A DNA stretch of 64,000 bases from Candidatus Zixiibacteriota bacterium (GTDB taxonomy: Bacteria; Zixibacteria; MSB-5A5; GN15; FEB-12). A program made the position numbers and the translations under genes. How positions within the stretch are numbered: the stretch's first letter is position 1; the number at the start of each line of letters is the position of its first letter. The notes under the pieces were generated by a model. The model worked only from the letters and a program-made list of their open reading frames with translations. It searched no databases and had not been told where the DNA came from. Positions 1 to 64,000 of the stretch are shown in pieces. Location: positions 3,226,007-3,290,006 of the forward strand of contig CP070674.1 of the NCBI GenBank assembly GCA_020351995.1. Reading direction: 5' to 3'.

Positions 1-2
1 AA

Positions 3-1025
3 GAGGACATTCACCCGCAGATCTCCCTTATTATTACCGCTTATAACGAAGAACGACGAATCAGGGAAAAAATAGAGAACACCCTGTCGATGGACTATCC
101 GAAGGACAGGCTCGAAATCATTGTTGTTTCCGACGCATCCACCGATCGGACCGACGAGATCGTACGCTCCTTCGCCGACCGGGGAATTCAGCTGCTTCGA
201 ATCCCGGAGCGTCACGGTAAGCATTACGGTCAGGGGCGAGGAATCCGGATGGCAAAAAGTGACATCGTGGTGCTTACCGACGCCACGACGTTCCTCGAGA
301 AGGACGGCGTATCAAAAATCATCCGCAATTTCGCCGATCCTGCTATCGGCTGTGTATCGTCCGAAGACAGGATGCGAACCGCTGATTCCAATGCCTCGGG
401 CGAGGGCATGTACGTTACCTATGAGATGACACTTCGTAGCCTCGAAAGCAAAGTGGGTTCGCTGGTGGGTGTCTCGGGCAGTTTCTACGCGGTGAGGAAA
501 CACCTCTGCGAACACTGGATTGACAATATGTCGAGCGATTTCTACATGCCGAGTGTATCGAAAATCAACGGTTACCGGACGGTGCTGGAGAGCGAGGCCC
601 TGGGTTATTATGACGTCGTCAGGGATCCGGAGAAGGAATTCATCCGTAAGGTAAGAACGGTGGTGCACGGGTACGAGGTTCTGTTCCGCTTTGCCCGCGT
701 GTTGAATCCGTTCAGGTACGGGTTCTACGCGGTTCAGATGTTCAGCCATAAGCTTTGCCGATGGCTGGTACCGCTGTTTATGGTTGTGGCTTTCGTCAGT
801 AATATCTTCCTGCTGAATCACGGGGTAATATATCAGATATCCTTTGTAGCGCAGGCGCTGGTGTACCTGTTGGCGATACTCGCCTTTGCCGCTCACCGAT
901 TGCAGGATATAGTCATGTTTAAGGTACCCTTCTTTTTTGTCATGGTAAATCTCTCGATTCTTGTCGCCTGGTATAAGTACCTGACCGGCCAGGAGTATGT
1001 GGTATGGGACGCAACGAAAAGATAA
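3..1025 (+). CDS. Glycosyltransferase family 2 (5'-truncated by window edge)
   Basis: Frame is open from base 3 (EDIHPQISLIITAYNEERRIREKIENTL...). GT-A motifs SDASTD, LTDA, SSDF; C-terminal TM helices. Confidence 0.9.
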   Translation, partial: EDIHPQISLIITAYNEERRIREKIENTLSMDYPKDRLEIIVVSDASTDRTDEIVRSFADRGIQLLRIPERHGKHYGQGRGIRMAKSDIVVLTDATTFLEKDGVSKIIRNFADPAIGCVSSEDRMRTADSNASGEGMYVTYEMTLRSLESKVGSLVGVSGSFYAVRKHLCEHWIDNMSSDFYMPSVSKINGYRTVLESEALGYYDVVRDPEKEFIRKVRTVVHGYEVLFRFARVLNPFRYGFYAVQMFSHKLCRWLVPLFMVVAFVSNIFLLNHGVIYQISFVAQALVYLLAILAFAAHRLQDIVMFKVPFFFVMVNLSILVAWYKYLTGQEYVVWDATKR

Positions 1026-2161
1026 GGGTCTGCCATGTCATCTCAGGTGACCTGTGGGCCGGGGCCGAGGTTCAGGCGTACACCATGCTCAAGGGCCTGG
1101 CCAGGATTCCTGATATAGACATCATGGCCATCGTTCTCAACGAAGGTAAGCTAACGTCCTTGCTACGAGCAGCCGGAGTCAGTGTTCTTGTCATCGACGA
1201 ATCGAAGAACGGTTTCTTCGCGATACTTCGCAAAGCCAGGGAACTTATGCGTGGCCGGGATATTGACATCATCCACAGCCATCGGCGCAAGGAAAACGTT
1301 CTCACCGGCCTGCTTAAGCGGAGCCGACACGCGGAACATGCCGTTCAGACAGTTCACGGAGCTTCCGAACCCTTCAAAGGCATAAAGTGGCTGAAAGAGA
1401 AGATTTACGCAATTATGAACAGGTACGTGACGAATCGTTACTTTGACCACATCATGCCGGTTTCAGACGACCTTAAATCTATTATCAGCGATACGCTGCG
1501 CCGTGGCCGACTGACGACCATTCATAACTCGATTGATTTGAAAACCGTAGTACTCACTAAGAGCGCATCCGAATTTCGACAGGAGTTGGGTCTCCCCGTT
1601 GATAAACCGGTCATCGGTTCGGCGGGAAGAATGGTTCCGGTCAAGGGGTTCGACGTTTTTGTGCGAGCGGCCGCCAAGGTGATGGCAAAGAGACCCGAGG
1701 TTTCTTACGTGCTGGCTGGTGAGGGCCCTCTGTCGGAAAGCTTGAAAAATCTTGCCGCCGATCTGGGCATAACCGACCGGGTCCGGTTTCCCGGGTTCCG
1801 GGAGGATATAACCGATTTGCTCAATTCGCTTGACATTTTCGTCGTTTCGTCGCATCACGAAGGTATCCCGACAGTGCTTCTGGAAGCGATGGCTCTCGGC
1901 AAATCGGTAGTGTGCACCGGCGTAGGCGGGATAAATGAGATTATAGAAGACGGGCTTTCGGGAATCCTGGTTGAGCCCGGCGATGCCGCGGCGATCGCCG
2001 AGGCCTGTGAGCGTCTCCTCGATAATGCGGATCTCAGACTTAACCTGGGACAGGCCGCGCGCAGGACAGTTGAGGACAGATTTTCATCGGAAAGCCAGGC
2101 CGGGAGCATAGCCGACATCTACAGGGGGCTGGTGCGTCCAGCTCACGAGCAGAAAGTGTGA
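1004..2161 (+). CDS. Glycosyltransferase family 4 (GT-B)
   Basis: GGAE-like N-terminal motif (WAGAE), GRMVPVKG, EGIPTVLLEAMA (EX7E). Overlaps upstream stop by 22 nt. Confidence 0.9.
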   Translation: MGRNEKIRVCHVISGDLWAGAEVQAYTMLKGLARIPDIDIMAIVLNEGKLTSLLRAAGVSVLVIDESKNGFFAILRKARELMRGRDIDIIHSHRRKENVLTGLLKRSRHAEHAVQTVHGASEPFKGIKWLKEKIYAIMNRYVTNRYFDHIMPVSDDLKSIISDTLRRGRLTTIHNSIDLKTVVLTKSASEFRQELGLPVDKPVIGSAGRMVPVKGFDVFVRAAAKVMAKRPEVSYVLAGEGPLSESLKNLAADLGITDRVRFPGFREDITDLLNSLDIFVVSSHHEGIPTVLLEAMALGKSVVCTGVGGINEIIEDGLSGILVEPGDAAAIAEACERLLDNADLRLNLGQAARRTVEDRFSSESQAGSIADIYRGLVRPAHEQKV

Positions 2162-2162
2162 T

Positions 2163-3146
2163 ATGGATAATAAGCAACTTAACCACCGCATAAGCTTCAT
2201 TATTCCCGTGTTAAATGGCGAGAAGTTCATCGCCGATTGCATCGACCACATACTGGCTGAAATGGGTGACGATGACGAACTCATCGTGGTTGACAACGGC
2301 TCGACTGACGGAACCATGGACATCGTTCGTCGATACAGCCGTGTCACCGTCATGCAGTTTCCTCATTCCACAATCGCGTACCTGAGAAACCGGGGGACCG
2401 AAGTTGGCTCGCGTGAACTGCTGGCGTTTATCGATTCCGACTGCATTTTGTGCGAAGGCTGGCGGAGAGCGGTGGCATCGGTTCTGGAGGATGACACCAT
2501 CCACGCCACTGGTTCAAAGTATGATATTCCTGAGCCCGCGCACTGGATCGAAAGAGCCTGGTATTCAAAAAGAACCCGGGAGATGGCGCCGGCCAAATAT
2601 ATCAACTCCGGTAACCTGGTGGTTCGAAGGGAAGTTTTCGAGGCTATTGGTGGATTTGATGAAAGTCTTGTTACGGACGAGGACTATGACATTGGTCGAC
2701 GATTAAACCAGAGCGGGTTCAGAATCATCGAAGCACCGCAGATCCGTGTGATACACCTGGGTAATCCGAAGAGCCTGCGGAACTTTTATCGAAAAGAAAA
2801 GTGGCACGCCACCAGTTCGCTCAACGCTCTGACCCGCGGAGATATCGACAAACCGACCATGATGACGATGGTATTCTTGCTCTGCTGTCTTATCGCATTG
2901 CTGATACTGCCATCGATCATCGCCGGCAAATTAAGTCCCGTGCGGCTGGTAGCTTTACTTCTATTCGTCCCCCTGGTAACGGCCTTTTACCGGGCGGTTC
3001 AATACCGGGCGTTCGTTCATATTCCGGCATTTATAGTTCTTTACTTTTTGTTTTATATTGCCAGAGGGGGCACATTCCTCCAGTATATGTATAGACTGAT
3101 CATGGGGCGCATTTACCTCGGCAAGTCCAGGGAACAAAGCCGTTGA
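2163..3146 (+). CDS. Glycosyltransferase family 2 with C-terminal TM helices
   Basis: SFIIPVLNGE, VDNGSTDGT, FIDSD, GGFDE...EDYD motifs. Confidence 0.9.
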   Translation: MDNKQLNHRISFIIPVLNGEKFIADCIDHILAEMGDDDELIVVDNGSTDGTMDIVRRYSRVTVMQFPHSTIAYLRNRGTEVGSRELLAFIDSDCILCEGWRRAVASVLEDDTIHATGSKYDIPEPAHWIERAWYSKRTREMAPAKYINSGNLVVRREVFEAIGGFDESLVTDEDYDIGRRLNQSGFRIIEAPQIRVIHLGNPKSLRNFYRKEKWHATSSLNALTRGDIDKPTMMTMVFLLCCLIALLILPSIIAGKLSPVRLVALLLFVPLVTAFYRAVQYRAFVHIPAFIVLYFLFYIARGGTFLQYMYRLIMGRIYLGKSREQSR

Positions 3147-3515
3147 TTCATCATGGCTTAAGCCCGGCACAGAGCAGTCGGGCCCAAGTCGCGATGGGGC
3201 AAGTCCGATGGCGTGACAATTTTGCGAAATAATTCTAATGATTACAGGTCGTAACTGCGTAAAAATATTCAAGGTAGACTGTGCGAAATAGGATAGCCGG
3301 TATTAAAGGTCGAAATCAGGACAACACTGCTCAGATTTTGGTTCGGCGCAGGACATTTACGGCGCAGGGGACCCAGGCATCAGAGCAAATTCATTGTATA
3401 ATAATGAGTTACAATTGGGGGCAAAGGCCTCATGGCCGGCGCACTACTTGCTTGTTTCTGATAATATGAGGTACGCGAATACAATTTAGACTTTGTGTTA
3501 AGTGGGGTAGCGAAA

Positions 3516-6065
3516 ATGGGTTCAAGAATAACGCTGGTGGTTGTTCTGCTGCTTATCCTGGCGGGAAATTCGGCGGCAACCACCTATTATGTTTCCAAAA
3601 ACGGAGCGGGCACGGACGGACGGTCCTGGCAAACGGCGTGGACGACTATTGACGATGTCAATGTTGGTGTTTCATCCGGCGACACGGTCTTTTTCGGAAC
3701 CGGGACATGGATTGGAACTCAACTGAGATGCGTGGCCGGAACCTATTCCGACCGCACGGTGTACGCCTGCTCGTCATTTGCCTACACGAACTTCAACGGT
3801 GAATACCACTTCGCCAAAATCTGGGGAGCCAGTTCTCTCGACAACGCCAACAAAAACGTCATTCAATGCCATTATGACAACAACAGCCGCTTGAGCTATG
3901 TGACCCTCTATGGTCTGGAGCTGGCCTATGGCAGACCGCGGGTAATAAGCATCTATGGTGTAACGGTGGATTCTTTCTTTGTCGACCACTGCAAGCTTGT
4001 GGGTTGTATATCCAGTTCCTATGACAACCCATCATTGTGGCATTCCGGTACCATGGTCGGAAGCGAGGGCTCTTTCAACCGCTTGCTGGCCTGTTCGCTA
4101 AGCACCGCCTATGGTCCCGGCGGGGGGCATGGCTGTGGTATCGACACGTACAGTCAGAACAATATGACTGTTGATTCCTGCGTATTCTACGGTCACTTTG
4201 ACGGCGCCTGCCTGTGGTGGAAAAACGACAACGACGGCGAGAATTTCAGTAATGTAGTAAAAAACTCACTTTTTACACCAACCAGTGCCGACTATGGTGG
4301 CGGGGTCTGGCTTTATCGCAACCAGAACTACGACTCGGTGTACAACAACGTGTTCGCGGGTGGATTAACGCGGGGGGTCAGGATCGGTAACCATACCAGT
4401 CGCCCGAACAATAGCACCGTTATTCAGAATAACACGTTTATCAACTGCGCCGGGCACGGGGGCGATCGCAACTGTATCGATGGGTACGCAACCACGGGGA
4501 CTGTTTTCAAATACAATGTAGTGTATCGAACCAGCACACCGTACCATGTTATTGGCGAGTGTCTGGACCAGAACGACCTCGATATCGACTCGAACCTGTA
4601 CGTTGTAGCCTCGGCCAACGCCGAATACGGCTACGCCAACTATGTCAGTCAATCATTCTGGATGAACACCCTGGGGCACGACCGAAATTCGGCTTTTTAC
4701 TCCAACGTAGTCGATATCGGTTTTGCCGACATCAACAACGGCGATTACCGCCGTAGCCCCGATACAATTGAAATGAACGCTGTTTATGACGGCCGTCAGT
4801 GGCTCTACTATGGCGCCAATCTCTTTCCAGGCGAAATCGATTCGATCGCGCCCTCCCCAATCGATGACTTGGGGGCAGTGCCGGGCGAAGTCGATGGGGA
4901 GATAATTCTGACCTGGACGGCCCCGGGCAATGACGGCGATGAGGGGACGCTCTTTCGATATGAAGTGATGTGGTCAGAAACGCCGATCACGGAAGATAAC
5001 TGGACAGCGAGCATGTACATCTACAATCCGAGACCGGCAGGAAACACGGAGAGATATGTCATATCCGACCTCCGACCGGGCGTGGATTATTACGTTGCAG
5101 TGCGGGGATTTGATTTCGTAAGCAATGAAACCGGTATTTCAAACATCGTTCAAGCATGCGCGTGTGCCGTTAGACCACCACCGTGGTTATTCACCCGGGT
5201 TAACGAGCTGGATGGGAGCGCAATCCTGACGTGTTCGACCGTGGTTTCTTACAGAGACGCCGATATCTACCGTTTCGCCCTTACCGATTCCGCTTCGGAC
5301 AACACCGTCATTGAAAGTGTCAGCGCCACCGGCGACCCCACCCTATCAGTCACTTTCACCGATCTAGACCCCGGTTCTCTTTATTACTGGAGGTGCCGAA
5401 CGGTTGTGACCGGCGCGGACTCCAGCGACTGGTCCTTTCCCAAGAAGTTTCGGCTTTCAAACGTATGCCCTGATCCACCGGATATCATTTATCCCGCAGA
5501 AAGCGAGACGGTGCTCGGCGCCGGTAGTGATTTCGGCCTGATGATCGACAGCGGTACCGATGACGATAGCACGGGTCAGTTGAGCTACGATTTCGAATTA
5601 AGCCGTCTTGATTCATCGACTCCGCTGGCCGCCGCGACCGGCGTTGTCGGGGATGAGTCGCCCATGAGCTGGACAGTGCCGGTCTTCCTCGAAGGCAACA
5701 CAACCTACCGATGGCGTGTTCGTAGCTTTGATGGTCTCGATTACTCGTTCTGGTCAGACTGGTCACGGTTCACCCTGACAGGGGCAATTGCCGGCGATAC
5801 ACCGGACGATCCAAACGCTGTTATCGCCTTTCCCAACCCGGTTCATTTCAATGAGGGCGAGTATGTTACATTCACCTTACCGGATGATCCGGTGGACCTG
5901 CTGATTCAGACTGTGTCGGGAGAAACCGTCCTTATGAGAACAGGTATTTCGGGAGATTGGCAGTGGTTCGGCGAGAACGCCTCCGGCAACATCGTTGCCA
6001 TCGGCATTTACTCCTGGTTCGTTCGTGGCACCAGCCAGAGTGGCAAAATAGTAGTCAAGCCTTAG
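3516..6065 (+). CDS. Large secreted protein: parallel beta-helix (pectin-lyase-like) region, FN3/Ig-like domains, T9SS-type C-terminal domain
   Basis: Signal peptide from ATG 3516; YYVSKNG...GRSW..AWTTI start; Asn-rich beta-helix repeats; FN3-like LTWTAPG...YYVAVR; C-terminal IAFPNP...W...G..VAIGIY...KIVV. Confidence 0.7.
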   Translation: MGSRITLVVVLLLILAGNSAATTYYVSKNGAGTDGRSWQTAWTTIDDVNVGVSSGDTVFFGTGTWIGTQLRCVAGTYSDRTVYACSSFAYTNFNGEYHFAKIWGASSLDNANKNVIQCHYDNNSRLSYVTLYGLELAYGRPRVISIYGVTVDSFFVDHCKLVGCISSSYDNPSLWHSGTMVGSEGSFNRLLACSLSTAYGPGGGHGCGIDTYSQNNMTVDSCVFYGHFDGACLWWKNDNDGENFSNVVKNSLFTPTSADYGGGVWLYRNQNYDSVYNNVFAGGLTRGVRIGNHTSRPNNSTVIQNNTFINCAGHGGDRNCIDGYATTGTVFKYNVVYRTSTPYHVIGECLDQNDLDIDSNLYVVASANAEYGYANYVSQSFWMNTLGHDRNSAFYSNVVDIGFADINNGDYRRSPDTIEMNAVYDGRQWLYYGANLFPGEIDSIAPSPIDDLGAVPGEVDGEIILTWTAPGNDGDEGTLFRYEVMWSETPITEDNWTASMYIYNPRPAGNTERYVISDLRPGVDYYVAVRGFDFVSNETGISNIVQACACAVRPPPWLFTRVNELDGSAILTCSTVVSYRDADIYRFALTDSASDNTVIESVSATGDPTLSVTFTDLDPGSLYYWRCRTVVTGADSSDWSFPKKFRLSNVCPDPPDIIYPAESETVLGAGSDFGLMIDSGTDDDSTGQLSYDFELSRLDSSTPLAAATGVVGDESPMSWTVPVFLEGNTTYRWRVRSFDGLDYSFWSDWSRFTLTGAIAGDTPDDPNAVIAFPNPVHFNEGEYVTFTLPDDPVDLLIQTVSGETVLMRTGISGDWQWFGENASGNIVAIGIYSWFVRGTSQSGKIVVKP

Positions 6066-6139
6066 TGTATTTCACACCTTAAAGAGTAACTAACAGGGGC
6101 TAACCACGAGAGAACATCTCGTTATGGATGAGTACGTCT

Positions 6140-7102
6140 TTATTCCAGGCGTATGTTATCAATGAACAGGGTGTGCTGGCGGATCAGGTTAACCGTAAAT
6201 ATGTGAATCGGCCCAACCGAACCCAGATCCAATTCGCGGCCGGCGGGAGCCACTCTAACATCGGAAATCGGTATCGATATTTGACTGTCTCCCGGCAACA
6301 CCGCCATAATCTTATTGAATCGGTCAGTATATTCGTCATTGTGATGGGAGTCTTCAATCCTGATTCGGATAATGATGGCCGTATCCGCGGGCGAGTAAAG
6401 GTCAAACCGCAGCGCGGTGTATTCCCTCCAGTCCGGGTATGGTTCCACAATGGCCATTCCCGGAAAGTCGCCTGATCGGAGAGTCAGTTTTCCAACCTTA
6501 CCCCGGCCACTCAACCAGACGTCGGGAGAACGTACAATCTCAACCCTGGCATCGGTGGTGGACAGAAATCTTCTACTCCAGCGAGAGTCGAAATCACATA
6601 TAACAGGAAAGGCCCGGCTGCGATGAACATAAGTTTCTGACAGCAGGGCCAACGGCACGAATGAAATCACCAGCACCGCCAGAGCAAGCGCCAGAACACC
6701 CATTCGTTGGCGGAACGAGATACTTACTTTCATCCCCCGGTCGAAATACATGAAGACGCCCAAGAATGAGATTGCCCCCGCTATGTCTCGGATAAGGTCG
6801 CCGAAATCGGCGTCGCGTGGGCCGATTAGCTGAGCGAACTCAGTAACCGCCCCCAAGAAGATGCAGGCGCCGAGGGCTAAGAGATAATGATGCCACCTGT
6901 GTTTAAGACGACGGTCGAGTGTTCGGAGAGATATGCCCAGTAGAAGCAGGGAGATTACACCGAAGAACGGGGTGTGGCCCGTGTTCTGGATTTCTCTCCA
7001 GAGGAACGTATTGAGTGGTAACTGGTAATCCAGCACCGCAATAGTCATGGCCAATACGGCAATCACCATCATGCCGACAACAGCACTTCCGCGAGTAGTC
7101 AT
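6140..7102 (-). CDS. VanZ-like membrane protein fused to a periplasmic carbohydrate-binding-like domain
   Basis: N-terminal TMs with GHxxxF and TEFAQ...RDADFGDLIRD (VanZ-like); soluble C-terminus with PDWREYTALRFDLYSP. Confidence 0.65.
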   Translation of the reverse strand: MTTRGSAVVGMMVIAVLAMTIAVLDYQLPLNTFLWREIQNTGHTPFFGVISLLLLGISLRTLDRRLKHRWHHYLLALGACIFLGAVTEFAQLIGPRDADFGDLIRDIAGAISFLGVFMYFDRGMKVSISFRQRMGVLALALAVLVISFVPLALLSETYVHRSRAFPVICDFDSRWSRRFLSTTDARVEIVRSPDVWLSGRGKVGKLTLRSGDFPGMAIVEPYPDWREYTALRFDLYSPADTAIIIRIRIEDSHHNDEYTDRFNKIMAVLPGDSQISIPISDVRVAPAGRELDLGSVGPIHIFTVNLIRQHTLFIDNIRLE

Positions 7103-7546
7103 GATATCGATTCTTCTATATGAAGGTGAGCCATCGTCAACACAGTGAGCCTAAAGCTAACACAAGCCGACCGGCTTTTCAACTGCTTTCTTGTTCGGGG
7201 ATCCATCATCTGCGGCCTGCACCACCTGTGCCCGGGGCTGTGAATGGGCCGGATGGCCCCACCGCCGACAGGGGATGAACAGCACCTGGCGGCCCATTCC
7301 CAAAGTGCCAGCGCCGGCATCAAGCGGCGTAATTTACACCATAGCAACAAGATAGCGGCCAGCTCGAAGTGTGTTATGGGCCGGGGGCAGACGACCAACA
7401 AATATAATTGAAAAATGGAGCTTTTCCGGCTTTATTTTGTTGCAAAGAAAAGAGGAAGGAGCCGGGAACAACTGATCCAGGTAGGAATGTTTGGATAATA
7501 TTCGCCTTTACAGCAGAAACTAAGATCTTCGTAAGGAATCGCAGAC

Positions 7547-9364
7547 TTGAACATACTGGGGATATCGGCTTTTTATCATGACAGCGCAGCCTGTCTTGTC
7601 CGCGATGGCAAGATTGTCTCGGCCGCTCAGGAGGAGCGGTTCACCCGTAAGAAACATGACTTCAGCTTTCCCACTAACGCCGTACGTTTCTGCCTGGGGG
7701 ACAGTAACCTCGACGGCAGCGACCTCGATCTGGTGGCTTTTTACGACAAGCCGTTTCTAAAATTCGAACGTATTCTCGAGACCTACCTGGCCTTCGCACC
7801 GCTTGGCATAAAGTCTTTCATCAAAGCAGTTCCTCTGTGGATAAAGGAGAAGCTCTGGATGAAAGATCTTATTGAGCGGCAGCTACAATTCAAAGGCAAG
7901 ATCATTTTTCCAGAGCACCATCAGTCGCATGCCGCTTCGGCATTTCTCCCTTCCCCATTTCAGCAGGCCGCCTTTTTAACGATAGACGGGGTCGGCGAGT
8001 GGGCTACGGCCAGTTACGGCGTCGGCCGCGACAACAGAATTGAGATTCAGGCCGAAATCCATTTTCCTAATTCACTGGGCTTGCTTTATTCGGCATTCAC
8101 GTATTACACGGGTTTCAAGGTAAACTCCGGTGAATACAAAGTCATGGGGCTTGCACCTTACGGGGAGCCGAAGTACAAGGACTTGATTCTGTCGGAATTG
8201 ATGGATCTCAAGGAAGACGGCTCTTTCAGGATGAACATGAATTATTTCGATTACTGTGCGGGACTGACTATGACGAACGGGAAGTTCGACAAGTTGTTTG
8301 GCGGTCCGCCGCGCAAACCCGAGTCCCGGCTAACCCAGCGCGATATGGACCTGGCCCGGTCAGTCCAGGATGTAACGGAAGAAGTTATGCTGCGGATGGT
8401 CCGTCATGTTCATAAGCAAACGGGCCAGAAGAATCTTTGTCTCGCGGGCGGTGTTGCCCTGAACTGCGTGGGAAACGGTCGAATCCTCCGGGAAGGGCCG
8501 TTCGAGAATATCTGGATACAGCCCGCCGCCGGAGATGCCGGCGGGGCCATAGGCGCGGCTCTGATCGGCTGGCACGAGTACCTGGGCAACGCGCGGCAGG
8601 CTGATAATCATGATGATTCTCAATACGGGTCATTCCTGGGGCCTGTCTTCCAGCCGGAACAGATAAGAAGCTATCTTGACGAGAATGAAATCGCTTACAC
8701 TGAAATCCAGCCGGACAAAATCCCGGAGCGCATCGCCGATCTGATTGCCCAGGAAAAAGTAATTGGCTGGTTCCAGGGGCGGATGGAGTTCGGGCCGCGA
8801 GCTCTCGGCGCACGGTCGATCATCGGTGATGCCCGCTCGCCGAAAATGCAGGAGATAATGAATCTCAAGATTAAGTTCCGGGAGAGCTTCAGGCCGTTCG
8901 CACCCTCGGTGATCGAGGAGCGAAGCCGTGACTTCTTTGATATAAAGACCGCCAGTCCCTATATGCTGCTGGTAGCCGAGGTGCAGAAACAGCATCAGCA
9001 AGAGATGACACCTGAGCAGCAGCGTCTATTCGGACTTGATAAATTAAAGGTGGTCCGCTCATCGATACCGGCCGTGACTCATGTTGACTATTCGGCCCGG
9101 TTGCAGACGGTATCGCGCCGGCACAATCCCCTGTACCATAAAGTCATTGACACCTTCGACCAAAAATACGGGTGCCCGGTGATAATCAACACTTCCTTTA
9201 ATGTGCGCGGAGAGCCAATCGTGTGTTCGCCTCGCGATGCCTATCTGTGCTTCATGAGAACCAACATGGATTATCTTATCATGGGGCCTTGCCTCCTGGA
9301 CAAAAGCCAGCAGAAGCCCCTTGAAGAAGATACTGACTGGCAGAAAGAGTTCGAACTCGACTGA
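7547..9364 (+). CDS. Carbamoyltransferase, NodU/CmcH family
   Basis: YHDSAA, EERFTRKKH, HHQSH, DGVGE, EYKVMGLAPYG, GGVALN, EFGPRALG, RPFAP, NTSFN motifs. TTG start. Confidence 0.93.
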   Translation: MNILGISAFYHDSAACLVRDGKIVSAAQEERFTRKKHDFSFPTNAVRFCLGDSNLDGSDLDLVAFYDKPFLKFERILETYLAFAPLGIKSFIKAVPLWIKEKLWMKDLIERQLQFKGKIIFPEHHQSHAASAFLPSPFQQAAFLTIDGVGEWATASYGVGRDNRIEIQAEIHFPNSLGLLYSAFTYYTGFKVNSGEYKVMGLAPYGEPKYKDLILSELMDLKEDGSFRMNMNYFDYCAGLTMTNGKFDKLFGGPPRKPESRLTQRDMDLARSVQDVTEEVMLRMVRHVHKQTGQKNLCLAGGVALNCVGNGRILREGPFENIWIQPAAGDAGGAIGAALIGWHEYLGNARQADNHDDSQYGSFLGPVFQPEQIRSYLDENEIAYTEIQPDKIPERIADLIAQEKVIGWFQGRMEFGPRALGARSIIGDARSPKMQEIMNLKIKFRESFRPFAPSVIEERSRDFFDIKTASPYMLLVAEVQKQHQQEMTPEQQRLFGLDKLKVVRSSIPAVTHVDYSARLQTVSRRHNPLYHKVIDTFDQKYGCPVIINTSFNVRGEPIVCSPRDAYLCFMRTNMDYLIMGPCLLDKSQQKPLEEDTDWQKEFELD

Positions 9365-9374
9365 GGAAATTCTT

Positions 9375-9791
9375 GTGATACTCGAGCAGATTAAGAGCAT
9401 AAAGAGCGGGAAAAGAGAACTTCGCCATTTCGGCCTGATAATGGCGGTTGTCCTGGGAATCATCGGCGGCTATCTATGGTGGCGGGGAGGCGAATACTAT
9501 GCCCACCTGTTAGTCGCGGCGGCTTTCTTCGGCCTTGCCGGGTGGGTAATCCCGGTCTTGCTGATGCCTTTTCATAAGATCTGGATGACCATTTCTATAA
9601 TATTGGGATGGTTTATGACGAGGCTGATTCTGGTGTGTCTTTTCTATCTGGTCGTTACACCGACAGGACTGTTGGCGAAGTTATTCGGCAAGAAGTTCCT
9701 GCAGTGGCAATTCGACAGTGAGGCGAAAAGTTACTGGGTGTTGAAGAGGGAATCATCGCCTGACAAGAAGGTTTACGAGCGACAGTTTTGA
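9375..9791 (+). CDS. SxtJ-family membrane protein
   Basis: ELRHFG...W...LGWFMTR...F...TPTG...YW...YERQF pattern, directly after a carbamoyltransferase. GTG start with GAGG RBS chosen. Confidence 0.7.
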   Translation: MILEQIKSIKSGKRELRHFGLIMAVVLGIIGGYLWWRGGEYYAHLLVAAAFFGLAGWVIPVLLMPFHKIWMTISIILGWFMTRLILVCLFYLVVTPTGLLAKLFGKKFLQWQFDSEAKSYWVLKRESSPDKKVYERQF

Positions 9792-9853
9792 TCTTGCTAC
9801 TACTATAAATGTTCGCGGGGGCTATCAAATAATTATTAAAATAGGGTGCTAAA

Positions 9854-10852
9854 TTGAAATTCAATAAAGAGAGCTTGAAAATCGATGCCCGCCTGGTAAG
9901 CGAGCAACTGGCCGAGACAATTCTCAAACAGGTCAGGGTGACGCTCAAGAAGGCCGGGGCCGTGGTCGGTATATCCGGTGGGCTGGACTCCTCGGTTGTT
10001 CTGGCTTTGTGCGCCAAAGCCCTTGGCCCCGATCGAGTGGTGGGCGTCATGATGCCGGAGACCGACTCATCTCCGGACAGCCAGCAACTGGCCCAAGCAC
10101 TGGCCGACAGATTCGGGGTTCAAACGGTGGTCGAGAATATCACGCCCGCTCTCGAGGGTATGGGTTGTTACCGTCGGCGTGACGAGGCCATCAGGGAGGT
10201 GTTTCCGGAGTATGACCATACTTACAAGAACAAGATCACCATTCCGACCAATATCCTCGAGAAGGAAACTTTCAACTTCTTTACGCTGACTATCGAGAAC
10301 GCCGCCGGGGAGACAAAATCCAAGCGCATGCCTCCTTCGGCGTATTTAAAAGTGGTGGCAGCCTCGAATCTCAAACAGAGATTGCGAATGACAACCCTTT
10401 ACTATCACGCCGAAGAACGCAACTACGCCGTGGCCGGCACGGGTAACAAGGACGAGCACTGCCAGGGTTTCTTCGTCAAGTACGGCGACGGCGGAGCCGA
10501 CCTGAAACCGATCGCTCATCTATTCAAGGTGCAGATCTATCAACTGGCCGAGGAGTTGGGCGTACCTGACGAGATTATAAAGCGCGTGCCGACTACCGAT
10601 ACCTACAGTGCCGGATCCACCCAGGAAGAGTTCTTCTTTGGCCTGGATTTTTACCGCATGGACATGCTGTGGTACGCCATGGAAAATGGGGTGCCGACGG
10701 ATGAGGCCGCAAAGGTAATGAATCTTTCCGAGCAACAGGCTCGGCGCGCCTACGCGAATATTCAAAGAAAGATCGACGGCACCGAGTACCTGCGGCTTCC
10801 CCCTCTGGAGGTGCAAAGTAAACAAAGCGGCAAATCAGGGAAACTTATGTGA
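9854..10852 (+). CDS. NAD synthetase (NadE)-like N-type ATP pyrophosphatase, paralog 1
   Basis: GISGGLDSSV PP-loop, GTGNKDE, FFVKYGDGG, HLFKVQIYQLA, PTTDTYS; about 50-60 aa internal insertion. Confidence 0.85.
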   Translation: MKFNKESLKIDARLVSEQLAETILKQVRVTLKKAGAVVGISGGLDSSVVLALCAKALGPDRVVGVMMPETDSSPDSQQLAQALADRFGVQTVVENITPALEGMGCYRRRDEAIREVFPEYDHTYKNKITIPTNILEKETFNFFTLTIENAAGETKSKRMPPSAYLKVVAASNLKQRLRMTTLYYHAEERNYAVAGTGNKDEHCQGFFVKYGDGGADLKPIAHLFKVQIYQLAEELGVPDEIIKRVPTTDTYSAGSTQEEFFFGLDFYRMDMLWYAMENGVPTDEAAKVMNLSEQQARRAYANIQRKIDGTEYLRLPPLEVQSKQSGKSGKLM

Positions 10853-10912
10853 CCATACATTGTTTGAGCATGAAAAGAACAGCAATTTGACAGAAGAGGT
10901 TGATCTCAAATT

Positions 10913-11170
10913 ATGACACCAAACGACAACATCAAAAAGAAACTCAAAGACTTCATCAGAGAAGTATTCCTGGTGGGTGATGAAGATCAGGAACTCAGTG
11001 ACGGCGACTCATTCATGCAAACCGGTATAATCGACTCTACCGGTGTATTAGAACTGGCGTCTTTTATAGAACGGGAGTTCGCTTTCACGATTGAGGATGA
11101 TGAGATGACACCGCAGAATCTTGACTCGATCAGTAATCTGGTGGCGTTTATCTCCAAAAAGATCGGCTGA
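10913..11170 (+). CDS. Acyl/peptidyl carrier protein
   Basis: 85 aa, acidic, GIIDSTGVLEL phosphopantetheine Ser motif. Confidence 0.92.
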   Translation: MTPNDNIKKKLKDFIREVFLVGDEDQELSDGDSFMQTGIIDSTGVLELASFIEREFAFTIEDDEMTPQNLDSISNLVAFISKKIG

Positions 11171-11212
11171 GTAAAGCCGACCGTACCCTAACCGTATCTC
11201 GTTGATGAGCGT

Positions 11213-12772
11213 ATGAAAGTCTTTGACCTGTTATCCGAGAGTGCCGAGCGGTTTCCGGATAAACCGGCGGTGACCCACAATAATGAGCGTCTCAGTTTCC
11301 GGCAGCTCTACGAGCGATCGGCGGCTCTGGCGAATCGCTTAAGAGAACTGGGGCTGCCCGAAGGTTCTCGAATCGCCCTGCTTTTCGAAAATTCACTCGA
11401 GTACGCCACGGCATTTTTTGCCATTTTCGCGGCCGATTACGTAGCGGTGCCGATGGATACCTCCCTTGACGAAGACAGCCTGAGGTACGTGCTTACTGAC
11501 TGCGACGCCAGGGTATTGCTGGCCGGGTTCCAATTCCGCCGGACACTTCCGAAGGTCCTGGCCGGTGACACACCGGTTGAACGTGTGTTCACAGACAGGA
11601 AATTCGGCCTGGGCAGAGACGATATTCCGCAGGAAATTATCGGAGATATAACTTCACCGGAAAGATACCTCCCGGTATCACGGACCCGGTCGGGTTCTGA
11701 CGGCGAGCGTGAGCTGGCGGCGATCTTTTACACCTCGGGTTCCACCGGAAAGCCCAAGGGCGTCATGCTCTCACACCTCAATCTTGTATCCAATACGCTG
11801 GCCACCATAGAGTACCTCAAGCTGACCGACGATGATAGCGTGATTGTCATTCTTCCCTTCTACTATATTTACGGCAATTCTTTGCTGCTAACCCATATCG
11901 CGTGCGGCGGAAGGCTGGTGGTCGACAACCGCTTCATGTACCCGGAGGTGGTCCTGGATACCATGGAGGCCGAAGGTGTCACAGGCTTTTCCGGAGTGCC
12001 CTCGAACTTCATGATTCTGCTGGGAAACTCGACCTTCGCCAAACGAAAACTGGAGTCGTTAAGGTATTTCACGCAGGCGGGAGGCGCGATGGCCCCGGAA
12101 ATAATACGCAGGCTCATGGACGCTTTCCCGTCGAAGGAAATCTACATTATGTATGGGCAGACCGAGGCCGCCCCTCGAGTGACCTGGCTGCCTCCCCAGA
12201 TGCTCACCAGGAAACTCGGCTCGATTGGAATTCCCGTGCCGGGGGTCAAGGTAAGCGTAGCGGACGAAAACGGCAACGAATTGCCACCGGGTGAGGTGGG
12301 TGAAATTGTTGTCGACGGTCCCAACGTGATGATGGGCTACTGGAACCAGGCTGATGAAGAGCGCGAGGTGCTCAAGAACGGGCGGCTGTTCACGGGCGAC
12401 CTGGCGAAGAAAGACGAGGACGGGTACTTATACGTGGTCGGACGGAAGAAAGAAATTATCAAAACAGGCGGAAACCGTGTCAGCGTCAAGGAGATCGAAG
12501 AATGTCTGATGGAGCATGAGCAGATCCTGGAGACGGCTGTATTCGGGGTGGACGATCCCGTTCTCGGCGAAGCCATCACGTCGGTAGTAGTCAGGAAAGC
12601 GGGTTCGACCGCGACAGAGAAGGAGATTCTCGACTTTTGCCGGAATCGTCTGGCCAGTCACAAAGTTCCCAAGTATGTTGACTTTGTCCCGTCATTGCCC
12701 AAACAACTCTCCGGTAAGGTTGACAAGGTCCGGTTGAAATCCGAAAAAACAAAAACGCTTGGCATAAAATGA
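11213..12772 (+). CDS. AMP-forming acyl/aminoacyl ligase (ANL adenylation family)
   Basis: YTSGSTGKPKG, YGQTE, FTGDL, GRKKEIIKTGG, SGKVDK core motifs. Confidence 0.92.
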   Translation: MKVFDLLSESAERFPDKPAVTHNNERLSFRQLYERSAALANRLRELGLPEGSRIALLFENSLEYATAFFAIFAADYVAVPMDTSLDEDSLRYVLTDCDARVLLAGFQFRRTLPKVLAGDTPVERVFTDRKFGLGRDDIPQEIIGDITSPERYLPVSRTRSGSDGERELAAIFYTSGSTGKPKGVMLSHLNLVSNTLATIEYLKLTDDDSVIVILPFYYIYGNSLLLTHIACGGRLVVDNRFMYPEVVLDTMEAEGVTGFSGVPSNFMILLGNSTFAKRKLESLRYFTQAGGAMAPEIIRRLMDAFPSKEIYIMYGQTEAAPRVTWLPPQMLTRKLGSIGIPVPGVKVSVADENGNELPPGEVGEIVVDGPNVMMGYWNQADEEREVLKNGRLFTGDLAKKDEDGYLYVVGRKKEIIKTGGNRVSVKEIEECLMEHEQILETAVFGVDDPVLGEAITSVVVRKAGSTATEKEILDFCRNRLASHKVPKYVDFVPSLPKQLSGKVDKVRLKSEKTKTLGIK

Positions 12773-13773
12773 AAGGAATTATCATGACATCAGTTAAAGA
12801 CGCACTCAAGATAAACCCGGAGCGCGAAGCCAACATCGTCCAGGAATTCATGTCCTCACAGATGAAGGGGGCCCCCAAGCGGGACGGGATAATCGTTGGC
12901 GTAAGCGGAGGCATCGACTCGGCCGTGGTTGCTTCACTGGCGGTCGCCGCCGTGGGTAAGGATAAAGTTTACGGACTGATTCTCCCGGAAAAAGAATCCA
13001 ACCCGGTTTCGGCCCAATATGCGCAAAAGGTAATCGACAAGCTGGGGATACGGCATACCACGGTAGAGTTGACGGGTGCCGTGGGAAGTTTCGCGGCATA
13101 TCAGACCCGTGATGAGATCATCAAATCCATATTTCCCGAGTACAACGAGAGCTACAAGTTCAACATATACCTGCCGCAGAATCTTTTGGATGTCGACCGC
13201 TACAATTTCTACACGCTGCGTCTTGACGACGGCAACGGGAATGTCAGGGAAAAGCGGCTGACCAAGAGCCAGTTTCTGGCCATAACGGCGGCCGCCAACG
13301 TCAAGATTCGCTCTCGTATGATAGCCCTGTATTTCTGGGGTGAGCAGATGAATTACCTGGTTGCCGGGACCACCAACAAGAGCGAATTCCTGCTGGGTGA
13401 TTTCTGTAAGTTCGGCGATGGTGGTACCGATGTTGAAGCCATCTCGCATCTGTACAAGACACAGGTCTATCAGCTTGGAGAGTATTTCGGGATACCGGAA
13501 GAAATCATCAAGCGGACGCCGAGCCCGGATACCTTCAGCCTGGCGGTATCGGACAAGGATTTCTATTTCTGCCTGCCGTTTGACCAGCTCGATCCCCTGC
13601 TGTACGCCTGGGAATACAAGGTCGACATCGACCTGGTCGCCAAAGAGCTCGGTCTGACACCGGAGCAGGTTCAGCGGGCTTACCGCGATTTTGAATCCAA
13701 GCACAGCACCACCGAGCATATTCGCCAGCTACCCTACGCCATCGTGCGTGACTGGCGGTCGAACGTATCTTAA
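12769..13773 (+). CDS. NAD synthetase (NadE)-like N-type ATP pyrophosphatase, paralog 2
   Basis: GVSGGIDSAV, GTTNKSE, KFGDGG, HLYKTQVYQL, PSPDTFS; same insertion as paralog 1. Confidence 0.85.
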   Translation: MKGIIMTSVKDALKINPEREANIVQEFMSSQMKGAPKRDGIIVGVSGGIDSAVVASLAVAAVGKDKVYGLILPEKESNPVSAQYAQKVIDKLGIRHTTVELTGAVGSFAAYQTRDEIIKSIFPEYNESYKFNIYLPQNLLDVDRYNFYTLRLDDGNGNVREKRLTKSQFLAITAAANVKIRSRMIALYFWGEQMNYLVAGTTNKSEFLLGDFCKFGDGGTDVEAISHLYKTQVYQLGEYFGIPEEIIKRTPSPDTFSLAVSDKDFYFCLPFDQLDPLLYAWEYKVDIDLVAKELGLTPEQVQRAYRDFESKHSTTEHIRQLPYAIVRDWRSNVS

Positions 13774-13904
13774 TCCGCGCTTTTGCCGGGGCTCGCAGCA
13801 GATCGAAACAAGCAGCACCGTCAGCGGCGACCTCTATATTGCTTGACATAATCCGACCCAGCGGTCTTATTGGGGAAAACTTCTTCTCAGCGAAGGGATA
13901 AACC

Positions 13905-15206
13905 ATGAATATCTGTGTGGTAGGCACAGGCTACGTGGGCCTGGTGGCCGGAACGTGCATGTCTGATTTCGGTATGAACGTCATCTGTGTTGACAGCGAC
14001 GAATCGAAGATAAACATGCTTAACAACGGCCAGATACCCATATACGAAATAGGCCTCAGCGAGCTTGTGCGCCGTAATGTCAAACAGGGGCGACTTAAAT
14101 TCTCAACCGATCTGAAAGAAGCCGTGACCCGTTCGCTGGTAGTATTTATCGGGGTCGGGACGCCGGAAAATGATGACGGAAGCTCCAATCTCACCCAGGT
14201 TCGACAGGTCGTAGCCGAAATCGCGGGCTATATTACCGATTACAAGGTGATTGTGATTAAAAGTACGGTCCCGGTAGGAACGTCGCGCGAACTGCGTGAG
14301 CTTGTCAAGCAGCACAACAAGGCCGGGGTCGAATTCGATATAGTGTCCAACCCGGAATTTCTGCGTGAGGGAGCCGCGGTGGGTGATTTTCTCCGTCCGG
14401 ACAGGGTGATAATCGGCGCCGATTCCGAACGAGCTTTGTCTATCATCAAGGAGATTTACCGGCCACTTTACCTGCTTGAAACACCCATTGTCAGTACCAC
14501 CAACGAGACGGCCGAGATGATAAAGTATGCCTCGAACACGATGCTGGCACTGAAAATTTCTTTCATCAACGAAATCGCCAATATCTGCGACAAAGTTGGC
14601 GCCGATGTTTACAAAGTCGCCACAGCGGTGGGAATGGATAAAAGGATCGGTCCCAAGTTCCTGCACCCCGGTCCGGGATTCGGGGGTTCGTGCTTTCCCA
14701 AGGACATTCGGGCGCTGGTTAGCACCGCGGAATCGGTTGGGTATGATTTCCAGATCGGAAAAGCCCTGCTGAGCGTGAACGAGCACCAGAAGGAGCTTGT
14801 GGTGAAGAAGAGTCGTGATTTCCTGGGGGGACTCGACGGCAAGACCATTTGCCTTCTGGGCTTGTCGTTTAAGCCGCTGACCGATGACGTTCGTGAGGCG
14901 CCGGCTATCCATATTGCCCGACGGCTCAAGGATGAGGGAGCCGTTGTCCAGGCCTACGATCCGGCGGCTCTGGAGCAGGCACGAGCCCAGTTACCGGATA
15001 TCAATTACCACGATGATTATCTATCGGCCGCGAAAGGGGCTGACCTCGTCATTATCGCTACCGAATGGCATGAGTTCCGAGACCTGGATTTTGACCAGCT
15101 CAAATCACTGATGAACTCGCCCGCTATATATGACACCAGGAACATATACGACCCCGCCGAGGTGAGAAAGAAGGGGTTCAAATATATCTGCACCGGTAGA
15201 CATTGA
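13905..15206 (+). CDS. ugd: UDP-glucose/GDP-mannose 6-dehydrogenase
   Basis: GTGYVG, IKSTVPVGT, SNPEFLREG, GFGGSCFPKD, LGLSFKP.TDD.RE. Confidence 0.93.
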   Translation: MNICVVGTGYVGLVAGTCMSDFGMNVICVDSDESKINMLNNGQIPIYEIGLSELVRRNVKQGRLKFSTDLKEAVTRSLVVFIGVGTPENDDGSSNLTQVRQVVAEIAGYITDYKVIVIKSTVPVGTSRELRELVKQHNKAGVEFDIVSNPEFLREGAAVGDFLRPDRVIIGADSERALSIIKEIYRPLYLLETPIVSTTNETAEMIKYASNTMLALKISFINEIANICDKVGADVYKVATAVGMDKRIGPKFLHPGPGFGGSCFPKDIRALVSTAESVGYDFQIGKALLSVNEHQKELVVKKSRDFLGGLDGKTICLLGLSFKPLTDDVREAPAIHIARRLKDEGAVVQAYDPAALEQARAQLPDINYHDDYLSAAKGADLVIIATEWHEFRDLDFDQLKSLMNSPAIYDTRNIYDPAEVRKKGFKYICTGRH

Positions 15207-15242
15207 GGCCGCTGAGAGTTTGCCGATCCCATTACAGACAAT

Positions 15243-15276
15243 AAAAAAGTCGGGTACTTTCGTACCCGACTTTTTT
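15243..15276. terminator. Bidirectional intrinsic terminator
   Basis: AAAAAAGTCGGGTAC-TTTC-GTACCCGACTTTTTT between convergent genes. Confidence 0.9.
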
Positions 15277-15296
15277 CCCACGGTTTAGACAACCGC

Positions 15297-16328
15297 TTAG
15301 AAGTTTGCCCTGAACGTGAAGAACTGATTATCGTCGAAGACGTCGCCAGTCTCGTTCCAGGAGTACTCGAAGGTGAGCGATACGCCTGAGAGCGGTATGG
15401 TTACACCGCCGCCGAAACTGAAGCCATAGAGCCAGGCGTTTTCATCTACCTCGTCGTCAGGGTCAGGGTCGTTTAGCGAGTAGTTATACCCGGCCCGTAA
15501 GGCATACTTGCCGTCATAAACATACTCGGCGCCACCCTGCCACAAATCCGCGGAATAGTTATTCGAGCGGAAATTCCCGGACAGGTTGGCCAGGTTACGG
15601 CCGTCGTCGAGAAAGTCGTAACCGACACCAATGTTGATTGAGCTGGGCAGATCGAACTTCTGCGCCACCGGGCGAACGGGAATGTTCTCGAAAATGAGGT
15701 CAAACCCTTCGCCGGAGAACTGCATCTCCGGGCCGTAGTTCTTCACCGCAAGACCCAGCGAGAGTCCGTACCATCTCGGCCTGTAGATAAAGCCGACGTC
15801 AAAGGCCACACCGCTTGCCCTCACCTCGTGGATATCCTCGTGGATAAACATAGCGTTGATGCCGAATGACACATTGGCCGTGAACTCGCGGGCATAGGTC
15901 AGATTCAGGACGGTCAGAGACGGGCTGAAGATACGTCCGGTGCCATCTGGATCGATTTCGGTAGTCTCTTCGATGTCACCGATCGAGACAACCTTCGCGC
16001 CGCCTCCAATGGTACCGAACCCTTCAATCGCCGTAGCGATGCCAAAGAAGTTGACGTCGATATCAGCGAAATAGGGCAGGTGCGTGAAGGCCGCTTCAGT
16101 ACCTTCCAGTGAGGCCAGACCGGCCGGGTTCCAGTACATCGCCTCGATCCCGTAAGTTGTGGACAGGACCGCTCCACCCATGGCCGTACCACGGGAACCG
16201 ACAGGAATCAGCAACTCCTGGGCACCGGCGGTACCGAGTCTCAAGTCGTTCCCCGCATAAGCCGAACACAGGCTTAACACAAGGAGAACCATGGTCAAAA
16301 TCAAGAATTTATACTTCATTACTTTCAT
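15297..16328 (-). CDS. PorV/PorQ-family outer-membrane beta-barrel
   Basis: GTAGAQELLIPVGSRGTAMGGA, AMYWNPAGLA, LRAGY, terminal Phe; signal peptide. Confidence 0.85.
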   Translation of the reverse strand: MKVMKYKFLILTMVLLVLSLCSAYAGNDLRLGTAGAQELLIPVGSRGTAMGGAVLSTTYGIEAMYWNPAGLASLEGTEAAFTHLPYFADIDVNFFGIATAIEGFGTIGGGAKVVSIGDIEETTEIDPDGTGRIFSPSLTVLNLTYAREFTANVSFGINAMFIHEDIHEVRASGVAFDVGFIYRPRWYGLSLGLAVKNYGPEMQFSGEGFDLIFENIPVRPVAQKFDLPSSINIGVGYDFLDDGRNLANLSGNFRSNNYSADLWQGGAEYVYDGKYALRAGYNYSLNDPDPDDEVDENAWLYGFSFGGGVTIPLSGVSLTFEYSWNETGDVFDDNQFFTFRANF

Positions 16329-16337
16329 GCTCCTTGT

Positions 16338-19300
16338 TTAGTAAATGTCCAAAACTTCCTGTTGAACGAAGACGGCCATCTTGCCTGTCTTAGTACCAAT
16401 CCCCGGAGCATCGACAACATAGATATAGATGCCTGAGGCGACGGGCAGACCGTTTACGTTCAGCACATCCCATGTCGCGATAGCATCGGTACCATCCTTC
16501 TCGATCGTCCGGACAAGGTCACCACTCAGATTGTAGATCCTTACGGTAGCCACTTCAGGAAGATGATGGAATTTAATTGCGTAACTGCCCGGGTTCGGAT
16601 CGTAGTCACCGCGCAGATAGAACGGATTCGGCACCGCCTTGATTAGGTCGAGATCGTTTTCAGCAGCGACATCCTCGACCATGGCAGCCGCAGTGAACTC
16701 AAAGACATCGTTAGAGGTGTTGATCTTCGCCGGAAGGATGATAAACTCGTCACCTGTCGCGAACGGCACGTCTGATCCACGGCGGTTCCACGCTGCCCAG
16801 TAAACAATGGGCATGGGATCGCCGATGGCCTCGCCCATGTAGTCCGTATTCGGGGTCGCATCAGTGTAATCATCAAGGAAGATCCAGAGCCACTCGCGAG
16901 GTCCGGTGGATCCTACGTTGGTCTGTCCCTGTTCTGCCAACACATCGCTCTCTTGCGGCCAGTACTTACCGTCCAACACTGCGAACTCGGCATTGTTTTC
17001 GAGGTAGCCAAGCGCCAACCGCTGAGGAGGATCGACATCCACATTCCAGGCTGAAAGAGGACAGCTCCTCTCGTAATCCTGGAAGCGATAGCCGCCATCT
17101 ACGGTGTTGATCATGAAAGGTACAAATTCCGGTTGTGCCGCCGGGGCTGTGAACCCGCGTCCATAGCGGTAGGCATAAGAGACGTTTTCGTCGGCGGGAT
17201 CGAAATTACCGTCAACATCCACCGTGGCGAGGCGCAGCAACACGTTGACCAGTAGGCTCGGAGGGACCTGTGGGTCGAGGCCACCGAAATAGTGCTGAGG
17301 CGATTCCCACCCAAGAGCGCCGCGGAAGCCTTCAAAGCCGAAGTCAGCCTGCGCCCACGTGAATCTCCGGGTGCCGTTGGGAATATCCCAACCCCACAAC
17401 GATTCATCATCGGTGGCAAACATATCGCTGGTCTTGACACCGGGCGTGGACGGTCCGGAAACCACGATCTTGAAGCCATCGACAATGGGATAGTCGAGGC
17501 CCCCGGTCTGGTCCACATAATACTCCACAAGACGCTGACCTGTAGACACGTTATCGAGGTGCCAGGCGATATCGGTGGAGACAAAGACAGTTTCCTCCGG
17601 AGCGTTAATCGGGTCGGGGATGGTGGTGTCAATACGAATGCCTATGGTATCCTCAAAAATGATACGATAGTCATCTCCCGTCAGTGCTCTTGGATTGACC
17701 ACATACGGGGCAACAACTCCGTCGGAGAGACCGGACGGGTGAGTAACCGCCAGTATATTTCCGATGTGTTCCGGATAGTCAACATCCACCGGAGGCGCCT
17801 GCGGCGTGACGCGGATGGTTGCGTTCGAAGTCAGGGTTCTCAGGCCAAGGGGACCCTCGGGGAAGGCGCAATAGGCTTCCACCCTGTAATTGTAGGTCGT
17901 GACATCCCTTAAAGGGAGACCGGTTATCACATCTTCGGTAATTGTGATGTGTCGCTGTACATCGGAGTTAGTGCCATTCTGAACCAGCAGGATCTCGGGA
18001 ACACCGGTGACGGGGTTGAAGACCTCGTCAAAGACGTCTTCGATAGTGTTGTTTATATCGTAGTTGGTAACCCGATGCCACGGTCCGGCGGGAGTCTCAC
18101 CCTGATAAATGGCATAGCCTTCAAAAGGATAGGTTCCGGGGTCAACTTCCGACGTGTCATCCCAGAACAGGGAAATCACACCGGCTTCAACCACACTGGA
18201 GACACGGGGCCGTGCCGGTGGCTTAAGGACCACGAAAGCACTGTCGTACGTGAGCTGAGCGAAACGATCGTAGAACTTCATCAGCGCGATCGAAGTTTTG
18301 CGATCCAGGGCCTGCGCAGCTATCGAGGCGGCCACGATCTCGGTCGAGTCACCGGGACGGAAGGTAATCGGACCGGTCGTCTGCATCCAGCGGCGGTCGT
18401 CCGGCGCGAAGTCCAGATCGCCGGTACCGGCAATCGGGTCGCCGGAAAGCACGAAGGTCAGAACCTGTCCGTTGTACACGTAGGGTGAACCGGTCTTGGT
18501 AAGACCCTGCATGAACCAGTAGGTCTGGTTGAAGTTGTCAGGGTCGGTACCGTTAATGTACTTGTTAAATGAGGTCATTCCGAGGTTCTTCATTCCCGGG
18601 AACTTCTGGAAATCCCACATAATGGCGGTATCGTTCTCATCGCCGGGGACCATCGGACCCTGGAAGAAGTCGTAGGCCCAGCACGGCGGAGGATTGTCAC
18701 CATATTGTCCGTCGTCATTATCGGCGTTATAGACGAATCCAAGACCGAGAACCGTATCGCAGCCGACCAGATCGTCACCCGCAGTTCCCAGGTCAGGGTC
18801 ACACCAGAGTGAGAAATAGCAGTTTTCCAGTGTGTTGTTGCCCTTATTATAGATACGATAACGCATAAAGACGACATCGCCGAGAGGGTCATCACGGTTA
18901 TAGGCAAACAGAGCCTGTTTAACCTCCAGCCCGAGCGGAGCGGTGGTGCCGGCGTCGTTCTGGTGCTGATTGGGATCAGCGTCATTGTAAACGGCCCAGA
19001 GGAATTGGTCGCCGAGTATCCGCGGCTCACCCGCCTCGCCGATGAGGTTACCCTCGCCGTCGTAGGTATCCTCGGTCCAGAACGGAGCGCCGAGATCAGG
19101 GCCGTAGAGCATGTAGTCGTCGTAGGTCTGGTTGCCGTTGTCTCCCAGGCTGTCCGCGTACAGCTTGTAGACCCTGAAGTCGCCCCTGTCCGTCATGAAG
19201 GTTCCGTTCTCCATCGGACCCGGAACGTATTCGCTGTCATATTCCGAAATAATGATGCGAATATCGCCCGTGGCCGAATCAATGGCGCCGACCCACAGAC

Positions 19301-19592
19301 CGCCCGCGTAGTTGGGCGAGAAGTTCTGCAGCTCGGTCGCGTTGATGATGGACGTGTCCTCTCCGACCGGGTAAGGATACCAAGTCCCGTAGTCGTGCCC
19401 GAAGGTACCACCCAGGTCACGTCCAAAGTTACCATGGTTGGTAACGAACATCAGTATCCTGTTAGCGGAGATAAAGGTAGTGTTGTCAATAATCGCTACC
19501 GACGGAGCTGTATAGTCTCCCTTCGGAGGCCTGGCCGCGACCGGCAGAGCCAACAGGAACACCATCAAACAGCATAATAGTTTTATTCTCAT
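16338..19592 (-). CDS. Large secreted hypothetical protein (1084 aa) with T9SS type-A-like C-terminal domain
   Basis: Signal peptide; C-terminus KAVPNPFY...IKFHHLP...RIYNLSGDLVRTI...WD...G..VASGIYIY...GK. Confidence 0.75.
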   Translation of the reverse strand: MRIKLLCCLMVFLLALPVAARPPKGDYTAPSVAIIDNTTFISANRILMFVTNHGNFGRDLGGTFGHDYGTWYPYPVGEDTSIINATELQNFSPNYAGGLWVGAIDSATGDIRIIISEYDSEYVPGPMENGTFMTDRGDFRVYKLYADSLGDNGNQTYDDYMLYGPDLGAPFWTEDTYDGEGNLIGEAGEPRILGDQFLWAVYNDADPNQHQNDAGTTAPLGLEVKQALFAYNRDDPLGDVVFMRYRIYNKGNNTLENCYFSLWCDPDLGTAGDDLVGCDTVLGLGFVYNADNDDGQYGDNPPPCWAYDFFQGPMVPGDENDTAIMWDFQKFPGMKNLGMTSFNKYINGTDPDNFNQTYWFMQGLTKTGSPYVYNGQVLTFVLSGDPIAGTGDLDFAPDDRRWMQTTGPITFRPGDSTEIVAASIAAQALDRKTSIALMKFYDRFAQLTYDSAFVVLKPPARPRVSSVVEAGVISLFWDDTSEVDPGTYPFEGYAIYQGETPAGPWHRVTNYDINNTIEDVFDEVFNPVTGVPEILLVQNGTNSDVQRHITITEDVITGLPLRDVTTYNYRVEAYCAFPEGPLGLRTLTSNATIRVTPQAPPVDVDYPEHIGNILAVTHPSGLSDGVVAPYVVNPRALTGDDYRIIFEDTIGIRIDTTIPDPINAPEETVFVSTDIAWHLDNVSTGQRLVEYYVDQTGGLDYPIVDGFKIVVSGPSTPGVKTSDMFATDDESLWGWDIPNGTRRFTWAQADFGFEGFRGALGWESPQHYFGGLDPQVPPSLLVNVLLRLATVDVDGNFDPADENVSYAYRYGRGFTAPAAQPEFVPFMINTVDGGYRFQDYERSCPLSAWNVDVDPPQRLALGYLENNAEFAVLDGKYWPQESDVLAEQGQTNVGSTGPREWLWIFLDDYTDATPNTDYMGEAIGDPMPIVYWAAWNRRGSDVPFATGDEFIILPAKINTSNDVFEFTAAAMVEDVAAENDLDLIKAVPNPFYLRGDYDPNPGSYAIKFHHLPEVATVRIYNLSGDLVRTIEKDGTDAIATWDVLNVNGLPVASGIYIYVVDAPGIGTKTGKMAVFVQQEVLDIY

Positions 19593-19613
19593 TTCTTCTT
19601 TTTCTCCTCTCCT

Positions 19614-22613
19614 TTAGAACGATACGCGCAGACCGGCAAAGATCATCCGCGGATTGGACCAGTTCTTGGGGTTGTTCTGCAGAAGATTATACCTGTACGC
19701 GAATTCTTCGCCAGTTTCCGGATCAGCCGCGCGTACCTGGCCTTCTTCGGTCTCAAGATAACCAGTCGTGTTTGGCTCACCGGTACCCTCATATACCGAA
19801 AGGATGTTCTCGCGGTTCAGCAGATTCTTGACCCAGATGTAGGGGCGGATTTTGAAATTGCCGACATCGAATGTCCGCTCCATCTTCAGGTCAATCACGA
19901 AGGTCCACGGCATATTGGCGGAGTTGAGGCCGCCGGTCGGAGCCTGCTGGACCGACTTGTTGGTGACGGCGTCATATGGCTCCATCGGCGTATAGGGCAG
20001 ACCGCTGGCAAGCTGAGCAACCACGTTCAAACCAAAGTTCTCCAGTGGGTGATAGTTGCCGAGCATCGGGCCCTCACCCTTGAGGGTGCGAATGTCGAAG
20101 ATACCGATGACGCTATGACGCTGGTCATAGTCGAGAGGCGAAGTGGACTTGGGTGTTCCGGTCGGGTTCTTCCAAGCGATATTGAACATGCTGTTAGCAT
20201 ACGAACCGGTTCCGTTGGCATAGCTGAGAGTATATTTCACCTGGAGCATGATATTACGAGTACGGCGCATATTAAGGCTGAAATCGACACCCTTAATCGT
20301 ACCGTAGTCGGTGTTGCCATAGTAGTCGTATGCCGTTGGATACGCTGGAGTCTGGTGGAAGATGGCGACCAGATCCTGAACGTCCTTGTAATACGCGGTC
20401 ACGTCGAAGGCCGTGAACTCACCCAGCTGGTGCGTAATACCCACTTCATACTGGGTAACTTTCTCGGGCTTCAGGTTCGGGTTCGGGAACGCGAAGTACG
20501 AGCCGGCGTCTACACGGGAGGCCAGGAAGTCATATCCGACATAGAGGTTTTGAAGGTCGGGCCGCTGATAGAACTTACCATAGTTGACATGGAGTTGAGT
20601 AACGTCGCTGACCGGGAAGGAGATACCCAGACGCGGGGAAAGGCGCGTAAATACCTCGCTATCTTCAAGGTCGCTCGCATCAATTGCCCTGTCAATATCT
20701 TCCGGGGCAATGTCGGGGTCAAGCCACGTGGAGTCAGGATCAATGGGGGCCTCGACGTTGCGCAGCCGCTTGGCGTTGTAGTCAAACAAGTCGAAACGCA
20801 CCCCGGCACTGACAATTAAACCACGCCAGTCGAAACGATCCTGCAGGTAAAGACCCAGGTTGATCGGATGTTTGGCACCGAAAGCGTAGATAGTATCCAG
20901 GATTCCGCCAGAGAGGGTAATAGTATCCTCAATGGAGAAGTCCTCACGATCGGACACTTCGCCGTAAATGTCATAGCCGAAGCGGTTCCAGCGCTGTTCG
21001 TTCCAACCCTTGGTGGCGTCACCCGTATTGAGGCGACGGACCGAATGACGCTGGAAGTCGAAACCGAATTTCAGCGTATGGCTGGGTGTCACCTGGCTGG
21101 TGATGTCACCCTTGAAGCCGATATACGATGATTTGCGTAATAACACTACCGGCTGGTAGGATTCGAGATATACCAGGAAGGTATCGTCATCGTCACCGGC
21201 AGCGACGGCGGGGTTGATCTCACTCTCGAATACGCTATCGCCCTCACGGAACAGGTTATGGATATCCCATTCCGGGTTGGCGAACTCGTCACCCCTAATA
21301 AACCGCTGATAGGCCTCGATATCATCAAACAGATCACCATCACCGCGGATTCTCTCGGTCGAGAAGAACGAAGCGCTCAAGTTATAGAAAGTCTTGGCGT
21401 CCAGCGTATGGGTGACCTTGGCGTTGAGACCGATGTTCTCATCACGGTAGCGACGGGCATGATCGATCTGGCCGGGGAAAGCCGGGTTGTTATAGAAGTG
21501 CCAGTATTCGGACCAGCGATCGATCGAACCGTTGCCGTTAACGGTGAATTTGAGATTCGGGGTAACGTTGTAGTCGATCTTACCCTGATAGGACCAGCCT
21601 TCGAGCCAGTTCTTGGGCATGGTGTAGCCGTTGTAAACACCGCCATAAAGAGTATCAAGACCGGCATCCGCCCAGATGTCATGAGTCTTAATGGACGGGT
21701 TGCGGTCCTCCAGATAGCGACGCTCGCCCGAGAAATAGAAGAAACCGTTCTCCGTTCCCGGGATGGGACCGCTTACGTCGGCCGTGTAGTAGTTATGATC
21801 GAAAACAGGTTTATTCTCGCCTTCAAGGAAGTTATCCGTGACGCCTTCGAGGGCAGCATGATACTCATTGCTACCGGAGTTGGTGACCACGTTGACAATA
21901 CCGGAGGCAACGTGACCATACTCGGCCGAGAACGCGCCTGACTGAACCGACACTTCCTGGATGGCGTTGTTACTGATATTCGCCGTCGAGATACCTGTCA
22001 GCGGGTCCTGCTGGGAGAAACCATCGACATAGTAAGCGACCTCGGAAGGACGGCCGCCACGAAGGTTAATCTCAGCACCATTGGCAAGGTTCTCACGACC
22101 GGCGCGTTGCCGGATGTCGACGTTGGCGTTCATACGCACAACGCTGTTCTGAATTCCGACAACCTGCTCGAAACCACGGGTCGGCAACGCCTGAAGTTCA
22201 TCTCCTCTGATGACGTTGATACTCGTGGTCTTGTCGCGAATCACCAGCTTATCCTCGGCCCTTACCTCGATGACGGTGCCGAGTTCAGCCGCCTCGGGCT
22301 GCATCGCCTGGTTCTGATACGCGGCCAGATCGGCGTGGACAAGCACGTTGGATACTTCCACCGTCGAGTAGCCCACGGCGCTCATAACGACCGTGTATGT
22401 TCCTACAGGCACATTCAAGATGGAGTACCGACCATCCGCGTCGGTGATTGCACCCCAAGTTGTACCCTGCACAGACACGGTCACACCTACCAGCGGTTGC
22501 TGGGTTTCGGCATCTGTGACCACACCTGTAATCTTCCCAACTACTGCACTAAAAACAGAACCTGTTAGTAGAAGCAGCAGGGTACACGTGATACACAAGA
22601 GTTTAAGCTTCAT
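19614..22613 (-). CDS. TonB-dependent receptor with N-terminal carboxypeptidase-regulatory-like domain
   Basis: GKITGVVTDAET..PLVG, plug RGGRPSEVAYYVDG, GAFSAEYG...SGIVNVVT, SPRLG.SFP, NPR..FAGLRVSF terminus. Confidence 0.92.
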   Translation of the reverse strand: MKLKLLCITCTLLLLLTGSVFSAVVGKITGVVTDAETQQPLVGVTVSVQGTTWGAITDADGRYSILNVPVGTYTVVMSAVGYSTVEVSNVLVHADLAAYQNQAMQPEAAELGTVIEVRAEDKLVIRDKTTSINVIRGDELQALPTRGFEQVVGIQNSVVRMNANVDIRQRAGRENLANGAEINLRGGRPSEVAYYVDGFSQQDPLTGISTANISNNAIQEVSVQSGAFSAEYGHVASGIVNVVTNSGSNEYHAALEGVTDNFLEGENKPVFDHNYYTADVSGPIPGTENGFFYFSGERRYLEDRNPSIKTHDIWADAGLDTLYGGVYNGYTMPKNWLEGWSYQGKIDYNVTPNLKFTVNGNGSIDRWSEYWHFYNNPAFPGQIDHARRYRDENIGLNAKVTHTLDAKTFYNLSASFFSTERIRGDGDLFDDIEAYQRFIRGDEFANPEWDIHNLFREGDSVFESEINPAVAAGDDDDTFLVYLESYQPVVLLRKSSYIGFKGDITSQVTPSHTLKFGFDFQRHSVRRLNTGDATKGWNEQRWNRFGYDIYGEVSDREDFSIEDTITLSGGILDTIYAFGAKHPINLGLYLQDRFDWRGLIVSAGVRFDLFDYNAKRLRNVEAPIDPDSTWLDPDIAPEDIDRAIDASDLEDSEVFTRLSPRLGISFPVSDVTQLHVNYGKFYQRPDLQNLYVGYDFLASRVDAGSYFAFPNPNLKPEKVTQYEVGITHQLGEFTAFDVTAYYKDVQDLVAIFHQTPAYPTAYDYYGNTDYGTIKGVDFSLNMRRTRNIMLQVKYTLSYANGTGSYANSMFNIAWKNPTGTPKSTSPLDYDQRHSVIGIFDIRTLKGEGPMLGNYHPLENFGLNVVAQLASGLPYTPMEPYDAVTNKSVQQAPTGGLNSANMPWTFVIDLKMERTFDVGNFKIRPYIWVKNLLNRENILSVYEGTGEPNTTGYLETEEGQVRAADPETGEEFAYRYNLLQNNPKNWSNPRMIFAGLRVSF

Positions 22614-22969
22614 GCTTCACTTACTCCTTATCTTTTTATGAGGTTAATTTTGGTGATGAGGCAAAGAAATGCGTTAACAACCTTTCGATAAGTACCTCCT
22701 TCAAAATTTTAAAGTTACAGCTTAAAACTTGCTCCTGAATTTCCTAAAGAGAATACGCTGAAAAAGCGCATTTTTGTCAACAAAAAAAGGCCAAAAATAC
22801 TTACCCCCGTAGACATATGCGCAATAACGAAAAAAGGGTTCCCGGCGTCAACGATTCCAGGTAAGAAAATTCAAAAAAACGCCGTGCGTATCCGGCCGGC
22901 CGTGCGACAAATCAACACGGCGGTGACGACCCCGAACTCCACGTGACGGACCTGTCAAGACCGGGGTGC

Positions 22970-22997
22970 TTGACAAGGCTATAATTGGCAATAGATT
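22970..22997 (+). promoter_or_regulatory. Sigma70-like promoter upstream of a structured intergenic region
   Basis: TTGACA-N16-TAGATT. Confidence 0.4.
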
Positions 22998-23213
22998 ACA
23001 CCGCAAATGTGGTGATCAGGGGTGGGTAATTTGCAAAAAGGGGACCCTTTTGTTGCTCGCACGGTCAAGAAACCTGCTTCTCGACCCCGGTGGGGAGGAA
23101 AGACTCGGCACGGCTGTCCCTGCTGAGCACTTCTTGCGACACAAAATCTGCGAATCACACTCTGTCGCACCGTGATAACGCAGGGGTTTCCCCTGCGCTA
23201 CCACTGAATTATC

Positions 23214-23241
23214 TTGACAGTTTCGCCAAAAACCGTATAAT
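23214..23241 (+). promoter_or_regulatory. Consensus sigma70 promoter of tRNA-Glu
   Basis: TTGACA-N16-TATAAT, 22 nt before the tRNA 5' end. Confidence 0.85.
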
Positions 23242-23263
23242 GCCATGGCCAATTTGTACTGAT

Positions 23264-23336
23264 GACCCCATCGTCTAGTGGCCTAGGACACCGCCCTTTC
23301 ACGGCGGTAACACGGGTTCGACTCCCGTTGGGGTCA
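23264..23336 (+). tRNA. tRNA-Glu (TTC), CCA not encoded
   Basis: Acceptor GACCCCA/TGGGGTC; anticodon arm CCGCC-CTTTCAC-GGCGG; T arm ACGGG-TTCGACT-CCCGT. Confidence 0.97.
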
Positions 23337-23507
23337 TTTTTTCTTTAAGTTTCTTTTGGGTTGGTTTCTCCCCGTAGAATCAGCACTAATCGCTTGCCCA
23401 TCAGGACATTTCTAATTAGAATATTTATCCTGAAAACTTGAAAATAACGAACGTTTAACAATCCCAAGCCTAAGGCGATACAGCAAAAACGCCTTGCGGA
23501 GGTTGAT

Positions 23508-25127
23508 ATGAGCATTTTCCAGGTACCGTTTCCGAAAAACGAACCCATACTGGATTACGCCCCAGGCTCACCGGAACGCGCCGAACTCGAAAAAGAGCTT
23601 GCCGCCCTCAAAGCCAACCCATGCGAAATACCGCTGGTAATCGGCGGCAAGGAAATAAAAACAGGCAAAAAAGTTGACATTGCCTGCCCGCACAAACTAA
23701 GTCAGAAGTTGGGATTTTACTATCAGGGCGGGGAAGGTGAAGTAACAAAAGCGGTTGACTGTGCTCTTGAGGCCCAGAAATCCTGGGAGCATATGCCCTG
23801 GGAACATCGGGCCTCAATCTTTCTGAAAGCGGCCGAGCTTCTGGCTGGCCCTTATCGCCACAAGATGAACGCCGCCACAATGTTAGCTCACTCCAAGACC
23901 ATCTTTCAGGCCGAAATCGACGCTGTCTGCGAACTGGTCGATTTCTGGCGCTTTAACGCCTTTTACATGCAGCAGATCTATGAAATTCAGCCCGGCAACG
24001 CGCCCGGAATCTGGGACCGCCTTGACCATCGCCCCCTGGAGGGCTTCGTGTTTGCGGTCACGCCGTTTAACTTCGTGTCCATTAACGGTAATCTCCCCAC
24101 CGCTCCGGCAATGATGGGCAACGTGGTGGTGTGGAAACCGGCTTCCACCGCCACTTACACCTCCCATTTTCTCATGAAAATTTTTAAGGAGGCAGGTCTA
24201 CCAGATGGTGTTATCAACCTGATCTTCGCCAGAGGATCCGCGATCGGCGATACCGTTCTGCGCAATAAACACTTAGCTGGAATTCACTTCACCGGTTCAA
24301 CGGCTGTCTTCCAGAACATGTGGAAAACTGTCGGCGAAAATATCGCCAATTACCGGGCGTACCCGAGAATCGTAGGCGAAACGGGCGGTAAAGACTTCAT
24401 CGTGGCTCACCCCTCGGCAGACCCCGAGGCCCTGGTTACGGCCATAGTGAGAGGAGCCTTTGAGTTTCAAGGTCAGAAGTGTTCGGCGGCCTCGCGCTGC
24501 TATATCGCGGACTCGATGTGGTCGAAGATCAAGGACAACCTCATCAGGCAGGTCCAGGACCTCAAAATGGGCGACCCGGAAGACTACACCAATTTCGTAA
24601 ACGCCATTATTGATGAGAGCGCCTTTGACTCTATCGCCACCTACATCGATTTCGCCAAGCACGCGAAAGACGCTGAAATACTCTGCGGTGGCAACTTCGA
24701 CAAGTCCAAGGGCTATTATATCGAGCCTACGGTCGTGGTCACCGGCAACCCCAATTTCAAACTTATCGAAGAGGAAATTTTCGGTCCGGTGGTTACGATC
24801 TATCTGTACAAAGATGACGAATACGCCAAGGCGCTTCATCTGTGCGACCAGACCTCGCCGTACGCTCTGACCGGATCCATTTTCGCCAGCGATCGCAAAG
24901 CGATTGAGCTGGCCGAGCGGACCCTGCGACACGCGGCGGGTAATTTCTATATCAACGACAAACCCACCGGAGCCGTGGTAGGTCAGCAACCATTTGGTGG
25001 CGGACGAGCCTCGGGGACGAATGACAAGGCGGGCGGTATCCAGAATATGCTTCGCTGGACCTCGCCACGGGCCATCAAAGAGAACTTCGTTCCGCCGAAG
25101 AATTACCGCTATCCCTTTATGGGGTAG
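23508..25127 (+). CDS. pruA: L-glutamate gamma-semialdehyde (P5C) dehydrogenase
   Basis: PFNF, FTGST, ETGGK, FEFQGQKCSA, EEIFGP, QQPFGG.RASGTNDK. Confidence 0.93.
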   Translation: MSIFQVPFPKNEPILDYAPGSPERAELEKELAALKANPCEIPLVIGGKEIKTGKKVDIACPHKLSQKLGFYYQGGEGEVTKAVDCALEAQKSWEHMPWEHRASIFLKAAELLAGPYRHKMNAATMLAHSKTIFQAEIDAVCELVDFWRFNAFYMQQIYEIQPGNAPGIWDRLDHRPLEGFVFAVTPFNFVSINGNLPTAPAMMGNVVVWKPASTATYTSHFLMKIFKEAGLPDGVINLIFARGSAIGDTVLRNKHLAGIHFTGSTAVFQNMWKTVGENIANYRAYPRIVGETGGKDFIVAHPSADPEALVTAIVRGAFEFQGQKCSAASRCYIADSMWSKIKDNLIRQVQDLKMGDPEDYTNFVNAIIDESAFDSIATYIDFAKHAKDAEILCGGNFDKSKGYYIEPTVVVTGNPNFKLIEEEIFGPVVTIYLYKDDEYAKALHLCDQTSPYALTGSIFASDRKAIELAERTLRHAAGNFYINDKPTGAVVGQQPFGGGRASGTNDKAGGIQNMLRWTSPRAIKENFVPPKNYRYPFMG

Positions 25128-25161
25128 GCGGCCTCGCAGTCGATTATATACCGGGCCAAAT

Positions 25162-25193
25162 AAAAAACCCGCTCCTCATTGGAGCGGGTTTTT
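25162..25193. terminator. Bidirectional intrinsic terminator
   Basis: AAAAAACCCGCTCC-TCATT-GGAGCGGGTTTTT between convergent genes. Confidence 0.9.
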
Positions 25194-25212
25194 GTCAGGT
25201 CCTGCAGGACTC

Positions 25213-26346
25213 TCACATAATCATTTCTATCAGGGCGCCAACATCGAGCATGTCGAATCGGCCGCTCTGGTCAACATCCATGAGTTCATCCACCTTACAG
25301 CCGTCGAGGGTGCATCCCGGACCGTCGCCAAAGAGGTGATCGGTCATGAAAACTACATCATCGATGCCCAGCGACCCGTCGAAGTTTACGTCGCCCTGAC
25401 TTATATTCATGGCGAAGTCCCCATACAGGGTTCGTTCTGTCCCGATGTAGTAATTGTATGTCACAAAATACTCACCTATAAAATCATCAGGCGGGAGCGG
25501 ACGGAAACCACCTGAGCCCAAAAAACGCATCAGGAAGCAGTCGGTGACGATAAGGTCATCATCCTCTATCCAGGCCTGGTCCTGAGTGTAGGTGGGAATC
25601 TGGCCGAATACCTTCACCGACGACAGATCAACGATCCCGATGTTCAGTTCGCACTCGATATAGACTTTGAGGACTCGATCGTTGTCGTTAACTCCGAGCT
25701 CGACCGGCTGCGGCCAGCAGTAGGTGAAAGGTCCCCCCTGGCACGGATTGTAATTGACCAGCCATTCATAGGGTCCACCCCATGAGACATCCTCTTCCAC
25801 GCCGGTCCACAACCATAAGTTGGCTGGTGGCCACCAGGTCGTGTCGAGGGTGAGGGTCTCCCAGTAACCACCGACGTCACTCAGATGAAGGGTGTAGGCA
25901 ATGTCGTCGAAGTCGGCGGGCATGCCGTCTCCCGAACCGGTCAGCGCCACCATACCGTAACCTCCTAGACCCTTGTCGATATAGGACTCGACCGTAGTGT
26001 AATCGAACCATGCATAACATTCCTCCCAGGGGTAACAGCCAAGAAGAAGGGCTTCCTCTACACCCCAGGGATATGCTCCGTTCCACTTGACACTGATGCT
26101 GTCGATAGATACTCCGGACCCGTGGAAGTAGAAGCCGTTTGATATAGCGGTGCGTGCTTGATCCACGTTAGTGAACCGAATGGGGATACTTACTAAAGAG
26201 CCGTCGACTATAACATTAGTGCCGGGCAAGACTCCCGTCACTTCACTCATGTCGACCCAGACAGCCGGCAAGGGCTGCTGGGCATCAGCCGTGAAAGCCA
26301 ATACCTGCAACAACACAACTGTCGATAAAAGGACAAATTTCCTCAT
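25213..26346 (-). CDS. Secreted protein, paralog A: cohesin-like beta domain, conserved middle domain, C-terminal dockerin-like pair
   Basis: Signal peptide; GDVNFDGSLGIDD and DVDQSGRFDMLD Ca-loop repeats. Confidence 0.75.
   Translation of the reverse strand: MRKFVLLSTVVLLQVLAFTADAQQPLPAVWVDMSEVTGVLPGTNVIVDGSLVSIPIRFTNVDQARTAISNGFYFHGSGVSIDSISVKWNGAYPWGVEEALLLGCYPWEECYAWFDYTTVESYIDKGLGGYGMVALTGSGDGMPADFDDIAYTLHLSDVGGYWETLTLDTTWWPPANLWLWTGVEEDVSWGGPYEWLVNYNPCQGGPFTYCWPQPVELGVNDNDRVLKVYIECELNIGIVDLSSVKVFGQIPTYTQDQAWIEDDDLIVTDCFLMRFLGSGGFRPLPPDDFIGEYFVTYNYYIGTERTLYGDFAMNISQGDVNFDGSLGIDDVVFMTDHLFGDGPGCTLDGCKVDELMDVDQSGRFDMLDVGALIEMIM
25219..25323. repeat. Exact 105-bp direct repeat, copy 1 (3' end of paralog A)
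   Basis: Base-by-base identical to 26376-26480. Confidence 0.95.
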
Positions 26347-26369
26347 TACCTCCCTCCAATCCTTTGTTT

Positions 26370-27509
26370 TCAGTAAATCATTTCTATCAGGGCGCCAACA
26401 TCGAGCATGTCGAATCGGCCGCTCTGGTCAACATCCATGAGTTCATCCACCTTACAGCCGTCGAGGGTGCATCCCGGACCTCCGCCGAACAGGTATTCTA
26501 TCATGAAGGTCACATCATCAAGACTGACCATACCGTCAAACGTCACATCCCCCCAAACGAAACTCAGAACGAAATTGCCTTCCAGGGAATATTCCGTGCC
26601 GTTTTTCACGTAAGTCACAAAATAGGTATCGTCGACACCTTCAGGAGTCAGCGGACGGAAACCGGCGCAGCCCAGAAAGCGCATCAGGAAGGCGTCGGTG
26701 ACAATCGAATCCCCCTCGATCCACGCCACACCATCGTTGGTCAGGCTGGGAATTTTGCCGAAGATAAGAACGGAAGCCAGGTCAACTTCGTCGTTATCCT
26801 CGCAGAAGATGGATACGTTCAGGACGCGGTCATTGTCGTAGATGCCCGGTTTCATTGGCTGCGGCCAGCAAGTGGTATATGGTTCGGAGCAGCTGGAACC
26901 TCTTTCGAACAGAAAATCGTAGGGCCCACCCCAGGAGACATTGGTGCCAACTCCGCTCCATTCCCAAAAGCCGCTAAACGGCGACCAGGTACTGTCCATA
27001 GTCAAAATGGCTCCGGGGGGGCCGGACACGCCGGTCAGGGTAAAAGTGCAGGCGATATCGTCAAAATCGGCCGGCAAACCAGTGCCCTCGTACGAAAGCC
27101 CGGCCAGGGCGAAGCCTCCCAGGCCCCTGGTGATAGGGGTGCTGTCCAGGTATAAGTCAAACCATGAATAGCAGGGCGGGGTATTCCAGGGCAAGCAGTC
27201 AAGGTAGTAGGCCTGCTCAAAACCCCACATGTATTCGTCGTTCCATTTGACACTAATGTCTTCTATCGTGACGGCGGACGACTGAAAATAGTAAGCATTC
27301 CTGATAAAAGTACGGGCGTCGTCAACGTTATGGAAACGGACCGGAATAGTCAGATCAGTACCGCCAATAGGTATTCTGCCTTCGGCCGTGAGCCCCCCGA
27401 CTTCATCCACGTTGACAAAAACAGCTGGTGACGGTTCCTGCGCACTGACTGACGCGGTTGTTGATAGAATCACTGCAAGAATCGCGCGAAACAGGTACTT
27501 GCTCATCAC
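26370..27509 (-). CDS. Secreted protein, paralog B, C-terminal dockerin-like pair
   Basis: Colinear with paralog A; GDVTFDGMVSLDD / DVDQSGRFDMLD. Confidence 0.75.
   Translation of the reverse strand: MMSKYLFRAILAVILSTTASVSAQEPSPAVFVNVDEVGGLTAEGRIPIGGTDLTIPVRFHNVDDARTFIRNAYYFQSSAVTIEDISVKWNDEYMWGFEQAYYLDCLPWNTPPCYSWFDLYLDSTPITRGLGGFALAGLSYEGTGLPADFDDIACTFTLTGVSGPPGAILTMDSTWSPFSGFWEWSGVGTNVSWGGPYDFLFERGSSCSEPYTTCWPQPMKPGIYDNDRVLNVSIFCEDNDEVDLASVLIFGKIPSLTNDGVAWIEGDSIVTDAFLMRFLGCAGFRPLTPEGVDDTYFVTYVKNGTEYSLEGNFVLSFVWGDVTFDGMVSLDDVTFMIEYLFGGGPGCTLDGCKVDELMDVDQSGRFDMLDVGALIEMIY
26376..26480. repeat. Exact 105-bp direct repeat, copy 2 (3' end of paralog B)
   Basis: Base-by-base identical to 25219-25323. 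Confidence 0.95.
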
Positions 27510-27528
27510 CTTTCTCCAAAGTTGTGGT

Positions 27529-28917
27529 TTAATAAATCATCTCTATCAGCGCACGAACGTCGAGCAGGTCGATGCGTCCACTTCCATCGATATCCATGCA
27601 CTCGTCCATGCTTTCGTTATAGAGTCTGGTCTTGGCCCCCCCGTTGAACAACCAGTCAATCATCAGGACCACGTCCTCAAGGTTAACCGACCCGTCGAAG
27701 TTCACGTCGCCCTGACTGATATTCATAGCGTAGTCCCCAACCAGAGTTTTCGTTTCCCCGGCACAGCTGTATGTTACGAAATACTCACCAGTGAAGTCAT
27801 CGGGCGGAAGGGGTCGGAAACCGCCGGAACCCAGAAAGCGCATCAGGAAACAGTCGGTTACGATTGAATCGCCCTCGATCCAGGCTTCGCCATCGTTGCT
27901 GTAAGACGGAATTTTGCCGAACACACGCACGGATGCGAGGTCAACCTTGTCGTTATATTCACTGAAAATCGAAACGTTCAGAATACCATCGTTGTCATTG
28001 ACACCCAACTCCACCGGTTGCGGCCAGCACCTGGTATAGGCACAGGAGATGACATCAATCACGAACGATTGTTCGTCTACACCGTGATCGTTTGACACCA
28101 CGACCTTGACCCAGTAGTAGCCCGGTGAACCGCAGACCCAGTTGATTTCACCGGTGGCAGGATCGATTGTCATGCCTGCGGGAGACGCCGCTAATGTGTA
28201 AGCAAGCGGCTCAGCCCCATCCGCGTCGACATCGTAGTAGAAAGCGTCACCCGGACAGTAAGATGCCGTCGGAGGAGCGGATGTGATATGCGGGACCACC
28301 CATGACCCGATGGAGAACTCGTACGGCCCGCCCCAGGAAGGTATGCCAGGAATATCCCACATCCAAATCCAATATGGTTCCCATGACGTGGAATCCAAAA
28401 CCAGGCGGGTTCCCGCGGCGCCCGTGATACCCTTGACGGTAAACCTGTAAATCCAGTCGTCGAAGCCTGGAGGCAGACCAGTGCCGTTCTCAGCCAAACC
28501 GGTTATACCAATACCACCAAGACCCTTGGAAATCTGGATGTCATTGAAGTACATGTCAAACCAGGAGTAGCAATTGAACGGCTCAAACGGGTAGCACTCA
28601 TTCGAAATCGCGCACGCAAGGTCAATGTTGTATTCACAGTTCTTCTCGAAGTCAATTCCCGTGATGGTGACACCGTCGGGCGAATCGAAGTAGAAGCCGT
28701 TAGAAATCCAAGTGCGGAAATCATCTTCGCCATCCGAATTGAGGAAATGAATGGGAATGACCAGGTCGGCCCCGCCTTCAGGGATACAACCATTTTCATC
28801 GAGGCCCTCTACCTCGGTTAAGTCAACGTAGATTGCCGGTAATGGCTCCTGGGCACTCAAGACCACAGCTAGAGACAGAAGCGCAACGATCGTCAGTAAG
28901 AAAGCTGACTTTTTCAT
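27529..28917 (-). CDS. Secreted protein, paralog C, with inserted putative Ig (He_PIG-like) domain and dockerin-like pair
   Basis: ATG 28917 with GGAGG RBS; extra segment YDVDADG..LAYTL...PAGMTIDPATGEINW; GDVNFDGSVNLED / DIDGSGRIDLLD. Confidence 0.75.
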   Translation of the reverse strand: MKKSAFLLTIVALLSLAVVLSAQEPLPAIYVDLTEVEGLDENGCIPEGGADLVIPIHFLNSDGEDDFRTWISNGFYFDSPDGVTITGIDFEKNCEYNIDLACAISNECYPFEPFNCYSWFDMYFNDIQISKGLGGIGITGLAENGTGLPPGFDDWIYRFTVKGITGAAGTRLVLDSTSWEPYWIWMWDIPGIPSWGGPYEFSIGSWVVPHITSAPPTASYCPGDAFYYDVDADGAEPLAYTLAASPAGMTIDPATGEINWVCGSPGYYWVKVVVSNDHGVDEQSFVIDVISCAYTRCWPQPVELGVNDNDGILNVSIFSEYNDKVDLASVRVFGKIPSYSNDGEAWIEGDSIVTDCFLMRFLGSGGFRPLPPDDFTGEYFVTYSCAGETKTLVGDYAMNISQGDVNFDGSVNLEDVVLMIDWLFNGGAKTRLYNESMDECMDIDGSGRIDLLDVRALIEMIY

Positions 28918-29099
28918 TTGAACCCTCCACAAAGTGATTGTTTGCTAAACAAATGTCCGAGAAGCTCCGCCGACACCGCAAAAGCAATAGAGAAACTCTG
29001 ATGTATATCCAACAAGGTGTTGAATCCTCCTTGAACCGCAGTATGGCGATGCGTGAGGTTTTTGGGGTCGATCGGTGAAGTTAGTGCTGTCTACATAAA

Positions 29100-29128
29100 A
29101 TAATAACACAAGGAGGGCCGTTTGTCAA
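29100..29128 (-). promoter_or_regulatory. Sigma70 promoter for the three dockerin genes
   Basis: Minus strand TTGACA-N17-TATTAT with TG extended -10; implies an approximately 175-nt 5' leader. Confidence 0.7.
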
Positions 29129-29246
29129 CCCCTAACTCATTGTCTAGCAAGACGAAAAGGATTAAGTTTGGCCGGTTTTTGAAGACCTTATACGAGGCCG
29201 ACAGATTCCGGTTAAGACCCGCCAATCCGGTGCCGTTAATAGATAT

Positions 29247-30176
29247 ATGGAAATACGTCAAATTTCCGGTTATCACATCTTCGAGCAAATCGGTGAAGGC
29301 ATCAACGGGGTTGTTTACAAGGCCTGGGATAATCAGCAGCAGAGACCAGCTGCCATCAAGATTCTCAGGCAACCGCCGACCCCTGACCTTTTCCGCAACT
29401 ACCTGTCAACGGCAAAAGCCCTTATCCACGCCGATGATCCCAACCTGTGCCGCATATACGAAGTCGGTAAGACCGATAACGAAGCCTATATCATCATGGA
29501 GTTGGCTGAGGGAATCAGCCTGCGGGAGATCCTACTGAGGGCCAAGGACGTCGACTATGATTTCATCGACCTGGCTTTCAGAATAACACGGGGACTAAAG
29601 GCAATTCACGCCATGAAACTGGTCCACGGCAACCTGAAACCGTCCAATATCATGATCAGCAATGTCGGCGAGGTCAAGCTTCTGGACGCCGGCCTGTCGC
29701 GTTTCAAGAATTTTCAAACTGACCCGGAATTTGTGGCCCCCTACGAGCCTTATCACTATATCTCTCCGGAGCAAGTTCTCAACCAGCCCACTACGATCAA
29801 ATCGGATCTATTTTCACTGGGTGTTATACTCTACCAGTTGGCTTCCGGTGAGCAGCCTTTTACCGGAAAGAATGAGGACGAGCTTTGCGAGGCTATACTC
29901 AACCATGAGCCCGACTTCCCCGCACTTCGCGATCACGATATCCCCGGCGACCAGATCCTGCTTATCGAGAGACTCCTGGCCAAAGATCCGTCCGAACGTA
30001 TCACCTCAAGCGGAGAACTGCTCATCACCCTTAAGGAGATGCGCTCGTTTCACAAGGATTATGAGAAACTTCATAATTTCTTCAGGCCGACCCCCAGCCC
30101 GCGCACGTATCTTTCTATCGCCGTTCTGGTTGTCCTGCTTCTGATATTCTGGTGGGTGGTGACCACTTACCATTAG
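29247..30176 (+). CDS. Hanks-type Ser/Thr kinase-like protein, probable pseudokinase, C-terminal TM anchor
   Basis: IGEGINGVVYKA, AAIK, HGNLKPSN (HRD changed), DAG (DFG changed), YISPEQ, SDLFSLG. Confidence 0.85.
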   Translation: MEIRQISGYHIFEQIGEGINGVVYKAWDNQQQRPAAIKILRQPPTPDLFRNYLSTAKALIHADDPNLCRIYEVGKTDNEAYIIMELAEGISLREILLRAKDVDYDFIDLAFRITRGLKAIHAMKLVHGNLKPSNIMISNVGEVKLLDAGLSRFKNFQTDPEFVAPYEPYHYISPEQVLNQPTTIKSDLFSLGVILYQLASGEQPFTGKNEDELCEAILNHEPDFPALRDHDIPGDQILLIERLLAKDPSERITSSGELLITLKEMRSFHKDYEKLHNFFRPTPSPRTYLSIAVLVVLLLIFWWVVTTYH

Positions 30177-30290
30177 CCGTCCGCCAGACGGCCGCTTCCG
30201 ACACAAATATCTGTTTACTAATCGAGAGAAATACCTATCTTACAAGGTTGCCCGTAAAGGGGTGGATTCAGTTTTGGAGCCGCGCCAGAT

Positions 30291-32687
30291 ATGAAGATTA
30301 AACATAACACCGAAGTAATCGAGGTTAAGACCAGCTTACCGGTAATACCGCTGAGGGATGTTGTGGTATTCCCGCACATGATTTACCCTCTGCTCATCGG
30401 GCGGAATTTTACCATCCAGGCCCTGCAGCAGGCAATGAACAACGATAAGCAGGCCTTACTGGTGGCCCAGAAACAGGCCGACATAGACAGTCCCGAGTTT
30501 GACGAGTTGTACGAGGTCGGTATCGCGGCGAGAGTACTGCAGGTGATGAAAATGCCGAACGGGACTTTCAAGGTTCTGGTCGAGGGCCTGGTCCGGGCCA
30601 AGATTGAGTCGATTAAGAAGGTCAGCGGCCACTATCGAGCCGCGGTAGCCCTGATTGAGCCCGAGACCGGTCGTACCGATCGCGAGACCGAAGCCCTGTC
30701 GCGCTCGGTCACGGAGAAGTTCGCTGAATACGTAAAGCTCAACCGGAGAATACCGGAGGAGGTTCTGGTCTCACTGGCATCGCTTACCGACTATCAACAT
30801 CGAGCCGACACGATCGCGGCCCACATTCTTCATAAGATTGAAGTGAAGCAGCAGATACTGGAAGCTTTTTCTATCAAGGACCAGTTCCGAATCCTGTCGG
30901 ATGTTCTCAAGGAAGAGATAGAAATTCAGAAGATTGAGCATAAGATTGACGGAAGTGTACGCGATTCCATGTCGCGCAGTCAGCGCGAGTTCTATCTGCA
31001 ACAACAGTTGAAAGCGATCAAAGACGAACTGGGGCAGTTTGACGAACCCGGGGCCGAGGTCGATGACCTGTACGCGAAACTGGAAAGTTTCAATTATCCG
31101 GCCGCGGTAAAGGCCAAGGCCGAGGAAGAGATCAAGAAGCTCTCGAAGATGCATCCATACTCGGCGGAGTCGGGGGTGGTTCGGTCTTATCTCGAATGGC
31201 TTCTGGGGCTCCCGTGGAACCGCCCGACCAAGGATCAGGTGAATTTTAAGAAAGTACAGGCGATTCTCGACGGCGACCACTTTGGCCTGGAAAAACCCAA
31301 GACCCGTATTCTGGAGCATCTGGCCATTATTCGTTTGGCTGGTAAGGTGCGCGGTCCGATTCTCTGCCTGGTGGGCCCGCCCGGTGTGGGCAAAACCTCG
31401 GTTGGCCGTTCCATAGCCCGCGCCCTGGGCCGCAAGTTTGTCCGCATGTCGCTCGGCGGTGTGCACGACGAGGCCGAGATTCGCGGTCACCGCAGAACAT
31501 ACATAGGTGCCCTGCCCGGCCGCATTATTCAATCGATCAAGAAAGCCGGCTCATCGAACCCGGTCTTTTTGCTCGATGAAATCGACAAGGTCGGCAAGGA
31601 TTTTCGCGGCGACCCGGCTTCGGCTCTGTTAGAGGTGCTTGATCCGGAGCAGAATTTCAGTTTCACCGATAATTATCTCGAAGTCGAGTATGATCTTTCG
31701 GACACCCTTTTTATCACCACGGCCAATACTGTTCAGACCGTTCCCCCGGCCCTTCGTGACCGAATGGAAATCATCCGCCTGCCCGGTTACCTTGATTTCG
31801 AGAAAGCCGCTATCGCGCGCGATTTTCTGTTGCCGAAGCTTATTGAGGAACTCGGCTTGCAGAAGCTGGTAATTGAACTGAAGGATGACGCTTTAATGGA
31901 TATCATCCACAGTTACACCCGCGAGGCCGGGGTGCGTGAACTCGAGCGCCAGTTAGGCACCATGCTCAGGAAAAAGGCTGTGGAAATTGCCTCGGGCAAG
32001 AAGATCCGAAAGGTTACTTTAACCAGGAGCCTGGCCCGCAAGCTCCTCGGGGTCCCGAAATACATCGACACCAATGTCAAGTCCAGTCCCACCATAGGTT
32101 ACGCGGTCGGCCTGGCCTGGACCGAGATGGGTGGGGATGTCTTGCCGGTTGAGGTTCTGCTGATGAAAGGCAAGGCGAAGCTCACCCTGACCGGCTCACT
32201 GGGCGAAGTAATGCAGGAATCGGCGGTGGCTGCCCTGTCGTACATCCGCCGCAACGCGCCCCGGTTCGGCCTCAAAGACGATTTTTTCGAAGAACTGGAA
32301 ATGCACGTGCACATCCCGGAGGGAGCCGTACCGAAGGACGGTCCCTCGGCCGGCATAACCTTGCTTACCGCTCTCATATCTTCCCTGACGGGTATTGCCG
32401 TGCGGACGGATATCGCCATGACCGGTGAAACAACGTTGATCGGTGATGTTCTTCCAGTGGGTGGGCTGAATGAAAAATTACTGGCCGCCAAGCGCCTTGG
32501 TATAAATCAAATAATTCTGCCGGAAAAGAACCGCAAGGACATCGGTGAACTGCAGCCGGAGCTGCTGGAGGGACTTGATCTCCACTTCGTCCGTAGCGTG
32601 AAGGAGGTTCTAAATATGGCCATGGCCGAATCACCTTTCGTGAGGGCGAAGCGCAATCATCAGGTAAACTACGGCATTCGGGCGTAG
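30291..32687 (+). CDS. lon: ATP-dependent protease La
   Basis: LPVIPLRD, GPPGVGKTS, LLDEIDK, PKDGPSAG, Ser-Lys dyad. Confidence 0.98.
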   Translation: MKIKHNTEVIEVKTSLPVIPLRDVVVFPHMIYPLLIGRNFTIQALQQAMNNDKQALLVAQKQADIDSPEFDELYEVGIAARVLQVMKMPNGTFKVLVEGLVRAKIESIKKVSGHYRAAVALIEPETGRTDRETEALSRSVTEKFAEYVKLNRRIPEEVLVSLASLTDYQHRADTIAAHILHKIEVKQQILEAFSIKDQFRILSDVLKEEIEIQKIEHKIDGSVRDSMSRSQREFYLQQQLKAIKDELGQFDEPGAEVDDLYAKLESFNYPAAVKAKAEEEIKKLSKMHPYSAESGVVRSYLEWLLGLPWNRPTKDQVNFKKVQAILDGDHFGLEKPKTRILEHLAIIRLAGKVRGPILCLVGPPGVGKTSVGRSIARALGRKFVRMSLGGVHDEAEIRGHRRTYIGALPGRIIQSIKKAGSSNPVFLLDEIDKVGKDFRGDPASALLEVLDPEQNFSFTDNYLEVEYDLSDTLFITTANTVQTVPPALRDRMEIIRLPGYLDFEKAAIARDFLLPKLIEELGLQKLVIELKDDALMDIIHSYTREAGVRELERQLGTMLRKKAVEIASGKKIRKVTLTRSLARKLLGVPKYIDTNVKSSPTIGYAVGLAWTEMGGDVLPVEVLLMKGKAKLTLTGSLGEVMQESAVAALSYIRRNAPRFGLKDDFFEELEMHVHIPEGAVPKDGPSAGITLLTALISSLTGIAVRTDIAMTGETTLIGDVLPVGGLNEKLLAAKRLGINQIILPEKNRKDIGELQPELLEGLDLHFVRSVKEVLNMAMAESPFVRAKRNHQVNYGIRA

Positions 32688-32728
32688 CCCGGGCTTGGTA
32701 TCGTTTTGACAAAAGCAGGGACAAATAG

Positions 32729-33316
32729 TTGGTTGTGAAAGAACTCGATTGCCGATATATAGGCTCGTTCTACAAGTATGCCCAGCTCCCAAAAGATAAC
32801 CGTCCGCAGGTAGCTTTCGCCGGGCGGTCCAACGTGGGCAAATCATCGCTTTTGAACAAGCTTACGGGGCGGAAAAAACTGGCCAAAGTGTCCAACACGC
32901 CGGGCAAGACCCGATCGCTCAATTTCTATCTTGTCAACGATAGGTTCTATTTCGTAGACTTACCCGGCTATGGTTACGCCAGGGCATCGAAATCGGAACA
33001 ACGGGACTGGGCCAGGTTGATCGAGGACTACCTGGAGAACTCCGACCGCCTGGCCGGACTGGTGGTCTTGCTGGACTGCCGGCGCGAGATAACCGAGCAG
33101 GATGCCCAACTGTTTGAGTGGCTGGCCGCGAAGGAACTTCCCGGCATCGCCGTCGTTACCAAAGCGGACAAACTCCGAAGGGACAAGCTCAATCGCAAGG
33201 TCAGGGATGTCGAGACGGAAACGGGTTTTCCGGCCATACCGTTTTCGATCGTAACCGGCGCGGGCAAGAGAGAAGTACAGAGCGCCGTACTGGCGCTGGT
33301 AGAGAAATATCAATAA
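32729..33316 (+). CDS. engB: Ribosome-biogenesis GTPase YihA/YsxC
   Basis: GRSNVGKSS, PGKT, DLPGYG, TKADK; typical position after lon. Confidence 0.95.
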   Translation: MVVKELDCRYIGSFYKYAQLPKDNRPQVAFAGRSNVGKSSLLNKLTGRKKLAKVSNTPGKTRSLNFYLVNDRFYFVDLPGYGYARASKSEQRDWARLIEDYLENSDRLAGLVVLLDCRREITEQDAQLFEWLAAKELPGIAVVTKADKLRRDKLNRKVRDVETETGFPAIPFSIVTGAGKREVQSAVLALVEKYQ

Positions 33317-33335
33317 CCGGGTTGAGACATTTTAT

Positions 33336-34616
33336 ATGGGAAGAAACAAAATAATTCTGGGATGCCAGTGGGGAGACGAGGGCAAAGGTAAAATTGTCGA
33401 CCTGCTGGCCGAAAAAGCCGACATCACCGCTCGCTTTCAGGGGGGTGCTAACGCCGGACACACCATCTGTGTCGGGGATAAGAAATATATCCTGCACCTG
33501 ATACCGTCCGGCATTATCCATCCCGGTAAGGAGTGTGTCATCGGCAACGGGGTCGTTCTCGACCCGTTCGCGTTCAAAGAGGAGCTCGATTTTCTTGCTT
33601 CGCAGGGTATCGACTATAAGGATCGCCTCTGGGTGTCACCGGCCGCCAACCTGGTCCTGCCTTACCACAAGCTCATCGATGCCGTCGATGAAAAGAATCG
33701 CGGCACCGAAGGACTGGGAACAACAAAGCGAGGTATCGGTCCGGCTTATGTCGACAAGGTCGCCCGGGATGGTATCCGGGTAGCCGATATGTTCGCACCC
33801 GATCGTCTGAAGAAGAGACTTGAGTATCAGCATAAACTGAAAGGCAAATACCTGACCGGGTCGGATGACGAACGGGCCGACCTTGATCGAACCTACCACG
33901 AACTTCTCAAACTGGCGGAGATATTCAAACCGCTGGTCGTCGACATATCTATTTTCCTCAGCCAGGCATTCAAGGATGGCAAGTCTATCCTGTTCGAGGG
34001 GGCGCAGGGGTCGCTTCTGGATGTTGACCTCGGCACGTACCCGTTCGCGACCTCATCCAACACCACCATAGGCGGTGCCCTTACCGGGCTGGGTGTGTCA
34101 CATAAGATGATTGACGAGGTCGTCGGTGTGGTAAAGGCCTATACAACGAGGGTCGGAGCGGGACCCTTTCCGACCGAACTGGTTGATGATATCGGCGAAC
34201 AACTGCGCCACCACGGTGACGAATACGGAGCCAGCACCGGCCGACCGCGCCGTTGCGGGTGGCTTGATCTGGTCGTGCTGCGTAATTCGGTGCGGATTAA
34301 TGGCGTGGATTCGATCGCCATAACCAAGCTCGACGTACTCGACCAGCTTGACGAGATCAACGTTTGTACCGGTTACCGGCTCAACGGTAAAGAGATGACC
34401 GAAGTGCCGCTGGACCTGGCCGAGTTGAGCCATGTCAAGCCGACATACACCACTCTCAAGGGGTGGAAAACCGACACAACCGGAACAACGGAGTTCGCTT
34501 CACTGCCAAAGAACGCTCAGGACTATTTGAATTACATCGCCAAGGACCTGGGTGTTAGAATATGTCTGGTCTCGACCGGAGCCAAGCGAAGTGAGACCAT
34601 CTTTGTATCTACATAA
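33336..34616 (+). CDS. purA: Adenylosuccinate synthetase
   Basis: QWGDEGKGK, GGANAGHT, EGAQG, TGRPRRCGW. Confidence 0.98.
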   Translation: MGRNKIILGCQWGDEGKGKIVDLLAEKADITARFQGGANAGHTICVGDKKYILHLIPSGIIHPGKECVIGNGVVLDPFAFKEELDFLASQGIDYKDRLWVSPAANLVLPYHKLIDAVDEKNRGTEGLGTTKRGIGPAYVDKVARDGIRVADMFAPDRLKKRLEYQHKLKGKYLTGSDDERADLDRTYHELLKLAEIFKPLVVDISIFLSQAFKDGKSILFEGAQGSLLDVDLGTYPFATSSNTTIGGALTGLGVSHKMIDEVVGVVKAYTTRVGAGPFPTELVDDIGEQLRHHGDEYGASTGRPRRCGWLDLVVLRNSVRINGVDSIAITKLDVLDQLDEINVCTGYRLNGKEMTEVPLDLAELSHVKPTYTTLKGWKTDTTGTTEFASLPKNAQDYLNYIAKDLGVRICLVSTGAKRSETIFVST

Positions 34617-34628
34617 GGAGATTTTACA

Positions 34629-35120
34629 ATGAGAAGAGTGTTTATCGCTATCGTCGCACTGCTGATGATCACCGGGATTGCCCTCTCGGGCGACTCCACG
34701 AAGACCGAAACACCATCCAAGCCTGAGCAGAAAGCCGAAGCCACCACTGATTCAAGTGAGAAAGGCAAGAAGTTGGAGTTTGTAACCACTGAATCCGGAC
34801 TTAAGTACACCGACCTGGTTGTCGGTGAGGGCAAAGAAGCCACCAATGGTATGCAGGTGGAGTGCCACTATGCCCTGTGGCAGGCCGATGAAAAGGGTGA
34901 AAAAGGCAAGCTGGTCCAGAGCTCCAAAGATATGGGGAAGACATTTACGTTCAAGGTCGGTGATCCCGGTCTGGTAAAAGGATGGAATGAAGGTATGTTG
35001 GGCATGAAGGAGGGCGGCACCAGAAGGCTCATCCTCCCGCCGCATCTTGGTTGGGGGGACAGGCCACCCTCACAAGGTAAGAACGTTATTTTCGAGATCG
35101 AATATATCAAAGCTCTATAG
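34629..35120 (+). CDS. Exported FKBP-type peptidyl-prolyl isomerase
   Basis: Signal peptide; SGLKY.DL..GEG, GWNEG..GMK.GG.R.L..PP.LG.G, FEIE. Confidence 0.88.
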   Translation: MRRVFIAIVALLMITGIALSGDSTKTETPSKPEQKAEATTDSSEKGKKLEFVTTESGLKYTDLVVGEGKEATNGMQVECHYALWQADEKGEKGKLVQSSKDMGKTFTFKVGDPGLVKGWNEGMLGMKEGGTRRLILPPHLGWGDRPPSQGKNVIFEIEYIKAL

Positions 35121-35150
35121 TGGGCCTCGAACAGACGGTAGATTAATAAC

Positions 35151-35175
35151 AAAAGGCGCCCGACGGGCGCCTTTT
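35151..35175 (+). terminator. Intrinsic terminator of the lon-engB-purA-FKBP unit
   Basis: AAAAGGCGCCC-GAC-GGGCGCCTTTT followed by GTTTTT. Confidence 0.85.
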
Positions 35176-35345
35176 GTTTTAACTACAAAGAGGTATGAAG
35201 GCGTTTCTGATACACCTCTAAGTTATAAATCCCCAAGAGCCATATGTCATTTGAGTGTCAAATAATATGAAAAAAGCAAGAAAATTGTCCGGGGTCAAAT
35301 TATGTCTGTTAAGGCGCTTAGGGTCGGCTGTCATTCAAAAAAGGT

Positions 35346-35373
35346 TTGACAATCGGAGGCAAAATGGTATTTT
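35346..35373 (+). promoter_or_regulatory. Sigma70 promoter of tRNA-Lys
   Basis: TTGACA-N16-TATTTT with TGn extension. Confidence 0.7.
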
Positions 35374-35404
35374 AGCCTCGCATTGTGCTCAAATTGGGTA
35401 CTTT

Positions 35405-35476
35405 GGGGGTGTAGCTCAGTGGTAGAGCACCTGCCTTTTAAGCAGGGTGTCGATGGTTCGATCCCATCCACCCTCA
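35405..35476 (+). tRNA. tRNA-Lys (TTT), CCA not encoded
   Basis: Acceptor GGGGGTG/CACCCTC; D arm GCTC/GAGC; anticodon arm CCTGC-CTTTTAA-GCAGG; T arm GATGG-TTCGATC-CCATC. Confidence 0.97.
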
Positions 35477-35733
35477 TTTTTTTGGGCGGAAATCCATGAA
35501 AATAAAAAACTTCCAGCCACTCTCGAAGACCGGAAGTTAAATTAGTCGGTTGGGAACGAATTTTCTTGTCTTTCCAATTTCTTATACTCCAATTTTCAAG
35601 AATAGTTTTCAAAAACGTCCAATTTTGCGCCAAAAGTGTCCCCGGTTAATATCTTGCACATCGGGTCGATTATATTTTTATTGAACGAACGGCAATTCGA
35701 GATTTTACACAGACTCAATTTCCGGAGCGCGCG

Positions 35734-37131
35734 ATGGACTATAAGACAAGAACCAGAATCGCCAGAATCATCGTCGAGGACAAGGTCGAAGTCAACTCGG
35801 ATATAACCGTTCTGGGCCTGGTGCGAAGTATCCGCCGAAGCAAAGAGGTAGCTTTCGTGGATATCAACGATGGTTCCTGCATGAAGAATCTCCAGGCCGT
35901 ATTTTCTGAGCCGGATAAGTATCCTGCGCTCGAAAGGATCCTTACCGGTGCGTCGGTAAGAATCAAGGGGAAACTGGTGCCATCGCAAGGCAAGGGGCAG
36001 AAATACGAACTGGCCGCCGAATCGATTGACCTCGTGGGAGAGGCCGATGCTGCCTACCCACTCCAGAAGAAACGCCACAGTTTCGAATTCCTGCGCGATA
36101 TTGCCCACCTGAGACCGCGTACCAACACCTTCGGGGCAGTCAACCGTATTCGCTCCAAGCTATCGTACGCCATCCACAAGTATTACCAGGAAAGAGGCTT
36201 TTACTATATTCAGACACCGCTGATTACTACATCGGATGCGGAGGGAGCCGGGGAGCTGTTCAGGGTATCAACCCTGGACCTCGAAAACCTTCCCATAAAG
36301 GATGGTCAAGTCGATTGGGGCTCGGACTTCTTTGGCGATCAGGCCTTCCTGGCCGTGTCCGGGCAACTCGAAGGTGAGGCCTTAGCCATAGCTCTGGGAG
36401 ATATTTATACTTTCGGGCCAACCTTCCGCGCCGAAAACTCCAACACCAGCCGCCATGCCTCGGAGTTCTGGATGATTGAGCCGGAGATGGCCTGGGCCGA
36501 ACAGGAAGACAACTGGGACCTGGCTGAGGATTTTCTGAAGTATCTTTTTCGTTATGCGCTCGAAGACTGCGCCGACGAAATGGAGTTTTTCGGCCAGTGG
36601 ATAGACAAGGAGGTCCGACAGACACTCGAGTCGGTCATCCGCGCTGACTTCGAACGCATCTCCTATACCGAGGCGATAAAGATTCTCGAAGCGTCGGGCG
36701 AGAAATTTGAATACCCCGTTAAGTGGGGTGTGAACCTTCAATCAGAGCACGAGCGATATATCACCGAGAAAGCGCTCAAGAAACCCGCCATCGTCTACGA
36801 CTACCCGGAAGAGATCAAGGCCTTCTACATGTACGTCAATGACGACGGCAAGACGGTTCGCGGTATGGACGTACTGGTTCCTCGAGTCGGCGAGATTATC
36901 GGTGGCAGCCAGCGCGAGCATCGTCTGGACATCCTCATGGAGCGGATCAAGAAGATGAACCCTGACAATATGGATTCTTACGCCTGGTATCTTGATTTGC
37001 GCCGCTGGGGCACTTTGCCCCACGCCGGTTTCGGGCTTGGTTTCGATCGTGCCATTATGTACATAACCGGTATGGCCAATATCCGCGATATAGCCACTTT
37101 CCCCCGCGTGCCCGGCTGGGCCAAGTTTTAG
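35734..37131 (+). CDS. asnS: Asparagine--tRNA ligase
   Basis: OB-fold N-terminus (INDGS), [33 protein letters not shown]. Confidence 0.96.
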
Positions 37132-37155
37132 GACCCCGCATCTCCAGATTTGATG

Positions 37156-37195
37156 AAAAAAAAGCCCCGCACCGGGGGAGGGGAACGGCGCGGGG
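37156..37195 (-). terminator. Minus-strand intrinsic terminator with no annotated minus-strand gene
   Basis: On minus: CCCCGCGCCG-TTCCCCTCCCC-CGGTGCGGGG then C-T8. The stem mismatch is G-U only on the minus strand. Confidence 0.65.
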
Positions 37196-37300
37196 TGATC
37201 AAGACGTCACTGATGATAGATCATGTGCTCATTGATCCGGACGTCCTGTACTTATTTTTCTAGCCCAAACGTACGTGGCTAAGATATAGTTCGGTAATCT
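37156..37300 (-). ncRNA. Candidate small RNA (about 145 nt)
   Basis: Minus-strand TTGATT-N17-TAATAT at 37335-37307; stem CAGGACGTC/GACGTCTTG; terminator with C-rich loop. Confidence 0.4.
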
Positions 37301-37442
37301 CAAAACATATTAAAAAAGTTGAATCGAAAAATCAAGACTAAATCACACCTGAAACCAATTTTCATACGCGTTCTCCCACAACAATCGTGTCGGCATCATC
37401 TCAGGTAGCACAATCCCACCGTCGATGGTAAAGGCTACTTTC

Positions 37443-37474
37443 CTGAATCGTTTTATACTATATTTCTATCTAAT
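37443..37474 (+). promoter_or_regulatory. Bipartite motif copy 1 (candidate ECF promoter or operator)
   Basis: CTGAATC-gTTTT-N12-TATCTAAT, shared with 38451-38481. Confidence 0.5.
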
Positions 37475-38075
37475 GAATGAAAGCGAACTGATAAAGAAAG
37501 CTCAGGCGGGGGATTTCGAGGCCTTTTCGGCTCTCGTAAATGCCAGTAAAAACAAGATTTACGCTCTCGCTTTGAAAATGACGGCAAACCCTCAAGATGC
37601 TGAGGATATCGTGCAGGATACGTTCTTGAAAGCCATTGACAATATCGAGCAGTTTCGCGGTGAATCGGCTTTCGGGACCTGGCTGTATTCTATAGCACTA
37701 AACCAGGCCAGGGCGCATTTGGCCAAACAGAAACAGACCGACCTCAAGCCTATTGAGGACTATCTTCCCGCCCGCTCCGCCGAGGAACTTCACAGGGAGG
37801 GTGTGGTCCACCTGTTTGACTGGAAAGACCCGCACCAGAAACTGGAAGACGAGCAGCTGAGGACGATAATAGACAACGCCATTGCCGAACTTCCGGCGAA
37901 ATACCGGGAAGCTTTCCTGCTGCGATATATTGAGGAACTGTCGATTAAGGAGATCTCCAAAATCATAAACGAATCAGTAGCATCGACCAAATCACGGGTA
38001 CTTCGAGCCCGTCTCGCCCTTAGAGACCACATATCGAAGGCCCTGGAGGATAAATATGGGACGGAAGTGTCTTGA
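37473..38075 (+). CDS. ECF RNA polymerase sigma factor
   Basis: DAEDIVQDTFLKA, FRGESAFGTWLYSIALN (region 2); LSIKEIS...STKSRVLRAR (region 4). Start could be 37425. Confidence 0.95.
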   Translation: MNESELIKKAQAGDFEAFSALVNASKNKIYALALKMTANPQDAEDIVQDTFLKAIDNIEQFRGESAFGTWLYSIALNQARAHLAKQKQTDLKPIEDYLPARSAEELHREGVVHLFDWKDPHQKLEDEQLRTIIDNAIAELPAKYREAFLLRYIEELSIKEISKIINESVASTKSRVLRARLALRDHISKALEDKYGTEVS

Positions 38076-38304
38076 TTATATAAACGATCTCAATGATTAT
38101 CTCGACGGCGAACTGGACCCTTCGCTGTGCGAGGAGATCGAGAAGCACATAGGTCATTGTGAGAACTGTCGTATCATGGTCGATACGATGAAACAGACCG
38201 TCACTCTCTGCCGGGAAGGCAAACCGGAGAAACTGCCGGCGGCACTTGAGGATAAGCTCGGCGGCATATTGAAAGCCCGCTGGGAAAAGAAGTTCGGCAA
38301 ATAA
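38056..38304 (+). CDS. Soluble zinc-finger (zf-HC2/ZAS) anti-sigma factor
   Basis: YLDGEL...HIGHCENC (Hx3Cx2C); overlaps the sigma stop; no TM. Confidence 0.9.
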   Translation: MGRKCLDYINDLNDYLDGELDPSLCEEIEKHIGHCENCRIMVDTMKQTVTLCREGKPEKLPAALEDKLGGILKARWEKKFGK

Positions 38305-38450
38305 CCTATCGGGCTGTAGTATATAGATTATGCTGGCCCACTTTCCCCATTAATACTCCACCAAGCCCCACTTTTTAGCTACACTTAAGGCATTACGGGA
38401 AAACGGCTTACGGTCGACTCGCGCCCGAGTGGCGGATAGTCGGTTTTTTT

Positions 38451-38481
38451 CTGAATCATTTTGAGACCCGGCGTATCTAAT
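38451..38481 (+). promoter_or_regulatory. Bipartite motif copy 2 (candidate ECF promoter of the MMPL operon)
   Basis: CTGAATC-aTTTT-N11-TATCTAAT, 36 nt before the ATG at 38518 and just after a hairpin/T7 tract. Confidence 0.55.
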
Positions 38482-38517
38482 AGGCTAAAGTCACGAAAAT
38501 TGAAAGGATTTAGCCCG

Positions 38518-40863
38518 ATGAAGCGCAGGATAACAGAGTTCTCAATAAAGTACCCCTGGACCGTGATCGGTATCGCGGTGGTAATTACCGCCTTTTTTGC
38601 TATGCAGTTCCCCAAAATGAAAGTCGACACCGATCCCCAGAATATGCTGGAGGCCGATGAACCGACCCGGCTTTTTCATCAATTCACTAAAGAAGAGTTT
38701 AACCTGTATGACTTCATCGCTGTGGGCGTGGTAAACGAGCCAACCGCCTTCACCCCCGATATGCTCAACCGCATTTATGATATCACCACCGAGATCGAGG
38801 AAATCGATGGTGTCATCCTTGAAGACATCATGTCCCTCACCACCGTCGACGACATCAAGCAGGGTGGGGGCGGTTCTCTCATTATAGAGCCCCTTATGAG
38901 CGAAAAGATCGAGTCGCAAGAGGAAGCCGACTACATTCTGGGGCGCATCAAAAACAGTCCGATTCTGAAGGGCAAGCTGGCGTCCGATGACGGTAAGGCT
39001 ATCGCTATCTTTATTCCGCTGGAATCGAAGGACGTATCTCATCGCGTGGCCGGTCAGATTCGCGAGATCACCGACCGATTTGGCGGCGGCGAGAGATACC
39101 ATATCGCCGGTCTGCCCCTGGCCGAAGACTCTTTTGGTTCCGAAATGTTTGTCCAGATGGCTTACTCCGCCCCGGCCGCTCTTCTGATCATTATGTTGCT
39201 TCTGTTGGCTTTCTTCCGACAGATGAGAATCGTCATGGCACCCATGATCGTGGCCATGATGTCGGTAATATGGGCCATGGGGCTTTTGATACTGACCGGA
39301 AACACGGTTCACATTATGTCATCAATGATACCGATATTCCTCATTCCCATATCGGTACTCAATTCGATCCATATCATCTCGGAGTTCCACGACCATTACA
39401 AGCGATACAAACACAAAGACGCCACCATCAGGCATTCCATAAATGAGCTATTTGTACCGATGCTTTTCACCTCGATGACCACTGTGGCAGGTTTCGTGTC
39501 GCTCGCTCTTACGCCGATTCCTCCGGTTCGAGTATTCGGTATCTTTGTGGCGTTCGGTATCGTGGTGGCCTGGTTCCTGTCGCTGACAATCAACCCGGCC
39601 ATCGGGATGCTTATCTCAACGAAAGCCCTGCGTAATTTCGGCAAGGCCGATGATAGCCACGGACCGTTGTCAAAGGTCATGCACACCTTTCGTGATCTTG
39701 CCCGCCGGCGCAACAAGTCAATTATAGGCGTAGCCGCCGCGGTCGTCGTAGTTGCCGCCGTTGGTCTGACTTTGATCGAGGTCAACGACAACCCGGTTAA
39801 ATGGTTCAAGAAGTCGCACCCCATCCGGCAGGCCGACATCGTCATGAACAATCACCTCGCCGGCACCTATATGAACTATCTCGTTTTCGAGTCTGAAGAC
39901 GCTGACTATATGAAGGACCCGCAGGTCCTTGGGTACATGGAAAAGCTTCAGCGCGAGCTGGAAAAAGATGAAGTCGTGGGCGGAACCACGGGGTTAACCG
40001 ATATCGTCAAGAAAGTCCGTTACGAGCTATTCGGCGCCGATTCGGCCAGGGCAGCTATCCCTGACAACCAGATCGAAGTCGCTCAGATGCTGTTCTTGTT
40101 CGAGATGTCAGGCGGCGATCCGGACGACCTGTTCAAGTTCGTCACCAACGACTATTCCAAGTCCAACCTCTGGGTTCAGCTAAGAAACGGCGACAATCAG
40201 CTCGTACAGAGGGTTGTTGACCGTGGTAATGCCTTCATGGCCAGCAATCCGCCGCCGGAAGGCCTGAATATTCAGTGGGCCGGGCTGCCGTACATTAATA
40301 TCGAGTGGCAGAAGCAGATGGTCACCGGTATGCGTTCATCGCTGCTGAGTTCATACCTTGTCGTGTTCATCATGATGATATTCCTCTTCCGGTCCCTTCG
40401 CTGGGGGCTTATTTCCATGCTTCCGCTGAGCATCACCATCATGGCCATCTATGCCTTCATCGGTTACATCGGCAAGCCTTATGACATGCCGGTAGCGGTC
40501 CTGTCATCGCTCACGCTCGGATTATCGATTGACTTCGCCATACATTTCATCCAGCGACTGCGCATGATACATGCCCGCACCAACAACTTCAACGAATCGT
40601 TCCACGAGATCTTTGAAGGCGCCGGAAGAGCTATCAGCCGTAACGTGATGGTCATCGCGATCGGGTTCATCCCCATGATGTTCTCCACGCTGGTGCCGTA
40701 CATCACCGTCGGCTCGTTCTTCCTGGCCATCATTGTGGTTTCCGGGCTGGTAACCATGCTGTTACTGCCGGCCCTGTCAGTCGCATTTAACAGAACCCTT
40801 CTGCCCGTAATCAAGAAAGCCACCGGCAAGGTTGCTGACAGGGCCTCCGGTCGGGCAGCTTAA
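38518..40863 (+). CDS. MMPL/RND-superfamily transporter
   Basis: Two repeats of TM, periplasmic domain and TM bundle; GLSIDFAIH; ATG 38518 chosen. Confidence 0.92.
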   Translation: MKRRITEFSIKYPWTVIGIAVVITAFFAMQFPKMKVDTDPQNMLEADEPTRLFHQFTKEEFNLYDFIAVGVVNEPTAFTPDMLNRIYDITTEIEEIDGVILEDIMSLTTVDDIKQGGGGSLIIEPLMSEKIESQEEADYILGRIKNSPILKGKLASDDGKAIAIFIPLESKDVSHRVAGQIREITDRFGGGERYHIAGLPLAEDSFGSEMFVQMAYSAPAALLIIMLLLLAFFRQMRIVMAPMIVAMMSVIWAMGLLILTGNTVHIMSSMIPIFLIPISVLNSIHIISEFHDHYKRYKHKDATIRHSINELFVPMLFTSMTTVAGFVSLALTPIPPVRVFGIFVAFGIVVAWFLSLTINPAIGMLISTKALRNFGKADDSHGPLSKVMHTFRDLARRRNKSIIGVAAAVVVVAAVGLTLIEVNDNPVKWFKKSHPIRQADIVMNNHLAGTYMNYLVFESEDADYMKDPQVLGYMEKLQRELEKDEVVGGTTGLTDIVKKVRYELFGADSARAAIPDNQIEVAQMLFLFEMSGGDPDDLFKFVTNDYSKSNLWVQLRNGDNQLVQRVVDRGNAFMASNPPPEGLNIQWAGLPYINIEWQKQMVTGMRSSLLSSYLVVFIMMIFLFRSLRWGLISMLPLSITIMAIYAFIGYIGKPYDMPVAVLSSLTLGLSIDFAIHFIQRLRMIHARTNNFNESFHEIFEGAGRAISRNVMVIAIGFIPMMFSTLVPYITVGSFFLAIIVVSGLVTMLLLPALSVAFNRTLLPVIKKATGKVADRASGRAA

Positions 40864-40913
40864 CAAATTGAAGAAAAAGTGATGAGAATAATAAAAGGAA
40901 AGAGAGAAGAAAA

Positions 40914-41714
40914 ATGAAGAAGGTAAGTCAATATCTGGTTCTGGTTCTTATGAGCGTCATGACCGTCAGTGCCACGGCCGCTGGCCAGGATGCCGACGAG
41001 ATTATGAAGAAGTCACACCTGGCCTACTATTACGCCGGTGACGACGGCCAGGCCGAAGTTACCATGACCCTCATTGACAAGAAGGGTAAAGAACGTGGCC
41101 GGGAGTTTTCCATGCTGCGGCTGGACCTCGAGGAGGGTGGCAACCAGAAATACTACACCTATTTCAAGAAGCCGTCGGATGTCTCGCGCCTGACCTTCAT
41201 GGTCCACAAGTCATCGGGCGGAAACGACCAGCGGTGGATTTATGTGCCGGCGGTTGACCTGGTCAAGCCGATATCGGCCGATGACAAGAACTCCAGTTTC
41301 GTAGGTTCGGATTTCTCATACGAAGATGTATCGGGCCGTCACTGGAGTGAAGACAATCATACCTTTGTTAAAGAAGGTGAGCTGGATGGAAAGGCTGTCT
41401 TCGTTATCGAGTCGGTTCCAAAAGAAAAGTACAAGGGGTTTTCCCGCAAGGTATCTTACATCGACAAAACCACGCTGCTTCCGGTGAAGGAAGAGTACTT
41501 TGACAAGAAAGACGAGCTCATCCGCGTCTTTACAGCCGAAAAGATTGAGGAAATCGACGGCATACCGACAGTTACAATTCGCTCCATGGAAAACATCAAG
41601 AAAGGCACCAGGACTGTCGTCGATTTCGCTCAAATTACCTATAACGTGGGCATACAGGACAACATCTTCACGGAACGCTATCTCAAGACACCGCCCCGCA
41701 ACTTTATAAAGTAA
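40914..41714 (+). CDS. Outer-membrane lipoprotein-sorting (LolA-like) protein
   Basis: Signal peptide; F..PSDV....F, QRWIYVPA...V.PI, SFVGSDFSYED motifs; adjacent to MMPL. Confidence 0.85.
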   Translation: MKKVSQYLVLVLMSVMTVSATAAGQDADEIMKKSHLAYYYAGDDGQAEVTMTLIDKKGKERGREFSMLRLDLEEGGNQKYYTYFKKPSDVSRLTFMVHKSSGGNDQRWIYVPAVDLVKPISADDKNSSFVGSDFSYEDVSGRHWSEDNHTFVKEGELDGKAVFVIESVPKEKYKGFSRKVSYIDKTTLLPVKEEYFDKKDELIRVFTAEKIEEIDGIPTVTIRSMENIKKGTRTVVDFAQITYNVGIQDNIFTERYLKTPPRNFIK

Positions 41715-41732
41715 GATGGGAATGGTGAGCCG

Positions 41733-42995
41733 ATGAGAAAGACAGCACTTATTATAACGGCGTTAGGGCTGCTGCTGACAGCAGCGGCCCCTTCGCAAGC
41801 AGAGGTCACTCTTGACGGTTTTCTTCAGGGACTATATGGGGCAAGGCTGGATGAGGACAACCCGACATCAACGGAGCATACAGCCTCGGAAACAAGACTG
41901 CAACTTCGGGCCGAACATTTCGGAGACCGGGCCGAGTTCTTCGGTCGCCTGGATTTCGTCTGGGACGGCTCCGATACTGTCGAATACGACTGGGAGTTGC
42001 GCGAGGGTTATTTGAAATTCCGGTTGGGCAAGTACTTCGACTTCAAGGTGGGGCGACAGATTCTTACCTGGGGGACCGGGGACTTAATCTTTATCAACGA
42101 TGTTTTCGCCAAGGACTATCGCTCGTTCTTTATCGGACGCGACGACCAGTATTTGAAAGCGCCGCAGAACGCCATCAGGGCCGAATTCTATCACGATATC
42201 GGCTCGTTGTCGCTGGTCTGGACACCACGGTTCGAGGCAAACCGTTTACCGACCGGGCGTCGGCTCAGCTATTTCAACCCGATGGCCGGTGACATAGTCG
42301 GCACCGGTCTGGGCGACGAATTTTATTTCGACCCGCCGCTGCCGGAGCCGAAGTTTGAGAACGGCGAAATAGCCACCCGCTTTCAACGGACCGTGGGCAA
42401 TTTCAACGCTGCCGTATATTTCTATAAGGGTTTTTATAAGAACCCGATGGCAATGGATATAGCTAGTATGACCGCCTTCTATCCGATACTAAACGTTTAC
42501 GGAGCATCCATGCGCGGCGCCGCAATGGGTGGGATTCTGTGGCTGGAGGGCGGCTACTTTGATTCTCGTGAGGACAAAGACGGCGACAACCCCTTCATAC
42601 CGAATTCATCCTTGACGGGGATGGTCGGCTTCGAACGCCAGGTGGCCGCCAACCTGACCGTGAACGGCCAGTGGCAGTTCGATTATATGACCGACTACGA
42701 CATTTACAAAGCCCAGCAGCCCGAAGGCGTGTTCGTGCGTGATGAGGTCAAGCACCTTTTCACCAGCCGGGTGACGAAAAGACTGAATATGGAGACTGTG
42801 ACTCTGTCAGGGTTTGTGTTCTACTCACCTTCCGACGAGGATGCCTATATCAGACTATCGGCAGAATACAAGTACACTGACGAGATAACCCTTATGGCCG
42901 GGGGGAATATTTTCGACGGCAACTACGCTAACACCGATCTGGGCCGATTCGCGATCAACGACAACGCTTACGTGAAAATAACGTATGGATTCTAA
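41733..42995 (+). CDS. Putative outer-membrane beta-barrel (DUF1302-like)
   Basis: Signal peptide; LREGY...KVGRQILTWG.GD; alternating strands; terminal YGF. Confidence 0.7.
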   Translation: MRKTALIITALGLLLTAAAPSQAEVTLDGFLQGLYGARLDEDNPTSTEHTASETRLQLRAEHFGDRAEFFGRLDFVWDGSDTVEYDWELREGYLKFRLGKYFDFKVGRQILTWGTGDLIFINDVFAKDYRSFFIGRDDQYLKAPQNAIRAEFYHDIGSLSLVWTPRFEANRLPTGRRLSYFNPMAGDIVGTGLGDEFYFDPPLPEPKFENGEIATRFQRTVGNFNAAVYFYKGFYKNPMAMDIASMTAFYPILNVYGASMRGAAMGGILWLEGGYFDSREDKDGDNPFIPNSSLTGMVGFERQVAANLTVNGQWQFDYMTDYDIYKAQQPEGVFVRDEVKHLFTSRVTKRLNMETVTLSGFVFYSPSDEDAYIRLSAEYKYTDEITLMAGGNIFDGNYANTDLGRFAINDNAYVKITYGF

Positions 42996-43047
42996 ACGGG
43001 GGCATTAACAGGTCCCCTTCTTATCGAATAAAAGGAGGCGCTAAGAA

Positions 43048-43245
43048 GTGACAGTTGAAAACTCAATCAGGTTGTTGGCCGGTACGCTGATCATCCTGTC
43101 GTTGCTTATGTACTACTTTGTCTCGCCCTACTGGCTATTGCTAACCGCGTTTGTAGGGTTAAACCTTTTCCAGTCCTCGTTTACGGGGATATGTCCGGCC
43201 GAGAAAATCATAAAAAAAGTGTTCTTTTCCAAGAAAGCCGCCTGA
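43048..43245 (+). CDS. DUF2892/YgaP-like small membrane protein
   Basis: Two TMs, FVGLNL.QS..TG.CP motif; AGGAGG RBS; GTG start. Confidence 0.85.
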   Translation: MTVENSIRLLAGTLIILSLLMYYFVSPYWLLLTAFVGLNLFQSSFTGICPAEKIIKKVFFSKKAA

Positions 43246-43257
43246 GGCGGCTTTTTT
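43234..43257 (+). terminator. Intrinsic terminator ending the MMPL operon
   Basis: AAAGCCGCC-TGA-GGCGGCTTTTTT; the stop codon forms the loop. Confidence 0.85.
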
Positions 43258-43379
43258 GATGCTTTTTCTGGGCCAAAAAATCAGTACGTTTTTTCACCAA
43301 ATCATGTATAATTTAGTGAAGAGCATTAAGTTAACATTGGGTTAAAATTATCGGCCCTTGGTGTCGATATACGTAAAGT

Positions 43380-44207
43380 ATGAAGCCTAATTTCAATATG
43401 CCGGCCTGGCGGCTGGGCATCTTCGTAATTCTCATCCTGATAGCCGTAATGAATGGCTGCAATAGCGCGGGGCCGATCGGTCGTCCTCCGGATACCTACA
43501 GCTACCGAATCAACGGGGTTCTGGTCAATAACCTCAACGCCGACCTGATCATGGGTGACACCGCCCGAATTTCTGTGCTGGTCGAACGCAATGACACTAT
43601 ATTGGGGACAGCCATGGTGACCTTCGGGACCACCATACTGGTATTCGATCGCCCGACGTTCGCTTTTGACTCGGTTTATTCCTTCGCTCTCGGACCGACC
43701 TCACTTGTTGAAGCGGGAGCCTATGGCCTGGGCCTGGTGGACTCCATCCGGTTCGGCGACACGCTGATAATGGTCGTGCCTGATACCTTCCGAATTGACT
43801 ATTACGTCGGTGCCGAGGACTCCGTAAACGTGGGCGGGCAGGAGATGCAGGTGGGATGGTTTTCGGGAGCCAATGTTGAAGGGTATGTCCTGGCGGTGGT
43901 CCTTGAGGATTCGGTTAACACCGGGTGGGGTTACTCCGAGTATGTTACCAGCCAGGCCCCTCTAACAACGATCCCCCCGGACGCTTTCCGTCTGGAAAGC
44001 GGTATTGGCGGTCTGCCGGACACGGGTTGGTATCACATCTTCATTTATGGCTACACCGGACATCCGGACAGTTCTTTCTCCGCCCCGCTGTTGCCGGTGC
44101 CACTGCCTTCGGATCTTGGCGATAATGTCGACGAGGAAGATCTTACCGGAAAGACCGGGACGGTATCCGTTACGAGGCATGTCCGGGTGCACGTGGTCGC
44201 ACAATAA
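43380..44207 (+). CDS. Hypothetical lipoprotein (beta-rich)
   Basis: Hydrophobic leader with VMNGC lipobox-like site; good ORF between a terminator and murQ. Confidence 0.7.
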   Translation: MKPNFNMPAWRLGIFVILILIAVMNGCNSAGPIGRPPDTYSYRINGVLVNNLNADLIMGDTARISVLVERNDTILGTAMVTFGTTILVFDRPTFAFDSVYSFALGPTSLVEAGAYGLGLVDSIRFGDTLIMVVPDTFRIDYYVGAEDSVNVGGQEMQVGWFSGANVEGYVLAVVLEDSVNTGWGYSEYVTSQAPLTTIPPDAFRLESGIGGLPDTGWYHIFIYGYTGHPDSSFSAPLLPVPLPSDLGDNVDEEDLTGKTGTVSVTRHVRVHVVAQ

Positions 44208-44287
44208 CGGCCTTATCTCTGGTTATTGGTCGGGGCTCTGGCCCCTTTTTTATTGCCCCGGTTTCGGCCCTGCTCTAACTTTCCCGT

Positions 44288-45208
44288 ATGCCGAACTATG
44301 ATGAGCTGATTAAACTGCTTAATCGCCTATCCACCGAACAGGTCAACGAAAACACCATAGACATTGACCGTTTACTCCCACAGGAGATCGTAAAGAAGAT
44401 CAGTGAAGAAGATAAGAAAGTCGCGGGTGTCGTGGAGAGTCAATTGCCGCAGATCAGCCGGGCCGCCGAGATTTTTGCTGATACCCTCAAAGGCGGCGGC
44501 AGGGTTTTTTATATCGGGGCTGGTACCTCGGGGCGCCTGGGCGTGCTCGATGCCGCCGAATGTCCGCCAACCTTCGGGACCGATCCAGCTCAGATCATCG
44601 GGGTCATTGCGGGCGGATACGAAACCCTGGTTTTGTCGAAGGAAGGCGTGGAGGACCAGGCTGATCAGGCAGTCGCTGATCTGAAGCGATATAATCTTAA
44701 CGACCATGATTTCGTGATTGGCCTGGCCGCGTCACGGCGCACGCCATATACGGTCGAAGGATTGAAATACGCCAGGGCGACCGGGTGCAAAACCGCTTTC
44801 ATAATCTGCAACCGCTGGGAGGAATCGACGGATTTGGACCTGGACGTAATCATCGCGCTGGAGGTCGGACCCGAGGTTATCACCGGCTCGACGCGAATGA
44901 AATCAGGCACGGCGCAAAAAATGACCCTGAATATGATCAGCACCACCGCCATGGTCCTCCTGGGCAAGACATACGGCAACCTGATGATTGACCTCCAGGC
45001 GCGCTCGGAAAAGCTGGCTGCCCGCTCCCGCAAAATTCTTATCGACCTTTTTGACATCGATGTGAAAGAAGCAGACCAGTTGCTGAAAGAATCAGATGGA
45101 TCGGTCAAAGTGGCCATCGTTATGCGGAAATTCCGGTGCGACTCGTCCGCGGCCAAAGATCTGTTGAATATCGCCGGCGGATTCATTTCCAAGATAAAAG
45201 AGTCTTAA
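44288..45208 (+). CDS. murQ: N-acetylmuramic acid 6-phosphate etherase
   Basis: TEQVN, GAGTSGRLGVLDAAECPPTFG, GPEV.TGSTRMK.GTAQK. Confidence 0.96.
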   Translation: MPNYDELIKLLNRLSTEQVNENTIDIDRLLPQEIVKKISEEDKKVAGVVESQLPQISRAAEIFADTLKGGGRVFYIGAGTSGRLGVLDAAECPPTFGTDPAQIIGVIAGGYETLVLSKEGVEDQADQAVADLKRYNLNDHDFVIGLAASRRTPYTVEGLKYARATGCKTAFIICNRWEESTDLDLDVIIALEVGPEVITGSTRMKSGTAQKMTLNMISTTAMVLLGKTYGNLMIDLQARSEKLAARSRKILIDLFDIDVKEADQLLKESDGSVKVAIVMRKFRCDSSAAKDLLNIAGGFISKIKES

Positions 45209-45229
45209 TCGGATCAGGGGGATAGATTT

Positions 45230-45796
45230 ATGTTGAGAATTTTCGGCGCTGTGGCGTTGTCGGCCGTATTGGTGTTAACCGTAATTGCCGCCGTATCGTT
45301 GCCCGGCAGTGAAACACCGGAGGCTGGCAGCGATCACGACCTGACCGTCTATGAACTCACTCTCAAGCAGGACAGCGTGTTCGCCCTGATCAACGAGGGC
45401 TACGCCACTATTAAACACATCTTCGAGCATAGCTGTTTCGATTGTCATACCGATGCCACTGATTATCCCTGGTATCACAAATTGCCGCTGGTTAAAGGCA
45501 TGATTGATGACCACATTGCTGAAGGACGGGAGCATCTCGATATGTCAAATGATTTCCCTTTTTCGGGCGAAGGCAACGTACTGGAGCTGCTGGAGGAAAT
45601 CAAAGAGGAAATCGAAGACGAAGAAATGCCCCTCAGAAGCTATCGCCTTCTTCATTGGGGGACGCTGATCGACGGAAAACAGCGCGACTCGGTTTTTCAG
45701 TGGATTGACAGCAGCGTCAGTATCCTTACCGATTTTTACGATCAATTCCGTATCGAGAATGCGACCGAAGTCACCGGCGAAAATCAGGGTCAGTAG
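45230..45796 (+). CDS. Exported monoheme c-type cytochrome (Haem_bd-like)
   Basis: Signal/TM; SCFDCH (CxxCH); YPWY; EMP..SY..LH. Confidence 0.8.
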   Translation: MLRIFGAVALSAVLVLTVIAAVSLPGSETPEAGSDHDLTVYELTLKQDSVFALINEGYATIKHIFEHSCFDCHTDATDYPWYHKLPLVKGMIDDHIAEGREHLDMSNDFPFSGEGNVLELLEEIKEEIEDEEMPLRSYRLLHWGTLIDGKQRDSVFQWIDSSVSILTDFYDQFRIENATEVTGENQGQ

Positions 45797-46033
45797 GCCA
45801 GCAATACCGTCGCCATACGCATTATCTACCTAATGCGAGCCATCGGGCGTACCGGGACGTGCATGAGCAATTGTCTGTACCGGCAGGTACAGGCATTTCA
45901 CTGAAGTCGCACCCTTCACACTCGCTCAATTCCAAGCAGGACAACATCCTAACTGTGCGAGCTCAAAAGCGGCATGGAAATTGTTTCCCTAATAGCCGCA
46001 ACACTGATCTAAACAACGCCCAGGAGTGCCAGA

Positions 46034-47182
46034 GTGCTGAACAGAATCCTACTTTTACTCGTTCTCAGCTTGCTGTTCTGGGGACTTGGTTGTTCAGAAA
46101 ATTTCGTAGACTCCGATCGGGGTTTGGAATTGCCCAATTTGAATGACCAGTTCGGCGGCTTTACAGCGTCTGATGAGAAACCTGCTTTTGACGATCCCGA
46201 TCTTCTGGCCCAGATTGACAACGATGAAGGATACAAAGACCCGATTATGGAATTGGCCGGGATTGACACCTTTCTGGCCGATGACGAAGCCGGGTTTTAT
46301 CATTTGCGAATAGTGTGGGGTCGATTACGTCTCGACACCACGGTTACCGACGCAACTGATTGGAGCGGCTCTTTATCTGTGAATAGGGGCGCTGAAATCA
46401 TTCGAAGGGTGATACGTTTTGAACCCAACCAGGATTATATCCATCCGCGTACCGACCGAAAACTGATTGAGTGGACTTCCCGGACCAGCGTCCATAATGA
46501 CGGTATAGCCGTTGATATCGTCGTTGGACGATCCAATCCGGTCCTGAATTCCACGACCACTTACGAAATCACGTCCGAAAACGACACTACTGTTACAGTC
46601 GTGGTTGATACAGCGTATCCCGTTATTGACCCGGTGGAGGTGGTAGTAAAAACCGGGCTCTTCAATAGCACTTTTACCCTGACTGAGATCAGCGCCCTTG
46701 ATACAATTATTTACCTTGACGACTCCAACGCTGTGGCTCTGCATGGTCTGCGGCTGGACCACAGGCCTTGTCCCCGCGGCTTTCTCACCGGCACCTGGGG
46801 AGTTGACGAGAACGGGCTGGGCGTTTTCGAAGGCCTCTGGGTTACCCGCAACGGCTATGTCACAGGTTTTCTTAAGGGTCACTACGGCCAGAATGATGAT
46901 GGACTTAATGTATTTAAGGGGAAGTGGATTTCGCGTTCGGGCCTGTTCGAAGGCTTCCTCGTGGGAACGTACGGTTACGAGCTGGTCGATGACACCGAAT
47001 TAGAGGAGCCCAGGGGTTATTTTAGAGGGCGAATCTATTCCGCAGATCGAATCGCAATTGGCATCCTTAAAGGGAGATACCAGGGGTCTCCGTTGGCGGA
47101 CGCAGGGTTCTTTCAGGGCAGGTGGCGAATAATCTGCCCTGATCTTCAAGATTTAACTAACGACGTTGAGGAGAATTTCTAA
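46034..47182 (+). CDS. Hypothetical lipoprotein with C-terminal Gly/aromatic beta-strand repeats
   Basis: LLFWGLGC lipobox; repeated Gx[FL]xGx[WY]. Confidence 0.75.
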   Translation: MLNRILLLLVLSLLFWGLGCSENFVDSDRGLELPNLNDQFGGFTASDEKPAFDDPDLLAQIDNDEGYKDPIMELAGIDTFLADDEAGFYHLRIVWGRLRLDTTVTDATDWSGSLSVNRGAEIIRRVIRFEPNQDYIHPRTDRKLIEWTSRTSVHNDGIAVDIVVGRSNPVLNSTTTYEITSENDTTVTVVVDTAYPVIDPVEVVVKTGLFNSTFTLTEISALDTIIYLDDSNAVALHGLRLDHRPCPRGFLTGTWGVDENGLGVFEGLWVTRNGYVTGFLKGHYGQNDDGLNVFKGKWISRSGLFEGFLVGTYGYELVDDTELEEPRGYFRGRIYSADRIAIGILKGRYQGSPLADAGFFQGRWRIICPDLQDLTNDVEENF

Positions 47183-47378
47183 GTTCCTTCATACCTTTGC
47201 CTTTGCTCATTGATTCCCGGCTGGGAAGCCGACCCGGCCGGGAGTCTGACAAACGTAAATCGCAGGTTTTGCGATACTCGGCAATGTGAGGATTGAACAA
47301 TATCGTTGGGTTCTCTGTTATATAAAGTGAAACCCACAGCAAACCCCCCTCTGTCTCTCTCAGAGACAGCCCTGCGTT

Positions 47379-47410
47379 GGGCAGGATTAGCGATAATCCT
47401 GCCCTAATTT
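47379..47410 (+). terminator. Perfect 11-bp hairpin with GNRA loop and T-rich tail
   Basis: GGGCAGGATTA-GCGA-TAATCCTGCCC-TAATTTT. Confidence 0.65.
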
Positions 47411-47430
47411 TATTCTCTATTCAGGTGGAT

Positions 47431-48273
47431 TCAATTAGCCAGTTGCCCAGACAGGTCGGCCAGCAGTGAATCAATTTTGAACTCGGGGCCCACAAGGTCC
47501 TTCAGGCTCATGTAGAGCTGATAGGCTTCCTGTTTCTTGGCCCGGTCATCCTGGCCAATTAACGCATTGGCCAGCTTGTACTTATTGATTATTGAGGGGT
47601 CTTCCTCGTACAGTGGGCGGAGAATCTTTTCAGCCTGAGCAAACTCGCCTTTATCCGTCAGGAGCATCCCTTTAGCCGACAAGAACTGCGGAAGCGGGCC
47701 GAATTTCGCAAGAGCGGTGTCAACAGTGTTCTCTGAGACATGCAGCGAGTCGATGTTATAAGCCAGGATGGCCAACTGATAATATCGCTCGGGGTTGTCG
47801 GGATCCATCTTCAAGAGCTCTCGGGCGTGAATGAAGGCGACTATGTTGTTTCCCATTTTCACATTCAGGTCGGCCAGGCGCTCGCGATAATTTTCTATCG
47901 GATCGCCGGTAAGGACCAGCACCATAATGGCTTTGATAGCGAAGTCCCACTCATTTAGTTGGGCCGCGATGGGATAAAGGGTCTCGTTGATTTCTCGGTC
48001 GTTGGGGTGAAGCAAATCGGCCCGCTTCAAATAAAACAGGGCCGAATCCAGGAAAAACTCTCGCTGATAGCTCATTCCAAGATAGTAGAGTACGTCGCGG
48101 TCAGAGGACTTCATGCTCGCAGCCTTACCAAGGTAATCGCGAGCTCTAGCATAGTCTTCGTCTTCGTAAGCTTTTTTGCCAGCCTCCTCGTATTCGGCGA
48201 GCGTACTCGGCCCACTACAACCGGTAACAAGAATTATCAAGGGTATGAGCAGCAACACGTGTTTTAGCATCAT
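47431..48273 (-). CDS. Tetratricopeptide-repeat lipoprotein
   Basis: LVTGC lipobox; TPR-like helices (ARDYL.KA, ALFYL.RA..L.P, A.KIL..LYE.DP). Confidence 0.8.
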   Translation of the reverse strand: MMLKHVLLLIPLIILVTGCSGPSTLAEYEEAGKKAYEDEDYARARDYLGKAASMKSSDRDVLYYLGMSYQREFFLDSALFYLKRADLLHPNDREINETLYPIAAQLNEWDFAIKAIMVLVLTGDPIENYRERLADLNVKMGNNIVAFIHARELLKMDPDNPERYYQLAILAYNIDSLHVSENTVDTALAKFGPLPQFLSAKGMLLTDKGEFAQAEKILRPLYEEDPSIINKYKLANALIGQDDRAKKQEAYQLYMSLKDLVGPEFKIDSLLADLSGQLAN

Positions 48274-48534
48274 TATAACCTTCTGTTGAAATTTGTGGCT
48301 CTAAGTTAAAGCAATTGGGGCAATAATTCAAGACCGTTATACAAGGCTAGCCGGGTGCCAGATCGACACCCGTTTTACCGCGTGTATCCTTGAAAACCGG
48401 CCATTTTCCGGGCGATGACATCCACATAAAGTCTCAGTGGTCCTCTCAAGTCCTTCAATCTTGATACTTCGCTCGCTATCCGGCAGTATCCGAAAATAGC
48501 GTTCAAATAATTTTACTCCAGCCCTACAATCTGG

Positions 48535-48563
48535 TTGACACAATATTTCACAAAAACTATCTT
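48535..48563 (+). promoter_or_regulatory. Sigma70 promoter
   Basis: TTGACA-N17-TATCTT; predicted +1 near 48570. Confidence 0.7.
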
Positions 48564-48569
48564 CCCGGC

Positions 48570-48811
48570 AGAGGTTGCGAGGTCACACATCATTTGAAAT
48601 TACTAACTTGCGACTCAAACCGAGAGTGTTGTCAGTCGTAATCTATCAGATTTCACCGGAACGATACCGGTCAAAAACTTTGGCCGACTGGCAGCGGAAG
48701 GCCGCGATGATTCGGCCTGTACGATCGAGGTTACCCAAGTAGCCGAAGCATCTTAAATTTGTATTTTTATCTAACAGCCGTCCCCGGCCTTCCGGGGGTG
48801 GCTGTTTTTTT
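48570..48811 (+). ncRNA. Candidate structured ncRNA or riboswitch-like leader (about 240 nt), family unrecognised
   Basis: Flanked by a promoter and a strong terminator; at least five complementary stems; no long ORF. Confidence 0.55.
48773..48811 (+). terminator. Intrinsic terminator 120 nt upstream of the EamA gene
   Basis: AACAGCC-GT-CCCCGG-CCTT-CCGGGG-GT-GGCTGTT-TTTTT. Confidence 0.85.
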
Positions 48812-48931
48812 CAGGCAGGAACCGTGATGTCGCTTGGAATCCCGGTCGGAGTATGGTAGATTTATCGCCTGTTAGATTTACGTTCATAACCAAAATTAGA
48901 GGCCGTAGCAGGACCCGGACCCGCTGTCCAG

Positions 48932-49834
48932 ATGAATATCACAACAATTCCATACCTCGGTCAGTCTCTTGCCCTGATTACGGCAATAGTATGGGCCATC
49001 GCTGTCATCCTGTTCAAGAAAAGCGGCGAATCCGTCCACCCGGTGGCCCTGAATCTGTTTAAGAACCTGGTTGCGGTAGCCCTATTTCTGCCAACGCTGT
49101 GGCTCTACGAGAAATTCATCATGTGGCCGGCACCCTGGCAGGATTATCTTCTTCTGCTGGCGAGCGGAGCTCTGGGAATCGGCATTGCCGACACCCTTTT
49201 TTTCCATTGCCTGAATCGGCTTGGTGCAGGCTTGACCGCTATAGTTGATTGCTTTTACAGCCCCTTCATCATCGGTCTTTCCATGTTCTGGCTGGGCGAA
49301 GTGCTATCGTCGCTTCAGGTGCTCGGTGTGGTATTAATTATCTCGGCGGTGCTTACGGCCACTTATGAGGGTCGAACCGATCCCCTTGACCGCAAGAATC
49401 TCATTATCGGAGTAACCCTCGGAATAATCTCGCTGGCCCTGATGGCCCTCGGGATAGTAATGATTAAACCGTTGTTGAATCGCTCGCCTCTTCTGTGGGT
49501 TACGGAGACCCGCCTCGTCGGGGGCGTGGCGGTTCTGCTTCTGATACTCGCTTTTAATCGGCGGCGAAAAAGTATCCTGCATTCACTGCGATCTTCCACG
49601 GGGAGGGTTTATACGCTGACCGGTTCGGTAATTGGAGGTTATCTGGCTATGCTACTCTGGCTGGCGGGAATGAAATTCACCCAGGTTTCCACAGCAGCGG
49701 CCCTGAATCAGACCACGAATATCTTTATTTTTATCTTTGCCGCCGTATTCTTGAAAGAAAAGATCAATTTGCAGCGCACGGTCGGGATAATACTGGCCAT
49801 AATAGGGGCTATGTTAGTAACCTTCGCCCAGTAA
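48932..49834 (+). CDS. EamA/DMT-family transporter
   Basis: About 10 TMs in two repeats; G..LAL..A..WA, Q..G...I..G patterns. Confidence 0.9.
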   Translation: MNITTIPYLGQSLALITAIVWAIAVILFKKSGESVHPVALNLFKNLVAVALFLPTLWLYEKFIMWPAPWQDYLLLLASGALGIGIADTLFFHCLNRLGAGLTAIVDCFYSPFIIGLSMFWLGEVLSSLQVLGVVLIISAVLTATYEGRTDPLDRKNLIIGVTLGIISLALMALGIVMIKPLLNRSPLLWVTETRLVGGVAVLLLILAFNRRRKSILHSLRSSTGRVYTLTGSVIGGYLAMLLWLAGMKFTQVSTAAALNQTTNIFIFIFAAVFLKEKINLQRTVGIILAIIGAMLVTFAQ

Positions 49835-49891
49835 TTACCGGAGAGCGGCGGCACTTTGTTGACAATCAGAAGGACAGGCGTAAATTAAAGA

Positions 49892-50797
49892 ATGACCACT
49901 AAAGCAGACAGCAATACCGTCATCCCGATTCTGGCCCTGTGCCGATTCTCCGGTGTTCAGCCGCGATTGCTGGAGGTGCTGATCCGTCATTACGGAAGCA
50001 TCGATCGGATTTTGCAGGCGGATGCCGGATCGCTGATGGGAATAGGCGGCATGACCACAGAGATCGCCAACCGGGTGGCCGACGCGAAATCGCACCTTTC
50101 CCGGGCTGATGACTATTACAGCCAACTGCGTCAACGCGATATCAGCATCGTATCGCGGTTCGACGACGCCTATCCCGACAGGTTGTTCGAGCTCAATGAC
50201 CCGCCGGCAGTCTTGTATTTCCGGGGTACGCTCCCGGACACAGCCGGCAAGCTGGTGGCCCTGACCGGAGGCGAAAAAGCATCGAACGAGGGGATTGAGT
50301 TAACGGTCGAGGCTGCCCGACGATTCGCGGAGGCTGGCGTCAAAGTTATCGCCTCGCTCAGTCGCGGTGTGGATGCCGCCGCCCATCTCGGGTCAAAGTC
50401 GGGCAACGGCAATTCCTATGCCGTGCTTAACAGCGGTCTGGACAACGTTTACCCGGAAGACAGCCGACCACTGGCAATCGATATCGTCAAAGAAGGGGGG
50501 TTGCTAAGCGAGTATCCCCCCGAGTCGAAATATCAGCCGGACAATTTCAAATCCTCCAACCGCATAATTGCCGCCCTGGCCCAGGCTGTGGTCGTGACCG
50601 AATGTTACCGTGAATCCACTGTCACCTTGGACCTGCTCAAGTGTTGCGGCCAAATCGGCAAACTGGCTTTTGTCATGATAGATCCAAGACACGGGGCGCT
50701 CGCCGACACGGATAGCCTCAACGCGGCCGTGACCCACGGCGCGATTCCCATGGTCGGGCTGGATAAGACCGACGATATTGTTCAATCACTGGTATAG
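49892..50797 (+). CDS. dprA: DprA/Smf-like DNA-processing protein (divergent)
   Basis: N-terminal SAM/HhH-like region, YP.RL..L.DPP.VLYFRG, RGVDAAAH, LLSEYPP, NRIIAAL; no C-terminal winged helix. Confidence 0.8.
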   Translation: MTTKADSNTVIPILALCRFSGVQPRLLEVLIRHYGSIDRILQADAGSLMGIGGMTTEIANRVADAKSHLSRADDYYSQLRQRDISIVSRFDDAYPDRLFELNDPPAVLYFRGTLPDTAGKLVALTGGEKASNEGIELTVEAARRFAEAGVKVIASLSRGVDAAAHLGSKSGNGNSYAVLNSGLDNVYPEDSRPLAIDIVKEGGLLSEYPPESKYQPDNFKSSNRIIAALAQAVVVTECYRESTVTLDLLKCCGQIGKLAFVMIDPRHGALADTDSLNAAVTHGAIPMVGLDKTDDIVQSLV

Positions 50798-50806
50798 CCC
50801 AGCTCT

Positions 50807-51418
50807 ATGAATGACACATATCATACCATAGCGACGGAGAGCGTCAGCGAGATAAAAGTGAAGGGGTCGCGTTTCATCGCACGGACCCGGCTTGCCAGTA
50901 CCGTCGAAGAGGCCCGGAGTCAGCTCGAGGAGATTCGGAAACAGGAGCACGCCGCCACCCACAACTGCTACGCCTATATCGTCGGCGTCCCTAAAGAAAA
51001 TGCCCGGTTTAAGCGCTCTGACGATGGCGAGCCCGGCGGTACCGCTGGAAAGCCGATTTACGATGTAATCAACGGCAGCAAGGTCACGAATCTTCTACTG
51101 GTGGTCACGCGGTATTTCGGGGGTACCAAACTGGGGAGCGGGGGTTTGGTCAAAGCATACAGTGAATCCGCCGGCCTGGCCCTCGCTAAATCGGGAGTCA
51201 AAGAGAATTTCATCACAGACCATCTGAGAGTTGAAATAGATTTTTCAATATACGATAGTCTCAAGAAAGTGGCCCACCGTCACGGCGCCATAGAAACACA
51301 GGCCGATTATTCAGACAGGGTTGCTCTGGACTATCAAATCCGACAAAGCAGGACCGCGCAGTTCATGGCTGAAATCAACGAGCTGTCAAAAGGACAGGCA
51401 AAGATTGAAAAAGACTGA
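50807..51418 (+). CDS. YigZ/IMPACT-family protein
   Basis: IKVKGSRFI, ATHNCYAY, DDGEPGGTAG, VVTRYFGG.KLG.GGLVKAY. Confidence 0.95.
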   Translation: MNDTYHTIATESVSEIKVKGSRFIARTRLASTVEEARSQLEEIRKQEHAATHNCYAYIVGVPKENARFKRSDDGEPGGTAGKPIYDVINGSKVTNLLLVVTRYFGGTKLGSGGLVKAYSESAGLALAKSGVKENFITDHLRVEIDFSIYDSLKKVAHRHGAIETQADYSDRVALDYQIRQSRTAQFMAEINELSKGQAKIEKD

Positions 51419-51419
51419 T

Positions 51420-52343
51420 ATGCGCAGACGAATCGATTGCCTGGGTATGGGCATCATTCCCTATGACCTGCTGTTCAATGTTAGTCGTTATCCCGACGCA
51501 GGTATGAAAATCAATGCGTCGGGGTTCTTTATGCAGGGCGGGGGCCCCGTTCCCAATGTGGCTATCGGGCTGGCTCGAATGGGCTTCAAAACCGCCCTGA
51601 TCGCGGTGGTCGGTGACGACCCTTTCGGAAAGCTGTCAATCGATGAAATCAGGAGAGAAGGTGTCGACCATCGCTTCATAATCGTCAAAAAGCAACCTTC
51701 GGCCCTGGCGGGTGGATGGATCGAGGATGTAAGCGGCCGACGAACACTGGTGCTGTCTCGAAAGATATTCGTTGAACCGGCTGATATAAAGACGTCCACC
51801 TACCCGGTGCCACGAATTCTTCATCTGGACGGACGGGACATGCCGGCGACTCTGAAGCTGGCTCGCTGGGCAAAACGAAGCGGCGTCATCGTGTCATTTG
51901 ACATAGGCTCGATGCGTAACGATATATCGGCGGTTTTTCCTTACGTAGATCACATTGTCGTCGCCGATGGATACGCGTTCCCGTTTACGAAAACCAGAAC
52001 AGCGCGGGGGGCTATTCGAAAACTGGCGAAACTTTGCCCCGGGACCATTGTGGTTACCGAGGGAATTAAAGGCTCGACGGGGTGTGAACCACATTCGGAC
52101 AAAACGGATTTCGTTTTTCACCCGGCTTACAAGGTGAGAAACATCGATACTACCGGAGCCGGTGATTGTTACCATACCGGTTACCTGTACGGATTACTTA
52201 AAGGGTTCGAACTGGTCGAGAGGATGAAATTGGGATCGGCCGCGGCGGCGCTCAAGTGCACCCGTCCCGGTGCGCGAAGCGGGATTCCCACCGAGGCTCA
52301 ACTTCTGAAATTTGTCAAGAGCCGACGGCCAATATACAGGTAG
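51420..52343 (+). CDS. PfkB-family carbohydrate kinase
   Basis: GGG..NVA.GLARMG, VGDDPFG, DTTGAGD..H.G; ATG 51420. Confidence 0.92.
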   Translation: MRRRIDCLGMGIIPYDLLFNVSRYPDAGMKINASGFFMQGGGPVPNVAIGLARMGFKTALIAVVGDDPFGKLSIDEIRREGVDHRFIIVKKQPSALAGGWIEDVSGRRTLVLSRKIFVEPADIKTSTYPVPRILHLDGRDMPATLKLARWAKRSGVIVSFDIGSMRNDISAVFPYVDHIVVADGYAFPFTKTRTARGAIRKLAKLCPGTIVVTEGIKGSTGCEPHSDKTDFVFHPAYKVRNIDTTGAGDCYHTGYLYGLLKGFELVERMKLGSAAAALKCTRPGARSGIPTEAQLLKFVKSRRPIYR

Positions 52344-52348
52344 AATTC

Positions 52349-52921
52349 ATGCTCGAGACAATACAACAATTGGACCAGACGCTGTTTTTGTTTTTCAATT
52401 CCACCCTGGCCAATCCGGTGACGAATTTCGTGATGCCCATAATCACCAACGATTGGGGGCTGAGGATATTGTATGGCCTGGCGATGATCATCCTGCTTAT
52501 CAAAGGGGACACCAGACTTCGCTGGCTGGTTCTCTTCTCGGCCGTGTGCCTGGTGCTGTGCGATCAGATATCGGCCGGATATCTCAAGCCGCTCATCGCC
52601 CGTCCGCGGCCGTGTCACGGACTCATGAACGTAAATCTCCTGATCCAGTGCGGAGGAGGCTACTCGTTTCCATCGGCCCACACCACCAACGCCTTCGGCC
52701 AAGCCGTACTTTTCTCATGTCCTTATCGAAAAGCGGGATGGTATCTCTATCCGGTCGCGGCCCTGATTGGTGTCAGTCGCATTTTTGTGGGGGTTCACTA
52801 TCCCGGCGATGTTCTGGGGGGATTGATCTTAGGAAGTTTAATAGGGCTGCTGGTATTCTTTGGGTTCACCGGCTTCAGGCGAATCGCCGGGGTTGAGCCA
52901 GGTGGTCCCGGGCAGTCCTGA
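52349..52921 (+). CDS. PAP2-family lipid phosphate phosphatase
   Basis: KPLIARPRP, SFPSAH, SRIFVGVHYPGD catalytic motifs. Confidence 0.92.
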   Translation: MLETIQQLDQTLFLFFNSTLANPVTNFVMPIITNDWGLRILYGLAMIILLIKGDTRLRWLVLFSAVCLVLCDQISAGYLKPLIARPRPCHGLMNVNLLIQCGGGYSFPSAHTTNAFGQAVLFSCPYRKAGWYLYPVAALIGVSRIFVGVHYPGDVLGGLILGSLIGLLVFFGFTGFRRIAGVEPGGPGQS

Positions 52922-52931
52922 GGGTTGAGCC

Positions 52932-53450
52932 ATGTCCTACGAAATAGAAATTGTCAGGGGAGACATCACCAGGGCCGACACGGAAGTCATTGTTAACGCA
53001 GCCAACAATCACTTCTGGATGGGTTCCGGCGTGGCGGGGGCAATCAAGGCCGCCGGCGGGGAAATTATCGAAAAGGAGGCGGTCAAAAAAGGTCCGGTCA
53101 TGCCGGGCGAGGCGGTACACACGACTGCCGGGAAACTGCCGTTCAAAATGGTTATCCACGCCGCGGTGATGGGCCAGGATCTGCACACGTCGGACAAGTA
53201 TATCCGGCAGGCAACCATCAGTTGCCTGAACCTGGCCGAGAAACTGAACATTGAATCGATTGCTTTTCCCGCTTTCGGGACGGGAGTCGGCGGATTTCCG
53301 ATGAAAGCGTGCGCGCATGTGATGCTTGACGCCGTGCGCGGCTACCAACCGTTGGCCAAAAATATCCGGAGAGTACAGTTCTGCCTGTTTGATGAATATG
53401 GACACAGTGTCTTCAGAGAGACACTGTACAAGAAAGACCACCCGGCCTGA
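52932..53450 (+). CDS. Macrodomain (ADP-ribose binding/hydrolase) protein
   Basis: GDIT, IVNAAN, GSGVAGAI, FPAFGTGVGGFP. Confidence 0.93.
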   Translation: MSYEIEIVRGDITRADTEVIVNAANNHFWMGSGVAGAIKAAGGEIIEKEAVKKGPVMPGEAVHTTAGKLPFKMVIHAAVMGQDLHTSDKYIRQATISCLNLAEKLNIESIAFPAFGTGVGGFPMKACAHVMLDAVRGYQPLAKNIRRVQFCLFDEYGHSVFRETLYKKDHPA

Positions 53451-53461
53451 GGCCGGACCGG

Positions 53462-54019
53462 TTAGTCCGATCTCTTGACCTTAAACCGGCCCGAAAACTC
53501 CAGCGGCTCTTCAACCCGGTTTACAAATCTGCCATCGATGGTGAAGAATACACTTTTGGAATTAATTGAATCGACGACGCATGAACCGGAGGAAGGCAGA
53601 AATATCTTGTCTTCAGCGGAAATGTCGTATCGACCCATCAACTGCAAGAAGCTGTGCTCTGCCAAGTCCAGTTCACCCGCCTCAATGGGCTCGGTTAACT
53701 CCAGAAACAGCTTACATCGCCAGAACTCATCAAAGCCCAATAGCCGAAATCTCTCGGTTTCCCGCTGGCTCCACCGGGTTGTAACCGTAACGACAGCCAC
53801 GTTGCCGTTTCCGGAATCAACCTTGTAGTCCTGGTATGGATCGGCCAAAGTGGCATTGGCGCTGATCTGAGCCTCCTCCACATTGACCTTCTTTTGAATG
53901 TCCTCGGCGGTAACGAACAGGTCAAGGCGATAGCGGCTAGTCACTCCGCAGGCGGACAAGAGACACAAGACCGCGATTATCAACAGGGTGGCCGAATATA
54001 CCCGGCGCTGCTTTTCCAT
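53462..54019 (-). CDS. Hypothetical lipoprotein
   Basis: LLSAC lipobox after a hydrophobic leader. Confidence 0.7.
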   Translation of the reverse strand: MEKQRRVYSATLLIIAVLCLLSACGVTSRYRLDLFVTAEDIQKKVNVEEAQISANATLADPYQDYKVDSGNGNVAVVTVTTRWSQRETERFRLLGFDEFWRCKLFLELTEPIEAGELDLAEHSFLQLMGRYDISAEDKIFLPSSGSCVVDSINSKSVFFTIDGRFVNRVEEPLEFSGRFKVKRSD

Positions 54020-54096
54020 ACCGGAAAATACGTTTGTTATCGGATAATGTCAAACGGAACGCAATTGATACTGGCGAGAGAATGGCAAATGGGGAG

Positions 54097-55224
54097 CTAC
54101 AGGGGAAGTTCGACGATACGGTATTTCTTGGATGGTTTTCCGCCCATCTGGGTGGCAGCCCGGAGCATCAGTTCATTTGTTTCCAGCATCCAGGAGAGTT
54201 CGGCCCACTTGTAGCCTTTTTCCACACCCCGTTTGTAAGTGGCGATATACATAGCCGAGTCGATACCCCGTTTCTGGAATTCGGGTACCACTCCGAAAGT
54301 AACCATCCGTATTCCGTCAATCTTGTTTCTTACCTTGGTGTGCCAGAGCAACTTCAGCAACCCAAACGGGAAGAGCTTTCCTCTCAGGTAAATAAGGGCC
54401 TGGTTTATGTTGGGTAGAGCCAGACTGAACGCCACCGGACGGCCCTCGAATTCAGCGATAAACACCAGATCGGGGTCGACTATTTGCCGCAGATCTTGGG
54501 CCAAGTGGTCGAATTCCTCGCGATCCATAGGCACAAAGCCCCAATTGTTCTGCCAGGCGGAATTGTAAATACTATTGATGCGCTCGACTTCCTGGTCGAA
54601 CTCTCTCATCCGCAAAGTTCGCAGCCGCACCCGGCTTCTCTCGGTCATTTTGTCCACCACATTCTGAATTCGTTCCGGAATTGGATCTTCTTTCGTAATC
54701 ACGTAAGCCAAAAGGTCCATCACCTTTTTCAGGCCGAATTTTTCAGCAAGTTTAGGAAGGTAAGGCTGGTTGTAGGTCATCATAATTGTTGGCGGCGAAT
54801 CAAAACCCTCGACCAGGAAGCCACACTCATGGTTCGTAGAGAAACTCACCGGACCGCGCATTTTCTCCATGCCGGCGCGCTTGAGTTCGATCATCGCAAC
54901 CTTAAGCAGCGTGGAACCGATCTCGTAGTCATCCGGGCAATCGAAAAACCCGAAGAAGCCCACCTGTTCTTCGTGGTAGTTGTTGTGGGAGTAATTTATG
55001 CAGGTAGCAATTCGACCGACCACTTCGCGGTCACGCATAGCCAGGTAAAGCTTCACCGTGGCGGTTTTATAGAATGGGTTTCGTTTGCGATCGAAGAATT
55101 CTCTCCGTTCAGAGGTAAGCGGAGCGACATAGTTTGGGTCATCCCCGTAGAGAACATTGGGATAGTTGATGAATTTTCTTAACTGTGAGGAAGACTCGAC
55201 CTCTACAACTTCAATCGTTGCCAT
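54097..55224 (-). CDS. GNAT-fold acyltransferase of the YghO / bacterial ceramide synthase type
   Basis: F..YP..LY.DDP.YV.PL, NPF, GRI, GFFGFF, GFLVEGF..PP...MTYN..Y, GV.PEFQKRG, ELSWMLETN; adjacent to an Spt-like gene. Confidence 0.75.
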   Translation of the reverse strand: MATIEVVEVESSSQLRKFINYPNVLYGDDPNYVAPLTSERREFFDRKRNPFYKTATVKLYLAMRDREVVGRIATCINYSHNNYHEEQVGFFGFFDCPDDYEIGSTLLKVAMIELKRAGMEKMRGPVSFSTNHECGFLVEGFDSPPTIMMTYNQPYLPKLAEKFGLKKVMDLLAYVITKEDPIPERIQNVVDKMTERSRVRLRTLRMREFDQEVERINSIYNSAWQNNWGFVPMDREEFDHLAQDLRQIVDPDLVFIAEFEGRPVAFSLALPNINQALIYLRGKLFPFGLLKLLWHTKVRNKIDGIRMVTFGVVPEFQKRGIDSAMYIATYKRGVEKGYKWAELSWMLETNELMLRAATQMGGKPSKKYRIVELPL

Positions 55225-55230
55225 ATCAGA

Positions 55231-56457
55231 TTACGAAATAAGCCCTTTAGCGCGTCCGACTTTCGCGACCACTTCAACCACCCGGTCGAGTTGCTCGTCG
55301 GTGTGAGTGGCCGTGTACGATGTGCGAATCATAGCCTGGCCCGGCGGCACGGCCGGGGAAATGACCGGGTTGGTAAAGACGCCATTGTCAAAAAGTTCCT
55401 TCCAGAAGGCAAAGGCTTCCAGGTCTTCACCCACGACAATTGGCACGATGGGTGTTGCCGAATTGCATATATTGAACCCCAGGTCCTTGAATTCTTTCTG
55501 CATGCGGCGGGCGTTTTTCCACAGGTTTGCCCGTCTCTCCGGCTCTGATTCGACTATATCAAGGGCGGCCAGGACCGCGGCGGCGTTGGAGGCCGGAATC
55601 GAGGCCGAAAAGATGAGGGCCCGGGCGGTGTGCTTGATAAAATCAATGACTTTGGCGTTGCCCGCGATAAACCCGCCCAGCGAGGCAAATGACTTGGAGA
55701 AGGTTCCCATGGTCAGGTCAACGTCGTCAATAAGACCGAAATGCTCGGCCGTACCGGCTCCGGTTTCGCCCATAACACCTACTCCGTGAGCATCATCGAC
55801 AAGGATGCGGGCATTGAACTTTTTGCCGATTTCAACCAATCGCGGAAGGTCGATAATATCCCCCTCCATGGAGAAAACACCGTCCACAGCAATCAGAATA
55901 CCGCCACGGGTGCTGTTATTTCTGATGTTGTTGATGACCCGCTCAAGATCATCCATGTCGTTGTGAGCGAATTTATATATCTTGCCGTACGAAAGGCGAC
56001 AGCCGTCAACGATACAGGCGTGGTCCTGGCGATCAATCAAAACCGAGTCGTTCTTGCCAACCAGGCACGAGATGGTGCCCAGATTGGTCTGGAAACCGGT
56101 CGAGAAGACGATGGCGGCGTCTTTCTTAACGAATTTGGCCAGGCGCTCTTCAAGCTCGAGATGCAGATCCAGGGTACCGTTGAGAAATCTCGAGCCGGTA
56201 CAACCGGAACCGTACTTTCGGGCCGCTTCCGCGGCGGCTTCTTTGACTTTAGGATGATTAACCAGTCCCAGGTAGTTGTTGGAGCCAACCATGATGACCT
56301 TCTGGCCATCCATGACAACTTCATCGCCGGGAGCCGATTTCAGCGGATGGAAATAAGGATAGATGCCCATCGCCTTGACGTTGTCGGCATCCATGTAACT
56401 AAAACATTTTTCGAAAAGATCCGGATAGGTAATCCTGGTATTGTCCTTCGTCTGCAA
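55231..56457 (-). CDS. spt: Serine palmitoyltransferase-like alpha-oxoamine synthase
   Basis: YPYF, SNNYLGL, GSRFLNGT (Spt-type; Kbl has SVRFICGT), DHACIVDG, SMEGD, DDAH, GTFSKS. Confidence 0.78.
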   Translation of the reverse strand: MQTKDNTRITYPDLFEKCFSYMDADNVKAMGIYPYFHPLKSAPGDEVVMDGQKVIMVGSNNYLGLVNHPKVKEAAAEAARKYGSGCTGSRFLNGTLDLHLELEERLAKFVKKDAAIVFSTGFQTNLGTISCLVGKNDSVLIDRQDHACIVDGCRLSYGKIYKFAHNDMDDLERVINNIRNNSTRGGILIAVDGVFSMEGDIIDLPRLVEIGKKFNARILVDDAHGVGVMGETGAGTAEHFGLIDDVDLTMGTFSKSFASLGGFIAGNAKVIDFIKHTARALIFSASIPASNAAAVLAALDIVESEPERRANLWKNARRMQKEFKDLGFNICNSATPIVPIVVGEDLEAFAFWKELFDNGVFTNPVISPAVPPGQAMIRTSYTATHTDEQLDRVVEVVAKVGRAKGLIS

Positions 56458-56705
56458 ATGGGCTCCTTATCCCCAATGCGGTTCGTTTTCAAAAGTCACA
56501 TTGAACGAACATTGGATGGCAATGTCAAGCACTTCGCTTCCCAATATAAATAACCTTGACCACGAGCGAAATTAGTTTTTGTCTCGGGCGGACAAAAGAA
56601 AAGGGGCAACATCCAACAGAAATCCTTCCCGGGAGCCCTGAAATAAGCTACCATCCCACAATTACTTAACGCCGCTGTCGGCTGAGGCTGGTATTAGGCC
56701 GACTA

Positions 56706-57458
56706 TCATCTGCCGGGTCTGGTGCCCACCACGAACATCATTCGGCTGCGCAGGGAGATCGGCTCTTCTTTTTCTGAGCCCCAGCCTTCAATGTCGATAA
56801 ATCCCACCTTCCGGAACATGTCCAGCAACTCGTGATAGGAGTACATCCGGATCGCGTTATCGTAAGAACGCTCTTGCCCTTTTCGAATAAAGGTCCAGGT
56901 GCCGATGCTGGTCGAGGTAGCGAAATCGAAGCCTCTATTTTCAAGAACCTTCATATCCCCCACGTTATACCAATCGGTAGCCTCGAAATTGGCCATGATC
57001 CAATCACGATTGATAATATGAAGCATGAACTTGCCACCGGGCTTCAGGGCCTTGAATAAATTTTTCAGGACCAGCAGATTATCTGATTCCTTTTTAAAGT
57101 AGCCGAACGAAGTCCAGAGGTTTCCGGCAGCGTCGAACTGCGAGTCGAAATCAATGCGGCGCATGTCGGCGCGGTGAAGATCGAGACGCAGACCTCGAGC
57201 CCTGGCTTTTCGGGCCAGTTCCTCGAGATAGCTTTCGGTTATGTCAACCCCGGTGACCTTTATGCCCTGCCTGGCCATGGGCAGCGCGATTCGTCCAATA
57301 CCACAGGGACAGTCAAGAAATTTCCGGCCTGAACGGAGGTTCAGTTTCTTGATGATGAACCTCACCTCGGCGTTGGTCGTGCGCCTCGGCATTTTATCGA
57401 AAATCGGACGAAAGGCGGGAAAGAACTCATCCCACCAGCCGGCATCTTTCTTTGCCAT
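56706..57458 (-). CDS. Class I SAM-dependent methyltransferase
   Basis: LDCPCGIGR, VTGVDI, DMR, FDA..NLWTSFGYF, LKPGG. Confidence 0.9.
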   Translation of the reverse strand: MAKKDAGWWDEFFPAFRPIFDKMPRRTTNAEVRFIIKKLNLRSGRKFLDCPCGIGRIALPMARQGIKVTGVDITESYLEELARKARARGLRLDLHRADMRRIDFDSQFDAAGNLWTSFGYFKKESDNLLVLKNLFKALKPGGKFMLHIINRDWIMANFEATDWYNVGDMKVLENRGFDFATSTSIGTWTFIRKGQERSYDNAIRMYSYHELLDMFRKVGFIDIEGWGSEKEEPISLRSRMMFVVGTRPGR

Positions 57459-57543
57459 AGAACCTCCCGGGTAAATTAGGAGGCGACGGTCACGGAAGGA
57501 TCGTCACCCCGGAAACCAGGATTAGTCAATCGGTCGGGAAGAC

Positions 57544-58623
57544 CTAATTCTTCTTTTTGAACTCTTCCATGAATCGGGCCAGCTTTTCAGCGCCTTCGAG
57601 GGGCATGGCGTTGTAGAGCGAAACCCGAATGCCACCGACAGAGCGATGGCCCTTGAGGCCGACCATACCGGCGGTCTTGGCTTCAGCGATGAATTTCTTT
57701 TCCAGATCTTCGCTGGGCAACCGCATGGTAATATTCATCCAGCTACGGCTACCAGGTTGAACCGTTCCTCTGAAGTAATCTGGATGTTGATCCATCAACT
57801 GGTAAATGCGCTCCTTCTTGGCCATGTTTGCTTTTTCGACGGCGTGAAGTCCCCCCTGCGTTTTCACCCATTCGAGGACCACTTTCACGATGTAAATCGG
57901 GAAAGCCGGCGGCGTGTTGTAAAGCGACTTCTTCTCGGCATGGGTCCTGTAGTTAAACATGGTCGGATTACCTTCGGCGCACTTGTCGAGCATGGTCTGT
58001 TTGATAATGACCACCGTCACCCCGGCCGGACCGAGATTCTTCTGGGCACCGGCGTAGATCAGGTCAAACTTGTTGAAATCCCAGCGGCGCGAGGCGATGT
58101 CCGAAGACATGTCGCACACCAGCGGCACGCCGCCGGTATCGGGATAAGCCTGGTACTGGGTGCCGTAGATGGTATTGTTCGAGGTGAGGTGCAGGTAAGC
58201 GGCATCACCCGGTATATCGAGCTTGTCGGGAATATGGTCGTACTTCGACTCCTTCGATGAACCGGCCAGGTGAACATTGCCGAGAAGTTTGGCCTCTTTG
58301 ATGGCTTTGCTCGACCACGAGCCGGTATCGACGTAGGCGGCCGTACCGCCTTTCGGGAGAAAGTTCATGGGTACCATGGCAAACTGGGTCGAGGCGCCAC
58401 CCCCCATAAAGAGCACGTGACAAGAATCATCGAGCTCCAGAATCTCTTTGAACAGAGCGATGCAGGTGTCGTTGATCTCATCGAACTCGGCCGACCGGTG
58501 GGAAATTTCCATGACCGACATACCCGTGCCTTTATAATCGAGCAACTCCTGCTGGACCGTTTTGAGAACATCCAGCGGCAGGGTCGCCGGTCCCGGATTA
58601 AAATTGAAAACTCTATTCGCCAT
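57544..58623 (-). CDS. serC: Phosphoserine aminotransferase
   Basis: FNPGPA.LP, EISHRS, GGAS.QF, AGAQKNLGPAG, YNTPP, GHRSVGG.R.SLYNA. Confidence 0.97.
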   Translation of the reverse strand: MANRVFNFNPGPATLPLDVLKTVQQELLDYKGTGMSVMEISHRSAEFDEINDTCIALFKEILELDDSCHVLFMGGGASTQFAMVPMNFLPKGGTAAYVDTGSWSSKAIKEAKLLGNVHLAGSSKESKYDHIPDKLDIPGDAAYLHLTSNNTIYGTQYQAYPDTGGVPLVCDMSSDIASRRWDFNKFDLIYAGAQKNLGPAGVTVVIIKQTMLDKCAEGNPTMFNYRTHAEKKSLYNTPPAFPIYIVKVVLEWVKTQGGLHAVEKANMAKKERIYQLMDQHPDYFRGTVQPGSRSWMNITMRLPSEDLEKKFIAEAKTAGMVGLKGHRSVGGIRVSLYNAMPLEGAEKLARFMEEFKKKN

Positions 58624-58660
58624 TTTATGCCTCTTCTAAACTATATGTTTACGCATGCCG

Positions 58661-59545
58661 TTACTTCTTGTTCTTCACATAATCAGCTATCAGAACCTCG
58701 ACGATATGTCCGATCCTGAGCATGTTCTCCTTGCTTGACGCGCCCAGGTGCGGGGCGAGGAGGGTATTGGGAGCACTGAGTATTGGTGATGACGGGTCCG
58801 GGGGATCCGAAAGCCAGACATCGGTGGCGTACCCGGCCAGCTTACCACTCTTGAGGGCCTCGGCTACGTCTTCTTCGACAATACATCCGCCGCGCCCGGT
58901 GTTGATCAGGTAGGCACCATCTTTGAAAAGAGCCAGGGTTTTCTTGTTTATAATCCCCTTCGTGTCGGGCAGCAGCGGCATATGTAGAGAGACATAGTCC
59001 GACTGCTTGACGGCCTCCTCCATGGTCGGGATGATCTCCGCGAAGTCGGTGAAGAAGACGTCGGGGTGCCACCCGATCACGCGCATGCCGAAAGCTCTGG
59101 CCCGCGCCGCGAGCGACAATCCGATACGCCCCAGGCCCAGAATGCCCAGGGTTTTGCCCAGCAACTCGGTGCGTTTGAGCTCTTTCTTTATCCATTTCCC
59201 CTCTCGCATGGACGCATCGGCCCGGGCGATGTGGTTCGGCAGGGCGATTATCATTGCGAATGCCAGCTCGGCTACGGCCACGGTAGAAGCCTCGGCCGTG
59301 TTTGCCACGCGAATATTTTTCTCACGCGCATATACTTGATCAACATTGTCCAGGCCCACGCCGCCGCGGATGATGTACTTCAGATTCAGGGCACCATCGA
59401 TGTACTCCCTGGTCACTTTGGTCTTGCTCCGAATGAGCACTATTTCGGCCTCGGCCACCCTACTTTTGTCATCGGTAACCTCGCCGTACCTGGACAATTT
59501 GTCCGGGAGCGTGGCATCGAAAGCGTCGGAAATGAGTATTAGCAT
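58661..59545 (-). CDS. serA: D-3-phosphoglycerate dehydrogenase (short form, no ACT domain)
   Basis: RGGVGLDNVD, GLGRIG, INTGRG, PHLGAS; located between DUF1015 and serC. Confidence 0.8.
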   Translation of the reverse strand: MLILISDAFDATLPDKLSRYGEVTDDKSRVAEAEIVLIRSKTKVTREYIDGALNLKYIIRGGVGLDNVDQVYAREKNIRVANTAEASTVAVAELAFAMIIALPNHIARADASMREGKWIKKELKRTELLGKTLGILGLGRIGLSLAARARAFGMRVIGWHPDVFFTDFAEIIPTMEEAVKQSDYVSLHMPLLPDTKGIINKKTLALFKDGAYLINTGRGGCIVEEDVAEALKSGKLAGYATDVWLSDPPDPSSPILSAPNTLLAPHLGASSKENMLRIGHIVEVLIADYVKNKK

Positions 59546-59561
59546 AATTACACCTTTCACT

Positions 59562-60806
59562 CTATTCATTCAAGAGATTCACGACCATACCGCTGCGCAA
59601 CTTGGGCTCAAACCAGGTTGACTTGGGCGGCATGACCTGACCGGCGTCGGCAACATCCAGAAGCTGGCCGATTGTCACCGGATACATGGAAAACGCAACT
59701 TTATATTGATTGCTGTCAACCAGCTTGACGAGCTCGGTAACTCCCCTGATGCCGCCCACGAAGTCGATGCGGTCATCGGTCCTGAGATCCTTGATGTCGA
59801 GAATGGGCTCCAGGAAGTTCTTCGTCAGGACGGCCGAGTCGATAGACTGCACCGGATCTTCGGCGTCGAAGGTGCCGCTTTTTACGGTAAGCAGACGCCA
59901 TTTGCCGTCAACATACATCCCGATGTCATGATTGTTTTGAGGAATTACCGGGCCATCTTGAAGCTCAACGGTGAAGGTCTCTTCGGTCCGGGCAATAAGC
60001 TCCTCAACGCTCAGCCCATTGAGATCCCTGACGACCCGATTGTAGGGAAGGATGCGCAGTTCGTCGCCGGGGAACATAACATTAAGGAAGAAATTGTAAA
60101 TTTCCTGCCCGGAATAGCCGGGATTTTGCTCTCTCATGCGGCGACACACTTCCGAGGCCGACTGCGACCGATGGTGCCCATCAGCGACGTAGAACGCATC
60201 CATGCCGGCGAAGGCCCCCACAATCGACGCTATCGATGCATCGTCGTCAATCACCCACAGTTCGTGCCGGACATTGTCGACCGCAAGAAAATCCACCTGA
60301 GGCGGCGGCGAGGACAGCTTTTCAAAAATCTTCTTGATATCGGCGGTTTGCCTGAAAGTCGTGAATACCGGTCCCACCTGGGCTTCGAGCGCCATAATGT
60401 GGTTGGCCCGATCATTGACCTTGGCCGGGCGGGTGTGCTCATGCTTTTTGATCAGGCCCCGGTCATACTCATCGACCGACGCCAGGGCGACCAGGCCGGT
60501 CTGACTGCTACCCTGCCAGGTCAAGCGATAGAGATACAAGCAGGGTTTTTGATCACGAATCATAATCCCGTCGTCTATTAACCGCTGGAGATTCTCCCGT
60601 CCCTTTTTGTATACTTCCTCGCTATAGACGGGTGTTCCCGGGGGGAAGTCGACCTCTGATTTGTTTACTCGCAGAAAAGAATTGGGGTTATCTTTGACCA
60701 GCTCCCTGGCCTCGTCGCTGCTGAGGACGTCATAGGGCGGCGAGGCGACTTCACGGGCATGTTCCGGTTTCGGTCTCAACCCTCGAAACGGGCGCACCAC
60801 AGACAC
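59562..60806 (-). CDS. DUF1015-family protein
   Basis: PPYDV, IKKHE.T, YVADGHHRSQSA, MPPKSTWFEPKLRSG. Confidence 0.9.
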   Translation of the reverse strand: MSVVRPFRGLRPKPEHAREVASPPYDVLSSDEARELVKDNPNSFLRVNKSEVDFPPGTPVYSEEVYKKGRENLQRLIDDGIMIRDQKPCLYLYRLTWQGSSQTGLVALASVDEYDRGLIKKHEHTRPAKVNDRANHIMALEAQVGPVFTTFRQTADIKKIFEKLSSPPPQVDFLAVDNVRHELWVIDDDASIASIVGAFAGMDAFYVADGHHRSQSASEVCRRMREQNPGYSGQEIYNFFLNVMFPGDELRILPYNRVVRDLNGLSVEELIARTEETFTVELQDGPVIPQNNHDIGMYVDGKWRLLTVKSGTFDAEDPVQSIDSAVLTKNFLEPILDIKDLRTDDRIDFVGGIRGVTELVKLVDSNQYKVAFSMYPVTIGQLLDVADAGQVMPPKSTWFEPKLRSGMVVNLLNE

Positions 60807-60950
60807 AGACTTTCCTCTCTTTCAGACTAACATTCGGAGCTATTTCACCTAAGTACTGCAATAATGTCATGCAATTAATCCATTCCCCGCCCGGGTGTCA
60901 ACGGCTTAATGCCAAAATCGGTGTGGTTGAGAAATTGACACGACTGCAAA

Positions 60951-60980
60951 GAAAAAGGCCGGCGAGCGCCGGCCTTTTTC
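60951..60980. terminator. Intrinsic terminator after the H1/SWIB gene
   Basis: GAAAAAGGCCGGC-GAGC-GCCGGCCTTTTTC perfect inverted repeat. Confidence 0.9.
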
Positions 60981-60998
60981 GAATCAACCTTTCCCGGG

Positions 60999-61658
60999 CT
61001 ATTTCATATGCCTGGCGACCAGTTTGGTCATCTCAAACATATTAACCTTACCCTTACCTCCGAAGACCTTCTTCAGTTTGGCGTCGGCATTGATCATCCG
61101 ACGATTGACCGTGTCCTGAAGCTTGTTCTTCTTGATGTAAGCCCAGAGCTTTCTGGTCACTTCAGTCCTCGGGATGGGCTTGGAACCCACGACAGCGCCG
61201 AGATCCGCCGAGAGCGTCATCGGACGCATGAAAGCCGGATTCGGTTTACGCTTGGCTTTTTTCTTGGCGGGTTTCCTTTTTGCGGCCTTGCGTGGTTTCG
61301 CCTTGCGGGCAGTCGCTTTCTTTTTGGGAGCAGCCTTCTTCTTCTTAGCGACTTTCTTCTTCGCTACTTTTTTCTTGGCCGGTTTCTTCTTAGCGACTTT
61401 TTTCTTGGCCGGTTTCTTCTTGGCTACTTTTTTCTTGGCCGGTTTCTTCTTAGCGACTTTTTTCTTGGCCGGTTTCTTCCTGGCCACTTTTTTCCTGGCC
61501 GGTTTCTTCTTGGCGACTTTCTTCTTCTTGGCGGCTTTCTTCTTGGTCGTCGCCTTCTTCTTCTTCGGCGCCGCTTTCTTCTTCCTGGCGGGCTTCTTAG
61601 CTGCTTTCTTCTTAGGCGCAGCTTTCTTCTTCGCCTTCTTCTTCTTCGCTACTGGCAT
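60999..61658 (-). CDS. Histone-H1-like Lys/Ala/Pro-rich protein fused to a C-terminal SWIB/MDM2 domain
   Basis: ATG 61658 with AGGAG RBS; about 140 aa K/A/P tail; SWIB: NPAFM.P..LS..L..VVG..P.PRTEV..KLW.YIKKN.LQD..N.R.INAD. Confidence 0.92.
   Translation of the reverse strand: MPVAKKKKAKKKAAPKKKAAKKPARKKKAAPKKKKATTKKKAAKKKKVAKKKPARKKVARKKPAKKKVAKKKPAKKKVAKKKPAKKKVAKKKPAKKKVAKKKVAKKKKAAPKKKATARKAKPRKAAKRKPAKKKAKRKPNPAFMRPMTLSADLGAVVGSKPIPRTEVTRKLWAYIKKNKLQDTVNRRMINADAKLKKVFGGKGKVNMFEMTKLVARHMK
61351..61530. repeat. Six tandem 30-bp units encoding the PAKKKVAKKK decapeptide
   Basis: For example GGTTTCTTCTTAGCGACTTTTTTCTTGGCC, identical at 61381 and 61441. Confidence 0.95.
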
Positions 61659-61860
61659 TCTGTTGCTCCTTAGCATTAAGGGTTGGTTTGTTATAAAAAT
61701 TTTTTAGAGAGATATTTCCCTCTTAAAAAGCGCATTGTTCACTGTAAAAATACGACTATTTTGAAAATATTGGCAAGAAAAATCTAACAGAAACAGTCAA
61801 AAAAGTGCAGTTTTTTCAGGGGGGAAAAATGACATCCCGGCCGGTTCTCAGAGGGGAAAA

Positions 61861-63057
61861 TCAGGCTTTTCGTAACTCGAGCACAGGCGCCTCAGCCGGA
61901 CATCCCAGACGGAACGGAAACCAGTGCCCCACTCCCGACGACGTGTAAAGATGGCTCTGTTTAATCCGGTAATGTCCCCACAGGTAACGCTCGGGCCACA
62001 CCGACTCGAACAGAGATCGACCGTCCAAGCCTACCTGTCCCCCATGAGTGTGTCCGGAGAGAGTGAGAGCCACGCTCCGGTCGGCCGCGTAGTCGAAGGC
62101 ATTCGGTCGATGGCTCATCATTATGATAAAATCATCCTGGTTGGTACCGTCGAGGGTCTCGTCGAGGTCTTCGTCGAAGAGTCCGTAGTCCCTTACTCTC
62201 ATCAACATCGGGTCGTCAATTCCCCCTATGAAAACGGGCGTGTCACCCCGTTTCAGACGGATTCCGTCATTGACGAATAACTGTACCGATGATCGCCCGA
62301 AGGCTCTTATAACGTCACTGAGCCCTCTGAAATACTCGTGATTACCGAGGCATCCATACCCTCCCAGAGGACAGTTCAACTCACCGATGAGCCGGAGAGC
62401 ATCGGGCAGCACCCTGAGATCGTCGGCAACATCACCGGTCACGAGGACGATATCGGGTTCATGGGGCCGGGCGGCCTCAAGTACATCGGTCAGGTCATCC
62501 AGACCCACGTAGTGTCTGAGGTGGATGTCAGTGATATGCAGAATCTTCAGGCCGTCGAGGTCCTCAGGTAGGTCGTCAATTGGAATCGGTCGTCGGTAGA
62601 CCCGCGCCCCGGCCATCGCCGAGGCGACACCGACTCCGCCGGCCGCCAGCGTGGCCAGCGGTATGATGGCGGCGCTGGTCTTGAGAAAGAGCCGACGGCG
62701 GTGATCAACAACTGCGGATTTCCCGCGAAGACCTCTCTTACCCAGCCAATCAAAGACGCGGTTGACCAGATGAATTATTCCCGACACGGGCAACGACAGA
62801 GTCAGCGCCACCTCGAGAATGAATGCCAGTACAGCGATAATCGCCCCGGGATAGGCCAGCCAATCCACGCGGCTATATTCACCGTATCCCCACAACACAA
62901 CCGATACCGCCCCCGAGGCAGGCAGGGTCCAGGCCGCCATCCTCACCCAGCGTTTCTGCCACCACTCCCTGTTGAGAAACCTCAAAAAGAGTAGCTGAAC
63001 GACGCCGAAAATGAATATCAGAATTATAGCGAATATTACGGGGAAGAGACTGCGCAT
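61861..63057 (-). CDS. Membrane-anchored calcineurin-like metallophosphoesterase (YkuE-like)
   Basis: TDIH, TGD, GNHE, SHRP, SGHTHGGQ, GAP-like RLGCPAE. Confidence 0.92.
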   Translation of the reverse strand: MRSLFPVIFAIILIFIFGVVQLLFLRFLNREWWQKRWVRMAAWTLPASGAVSVVLWGYGEYSRVDWLAYPGAIIAVLAFILEVALTLSLPVSGIIHLVNRVFDWLGKRGLRGKSAVVDHRRRLFLKTSAAIIPLATLAAGGVGVASAMAGARVYRRPIPIDDLPEDLDGLKILHITDIHLRHYVGLDDLTDVLEAARPHEPDIVLVTGDVADDLRVLPDALRLIGELNCPLGGYGCLGNHEYFRGLSDVIRAFGRSSVQLFVNDGIRLKRGDTPVFIGGIDDPMLMRVRDYGLFDEDLDETLDGTNQDDFIIMMSHRPNAFDYAADRSVALTLSGHTHGGQVGLDGRSLFESVWPERYLWGHYRIKQSHLYTSSGVGHWFPFRLGCPAEAPVLELRKA

Positions 63058-63192
63058 ATCATTTCTCAGTTAACACCGGCCGACCCTTTATCACAATATA
63101 CGCCCTCGACGAGACCGGCATCGGATTTTATTGAACATTCGAGAGACGCCCCTGATGTGGGCGGTGTCGGGTTGTCGGCCCCAACGACGTAT

Positions 63193-63999
63193 CTACTTCC
63201 GCCAAACAGCTGGCCTCAGGATAATCAGCACAGTGAAAATCTCCAACCGTCCGAGGAGCATCGACAAAACCAGTATCCATTTTCCGGGGATAGGAATCCA
63301 GGCATAATTCTCGGTGGCTCCTATTCCGGCCAGACCGGGCCCGATGTTCCCGATAGTCGCGATAGAGCAGGCTACGGCCGTGGTCAGGTCAGGTACGAAG
63401 AGGACCATCAGCCCGGCTGTCAGAATGAACAATCCGACGAACAGGGCCACAAACGAGACCACGTTAATGATCCGTCGGTCGTCAACAGCTTCGTCACCGA
63501 CCTTCACCGGCGAAACGAGGCGCGGCTGAGTCAACTTTCGAAGCTCATTGAAGGCGATCTTGCCGACCATCATAACCCGGATCATTTTCATGCCACCCCC
63601 GGTAGATCCCGCGCATCCACCGAAAAACATCAGCAATACCAGCGAGAAACGGATGAAGTCGGGCCAGAGGTCAAAATCGGCCGTCGCGAAACCCGTAGTC
63701 GTGATTATCGCCAGGGCCTGGAAGCTGGCAGACCGGAAGCTGTCGTAGAGCGAACCTACCTTTTCGTTTTCGGAAGCATAGTGTTCGGCGAACATCTCCT
63801 CCGACATCGGCTGGTTACGATAGCTTTCCCGCGCCTCTTCGAACGATGCCGGGCCGTGGATATACAGGATACCGGTGAAAACGACGATAGTCAGGACTAT
63901 CACCCAGGCATAGAAACGAAACTCCCGGTTTTTGAGAAGCGACCCGAAATCACCCCGGAGGGCCCTGAAATGCAGCAGGAAATTGATCCCGGCGAAGAA
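63193..63999 (-). CDS. trkH: Trk potassium uptake membrane protein (5'-truncated by window edge)
   Basis: Frame is open to 63999 (FFAGINF...); TTGFAT, GGCAGSTGGG, GNIGPG, GRLE. Confidence 0.95.
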   Translation of the reverse strand, partial: FFAGINFLLHFRALRGDFGSLLKNREFRFYAWVIVLTIVVFTGILYIHGPASFEEARESYRNQPMSEEMFAEHYASENEKVGSLYDSFRSASFQALAIITTTGFATADFDLWPDFIRFSLVLLMFFGGCAGSTGGGMKMIRVMMVGKIAFNELRKLTQPRLVSPVKVGDEAVDDRRIINVVSFVALFVGLFILTAGLMVLFVPDLTTAVACSIATIGNIGPGLAGIGATENYAWIPIPGKWILVLSMLLGRLEIFTVLIILRPAVWRK

Positions 64000-64000
64000 C

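Follow-up and report, generated by a model that had tools for sequence, protein, structure and literature searches.

Organization of the locus

The cassette considered here lies in a 64,000-nucleotide stretch of the genome of a Candidatus Zixiibacteriota bacterium (the whole stretch analysed, hereafter called the window). It consists of two genes for NadE-like PP-loop enzymes, designated NadA and NadB, and, between them, the genes for an acyl carrier protein (ACP) and an adenylate-forming (ANL) ligase. These genes and the neighbouring features are as follows.

90-3146, + strand: glycosyltransferase genes (membrane GT2, GT1, GT2), recognised as open reading frames, the GT2 assignments being made by sequence reading
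7547-9364, + strand: NodU/CmcH-type O-carbamoyltransferase (PF02543, PF16861)
9321-9791, + strand: small SxtJ-like protein, paired with the carbamoyltransferase (PF19588, E 1e-5)
9854-10852, + strand: NadA, A-type NadE-like PP-loop enzyme (NF002048/PRK00876), 332 aa, TTG start
10913-11170, + strand: dedicated ACP, 85 aa, motif IDST
11213-12772, + strand: ANL ligase, 519 aa
12769-13773, + strand: NadB, B-type NadE-like PP-loop enzyme, 334 aa
13905-15206, + strand: UDP-glucose 6-dehydrogenase (Ugd), three UDPG_MGDP_dh domains, TIGR03026 482 bits
15243-15276, no strand assigned: palindromic hairpin with a 15-bp stem, preceded by A6 and followed by T6, a probable two-way terminator

The open reading frames and their translations place the four cassette genes exactly where a preliminary description of the sequence had put them, and every string quoted there is present (RDEAIREVFPEY...FNFFTLTIE, RDEIIKSIFPEY...YNFYTLRLD, NLKQRLRM, NVKIRSRM, PTTDTY and PSPDTF). 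The start of NadB overlaps the stop of the ligase gene by 4 nt. In profile searches, NadA and NadB matched PF02540 (E 1e-53 and 3e-53, respectively), the ACP matched PF00550 (E 4e-5), and the ligase matched PF00501 (E 3e-91) as well as PF13193. The serine of the IDST motif is presumably the phosphopantetheine site, and the ligase is presumed to load the ACP. Ugd is the final gene of the co-directional block, and the hairpin behind it probably closes both this block and a convergent PorV-like gene; a search of 7000-15200 gave no similar terminator on the + strand.

Conservation of the cassette

The arrangement of NadE-like, ACP and ligase genes is not a chance pattern, because it recurs in many genomes. 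Among 16 relatives, 13 show synteny of NadA with the ACP and ligase genes (11-13 for the ACP with NadA), and the linkage to ACP and ligase is also seen in most of 82 further loci; in two relatives (L021 and L022), NadA is present and no ACP or ligase lies within 10 kb. Fusion proteins join the NadE-like domain to the ligase, to an ACPS phosphopantetheinyl transferase (PPTase), or to AMP-binding_C and PP-binding domains. A survey of about 100 loci from at least nine phyla gave four widely shared families, namely, NadE-like (88 loci), ligase (72), ACP (65) and an AsnB-like amidotransferase (62), and the next most frequent family occurred in 17 loci. No conserved fifth gene, such as a transferase or thioesterase for release from the ACP, was found in this survey. 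The cassette is, in other words, a widespread one in which these four families travel together, and the window holds a variant form of it; the A-type NadE-like enzyme is its invariant signature. Both the linkage and the fusions uphold the earlier proposal that the NadE-like, ACP and ligase genes form a functional unit, and the neighbourhood survey suggested along with it found the homologues strongly linked to ACP and ligase genes.

Sequence and fold of the NadE-like enzymes

As previously described, both paralogues carry an SGGxDS PP-loop (SGGLDS in NadA and SGGIDS in NadB). Both exceed the NF002048 cut-off of 313 bits (NadA, 453 bits; NadB, 368 bits), and NadB is only about 41% identical to NadA, compared with 56% to copies from other phyla. 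In alignments with Bacillus subtilis NadE, whose reference sequence was checked and is identical to 1ee1_A, the equivalents of S46, G47, G48, D50, S51, N133, R137, R139, T157, E162, K170, D173, D177, K186 and T208 are conserved in both paralogues, the last being T in NadA and S in NadB. The catalytic and ATP/Mg residues are conserved throughout the PRK00876 subfamily, and neither NadA nor NadB has a glutaminase domain. Judging from the alignments, both enzymes retain the complete NadE machinery, by which a carboxylate is adenylated and AMP is displaced by ammonia. The departures from the canonical NxxARxRM and PSAxL segments that had been pointed out do exist as differences in the strings, but the change is small, and the functional N, R, R and T/S residues are retained.

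Other positions differ from B. subtilis NadE: Y32 is replaced by Q, F129 by V/T and K258 by L/I (the C-terminal alignment being weak), and F167 by D in NadB only. We take Y32, F129, F167, H257 and K258 to be NaAD contacts across the dimer interface. In addition, both paralogues contain the insert that had been estimated at 50-60 aa; it comprises about 54 residues, NadA 102-169 being aligned where Pyrococcus horikoshii NadE (2e18) has 89-102. The insert follows the third strand, has the pattern GCYxxRDEAIRxVFPxY ... FNxFxL ... KRLP, and is kept in 24 diverse PRK00876 members as well, so that it is conserved subfamily-wide. The AlphaFold2 (AF2) model of NadA (pLDDT 89.5) has the NadE fold, with a TM-score of 0.83 to 2e18 (normalised to the target), and the insert is confidently predicted to consist of one helix and three strands.

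The two paralogues are not the housekeeping NAD synthetase. A separate full-length canonical NadE domain (257 bits to PF02540) is encoded in the source genome about 6 kb past the window, so that NadA and NadB are not its only NadE genes, and canonical NadE is found in 40 of 41 relatives, with or without a PRK00876 gene. PRK00876 genes occur in 24 of the 41 relatives and in 88 of 151 genomes of the phylum; a member is also present in Methanosarcina acetivorans. NadA and NadB are accessory and patchily distributed and are not the universal NAD enzyme of the cell, as the preliminary description had anticipated, and the database name "NAD synthase" is probably a misnomer for both. One could still suppose that NadA and/or NadB are genuine NAD (or NMN) synthetases, that is, spare ammonia-dependent isozymes placed here by happenstance, given that they score above the cut-off of a family named NAD(+) synthase, retain all catalytic residues, and have NadE and the Francisella NMN synthetase as their closest structures. 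We consider this very improbable, however, in view of the canonical NadE in the source genome and nearly all relatives, the patchy distribution, the close linkage and at times fusion to ACP, ligase and PPTase genes, and the alteration of positions taken to bind the far half of NaAD, together with the insert.

NadB in place of the AsnB-like partner

Elsewhere, the usual fourth enzyme of the cassette is a glutamine-dependent AsnB-like protein of 660 aa, a member that the preliminary description overlooked. In the source genome and about a dozen other Zixibacteria, the fourth enzyme is the B-type NadB instead; an AsnB-like orthologue was searched for throughout the source genome and none was found, the best matches being 22-30% identical. 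In the phylogenetic tree, NadA belongs to an A clade (100% SH-aLRT) that also contains the Sinorhizobium meliloti pSymB nadE and all AsnB-partnered copies, whereas NadB falls outside this clade. In every locus with two copies, one is of the A clade and the other of the B type, and an AsnB-like gene is absent. At the genome level, 1 of the 13 genomes with both types has an AsnB-like orthologue, compared with 37 of the 41 with a single A type (Fisher p = 6e-8, without correction for phylogeny). NadB forms an old branch of its own and substitutes for the AsnB-like partner. At one further locus (L036), the slot is filled by a WbuX-like PP-loop amidotransferase.

It had been suggested that NadA and NadB possibly act as a heterodimer. 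An obligate heterodimer is unlikely, because most genomes with the A type have no B type at all, and L036 has a B type with no A type within 10 kb.

Glycan context

The glycan-locus setting that had been described is confirmed: the order is GT1, GT2, GT1, GT2, carbamoyltransferase and Ugd, with GT1 profile scores of 467 for the open reading frame at 1004-2161 and 265 for the one just upstream of the window. Of 17 loci in relatives, only 2 have the carbamoyltransferase next to the cassette, and it is not a conserved cassette member. The SxtJ-like gene, which went unmentioned in the preliminary description, co-occurs with the carbamoyltransferase in L023 as well. Many other copies of the cassette are flanked by Wzz, glycosyltransferase and acetyltransferase genes.

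The position of Ugd directly after NadB raises the question of whether NadA and/or NadB amidate the C6 carboxylate of UDP-GlcA/GalA or polymer uronates, with the ACP and ligase serving a separate acylation. A part in the formation of O-antigen uronamides has been ascribed to AsnB-like enzymes such as WbpS, and it is an enzyme of the AsnB-like kind for which NadB stands in; moreover, the loci L020, L023, L029, L033 and L036 have Ugd close to the cassette, frequently together with an SDR epimerase-like gene. Beyond close relatives, however, Ugd is within 10 kb in just 3 of 82 loci, while the ACP and ligase are almost always there; the four-gene operon of S. meliloti stands alone with no sugar genes adjacent; and the fusion partners of the NadE-like domain are the ligase, PPTase and ACP, not sugar-nucleotide enzymes. 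The uronic-acid link drawn in the preliminary description is thus local to some Zixibacteria, and we regard uronate amidation as quite unlikely.

The ligase and its substrate

The window ligase carries a 'type I' motif (LPFYYIYGNSLLLTH; LPFYYIYGNS in the window versus LPLAFDYGLYQ in S. meliloti) and lacks the Asp-bearing motif found in the more common ligase type; an amino acid is therefore a less probable substrate here than in other loci. The similarity of the ligase to fatty-acyl, malonyl and oxalyl-CoA ligases is roughly the same, and the closest named families of the ACP are those of ornithine lipid and cispentacin, both with scores below the cut-offs. These similarities leave some room for a free or lipid-linked small molecule (an amide fatty acyl group, an amino-lipid or a signal) as the product, the glycan-locus site then reflecting shared regulation or envelope function; the cassette has no conserved glycan-directed transferase, and EPS genes are not near the operon of S. 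meliloti. We nevertheless think this unlikely, since most copies, in several phyla, are in polysaccharide loci beside Wzz, glycosyltransferase, acetyltransferase or exosortase genes, and since the S. meliloti ligase SMb20650 is reported to have no oleate CoA-ligase activity (PMC7232532).

Proposed function

Our preferred interpretation, which we hold with moderate confidence, is that the four genes together constitute one accessory cassette for biosynthesis that stands outside NAD metabolism and amidates an ACP-tethered acid for a glycan. ATP-dependent amidation of an ACP-borne acid, destined to decorate the glycan, is the function we consider most likely, and the product is probably an amide-bearing side group of a surface sugar polymer. 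We infer the following steps from family chemistry and gene linkage. The ligase would attach a carboxylic acid to the phosphopantetheine arm of the carrier. Next, NadA and after it NadB (elsewhere the AsnB-like enzyme) would each spend ATP in amidating a carboxylate left free on the tethered group; finally, a locus-specific transferase would move the amide-bearing acyl group to the polysaccharide made by the neighbouring glycosyltransferases. Because NadA and NadB lack a glutaminase domain, both would draw on free ammonia. Note that in a simple acid one carboxylate serves for tethering and that two amidating enzymes would need two more; therefore, one of the two enzymes may act differently, by forming an amidine or nitrile or by coupling to an amine.

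To our knowledge, no NadE-family enzyme is known to carry out carrier-level amidation. It is possible, though we advance this only tentatively, that the PRK00876 "NAD synthases" are the first enzymes of the family to act, not on a pyridine nucleotide, but on a moiety that a carrier protein bears or hands over. If so, the role of the insert and of the remodelled dimer groove would be to accommodate the phosphopantetheine arm, either of two unrelated PP-loop scaffolds (AsnB-like or B-type NadE-like) could perform the second step, and the product would be an undescribed amide-rich acyl decoration, possibly a diamide, amidine or nitrile, shared by hundreds of species from Zixibacteria to S. meliloti.

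Comparison with known systems

NadE (EC 6.3.1.5; B. subtilis 1KQP/1EE1, P. horikoshii 2E18 and Helicobacter pylori 1XNG) and the Francisella NMN synthetase 3FIU have the same fold as the window enzymes (TM-scores of 0.80-0.86, target-normalised). NadA and NadB share with NadE the PP-loop and the Mg, ATP and tetrahedral-intermediate residues, the glutaminase domain being absent. Unlike canonical NadE, they have the 54-residue insert and the changes at Y32, F129 and K258, and they are accessory enzymes found mostly in carrier-protein cassettes.

A possible chemical parallel is amidation at the ACP or CoA level by AsnB homologues of polyketide pathways, such as OxyD (malonamyl starter of oxytetracycline), in which a PP-loop amidotransferase amidates the carboxylate left free in a thioester-bound diacid. 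OxyD, however, belongs to a type II PKS cluster, and the window has no PKS.

The set associated with exosortase A (XrtA/PEP-CTERM), defined in silico, consists of a ligase (TIGR03098), an ACP, a PLP decarboxylase (TIGR03099) and an amidotransferase (TIGR03108), and resembles the cassette in that EPS loci contain a dedicated ACP with the matching ANL ligase and an amidotransferase of the AsnB family. Models of this set are among the best matches of the window ligase and of the AsnB-like partners, and the cassette of one locus (L037) adjoins EpsH and EpsI. However, the scores are all below the cut-offs (390 versus 592 bits for the ligase with TIGR03098, and 439-454 versus 817 for the AsnB-like partner), and the XrtA set has no NadE-like member. 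In the source genome, no TIGR03099-type decarboxylase matched above the cut-off, and a distance of about 80 kb separates the cassette from the sole exosortase-family gene. Identity with the XrtA-associated set was rejected on the basis of the ligase score, the decarboxylase and the distant exosortase.

The closest known system is the S. meliloti pSymB operon, with the order asnB-like, ACP (SMb20651), ligase (SMb20650) and nadE. The ACP, ligase and NadA of the window are 51%, 38% and 48% identical to their pSymB counterparts, and the pSymB asnB-like product is 48% identical to a Zixibacterial AsnB-like representative. SMb20650 is reported to be cotranscribed with the ACP, to yield acylated ACP in Escherichia coli and not to make oleoyl-CoA (PMC7232532). 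Work on the S. meliloti ACP and ligase (Ramos-Vega et al. 2009, Microbiology 155:257) is cited in PMC7232532 and PMC9386255, and PMC5686131 states that the function needs further study. The window cassette and the pSymB operon are the same cassette by descent, although the pSymB operon has no adjoining glycan genes, whereas the window cassette lies in a glycan locus. The pSymB operon combines an AsnB-like enzyme with a single NadE-like enzyme, whereas the window lacks an AsnB-like gene and carries a B-type NadE-like gene in addition to the A-type one; what the window newly contributes is this replacement of the AsnB-like member of the cassette by a second paralogue, NadB.

Gene organization

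The cassette occupies a co-directional block of the window and consists of two NadE-like genes, called NadA and NadB here, which flank genes for an ACP and an ANL ligase. The four genes were defined from their open reading frames and translations.

Genes of the cassette and its flanks (window coordinates)
7547-9364: carbamoyltransferase of the NodU/CmcH type, upstream of NadA
9321-9791: small SxtJ-like ORF, upstream of NadA
9854-10852: NadA, NadE-like, 332 aa, TTG start (Pfam NAD_synthase, E = 1e-53)
10913-11170: ACP, 85 aa (Pfam PP-binding)
11213-12772: ANL ligase, 519 aa (Pfam AMP-binding and AMP-binding_C)
12769-13773: NadB, NadE-like, 334 aa (Pfam NAD_synthase, E = 3e-53)
13905-15206: Ugd, downstream of NadB

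The four ORFs lie exactly where the preliminary description had placed them, and every string quoted there is found in the translations. The NadB and ligase genes share 4 nt at the ligase stop. Upstream of the carbamoyltransferase, glycosyltransferases are encoded by four genes in the order GT1, membrane GT2, GT1, GT2, and the leading GT1 gene lies just beyond the window. The G+C content is even over the whole region, and the sole strong terminator-like hairpin 3' of the block is at 15243-15276. This hairpin is a perfect 15-bp palindrome with A6 and T6 flanks, located between the convergent Ugd and PorV-like genes, and could serve as a transcription terminator for both directions.

The SxtJ-like ORF, when taken from its first start codon, shares 44 nt (9321-9364) with the 3' end of the carbamoyltransferase gene, and the same pair is found again in a related locus (L023). 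Near the start of the contig, outside the window, the genome contains a second carbamoyltransferase homologue (G000:C1:45304-46956, 34% identical) and, about 5 kb from it, a second small ACP homologue (G000:C1:51981-52220, 32% identical); this pair may represent another glycan locus with a carrier protein.

NadE-like proteins

Both proteins exceed the curated cut-off (313 bits) of NF002048 (PRK00876), a family named 'NAD(+) synthase', with scores of 453 bits for NadA and 368 bits for NadB. For residue comparison, we aligned them to B. subtilis NadE, using a reference identical to PDB 1ee1_A. In both proteins the PP-loop is intact, and the equivalents of N133, R137, R139, T157, E162, K170, D173, D177, K186 and T208 are retained; therefore, although the motif departures pointed out from the sequence do exist, they are minor. 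The positions aligned with Y32, F129 and K258 are altered, to Q, V/T and L/I, respectively, and the equivalent of F167 is D in NadB. Y32, F129 and K258 contact the far half of NaAD, and the alterations at these positions are only suggestive.

Compared with P. horikoshii NadE, NadA contains about 54 extra residues (positions 102-169), an insert that is kept across 24 diverse members of the subfamily. In a confident AlphaFold2 model of NadA (pLDDT 89.5, pTM 0.88), the insert forms one helix (105-116) and three strands. A Foldseek search with this model retrieved NadE-family structures only, the best matches being 2e18, 1xng and the Francisella NMN synthetase 3fiu (target-normalised TM 0.80-0.86).

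Despite the family name and the retained residues, it is very improbable that NadA and NadB are true NAD synthetases. The same genome also encodes, at a separate site about 6 kb past the window, a canonical NadE domain of full length (PF02540, 257 bits), which is fused to the end of a CN-hydrolase domain; its upstream part is broken by a run of N. Among 41 related genomes, 40 have a canonical NadE, with or without a PRK00876 gene, and only 24 have PRK00876 genes; in the phylum Zixibacteria as a whole, PRK00876 genes occur in 88 of 151 genomes. The presence of a canonical NadE elsewhere and the patchy distribution of PRK00876 thus favour a non-housekeeping role, as had been proposed. Thousands of database entries named 'NAD(+) synthase' under NF002048 are probably mis-annotated, which skews the reconstruction of metabolism in uncultured phyla.

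Outside the window, the model of canonical, glutamine-dependent NadE hits two separate sites, G000:C1:3296134-3297213 (L001) and 3511253-3512197 (L007). One match covers model positions 176-543 and lies beside a run of about 105 N, and the other covers positions 4-311, 215 kb off. Genomes of the same genus show just an open frame of synthetase size (about 270-310 aa). The split matches could reflect a gap in the assembly, masking of a stretch or rearrangement of the gene. Among 14 control genomes, Methanosarcina acetivorans is the sole one with a PRK00876 member above the cut-off.

Distribution and linkage of the cassette

In 13 of 16 loci of relatives, NadA occurs with the ACP and the ligase, in varying gene order. 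A wider search, with an 8-sequence alignment as the query and one genome per species, identified relatives in at least 580 species-level genomes; the cassette is thus common. The 80 loci that were kept cover Zixibacteria, Ignavibacteriota, Calditrichota, Chloroflexota, Acidobacteriota, Cyanobacteriota, Bacteroidota, Verrucomicrobiota and Pseudomonadota. When family sharing was assessed over about 100 loci by profile searches and clustering, just four families were broadly common: NadE-like (88), ligase (72), ACP (65) and an AsnB-like partner (62), which is a 660-aa glutamine amidotransferase. In addition, among metagenome representative proteins the NadE-like domain occurs fused to the ligase, to an ACPS phosphopantetheinyl transferase, or to AMP-binding_C plus PP-binding; gene-calling artefacts may account for some of these fusions, which would still show adjacency. 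The proposed functional unit with the ACP and the ligase is supported.

The next commonest family is Wzz-like, with 17 of the roughly 100 loci, and no conserved fifth gene, such as a transferase, was found over these loci. That the cassette makes a small molecule or lipid product, unconnected with glycans, is unlikely in our estimation. Several loci do lie among polysaccharide genes: in a 6.1-Mb genome, a tandem pair of NadE-like genes together with an ACP and a ligase has Wzz/Poly_export on one side and EpsI/EpsH exosortase genes on the other, and an EPS locus of the PVC group (L036) has the order ACP, ligase, WbuX-like PP-loop amidotransferase, B-type NadE-like gene. A role in amidating uronic acids had also been suggested from Ugd. 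Ugd is indeed present downstream of NadB, but its linkage is local and missing in most phyla, and amidation of uronic acids by the NadE-like enzymes seems quite unlikely.

The WbuX-like gene of L036 (8970-9965) resembles N-acetyl sugar amidotransferases (TIGR03573, 166 bits, under the cut-off) and represents a third PP-loop scaffold in the slot of AsnB-like or NadB. Another genome (G119; contigs C117, C50 and C42/C40) has three PRK00876 and three AsnB-like genes, with two PRK00876/AsnB-like pairs adjacent or at most 2 kb apart, and thus several cassette copies.

Replacement of the AsnB-like partner by NadB

In a tree of the subfamily for which B. subtilis NadE and the canonical NadE of the genome itself served as the root, NF002048 forms a single group. 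NadA, the S. meliloti gene and all AsnB-partnered copies form an A clade (100% SH-aLRT), NadB falls outside it, and each two-copy locus contains one A-type and one B-type gene. NadB shares 41% identity with NadA and 56% with its counterparts in PVC bacteria, Spirochaetales and Thermodesulfobacteriota. Because it is nearer to the copies of other phyla than to NadA and lies outside the A clade, a recent duplication of NadA was rejected.

No orthologue of the AsnB-like partner was found in the genome of the window. Such an orthologue is present in 1 of 13 genomes with both types (G147, an assembly of 390 contigs, where it lies on a different contig) versus 37 of 41 genomes with the A type only, at times 25-30 kb off or on another contig (naive Fisher p = 6e-8, ignoring shared ancestry). 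The state with both types is scattered across three families. We conclude that NadB replaces the AsnB-like partner and that both fill the same step. This natural swap experiment implies equivalent steps by two enzymes and narrows the chemistry to activation of a carboxylate (or carbonyl) followed by nitrogen transfer. Since a glutaminase domain is lacking in both NadA and NadB, the NadB-bearing variant should rely on free ammonia. An obligate heterodimer of the two, as first envisaged, is disfavoured because each type occurs without the other: most genomes have A without B, and L036 has B without A within 10 kb.

Ligase types

By sequence, the ligase stands about equally near NRPS adenylation domains on the one hand and fatty-acyl, feruloyl, malonyl and oxalyl-CoA ligases on the other. 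Cassette ligases show two motif types 3' of the SGSTG box: LPL(S/A)FDYGLYQ in most cassettes, including that of S. meliloti, and LPFYYIYGNSLLLTH, without the Asp, in the window and most Zixibacteria. The Asp-containing SFDYG motif is absent from the ligase of the window (11213-12772), so loading of an amino acid (the 'aspartate-type' reading) is not assumed here. The two types may correspond to different loaded acids. Among the ligases of L020-L118, the LPFYYIYGNS type occurs in most Zixibacteria and PVC, and the LPLSFDYGLYQ type in S. meliloti, Chloroflexota, Ignavibacteriota and Acidobacteriota; this split is independent of the AsnB/NadB swap.

Proposed function

We lean towards the reading that an acid loaded on the ACP is amidated by NadA and NadB and then moved to a glycan. 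The ligase would load the acid, NadA and NadB would each activate a free carboxylate on the tethered group by adenylation, with AMP then displaced by ammonia, and a locus-specific transferase would hand the amide-bearing group to the glycan. The intact chemistry, the accessory status, the coupling to a carrier protein and the NadB/AsnB swap support this model, in which both the substrate and the acceptor, as well as the order of the reactions, are inferred. Its weak points are that a conserved off-loading enzyme is lacking and that two modifiable groups are required on one substrate.

Comparison with known systems

The cassette is related to the exosortase A-associated set of ligase, ACP, decarboxylase and amidotransferase but does not belong to it. 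Membership was rejected because the ligase and the AsnB-like partners score under the cut-offs of that set and no TIGR03099-type decarboxylase was found in the genome; moreover, the single exosortase-family gene of the genome lies some 80 kb away. Our full-text literature search found no paper on a NadE-like/ACP/ligase/AsnB-like cassette, and the NADS family paper (PMC3376133) makes no mention of PRK00876-type paralogues.

In the pSymB operon of S. meliloti, an AsnB-like gene comes first, followed by an ACP gene, a 'class I adenylate-forming enzyme' and 'nadE'. The AsnB-like protein is 48% identical to its Zixibacterial representative; for the other three, identity to the proteins of the window is 51% (ACP), 38% (ligase) and 48% (NadE versus NadA). 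PMC7232532 reports, with reference to Ramos-Vega et al. 2009, that smb20650 and the ACP gene smb20651 are cotranscribed, that expression of smb20650 in E. coli yielded acylated SMb20651, and that smb20650 cannot substitute for FadD with oleate; a 2017 paper (PMC5686131) still lists SMb20651 as in need of further study. In the literature searched, nothing was found on what the asnB and nadE members do. As S. meliloti is a tractable model with an orthologous cassette, direct testing is feasible. The cassette of the window is of this S. meliloti type, with NadB in place of the AsnB-like member, and this displacement is what the window newly adds.

Follow-up and report, generated by a model that had tools for sequence, protein, structure and literature searches.

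Described systems closest to the locus

SusC/SusD is the standard model for polymer capture by Bacteroidota. To our knowledge, most other FCB phyla (Zixibacteria, Latescibacterota, Eisenbacteria, Calditrichota, Ignavibacteriota and Rhodothermota) carry TonB receptors and lack SusD. The holding of a secreted protein by a barrel of its own is described for the Porphyromonas attachment complex, in which PorQ retains PorZ and PorV retains PorU, the CTD staying uncleaved and the protein being held on the surface; the hypothesis that cognate PorV-like barrels protect the CTD has been put forward in review (both PMC10202324). In Flavobacteria, PorP/SprF barrel genes adjoin the genes of type-B CTD cargoes, as with SprB/SprF (PMC10202324). 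The BAM machinery of Bacteroidota offers a further case, the 14-stranded FadL/PorV-like BamG packing against BamA while its extracellular loops hold the surface protein BamH (PMC12578637). In the alginate utilisation locus of Rhodothermus marinus, the alginate lyases are immediately preceded by genes for a TonB receptor, for a protein with a T9SS type-A CTD and for a member of the PorV/PorQ family, in the gene order reported here and left without comment in that paper (PMC9530828).

The window analysed here is a stretch of 64,000 nucleotides from a complete 3.6-Mb Zixibacteria genome. It contains an operon on the minus strand in which the gene of a TonB-dependent receptor is followed by that of a 1,084-aa cargo and that of a PorV/PorQ-family barrel, the positions of all three ORFs being confirmed. 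No published description of this triad was found. Its features, in window positions, are as follows.

22613..19614, minus strand: TonB-dependent receptor P0001, 999 aa (ORF and domain search)
19592..16338, minus strand: cargo P0002, 1084 aa (ORF and domain search)
18228..19490, minus strand: N-terminal domain of the cargo, aa ~35-455 (invariant columns in the alignment)
16341..16598, minus strand: variant type-A CTD of the cargo, aa 999-1084 (matches to TIGR04183 and to the PorZ C-terminus)
16341-16370, minus strand: family-specific 10-residue C-terminal tail FVQQEVLDIY (conserved in the homologues listed)
16328..15297, minus strand: PorV/PorQ-family barrel P0003, 343 aa, 14-strand type (NF033709)
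15276..15243, minus strand: intrinsic terminator closing the operon (15-bp stem, 4-nt loop, T-run)

Gaps of 21 nt (receptor/cargo) and 9 nt (cargo/barrel) separate the genes, with Shine-Dalgarno sites in both (AGGAG ahead of the cargo gene, AAGGAG ahead of the barrel gene), and the terminator, a strong one, begins 20 nt past the stop codon of the barrel gene. The neighbouring genes bear no relation to the triad and run in other orientations; a UDP-glucose dehydrogenase gene converges on it from one side, and tRNA-Glu and an aldehyde dehydrogenase gene lie on the other. The picture of three tightly spaced genes with their own terminator, drawn in an earlier note on this DNA, was thus borne out. 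We judge the chances slightly better than even that the three genes make up one outer-membrane nutrient-capture/import module in a bacterium devoid of SusD. The operon anatomy argues for such a module, as do metatranscriptome contigs which, at 0-3 mismatches, cover the barrel gene as well as the 3' end of that for the cargo.

The three proteins and the host secretion system

P0001 comprises a signal peptide, a CarboxypepD_reg-like N-terminal extension (aa 28-114), a Plug domain (126-238) and a TonB-dependent barrel (372-915). A Plug score of 35.6 bits on PF07715 (cut-off 23.9) and a barrel score of 93.6 bits on PF00593 (cut-off 27) identify it as a TonB-dependent transporter, and five TonB_C matches above cut-off were found in the host genome. 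A CarboxypepD_reg-extended TonB transporter gene directly beside the gene of a large surface-exposed partner, in one operon that is duplicated as a unit, recalls SusC/SusD (RagA/RagB) and the 'utilisomes' of the loci with which Bacteroidota use polysaccharides and peptides. P0001 is, however, not a member of the SusC/RagA family, reaching 89.7 bits on TIGR04056 against a cut-off of 368 and matching over aa 27-249 only, that is, the N-extension and plug. The host genome, moreover, contains no SusD, since neither PF07980 nor PF14322 gave a match anywhere in it while a B. thetaiotaomicron control was positive, and the lack of a SusD partner first remarked on in the window therefore extends to the whole genome. 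The partner in the triad also differs from SusD in that it is not a lipoprotein, is all-beta rather than TPR-like and bears a T9SS CTD, and an obligatory third gene encodes the PorV/PorQ-type barrel.

The cargo P0002 has a Sec signal peptide without a lipobox, and consists of an N-domain (~35-455), an FN3 domain (~460-598), a beta-rich region (~599-990) and a variant T9SS CTD (AF2 model, pLDDT 85.6). Its most conserved part is the N-domain, in which numerous Asp, Asn and Trp positions are invariant, among them those of WxDPDLGxAGDDLVGCD; other CTD proteins encoded in the genome carry paralogous copies of this domain (genome positions 1923397-1931943). Fold matches to the protein are weak (TM 0.17-0.25). 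By Foldseek, the N-terminal beta-sandwich weakly resembles the N-domains of GH116/GH94-type enzymes, whereas residues 596-990 of the AF2 model match no fold in the PDB, so that the 'unrecognised fold' ascribed to the cargo holds for the latter region and not for the FN3 domain or the sandwich. No binding or catalytic site can be recognised in the ectodomain, and this, together with the weak or absent fold matches, counts against a single module.

The sole domain match on P0002 is a C-terminal T9SS type-A sorting domain, where TIGR04183 scores 26.3 bits (aa 999-1063; cut-off 23) and Pfam Por_Secre_tail PF18962 15.6 (cut-off 27). This is in keeping with a large non-lipoprotein CTD partner, but by curated thresholds the assignment is marginal, and it weighs against the module. 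The C-terminus matches that of PorZ (NF052228, E 1.4e-6) about as well as the generic CTD model, and in the AF2 model a beta-sandwich occupies aa 1003-1075. A type-A CTD closes the protein with its last strand, whereas that of P0002 runs on for ten residues. This acidic tail, ...F.E.E.L..[YF]-COOH with Tyr or Phe as its last residue, is found in every full-length homologue listed, and its conservation speaks for the module; the tail of P0002 itself is unique among the genome's 82 CTDs.

Searches of the host genome for the secretion apparatus found SprA (TIGR04189, 570.7 bits) and PorU (NF033707, 675.2 bits), with the best PorV candidate in the gene after PorU (176 bits, below the cut-off of 250), as well as approximately 82 CTD-bearing ORFs. 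The presence of T9SS parts and of TonB, in a genome lacking SusD, was counted in favour of the module. The census of the motor/ring covered GldK, GldL and GldM; GldL and GldM had no match in the host genome and GldK only sub-cut-off paralogues (90.8/350), while the same search recovered contiguous gldKLM from a Bacteroidales MAG used as control. Latescibacterota, Calditrichia and another Zixibacteria genome likewise had undetectable GldL and GldM and sub-cut-off GldK. The check for SprA, PorU and PorK-N suggested at the outset was therefore positive for the translocon, PorU and its adjacent PorV but not for GldK, GldL and GldM, which throws doubt on the export route of CTD proteins in this host and counts against the module.

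P0003 belongs to the PorV/PorQ family (NF033709, 175.5 bits over aa 34-343, cut-off 90), and to this extent the proposal that the cargo has its own PorV paralog stood. It is, however, the equivalog of neither PorV (NF033710, 64.6/250 bits) nor PorQ (NF033711, 96/220 bits), although it scores higher on the latter, and the best PorV and PorQ candidates of the genome are g1881 and g0495, respectively. The orthologues of P0003 form one clade (100/99 support). In a tree of the PorV-like paralogues, whose deep branching is without resolution, no TBDR-associated clade was supported, which argues against the module. Among the ~13 PorV-like genes in the genome, 7-8 lie directly after a CTD-protein gene (binomial p ~2e-8), and the CTDs of such PorV-paired cargoes are atypical, with a median of 52 vs 81 bits against the genome's consensus CTD (p = 0.001). 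These recurring pairs and lower scores, counted in favour of the module, lend indirect support to a private barrel that would hold its own cargo.

The pairing of a CTD protein with its own PorV-family barrel resembles PorZ-PorQ and PorU-PorV, and the likeness extends to the match between the P0002 CTD and the PorZ C-terminus and to the nearness of P0003 to PorQ. It ends where P0003 falls below both equivalog cut-offs, where the cargo, its CTD aside, bears no relation to PorZ or PorU, and where a TonB-dependent receptor joins the pair in a host without detectable GldKLM. With PorP/SprF the triad shares a dedicated barrel gene adjoining the gene of the cargo served, but P0003 is of the PorV/PorQ family, the CTD of P0002 is type-A-like with an added tail, and SprB/SprF has no receptor. 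BamG-BamH sets a structural example for the arrangement proposed here, in which two barrels would go with one ectodomain, although it is an OMP-assembly machine whose partner is a lipoprotein without a CTD. We counted the PorZ-PorQ, PorU-PorV and BamG precedents and the R. marinus locus in favour of the module. The barrel paralogue of a second triad (below) alone gave a faint BamG match (26.9/250 bits).

The three genes are inherited and duplicated as a unit

Synteny was examined in 80 loci from a species collection with at least 561. These 80 come from at least seven phylum-level groups (Zixibacteria, Latescibacterota, Eisenbacteria, Calditrichia, Ignavibacteria/Melioribacter, Gemmatimonadota and some Bacteroidota), and in nearly all of them the order TBDR, cargo, PorV-like barrel is kept on one strand. 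The only exceptions among loci with enough flank are L017 and L050; in the former, the barrel gene is missing beside an otherwise normal pair, which counts against the module. Beyond the triad almost nothing else is conserved, the next commonest neighbour occurring in 10 of the 80. A second triad lies at genome positions 1397011-1390549, and its three proteins are the closest paralogues of P0001, P0002 and P0003. The cargo profiles of the two triads align with a probability of 100 (E 9e-71, 672 columns), and the order of the second is retained in 23/23 other genomes. Across phyla the three genes are passed on together, and duplication, too, has copied them as a set. The earlier note had named failure of the members to be conserved together as grounds for giving up its idea and had asked for a count of paralogous triads; co-conservation held, and the count yielded a homologous triad that is equally syntenic. 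The synteny, the want of any other conserved neighbour and the second triad all argue for a single module.

When the cargo core was controlled for, the TBDR, the CTD and the PorV-like barrel still had correlated distance matrices (partial r 0.54-0.65); these mirror-tree correlations, counted in favour of the module, are confounded by phylogeny and by cargo domain swaps, which was counted against it.

A proposed capture module and its alternatives

In the module that we favour, P0002 would cross the inner membrane via Sec and the outer membrane via SprA, whereupon its variant CTD would be captured by the cognate barrel P0003, probably staying uncleaved as in PorQ-PorZ and PorV-PorU. The adjacency of the genes, the atypical CTDs and the covariation support such retention indirectly. 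The large beta-rich ectodomain would thereby be fixed on the cell surface beside P0001, where it may bind, and possibly process, a macromolecular substrate and pass it to P0001 for import using TonB. The cargo would do the job of the SusD/SGBP lipoproteins of Bacteroidia, anchored by a protein barrel instead of a lipid, and we infer, as did the earlier note, that it serves the TBDR as a lid or enzyme. The triad probably forms a nutrient-capture machine not described before. Its substrate most likely belongs to the glycans or glycopeptides; peptidoglycan fragments are a weak lead to a specific one.

We consider it unlikely that the genes form a loose functional operon, in which an ordinary T9SS-secreted cargo is carried from SprA to PorU by the barrel and the receptor imports the products with no lid-like association. 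Canonical PorV is such a shuttle (cited in PMC12578637), PorU and a housekeeping PorV are present in the genome, the secreted T9SS enzymes of published polysaccharide loci serve TonB receptors without direct contact, and the R. marinus alginate lyases bear CTDs. However, ~70 other CTD proteins of the genome manage without a private barrel, the strict co-inheritance and co-duplication of three genes exceed what a shuttle seems to need, and further points against it are that the additional C-terminal tail is invariant and that the CTD covaries with both barrels. There is a small chance that receptor and PorV-like barrel form the core, the latter being a FadL-type channel or transporter accessory instead of a CTD anchor and the cargo a variable add-on. 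A third locus (genome positions 2362780-2369381) fits this account, as a TBDR is followed there directly by a PorV-like barrel and then by an unrelated lipoprotein-like protein of 738 aa; since that protein is CTD-less, the barrel of this third locus cannot be a CTD anchor, which counts against the single module. Of the distance matrices, moreover, those of the TBDR and the PorV-like barrel are the most strongly correlated (r 0.86, or 0.65 once the cargo core is controlled for), and BamG is a FadL-like barrel that acts as structural partner of a larger one (PMC12578637). The Pfam FadL/Toluene_X match on P0003 is weak and below cut-off (26.8 bits), though, its PorV/PorQ family membership is clear, some PorV-like genes of the genome come after CTD-protein genes with no TBDR at all, and the cargo is conserved as strictly as the two barrels in both triads. 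Such an accessory barrel might serve, for example, an amphipathic substrate or receptor assembly.

The undetectable GldL and GldM and sub-cut-off GldK in the host and the other genomes named above, set against gldKLM in the Bacteroidales control, would also suit a receptor that draws on TonB to export the cargo or to assemble it on the surface, offsetting the missing GldKLMN motor. In Myxococcus, PopC secretion depends on Oar, and P0001 has a CarboxypepD_reg N-domain like Oar-type proteins. We regard this as very improbable, since the known CTD translocon SprA is present, only three such receptors exist for ~80 CTD proteins, Pfam gives a generic TonB-dependent barrel and Plug only, and a folded 115-kDa protein cannot pass a plugged 22-strand barrel. 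We attach hardly any probability to a housekeeping envelope role, be it T9SS attachment with the cargo as PorZ analogue or cell-wall turnover. It could draw on PorZ being among the best cargo matches (Foldseek E 1e-6, besides NF052228), on a single-copy triad with a strong match in roughly 90 of 151 Zixibacteria genomes and on muropeptide-processing genes that adjoin the triad in some relatives; but the PorZ matches are limited to the CTD, ~40% of the phylum's genomes have no strong match, and a TonB-dependent receptor points to import.

Were the triad the counterpart of SusC/SusD, it would account for the feeding of abundant sediment and soil degraders, would turn PorV-family barrels from secretion shuttles into permanent anchors of uptake machinery, and would give a role to a family, at least several hundred strong, that now goes by no annotation other than 'hypothetical protein'. 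It also raises the matter of CTD-protein export in cells whose GldKLMN motor is undetectable. The module is directly testable in Rhodothermus marinus, which is cultured and genetically tractable and has it beside characterised alginate lyases; Melioribacter roseus and Ignavibacterium album are cultured carriers too.

A wider proposition, offered tentatively and in our view more probably wrong than right, is that of a distinct class of uptake machine, widespread in the SusD-less FCB phyla, in which transporter, barrel and T9SS ectodomain would form an obligate outer-membrane complex, the CTD with its acidic Tyr/Phe tail would constitute a third CTD-carrier pairing besides those of type A with PorV and type B with PorP/SprF, and the T9SS operates with SprA, PorU and PorV but without the GldKLMN motor. 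In that scheme the TonB-dependent transporter is counted at 22 strands and the PorV/PorQ-type barrel at 14.

Organisation and inheritance of the triad

The earlier note read three tightly spaced genes with a terminator of their own as a single operon, and every element of that reading was recovered on the minus strand; a tRNA gene lies upstream on the plus strand.

Window 22613..19614, minus strand: P0001, TonB-dependent receptor (TBDR), 999 aa
Window 19592..16338, minus strand: P0002, cargo protein with a T9SS C-terminal sorting domain (CTD), 1084 aa
Window 16328..15297, minus strand: P0003, PorV/PorQ-type barrel, 343 aa
Window 15276..15243, minus strand: terminator hairpin 3' of the P0003 gene, 15-bp stem and T-run
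Window 23263-23337, plus strand: tRNA-Glu (UUC), between the triad upstream region and an aldehyde dehydrogenase gene

The intergenic gaps of 21 and 9 nt both contain a Shine-Dalgarno sequence. Downstream lies a convergent, unrelated UDP-glucose dehydrogenase gene, and upstream the tRNA-Glu is followed by the aldehyde dehydrogenase gene, both again unrelated to the triad. Since the flanking genes are unrelated and otherwise oriented, the triad forms a self-contained unit. An Rfam search of the 0.9 kb upstream of the receptor gene returned the tRNA-Glu and no riboswitch or other element, and a sigma-70 scan of the minus strand found no clean promoter, TTGACA-19 nt-TATTCT at window ~22780-22750 being merely promoter-like. 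Sediment metatranscriptome contigs aligned, at 0-3 mismatches, to the barrel gene and to the cargo gene at its 3' end, which is weak evidence of expression because such contigs may be DNA carry-over; those piled up at the tRNA-Glu (UUC) derive from the conserved tRNA.

With one genome taken per species, a pattern scan located P0002 relatives at no fewer than 561 loci, 80 of which were fetched. When these 80 loci were searched by tblastn, the cargo gene proved to be immediately preceded by a P0001-like gene and immediately followed by a P0003-like gene, all on one strand, at essentially all loci with enough flank, in Zixibacteria, Latescibacterota, Eisenbacteria, Calditrichia, Ignavibacteria/Melioribacter, Gemmatimonadota and a few Bacteroidota MAGs. 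The three genes are thus conserved together, contrary to one refuting condition of the earlier note, with two exceptions among loci with enough flank: L017, where the barrel gene is absent within 6 kb, and L050, which has two tandem cargo genes and neither partner. A swap of the L017 cargo to a canonical CTD was considered and rejected, as the family tail, ten extra residues past the last CTD strand, is still there. Clustering of the flanking ORFs at the 80 loci revealed nothing conserved outside the triad, the next commonest neighbour occurring in 10 loci. Within the phylum the P0002 profile matched 134 of 151 genomes at E <= 1e-20, and by our own count ~90 of the 151 have a strong match (full-length, or covering the first two thirds). 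A GWxTD-domain protein of ~455 aa is encoded ~100-450 nt past the PorV-like gene in the versions of the triad from Bacteroidota, Calditrichia, Melioribacter and Gemmatimonadota (L026, L046, L052, L053, L055 and L070).

A count of paralogous triads, proposed earlier as a check, returned a second complete set in the host genome, and a third locus of partly similar composition was also found.

Genome 1397011-1390549: triad 2, TBDR of 906 aa, CTD protein of 903 aa, PorV-like barrel of 339 aa
Genome 2362780-2369381: third locus, TBDR of 1112 aa, PorV-like gene, CTD-less 738-aa protein with a lipobox-like SGC

Each triad-2 protein is the closest paralogue of its triad-1 counterpart, and homology between the cargo families of the two sets extends over most of the protein length (hhalign probability 100, E 9e-71, 672 columns), so that receptor, cargo and barrel were duplicated as a set. 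Of 101 genomes in the phylum, 79 contain an orthologue of the triad-2 cargo, and gene order was maintained in 23/23 fetched loci, mostly with a fourth gene encoding 559 aa. At the third locus the TBDR carries an insertion of ~300 aa rich in Asp/Asn/Gly repeats (DxNGNG-type, calcium-binding-like); the 738-aa protein was examined as a P0002 homologue and rejected as unrelated. The triad is a real observation, far from chance, and a co-inherited, co-duplicated module.

The receptor, the cargo and the barrel

The receptor comprises a CarboxypepD_reg-like N-terminal extension, a Plug and a TonB-dependent barrel, and scored 89.7 bits against the SusC/RagA model, for which the cut-off is 368. The barrel belongs to the PorV/PorQ family (175.5 bits against a cut-off of 90) and falls below the equivalog thresholds of PorV as well as PorQ. 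In a tree of PorV-like paralogues the triad-1 barrels formed one well-supported clade (100/99); the deeper branching was unresolved and gave no answer as to a single clade for the receptor-linked barrels.

The signal peptide of the cargo is of the Sec type and lacks a lipobox. The cargo's CTD scored 26.3 with TIGR04183 (cut-off 23), was sub-threshold with the Pfam model and matched the PorZ C-terminus at E 1.4e-6. Pfam and NCBIfam found no other domain in the ectodomain, and a sequence-profile search of the PDB gave no match. An AlphaFold2 model built with 52 homologues was confident and mainly beta (pLDDT 85.6), and was divided as follows.

P0002 aa ~35-455: N-domain, with many invariant Asp, Asn and Trp residues
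P0002 aa ~460-598: FN3
P0002 aa ~599-990: further beta region, followed by the CTD

Foldseek searches of the PDB with the full model retrieved PorZ (via the CTD), FN3 arrays and the N-terminal beta-sandwich of GH116/GH94/GH149 and dextran dextrinase, all weak matches in which high probabilities went with low TM-scores (0.17-0.25). The modelled fold is compatible with a carbohydrate-binding-type sandwich and is silent on catalysis. Residues 596-990 modelled alone (pLDDT 88.4) had no significant PDB match by Foldseek (best E 0.2), and the names listed for these matches were rejected as chance-level.

The last third of the ectodomain is substituted in about one third of homologues: aa ~720-985 (window 16638-17433) is replaced by unrelated sequence in P0005, P0027-P0034 and others, and in about one third of close homologues the alignment is limited to the first two thirds, with CTD and tail kept. 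Copies of the N-domain, sometimes in tandem, occur without a receptor in other CTD proteins of the host genome that have canonical CTDs. Three such neighbouring proteins of ~910-960 aa at genome 1923397-1931943 carry one or two N-domains each (45-51% identity), and the N-domain is thus a reusable module beyond the receptor-linked cargo. Weak tblastn similarity to the N-domain was also seen in nine paralogous CTD proteins of ~870-920 aa in tandem at genome 1153694-1178308 (also 465910-471333 and 1204551-1207223; 13 genome-wide), which form their own CTD subclass ending ...TRNTQ..GLYYW.VE...GKLVII and adjoin neither a barrel nor a receptor.

Host secretion machinery and the proposed private barrel

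The host genome, a single contig of 3.61 Mb, encodes 82 CTD-bearing ORFs (iterated HMM) and five TonB_C proteins; close homologues of P0002 carry Zixibacteria labels. SusD was absent: PF07980 and PF14322 were silent genome-wide while the B. thetaiotaomicron control was positive, which extends to the whole genome the earlier remark that the receptor has no SusD partner. The census of T9SS components that the note proposed came out divided. SprA (TIGR04189, 570.7 bits), PorU (675 bits) and a PorV candidate are present, whereas GldL and GldM gave no match and GldK gave sub-threshold paralogues only. This motor search covered GldK, GldL and GldM. Its outcome was identical in one further Zixibacteria, one Latescibacterota and one Calditrichia genome (L010, L036, L070); GldM, searched for alone, was absent from a Melioribacter genome, the KatS3mg041 genome and a Chitinophagaceae-labelled MAG (L046, L055, L079). 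SprA, PorU and PorV are present in these lineages, and the same searches found a contiguous gldK-gldL-gldM in a Bacteroidales MAG.

Genome 2233035-2242870: PorU of 1294 aa, best PorV candidate of 874 aa directly next to it, then a CTD protein of 1010 aa

The PorV candidate has an insertion of ~540 aa past its first strand. The 1010-aa CTD protein that follows has an HEFGH metalloprotease motif and FG-GAP-like repeats.

Pairing of a barrel with a CTD protein recurs in this genome. PorV-like genes lie directly 3' of a CTD-protein gene in 7-8 of ~13 solid cases, PorU-PorV included, an adjacency with a binomial p of ~2e-8 because CTDs are carried by merely 2.8% of ORFs. At four loci (genome 322049-327633, 827942-832511, 3472286-3479877 and 3550610-3559407) a private PorV-like barrel gene comes after each gene for a CTD protein (886 to ~2200 aa); three of these barrels continue at the C-terminus into a helix-rich, TPR-like extension of ~350 aa, and one locus has two tandem PorV-like genes. 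CTDs of barrel-adjacent cargo depart from the genome's consensus CTD, with lower scores (median 52 vs 81 bits, Mann-Whitney p = 0.001). The stereotyped end ...KKMxLxK is shared by most of the others; P0002 is the sole one of the 82 with ten residues past the last strand, and this tail, ...GK(M/V)A(V/I)F.E.E.L..(Y/F)-COOH, was seen in all full-length members of the family that were examined. In a mirror-tree analysis of 49 complete loci all distance matrices were correlated (r 0.76-0.86), and with the cargo core controlled the partial r was 0.54 for CTD-barrel, 0.59 for CTD-receptor and 0.65 for barrel-receptor. These correlations are suggestive only, because phylogeny and domain swaps in the cargo core confound them.

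Known systems and the candidate substrate

In working, SusC/SusD is the closest known system, although neither of its two defining membership features was found in the triad; in the way the partner is held, PorZ-PorQ and PorU-PorV are closest. A review has put forward the hypothesis that a CTD is shielded from cleavage by its cognate PorV-like barrel (PMC10202324), and in BamG-BamH a FadL/PorV-like barrel sits against a larger barrel and holds a surface protein (PMC12578637). Figure 2 of a paper on the alginate lyases of Rhodothermus marinus, a cultured species for which genetic tools exist, places a TonB-dependent receptor gene in the alginate utilisation locus, together with hypA for a T9SS type-A sorting-domain protein and hypB for a PorV/PorQ-family protein, all of which that paper treats as hypothetical genes (PMC9530828); their order is exactly that of the triad, a likeness in annotation and order. 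A full-text literature search returned no description of a receptor, CTD protein and PorV-like barrel module. The triad joins two arrangements already known, the pairing of a TonB transporter to a surface partner and that of a CTD protein to its cognate barrel. On balance we lean towards a SusD-independent uptake unit whose T9SS-exported partner would be anchored by its own PorV/PorQ-type barrel, a reading in which the contacts between the proteins, what becomes of the CTD and the substrate are all inferred.

As to the substrate, an NlpC/P60 peptidase gene with a dipeptidyl-peptidase SH3 domain lies 3' of the triad on the same strand at L001, L006, L031, L047 and L073, and farther downstream come an enolase-superfamily epimerase and an Amidase_3 (not seen in the shorter L047); at five Eisenbacteria loci an NlpC/P60 gene is found just upstream. 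As a group the three genes resemble a muropeptide-catabolic set. This link to the triad appears at only ~10 of the 80 loci, and peptidoglycan fragments are a doubtful lead as substrate. At 179963-187685 in the host genome the NlpC/P60, epimerase and amidase genes stand together, 3 Mb from the triad, adjoined by a transketolase and an aminotransferase gene across an empty gap of ~700 nt. At L001, L006, L031 and L047 the triad lies between these same two groups. With both flanks joined in the host and the triad 3 Mb away, the three genes have relocated together.

Follow-up and report, generated by a model that had tools for sequence, protein, structure and literature searches.

A candidate small RNA gene, lineage-restricted and structured, probably born from the tail of a T9SS-cargo gene in Zixibacteria

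In Enterobacteria, several trans-acting sRNAs, including CpxQ, SroC, DapZ, and MicL, are derived from 3′ UTRs. The RNA described here is like them in that the presumably functional sequence directly precedes a coding gene's Rho-independent terminator and makes use of it, and in that the homologous block in a neighbouring genus (g35) is a 3′ UTR that begins right after a stop codon; however, in the present case the parent gene is lost, the tail has its own near-consensus promoter and a new structured 5′ domain of ~130 nt, and the genome has no Hfq detectable by tblastn. Terminating riboswitches in front of EamA/DMT exporters provide another comparison, as they share with our locus a conserved fold, covarying helices, a terminator, and an EamA gene on the same strand. 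Unlike these riboswitches, the locus keeps a promoter for the gene after the terminator, presents no conserved alternative pairing and no Rfam aptamer match, is confined to one small clade, and has a 3′ part derived from a coding gene. Orphan lineage-specific structured ncRNA motifs, such as Chlorobi-1 and Bacteroidales-1, have been described in the FCB group; they too are promoter-to-terminator units with compensatory changes, with no functional class, from poorly studied lineages, but they show no sequence or model similarity to our RNA, for which an origin from a gene tail can be traced. To our knowledge, Zixibacteria is a phylum without cultured members or described regulatory RNAs. Finally, species-specific sRNAs of E. 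coli and Salmonella, born de novo or by rearrangement, have been characterized as young and weakly conserved (Raghavan et al. 2015; PMC4350180). Our RNA resembles those sRNAs in being lineage-restricted, in its source (intergenic DNA remodelled through rearrangement or the loss of a gene), and in its σ70 promoter; it differs in the strong purifying selection seen over two genera, in being far more structured, and in carrying ex-coding sequence in one of its helices (H4, below).

The window, i.e., the whole stretch of 64,000 nucleotides that was analysed, contains a 658-nt intergenic gap (48274–48931) between a TPR-lipoprotein gene (47431–48273, minus strand) and a divergently oriented EamA/DMT transporter ORF of 300 aa (48932–49834, plus strand). 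EamA is followed by dprA, an IMPACT/YigZ gene, and a pfkB kinase gene; Pfam PF00892 and the same neighbours are recorded for EamA on homologous contigs. The features of the gap are given below; column identities were computed across the 14 homologous copies that have flanks.

48535–48563, plus strand: promoter of the RNA (promoter scan, 10/12), with −35 TTGACA (48535–40, identity 0.98), a 17-nt spacer (identity 0.47), and −10 TATCTT (48558–63, identity 0.94)
48564–48569, plus strand: six bases from the −10 hexamer to the start, identity 0.52
48570–48608, plus strand: predicted 5′ end (A48570) and conserved 5′ block, column identity 0.84
48571–48578, plus strand: 5′ strand of H1 (GAGGU-GC), pairing with 48748–48754 (GC-AUCUU) and closing the folded domain (RNAalifold/CM consensus)
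48600–48604, plus strand: 5′ strand of H2, pairing with 48718–48722; 4/5 pairs changed on both sides
48626–48697, plus strand: H3, a long hairpin; 11/12 pairs with compensatory double changes
Middle of the RNA, plus strand: variable, identity 0.55–0.69
48698–48811, plus strand: segment that nhmmer and alignment A5 trace back to the 3′ end of a T9SS-cargo gene now lost (~15 final codons, 3′ UTR, and terminator)
48700–48717, plus strand: H4, a GC hairpin GGCCG/CGGCC (48700–04/48713–17); 4/7 pairs with double changes
48725–48773, plus strand: conserved 3′ block, column identity 0.91
48729–48744, plus strand: H5, hairpin GGUUAC-CCAA-GUAGCC (48729–34/48739–44), invariant and compatible with pairing
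48773–48811, plus strand: intrinsic terminator of the RNA (terminator scan), with a 15-bp stem (10 GC), loop CUUC, and U7; identity 0.80
48834–48862, plus strand: putative EamA promoter (conserved footprint), with −35 TTGGAA (48834–39), a 17-nt spacer, and −10 TAGATT (48857–62)
Flanking intergenic DNA: identity 0.42–0.54

We consider it fairly probable that positions 48570–48811 of the plus strand represent an independent gene encoding a structured non-coding RNA of ~240 nt, with a strong predicted σ70-type promoter and an intrinsic terminator, which would act in trans. Among the properties expected of a trans-acting sRNA, a predicted promoter of its own, a Rho-independent terminator, absence of coding capacity, and conservation were found at this locus. 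The 5′ end at A48570 was placed from promoter geometry, and it is exactly at this base that identity rises from 0.52 to 0.84; conservation thus begins at the predicted transcription start. The 5′ block has the consensus AGAGGUUGCGAGGUCAYWCAUC..UGAAAUURCUAAC, which includes two GAGGU motifs, while the 3′ block consists of the H5 hairpin, GAAGCAUCUU (which contains the 3′ strand of H1, 48748–54), and the A/U-rich linker AAAUUUGUAUUUUUAUCUA; its core, ACCYAAGNAGCCGRAGCAWCUU, is retained in the two most divergent copies as well as in the 3′ UTR of the g35 gene. As far as column identity can tell, the shape of conservation is that of an RNA gene under purifying selection. No plus-strand frame is open throughout the copies, as stops occur in all frames and at differing places; a 55-aa ORF is interrupted by stops in homologues, and the minus strand holds nothing beyond a 6-codon ORF (MLRLLG*) without a Shine–Dalgarno sequence. 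An earlier note on this DNA, made from the sequence alone, had pointed out a tiny ORF, MIRPVRSRLPK; this reading frame also contains stops in homologues, which does not agree with a leader-peptide attenuator.

A 247-nt plus-strand RNA was predicted to fold with an MFE of −83.3 kcal/mol (z = −3.27), and none of 200 shuffled sequences folded as well. In alignment A4, which comprises 15 homologues and was fitted to the model structure, 90.9% of pair cells were paired, as compared to 30–48% when partners were slid by 1–3 columns; changes on both sides were observed at 24 of 48 pairs, with 0/500 shuffles reaching the observed values, although the clade is narrow and some of these covariation counts are therefore inherited rather than independent events. 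Covariation among homologues had been proposed in the earlier note as a check, and it shows three helices and the terminator keeping their pairing through compensatory changes. The best supported helix is H3, with the stem GTTGTCAGTCG/CGACTGGCAGC (48628–38/48685–95) around a variable apex (48639–84) and 92.5% of cells paired. H2 has 80.6% of cells paired and is weak in the window genome, with three good pairs; in the terminator, 96% of cells are paired and double changes occur at five of the 11 modelled pairs. The U–G pairs of H3 and of the terminator would be A–C mismatches on the minus strand, and fit the plus strand only. H1 comprises 7 bp, followed by a 55-nt tail, with 90% of cells paired; its strands are nearly invariant, so that they are compatible with pairing but offer no covariation test, and a second GAGGU at 48580–84 could replace its 5′ strand. 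The H5 stem and CCAA loop are invariant in 13/15 copies; the hairpin is disrupted in the two copies that diverge most, although these retain ACCCAAG.AGCCGAAGCA as primary sequence. In the resulting model, H1 would join the 5′ end to the 3′ block and enclose H2, H3, and H4, the 3′ side would continue with the invariant H5, the A/U-rich linker, and the terminator, and the covarying helices would provide scaffold and stability.

All the stems that the earlier note had picked out in the window were recovered, and its other elements too, including the promoter TTGACA-N17-TATCTT, whose hexamers are conserved, the stem at 48628–48695 (now H3), the AGGCCG/CGGCCT stem (H4 as modelled here), the nearly invariant GGTTAC/GTAGCC stem (H5), and the 15-bp terminator with T7, from which the EamA ATG is 120 nt distant. 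A further stem that it had placed at the beginning of the RNA (48573–81/48607–15) can be formed in the genome, but only 62% of its cells are paired among homologues, a value reached by 449/500 shuffles; likewise, the apical pairings AATCT/AGATT and ACCGG/CCGGT are present in the genome but have 42% of cells paired among homologues. The mutually exclusive hairpins suggested as a switch did not hold up, since the alternative GGTCAAA/TTTGGCC sits in the same unconserved apex and no conserved switch is therefore found there.

Homologues were searched for with BLAST and with covariance model R1, built from the first four copies, and yielded 15 distinct full-length copies (60–263 bits with R1), from six genomes of two closely related Zixibacteria genera and from nine metagenome contigs; these 15 sequences constitute alignments A3 and A4. 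All five genomes of the genus carry a full-length copy, as does G073, a close relative filed by GTDB under another genus. A phylum-wide search of 285 genomes from 130 genera found nothing else above terminator-only scores, which places the RNA in 2/130 genera. The nine contig copies (77–200 bits) were obtained through contigs whose EamA is 67–89% identical to that of the window, and each lies directly upstream of EamA-dprA-IMPACT-pfkB; a contig with a 65%-identical EamA has ffh upstream and no copy of the RNA. Pattern scans of metagenomes gave no g1-type match and one additional g35-type contig. In 14/15 copies the RNA is located directly upstream of EamA, on the same strand. The remaining copy, in G003 (L012, C1:1297608–1300886), is intact, but behind it come a masked stretch of ~98 nt and then a TetR-family gene, and the best EamA match is ~460 kb distant from the RNA; the near-identical G073 (L013) has an EamA-like gene after the RNA, and the contrast reflects a rearrangement or else the assemblies, G003 being 80% complete.

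The surroundings of the RNA are more variable. In most relatives, the TPR-lipoprotein gene and the RNA are separated by a same-strand gene for a GT87-family membrane glycosyltransferase of ~420–440 aa (loci L082, L083, L086, L011, L009, and L014 were compared with window positions 47431–48534); G000, L081, L087, and the G003/G073 pair lack this gene and have the TPR gene right beside the RNA region. The 260 nt of additional non-coding DNA between the start of the TPR gene and the RNA promoter (48274–48534) include two weaker promoter-like sites (48363–90 and 48502–30), as well as a sub-threshold snoR66 match (48368–48442; 24.6 bits against a gathering score of 43), which in a bacterium is almost certainly due to chance. 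Elsewhere in the window, a second orphan promoter-to-terminator unit, also flagged in the earlier note, is located at 37156–37335 (minus strand); its terminator loop is C-rich (UUCCCCUCCCCC) and anti-Shine–Dalgarno-like. The present RNA, with its three GAGGU motifs, would match this loop over 4–5 nt only, which does not suggest specific pairing.

Comparisons with known families were negative. At the gathering threshold, Rfam 15 identified only two tRNAs elsewhere in the window; at E ≤ 10, matches in the RNA region were limited to chance matches outside the RNA, and 12 homologous loci searched at E ≤ 5 gave no consistent match. ARAGORN reported nothing on the RNA, and RF00013, the 6S RNA model, had no match in any of the five genomes belonging to the genus. 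A CsrA sponge of the CsrB/RsmZ type was rejected, as the repeats are GAGGU rather than GGA and the GGA occurrences of G000 are, on inspection, unconserved in A3.

The origin of the 3′ part could be traced through weak model matches in genus g35 (G045–47), which lie directly upstream of the EamA orthologue. These matches correspond to the 3′ end of a gene whose 1428-aa product combines dockerin-like repeats with a T9SS C-terminal domain (CTD) and ends in ...DAGQYTASRKMLLLK*. An nhmmer search with the g1 profile against the g35 loci gave E values of 3e-7 to 3e-5, with the alignment starting from about H4; alignment A5 is collinear from there through the stop codon, CCGAAGCAWCUU, (G)UAUCU.U, the terminator, and the EamA promoter to the EamA start. 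The former gene end (..KM.L.K-stop) has its stop at 48740–42, and in G001 and G002 the RNA can still be read in the gene frame as KMRLPK-stop, matching the KM.L.K-stop pattern with which CTDs end. H4 takes the place of the codons GAT GCC GGT CAG TAC ACC GC. (..D-A-G-Q-Y-T-A-S..) and is collinear with GATGCCGGTCAGTACACCGC of the g35 gene, while H5 spans the former Leu-Leu-Lys-stop, and the terminator of the RNA is orthologous to that of the g35 CTD gene. On this alignment, the 3′ ~110 nt of the RNA are the remains of a T9SS-cargo gene tail (last ~15 codons, 3′ UTR, and terminator). Because the order CTD gene, terminator, EamA is also present in a third genus (G058), the coding arrangement is ancestral and the RNA derived. 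In G000 we found no orthologue of the 1428-aa protein, only generic CTD matches; at least 30 genes of G000 (e.g., C1:3517554–3517919 and 1203354–1203641) end in a T9SS C-terminal sorting domain that is 44–58% identical to that of the g35 protein, which indicates a large T9SS cargo repertoire. The H5/stop-codon motif occurs nowhere else in the genome and is thus not a general signal of CTD genes. The block AAG.A.CCGAAGCA.CUU is retained between genera whose EamA proteins are ~60% identical, next to intergenic DNA that is randomised, and was probably already functional as a 3′ UTR before the RNA came into being.

The 5′ ~130 nt presented no significant similarity to the g35 gene, as the promoter consensus alone aligns with the 5′ region of that gene (scores of 6.1, 5.6, and 1.4, with 1/900 shuffles reaching 6.1); an internal deletion may thus possibly have joined the promoter to the tail. 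A likeness of the 5′ block to the 5′ UTR of the g35 gene was considered and rejected as not significant. The g35 CTD gene itself has a near-consensus promoter, TTGACA-N17-TATCGT (L069 1–171, L075, and L076), and a 5′ UTR of ~135 nt with a block, GAAATCGATCACATCTGAAA, that is conserved in two of three species and may represent a leader element of its own.

The location in front of a transporter gene raises the question of a cis-acting leader (riboswitch or attenuator), in which a ligand-sensing fold would set terminator read-through into EamA-dprA, beside the EamA promoter. The same-strand position directly upstream of EamA in 14/15 copies, and the succession of conserved core, covarying helices, and terminator, which resembles that of terminator-type riboswitches, are both consistent with such a leader; nevertheless, we regard it as very unlikely, since several lines of evidence point the other way. 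Downstream of the terminator, a putative EamA promoter of the σ70 type is conserved: at a distance of ~25 nt from the U-tract, all 14 flanked copies present the consensus CTTGG(A/C)A, a 17-nt unconserved spacer, and TAnnTT (identity 0.88 for the −35, 0.44 for the spacer, and 0.85 for the −10, with 17-nt spacing in 14/14 copies), and g35 has TTGTCC-N17-TAGATT at the equivalent place. Moreover, terminator and EamA promoter are also found in g35, there behind an ordinary protein-coding gene which they serve, and thus pre-date the RNA. The candidate alternative hairpins are unconserved, the arms of the terminator vary while the preceding block is invariant, so that no covarying antiterminator is apparent (by inspection, no conserved antiterminator partner was seen for the variable terminator arm), no Rfam aptamer matched, and the G003 copy has no EamA behind it. 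A terminator-type riboswitch was rejected on the features that could be tested, i.e., the separate promoter after the terminator and the lack of conserved exclusivity between terminator and antiterminator. To judge from these footprints, EamA does not need the RNA as a leader, and the RNA probably has a free-standing regulatory role rather than that of a switch for the adjacent transporter. The earlier note had offered two readings: that of a standalone structured RNA agrees with the conserved promoter, the start-aligned conservation, the covarying helices, the absence of an ORF, and the absence of an Rfam match, while that of a ligand- or ribosome-controlled attenuator of the transporter is at odds with EamA's own promoter, the pre-existing terminator, and the unconserved hairpins and ORF. 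The note had also stated that a promoter of EamA's own after the terminator, with no read-through, would count against its proposal; the promoter half of this was observed, as the footprint conserved in 14/14 copies.

As a free-standing RNA, it would act in trans and not on EamA. The likely interaction surface would be the near-invariant, terminator-proximal ACCYAAGNAGCCGRAGCAWCUU...GUAUCUUUAUU, a sequence that would already have been conserved ancestrally as a 3′ UTR, and the GAGGU block at the 5′ end; this surface would pair with other RNAs, probably helped by RRM- or KH-type proteins of an Hfq-less genome. In tblastn searches, in part with generic consensus queries, Hfq was not found in the genome, while three RRM proteins, a KhpA-like protein, and CsrA were. 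Conserved unpaired stretches exist in the RNA, and genome scans with them gave chance-level or intragenic complementarity only: exact complementary k-mers in the genome were at chance level, a duplex scan of 18,927 candidate start regions returned ~10,000 matches, the best for the 3′ block lying inside an NtrC-type regulator gene, and pairing of CCGAAGCA(U/A)CUU with AAG(A/U)UGCUUCGG start contexts pointed to no convincing gene start. Long invariant blocks in junctions and internal loops, flanked by covarying helices, are no less typical of an RNA that binds a ligand or a protein than of an sRNA that acts by base pairing. A structured RNA that binds protein, as part of an RNP or as a sponge, with the internal loops, H5, and the three GAGGU motifs as recognition sites, is a serious rival, because the conserved blocks, at 39 and 49 nt, are longer than usual seeds and because H5 is invariant in 13/15 copies although compensatory changes would be tolerable; the variable helices flanking conserved junctions and the RRM, KH, and CsrA proteins encoded in the genome also fit it. 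We hold this role to be possible but unlikely, as the locus has no linked partner gene, inspection of A3 shows no conservation of GGA motifs of the CsrA type, and the two most divergent copies, with H5 broken and its sequence kept, fit single-strand recognition. A genus-age ligand- or protein-binding RNA (riboswitch-like or RNP), combining a new 5′ domain with a dead T9SS-cargo tail and possibly modulating EamA-dprA read-through, is distinctly unlikely. The 3′ third of the RNA is demonstrably a gene remnant, and the genome scans found no complementarity target, as might be expected of a non-functional relic, i.e., what is left of the deleted T9SS-cargo gene, in decay and with a promoter that arose by chance; however, blocks at 0.84–0.91 and hexamers at 0.94–0.98 beside neutral-looking spacers at 0.42–0.54, in copies whose EamA is only 67–89% identical, and compensatory changes maintaining four helices make decay highly improbable. 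Even less credible is a divergent 6S-like RNA sequestering RNA polymerase, with H1 as closing stem, an internal-loop bubble, and H2–H3 as terminal arm. The layout loosely recalls stem, bubble, and stem, and RF00013 has no match in the five genomes, but the closing helix has 7 bp, a 55-nt tail with the terminator lies behind it, no 6S family matched even at E ≤ 10, and a distribution over 2/130 genera and an origin partly from a gene tail contrast with 6S RNA, which is ancient; a 6S RNA proper was rejected on the same features.

The RNA is thus probably, as far as comparative sequence analysis goes, a new, lineage-restricted, stand-alone structured RNA and a candidate sRNA that arose from the tail of a gene. 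Zixibacteria thereby gain an RNA family with good support, namely 15 copies, covariation, and the footprint of a promoter, and the locus cautions that a folded promoter-to-terminator RNA in front of a transporter gene need not be a riboswitch. It also represents an unusually clear case of the birth of a structured sRNA gene, because the intact parent gene still occupies the same place in the neighbouring genus, so that its codons, stop, 3′ UTR, and terminator can be aligned base by base with H4, H5, the conserved block, and the terminator of the RNA. If the conserved blocks form a binding core, the locus would represent a newborn riboswitch-like or RNP RNA, with H4 sculpted from former codons. 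That the 3′ UTR block is common to the g35 gene and the RNA suggests that regulation by this sequence may have existed before the parent gene was lost.

Follow-up and report, generated by a model that had tools for sequence, protein, structure and literature searches.

The analysed stretch of DNA (64,000 nt, positions 3,226,007 to 3,290,006 of contig CP070674.1; hereafter the window) originates from a Zixibacteria metagenome-assembled genome (MAG) and harbours, on its minus strand, a pair of neighbouring genes that were delineated from the open reading frame list and the sequence. The first encodes an alpha-oxoamine synthase of 408 aa that resembles serine palmitoyltransferase (Spt), and the second a GNAT-family protein of 375 aa (hereafter GNAT). 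The Spt gene starts with TTG (preceded by an AAGGAG ribosome-binding site) and terminates with TAA, after which the letters TCTGAT lead directly to the ATG of the GNAT gene; the gap is thus exactly 6 nt (55225-55230), as the first-pass annotation of this DNA had reported. A lipoprotein gene follows, a terminator-like hairpin closes the unit, and a block of serC, serA-like and DUF1015 genes lies upstream (Table 1).

Table 1. Features of the Spt-GNAT locus (positions are those of the window)
Feature	Position	Strand	Evidence and remarks
DUF1015 gene	59562-60806	-	Pfam match; context, upstream of Spt
Short serA-like dehydrogenase	58661-59569	-	PGDH model 247 bits, below its cut-off; context only
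serC	57544-58623	-	NCBIfam serC 491.8 bits, above its cut-off; context upstream of Spt
Intergenic region upstream of Spt	56458-56705	-	248 nt; promoter-like match and AAGGAG
Serine palmitoyltransferase-like alpha-oxoamine synthase (Spt)	55231-56457	-	NF047600, PDB, tree, catalytic residues
YghO/bCerS-type tandem-GNAT N-acyltransferase, candidate ceramide synthase	54097-55224	-	YghO homology, AF2 fold, synteny, fusion
Lipoprotein, 185 aa	53462-54019	-	Lipobox LLSAC, Cys24; 77 nt downstream of GNAT
Terminator-like hairpin ending the Spt-GNAT-lipoprotein unit	53440-53458	-	8-pair stem (6 G-C), loop 3, T-rich tail

By eye, the region upstream of Spt contains TTGACA (56528-56523), a 17-nt spacer and TTCAAT (56505-56500), which we regard as a promoter-like match only. 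This site was not listed by the promoter scan because its -10 hexamer lacks an A at position 2. The same scan registered a second promoter-like site (TTGACA-17-TATTTT, 54053-54025) ahead of the lipoprotein gene.

The synthase was assigned by profile searches, structural databases, phylogeny and residue conservation, all of which support an SPT-like protein. It matches the Pfam family Aminotran_1_2 (E 1.6e-61), and its best NCBIfam model is NF047600 (Bacteroidota-type SPT; 552.8 bits, the next model reaching 417.5), while its best PDB match is the SPT of Sphingobacterium multivorum (3a2b/8guh, 453 bits, vs. 278 for Kbl). Taken together, the PDB and NCBIfam scores favour SPT over the alternatives by 135-150 bits. 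We stress that the 552.8 bits fall under the curated equivalog cut-off of NF047600 (640) and place the protein outside a trusted range built on Bacteroidota. In the maximum likelihood tree it branches within a clade that contains both validated SPTs (PDB 2jg2 from Sphingomonas paucimobilis and 3a2b from S. multivorum; support 88/91), apart (93/92) from E. coli Kbl and BioF, Thermus BioF/Kbl and the second oxoamine synthase of the same genome. The phylogenetic check advised by the first-pass annotation hence groups the enzyme with SPTs and not with Kbl or BioF. At the residue level, His146, Asp221, His224, Lys255 and Arg378 align with His159, Asp231, His234, Lys265 and Arg390 of the S. paucimobilis SPT, with whose catalytic residues Ser254-Lys255 also aligns. 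The Spt-type signature noted earlier, GSRFLNGT, is indeed present and shared with S. multivorum SPT (GSRMLNGT in S. paucimobilis).

The second protein likewise agreed with its initial description as a YghO-type GNAT, since it aligns over its full length with E. coli YghO (35% identity, 374 aligned positions, E 5e-81) and is predicted to adopt a tandem-GNAT fold. A published comparison (PMC9386255) pairs YghO (ECD_02850) with the Caulobacter ceramide synthase CC_1154 (bCerS), and the tie between the Zixibacterial GNAT and bCerS is made via YghO and this orthology table. Its AF2 model (pLDDT 96.4) comprises two GNAT domains, and the best Foldseek matches were the tandem GNATs MAB_4324, MshD and a glucosamine N-acetyltransferase (E 4e-14 to 1e-11, TM 0.53-0.70, normalised to target length). 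A PDB sequence search with the GNAT returned no match, and no Pfam or NCBIfam family was matched significantly, the sole trace being Acetyltransf_1 (E 0.0018). Most of the seven named homologues retain motifs such as VGRI, NWGFVP and SW(I/M)LE(T/D)N, with departures from the second and third in the proteins of Bacteroides and Aureispira. Taken together, the homology supports this protein as a candidate ceramide synthase of the YghO/CC_1154 family.

The survey of the phylum recovered Spt in all 121 Zixibacteria genomes and the GNAT in 120 of them. The adjacency is not attributable to chance: in 98 of the 121 the GNAT gene comes immediately after Spt and shares its strand (3-110 nt between alignment edges). 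Some of the genomes have genes inserted between the two, and these are mutually unrelated (phosphorylase-like, omptin-like and a CMD-family protein). Natural Spt-GNAT fusions were also encountered (P0149 and P0265): a 780-aa fusion protein, present on three contigs, matches the window Spt over its N-terminal half (49% identity) and the GNAT over its C-terminal half (43%). Homologues of both genes are furthermore adjacent in Streptomyces, Rubrobacter and Aureispira.

From the homology and fold of the proteins, the conservation of Spt's catalytic residues, and the co-occurrence of the genes throughout the phylum, their adjacency and their fusion, we reason that the pair encodes the Zixibacterial forms of the enzymes for the first two steps of bacterial ceramide synthesis, with a CerR-like short-chain dehydrogenase/reductase (SDR) available for the third step, and assign to this reading a probability of roughly 80%. 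Spt, a PLP enzyme, would condense L-serine with a long-chain acyl thioester to 3-ketosphinganine; the tandem GNAT, translationally coupled 6 nt downstream, would N-acylate the amino group and yield 3-keto-dihydroceramide (oxidised ceramide); and the extended SDR would reduce the 3-keto group to give dihydroceramide. The substrates (serine; acyl-CoA vs. acyl-ACP), the chain lengths and the head group are what we infer, and the presumed order of acylation followed by reduction is taken by analogy from the Caulobacter model.

The first-pass annotation was correct in stating that no CerR-type reductase is encoded within the window, and the genome search it advised led to a candidate situated 2.4 Mb away (G000:C1:876033-877022). 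In this search, the candidate was 38% identical (E 3e-42) to the reductase of the Streptomyces cluster and 31% identical to that of E. coli. The gene lies in an operon with two others, which encode a membrane protein of 140 aa with about four helices and a class-V PLP enzyme (cysteine desulfurase/C-S lyase-like), and the three occur in the order reductase, membrane protein, PLP enzyme in 70 of 80 named loci. The N-terminus of the candidate runs straight into GxxGxxG, with no signal peptide discernible by eye, and its E. coli and Streptomyces homologues are alike in this respect; for the Caulobacter CerR, a periplasmic location has been reported (PMC11087976).

The product could alternatively stay at the 3-keto stage, or be reduced by another enzyme, with the SDR at 876 kb and its class-V PLP partner acting in another lipid pathway. 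Such a scenario would fit the lack of linkage between the SDR block and Spt in the window's order, as well as the four genomes of family f9 that possess Spt-GNAT but yielded no orthologue of the SDR at a threshold of E 1e-45. It would also fit the best NCBIfam models of the SDR (HpnA and OleD, both scoring below their cut-offs) and the occurrence in Bacteroides of an unrelated 3-ketosphinganine reductase, BT_0972 (PMC9278070). We nevertheless regard it as unlikely: orthologues of the SDR were found in 115 of the 121 genomes, and in 44 of these 115 (RBG-1 included) the gene is the immediate upstream and divergent neighbour of Spt, the deep-branching Zixibacteria having the reductase block abutting Spt-GNAT. 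Moreover, BLASTP gives 35-36% identity between this SDR and those of the Streptomyces and Aureispira clusters (36% for Aureispira), whereas the second SDR of the block reaches only 23-27% against the cluster reductases.

Quite unlikely, in our view, is that the pair produces an N-acyl amino lipid other than a sphingolipid, the synthase making 1-deoxy-type bases from alanine or glycine, or capnine-type sulfonolipids from cysteate, and the GNAT acylating its product. Alpha-oxoamine synthases change their amino-acid substrate by few alterations, alanine is converted to 1-deoxyceramides by the same enzymes (PMC11334938), and the score below the equivalog cut-off leaves room for a departure from serine. 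In addition, a cysteate-C-fatty acyltransferase (PDB 28eh, 302 bits) is the third-best distinct PDB sequence, after two from S. multivorum SPT. This cysteate enzyme, however, scores 150 bits below SPT, branches outside the clade that unites the window protein with both validated SPTs, and has Ala in place of Ser at the Ser-Lys-Ser motif, which elsewhere in the alignment is found in SPTs only. A housekeeping Kbl or BioF that is accidentally adjacent to an unrelated acetyltransferase is a highly improbable reading: the Kbl and BioF models do score about 394 bits and the GNAT lacks a family match, but the genome encodes a separate Kbl/BioF-type synthase (G000:C1:417281-418342) that groups with E. 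coli Kbl, the pair is widely adjacent and in some organisms fused, and the GNAT is a full-length YghO homologue.

The ceramide reading is further informed by comparison with known systems. The pathway of Caulobacter crescentus consists of Spt (CC_1162), bCerS (CC_1154/CCNA_01212) and CerR (CC_1164/CCNA_01222), and the same three enzyme classes are encountered in Zixibacteria. Its counterpart in E. coli B/BL21 includes YghO, to which the Zixibacterial GNAT is 35% identical; the Zixibacterial SDR is homologous to the reductase of such E. coli/Caulobacter-type clusters (28-31% identity). Differences are nonetheless evident. By identity, the Zixibacterial Spt belongs with the Bacteroidota enzymes (S. 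multivorum SPT, 52%) and not with the type found in Sphingomonas and E. coli (38-40%), unlike the enzyme of the Caulobacter-like pathway. The E. coli locus (L003) encodes an oxoamine synthase, an ACP, an epimerase-family reductase, an acyl-AMP ligase, YghO and lptF/G paralogues, whereas neither in the window nor in the sampled relatives is the Zixibacterial Spt gene flanked by a dedicated gene for an ACP or acyl-ACP synthetase, no lptF/G paralogues adjoin the pair, and the reductase is instead found in an operon with the small membrane protein and the class-V PLP enzyme, unlike in Caulobacter.

Bacteroidota, whose set comprises Spt (BT_0870/S. multivorum SPT), CerS BF9343_4218 and CerR BF9343_4240, provide the nearest structurally solved relatives of the Zixibacterial Spt. 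The three sphingolipid genes are scattered in Bacteroides (PMC11334938; seen also at loci L028 and L029), in contrast with the coupled Spt and GNAT genes of Zixibacteria. The Zixibacterial GNAT is closer to proteobacterial and actinobacterial proteins (37.5% identity to the cluster GNAT of Streptomyces and 39% to that of Rubrobacter) than to the Bacteroides finegoldii GNAT (27%, E 1e-42), which we presume to be the orthologue of BF9343_4218. On plasmid pAUEa of Aureispira anguillae, an SDR gene divergent from an oxoamine synthase gene, itself followed by that of a GNAT, gives an order identical to that of the deep-branching Zixibacteria (RBG-1 included), the proteins being 36% (SDR), 50% (synthase) and 32% (GNAT) identical to the Zixibacterial ones. 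Rubrobacter and Streptomyces have oxoamine synthase-GNAT-SDR operons with homologous GNATs. The Aureispira, Rubrobacter and Streptomyces clusters are without the membrane protein, the class-V PLP enzyme and the lipoprotein of Zixibacteria, and our literature search found no experimental characterisation of them.

The genes around the pair are conserved over much narrower ranges. Lipoprotein orthologues (22-48% identity) directly follow the GNAT gene in every one of the nine genomes sampled from the window's order and were found in none of the seven sampled from other orders. The protein itself, which the first-pass annotation named as a candidate for transport or tailoring, had no Pfam or NCBIfam match; its AF2 model (pLDDT 87.7) is all-beta and finds no credible counterpart among PDB folds (best E 0.06, TM < 0.3). 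The serC/serA-like/DUF1015 block precedes Spt in four of the five family f1 genomes sampled (the window's features of this kind are given in Table 1) and in none of 11 sampled outside that family. Two neighbours that the first-pass annotation had proposed as accessory enzymes did not hold up. The methyltransferase, suggested for tailoring, is kept upstream of Spt only within the genus, and its resemblance to those located beside Spt in Parabacteroides and Priestia (E 0.02-0.2) does not amount to real homology. The PAP2 protein, suggested to act on sphingoid phosphates, is an ordinary PF01569 lipid phosphatase, closest to undecaprenyl-diphosphatases and encoded in a separate convergent operon; its neighbourhood is kept only within the window's order, and we found no evidence supporting the suggested role. 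As a tentative and rather doubtful suggestion, Zixibacteria might possess an extended lineage-specific sphingolipid module, in which the reductase/membrane protein/PLP block and the order-level lipoprotein would tailor the base or head group, or anchor or export the ceramide.

The Zixibacteria, a phylum without cultured members, occur widely in sediments and soils, and to our knowledge their membrane lipids are undescribed; a literature search retrieved nothing linking them to sphingolipids or ceramides. The original proposal of ceramide synthesis in a lineage outside Bacteroidota is supported as far as sequence goes by the SPT clade, the homology to YghO and the Spt-linked GNAT clusters, and we consider ceramide synthesis in Zixibacteria to be well supported by inference because of the identities of Spt and GNAT, the phylum survey, the fusion and the reductase candidate. 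The finding adds a new lineage to those with an already known pathway; it does not amount to a new type of system. It leaves the accepted mechanism of the pathway unchanged, and what novelty there is might reside in the conserved operon of reductase, membrane protein and PLP enzyme. The Zixibacterial result fits the sphingolipid potential described across about 40 phyla in Black Sea metagenomes (PMC11334938). The near-universal presence in the phylum of Spt and a bCerS-type acyltransferase (121 and 120 of 121 genomes) makes ceramide-type lipids a probable core trait of the Zixibacterial envelope and, for lipid geochemists, marks these bacteria as a candidate source of environmental ceramides.

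The window (G000:C1:3226007-3290006) is part of one 3.6-Mb contig, and its ORFs and sequence match exactly the coordinates and the 6-nt gap between the Spt and GNAT genes reported in the first-pass annotation.

Positions of the candidate ceramide genes and their neighbours (within the window, except for the reductase operon, placed on the genome's contig, G000:C1, and in brackets on locus L021)
Feature	Position	Strand	Remarks
Spt, 408 aa	55231-56457	-	ORF; TTG start with AAGGAG ahead
GNAT, 375 aa	54097-55224	-	ORF; begins six bases past the Spt stop codon
Lipoprotein, 185 aa	53462-54019	-	77 nt past GNAT
Terminator-like hairpin	53458-53440	-	after the lipoprotein
Methyltransferase	56706-57458		upstream of Spt, 248-nt gap between
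serC, short serA-like dehydrogenase, DUF1015 gene	57544-60806		farther upstream, beyond the methyltransferase
Reductase operon	G000:C1:873235-877022 (L021:5235-9023)		outside the window; CerR-like SDR, 140-aa membrane protein, class-V PLP enzyme

Spt was present in all of the 121 Zixibacteria genomes sampled (79 genera) and GNAT in 120, the single GNAT-less genome having Spt at a contig end. In 98 genomes GNAT comes directly 3' of Spt and in the same orientation; a further 8 have a gap of 226 to 2,381 nt (with one or two other genes inside it in the majority), 13 carry the pair on separate contigs, and one has a distance of 25 kb between them. A natural 780-aa fusion (P0149, seen on three contigs) unites them in one protein, its first half 49% identical to the window Spt and its second half 43% to GNAT. 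On sequence grounds, the two genes belong together.

We consider it most likely (probability of about 0.8) that the pair acts with a distant SDR in a three-step route to dihydroceramide: Spt would condense serine with an acyl thioester to yield 3-ketosphinganine, GNAT would N-acylate the latter to 3-keto-dihydroceramide, and the SDR would carry out the final reduction. The placement of N-acylation before reduction is borrowed from the Caulobacter model (PMC11087976). Acyl-CoA is, we infer, the more likely acyl donor, given that this is a Bacteroidota-type Spt without a dedicated ACP gene at its side.

The first-pass annotation had noted that CerR is missing from the window, which proved correct, and the genome search that it suggested (performed with cluster reductases of E. 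coli and Streptomyces as queries) returned one clear top match, a 330-aa extended SDR (G000:C1:876033-877022; 31% and 38% identity, respectively, and 36% to the Aureispira cluster reductase). A second, HpnA-like SDR, which in this genome follows the other genes of the reductase operon, reaches only 23-27% identity to the cluster reductases. Orthologues of the CerR-like SDR occur in 115 of the 121 genomes. The 44 in which it adjoins Spt directly and divergently, 82-564 nt off, all belong to taxonomic orders other than the window's, which points to a likely ancestral layout of reductase, divergent Spt and then GNAT, as in Aureispira; within the window's order the reductase block would have moved away from Spt. 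Four genomes of family f9 (G028, G032, G063, G119) encode Spt followed by GNAT and yielded no SDR orthologue with an E-value of 1e-45 or lower; a different reductase may serve them, or their pathway may halt at the keto stage. A different or missing reductase, which is compatible with the three-step reading, is regarded as unlikely.

The SDR is invariably accompanied by the membrane protein and the PLP enzyme; the three keep a fixed order in 70 of the 80 named Zixibacteria loci (the misses being mostly contig ends), and the operon was seen also at loci L042 and L121 (RBG-1, which we take to be the first described Zixibacteria genome). The membrane protein has no Pfam or NCBIfam match; the PLP enzyme bears only distant similarity to cysteine desulfurases, C-S lyases and PvdN, and its best 80 relatives (80/80) come from Zixibacteria-type MAGs. 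Zixibacteria-type operons (57-65% identity) were also encountered in many MAGs titled 'uncultured Ignavibacteriales', 'GN15', 'Calditrichaeota' or 'Acidoferrum' (loci L054, L055, L057 and others), whose submitter labels probably do not match their placement.

The top NCBIfam model for Spt was NF047600 (Bacteroidota-type serine palmitoyltransferase), with 552.8 bits, a score below the curated cut-off of 640 and 135 bits over any Kbl, BioF, ALAS or CqsA model. Among PDB sequences, Sphingobacterium multivorum SPT came first (453 bits), followed by cysteate-C-fatty acyltransferase (302) and Kbl (278). In a maximum-likelihood tree (built from sequences taken from PDB alignments and annotated records), one clade (88/91) united the window Spt, the two validated SPTs (S. 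paucimobilis and S. multivorum), the Parabacteroides Spt and the cluster synthases of E. coli, Streptomyces, Rubrobacter and Aureispira. Its catalytic residues are conserved in the alignment, where Ser-Lys-Ser around the PLP lysine is common to Spt and the SPTs only. The cysteate enzyme falls outside the SPT clade, and that the synthase takes a different amino acid appears quite improbable. The opposite side of the tree (93/92) holds E. coli Kbl and BioF, Thermus BioF/Kbl and the genome's own second synthase (G000:C1:417281-418342), and a Kbl or BioF standing beside GNAT by chance can be practically dismissed. The window synthase, as classified from its sequence, is thus an Spt, in line with its first assignment. 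A Bacillota synthase 54% identical to it (Priestia megaterium plasmid NZ_CP137804.1, locus L030, 3625-7212) also places in the SPT clade; it adjoins a methyltransferase and a membrane acyltransferase, without a YghO-type GNAT.

GNAT had no significant match in the family libraries (Acetyltransf_1, at E 0.0018, being the sole trace), and an exhaustive search with a limit of E 0.001 recovered 7,955 cluster representatives. E. coli YghO (tblastn, annotated plasmid records) is 35% identical to it and is encoded among a synthase, an ACP, an epimerase-family reductase, an acyl-AMP ligase and lptF/G paralogues, a cluster presented as corresponding to the Caulobacter ceramide genes, YghO being tabulated beside CC_1154 (PMC9386255). 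Homologues lie directly 3' of an Spt-like synthase in Streptomyces and Rubrobacter, where the reductase comes after them, and in Aureispira, where it is instead upstream and divergent. Because its pairwise identities amount to 35-39% with proteobacterial and actinobacterial members and 27% with one Bacteroides homologue (YghO and the latter likewise share 27%), the Zixibacterial protein sits inside the family's span. Its AlphaFold model (pLDDT 96.4) is a tandem GNAT, with MAB_4324, mycothiol synthase MshD and a glucosamine N-acetyltransferase as closest solved folds. Hence the YghO-type assignment stands, and the protein is classed as a YghO/bCerS-type tandem GNAT and candidate ceramide synthase, tied to the Caulobacter enzyme via YghO.

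Divergent second YghO-type copies (23-41% identity), away from Spt, were found in genomes G075, G057, G023, G032, G046, G025, G097, G078 and G092. Among further natural fusions, P0265 again joins Spt to GNAT, and P0269 (940 aa) and P0121 (784 aa) include a fusion of GNAT with an AMP-binding acyl-activating enzyme as well as a protein in which the whole GNAT is duplicated in tandem. On Rubrobacter radiotolerans plasmid 1 (locus L027, 6932-12524) an oxoamine synthase-GNAT-SDR operon precedes an LTA-synthase-family protein, which might transfer the head group of a ceramide-type lipid in this actinobacterium.

Of the partners first proposed, the lipoprotein comes after GNAT in each of the nine genomes sampled from the window's order (22-48% identity) and was not found in the seven sampled from other orders; its model is all-beta (pLDDT 87.7), matched no solved fold, and leaves a role in lipid handling possible. 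The methyltransferase, suggested for tailoring, precedes Spt in the same genus only and has no homology to Spt-adjacent methyltransferases elsewhere, while the PAP2 protein, suggested to act on sphingoid phosphates, is an ordinary PF01569 member nearest to undecaprenyl-diphosphatases, in its own convergent operon; neither proposal was upheld. The GTG start of the PAP2 ORF as listed (52256-52921) falls within the preceding pfkB-like gene; from the ATG at 52352 it has 189 aa, in agreement with a 188-aa orthologue of a same-genus genome. Of the five genomes sampled from family f1, four have the serC/serA-like/DUF1015 block upstream of Spt, and no genome sampled outside the family does; serine-synthesis genes near Spt are suggestive of substrate supply, though not as a general feature. 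The serA-like dehydrogenase (302 aa, without ACT domain) is packed with serC and DUF1015, the latter ending at, or a few bases from, its start; DUF1015 could be a serine-pathway partner.

Our literature search found no link between Zixibacteria and sphingolipids. [quoted passage not shown] The observations added here are the near-universal presence of the pair across the phylum and the constant, uncharacterised partners of the reductase.
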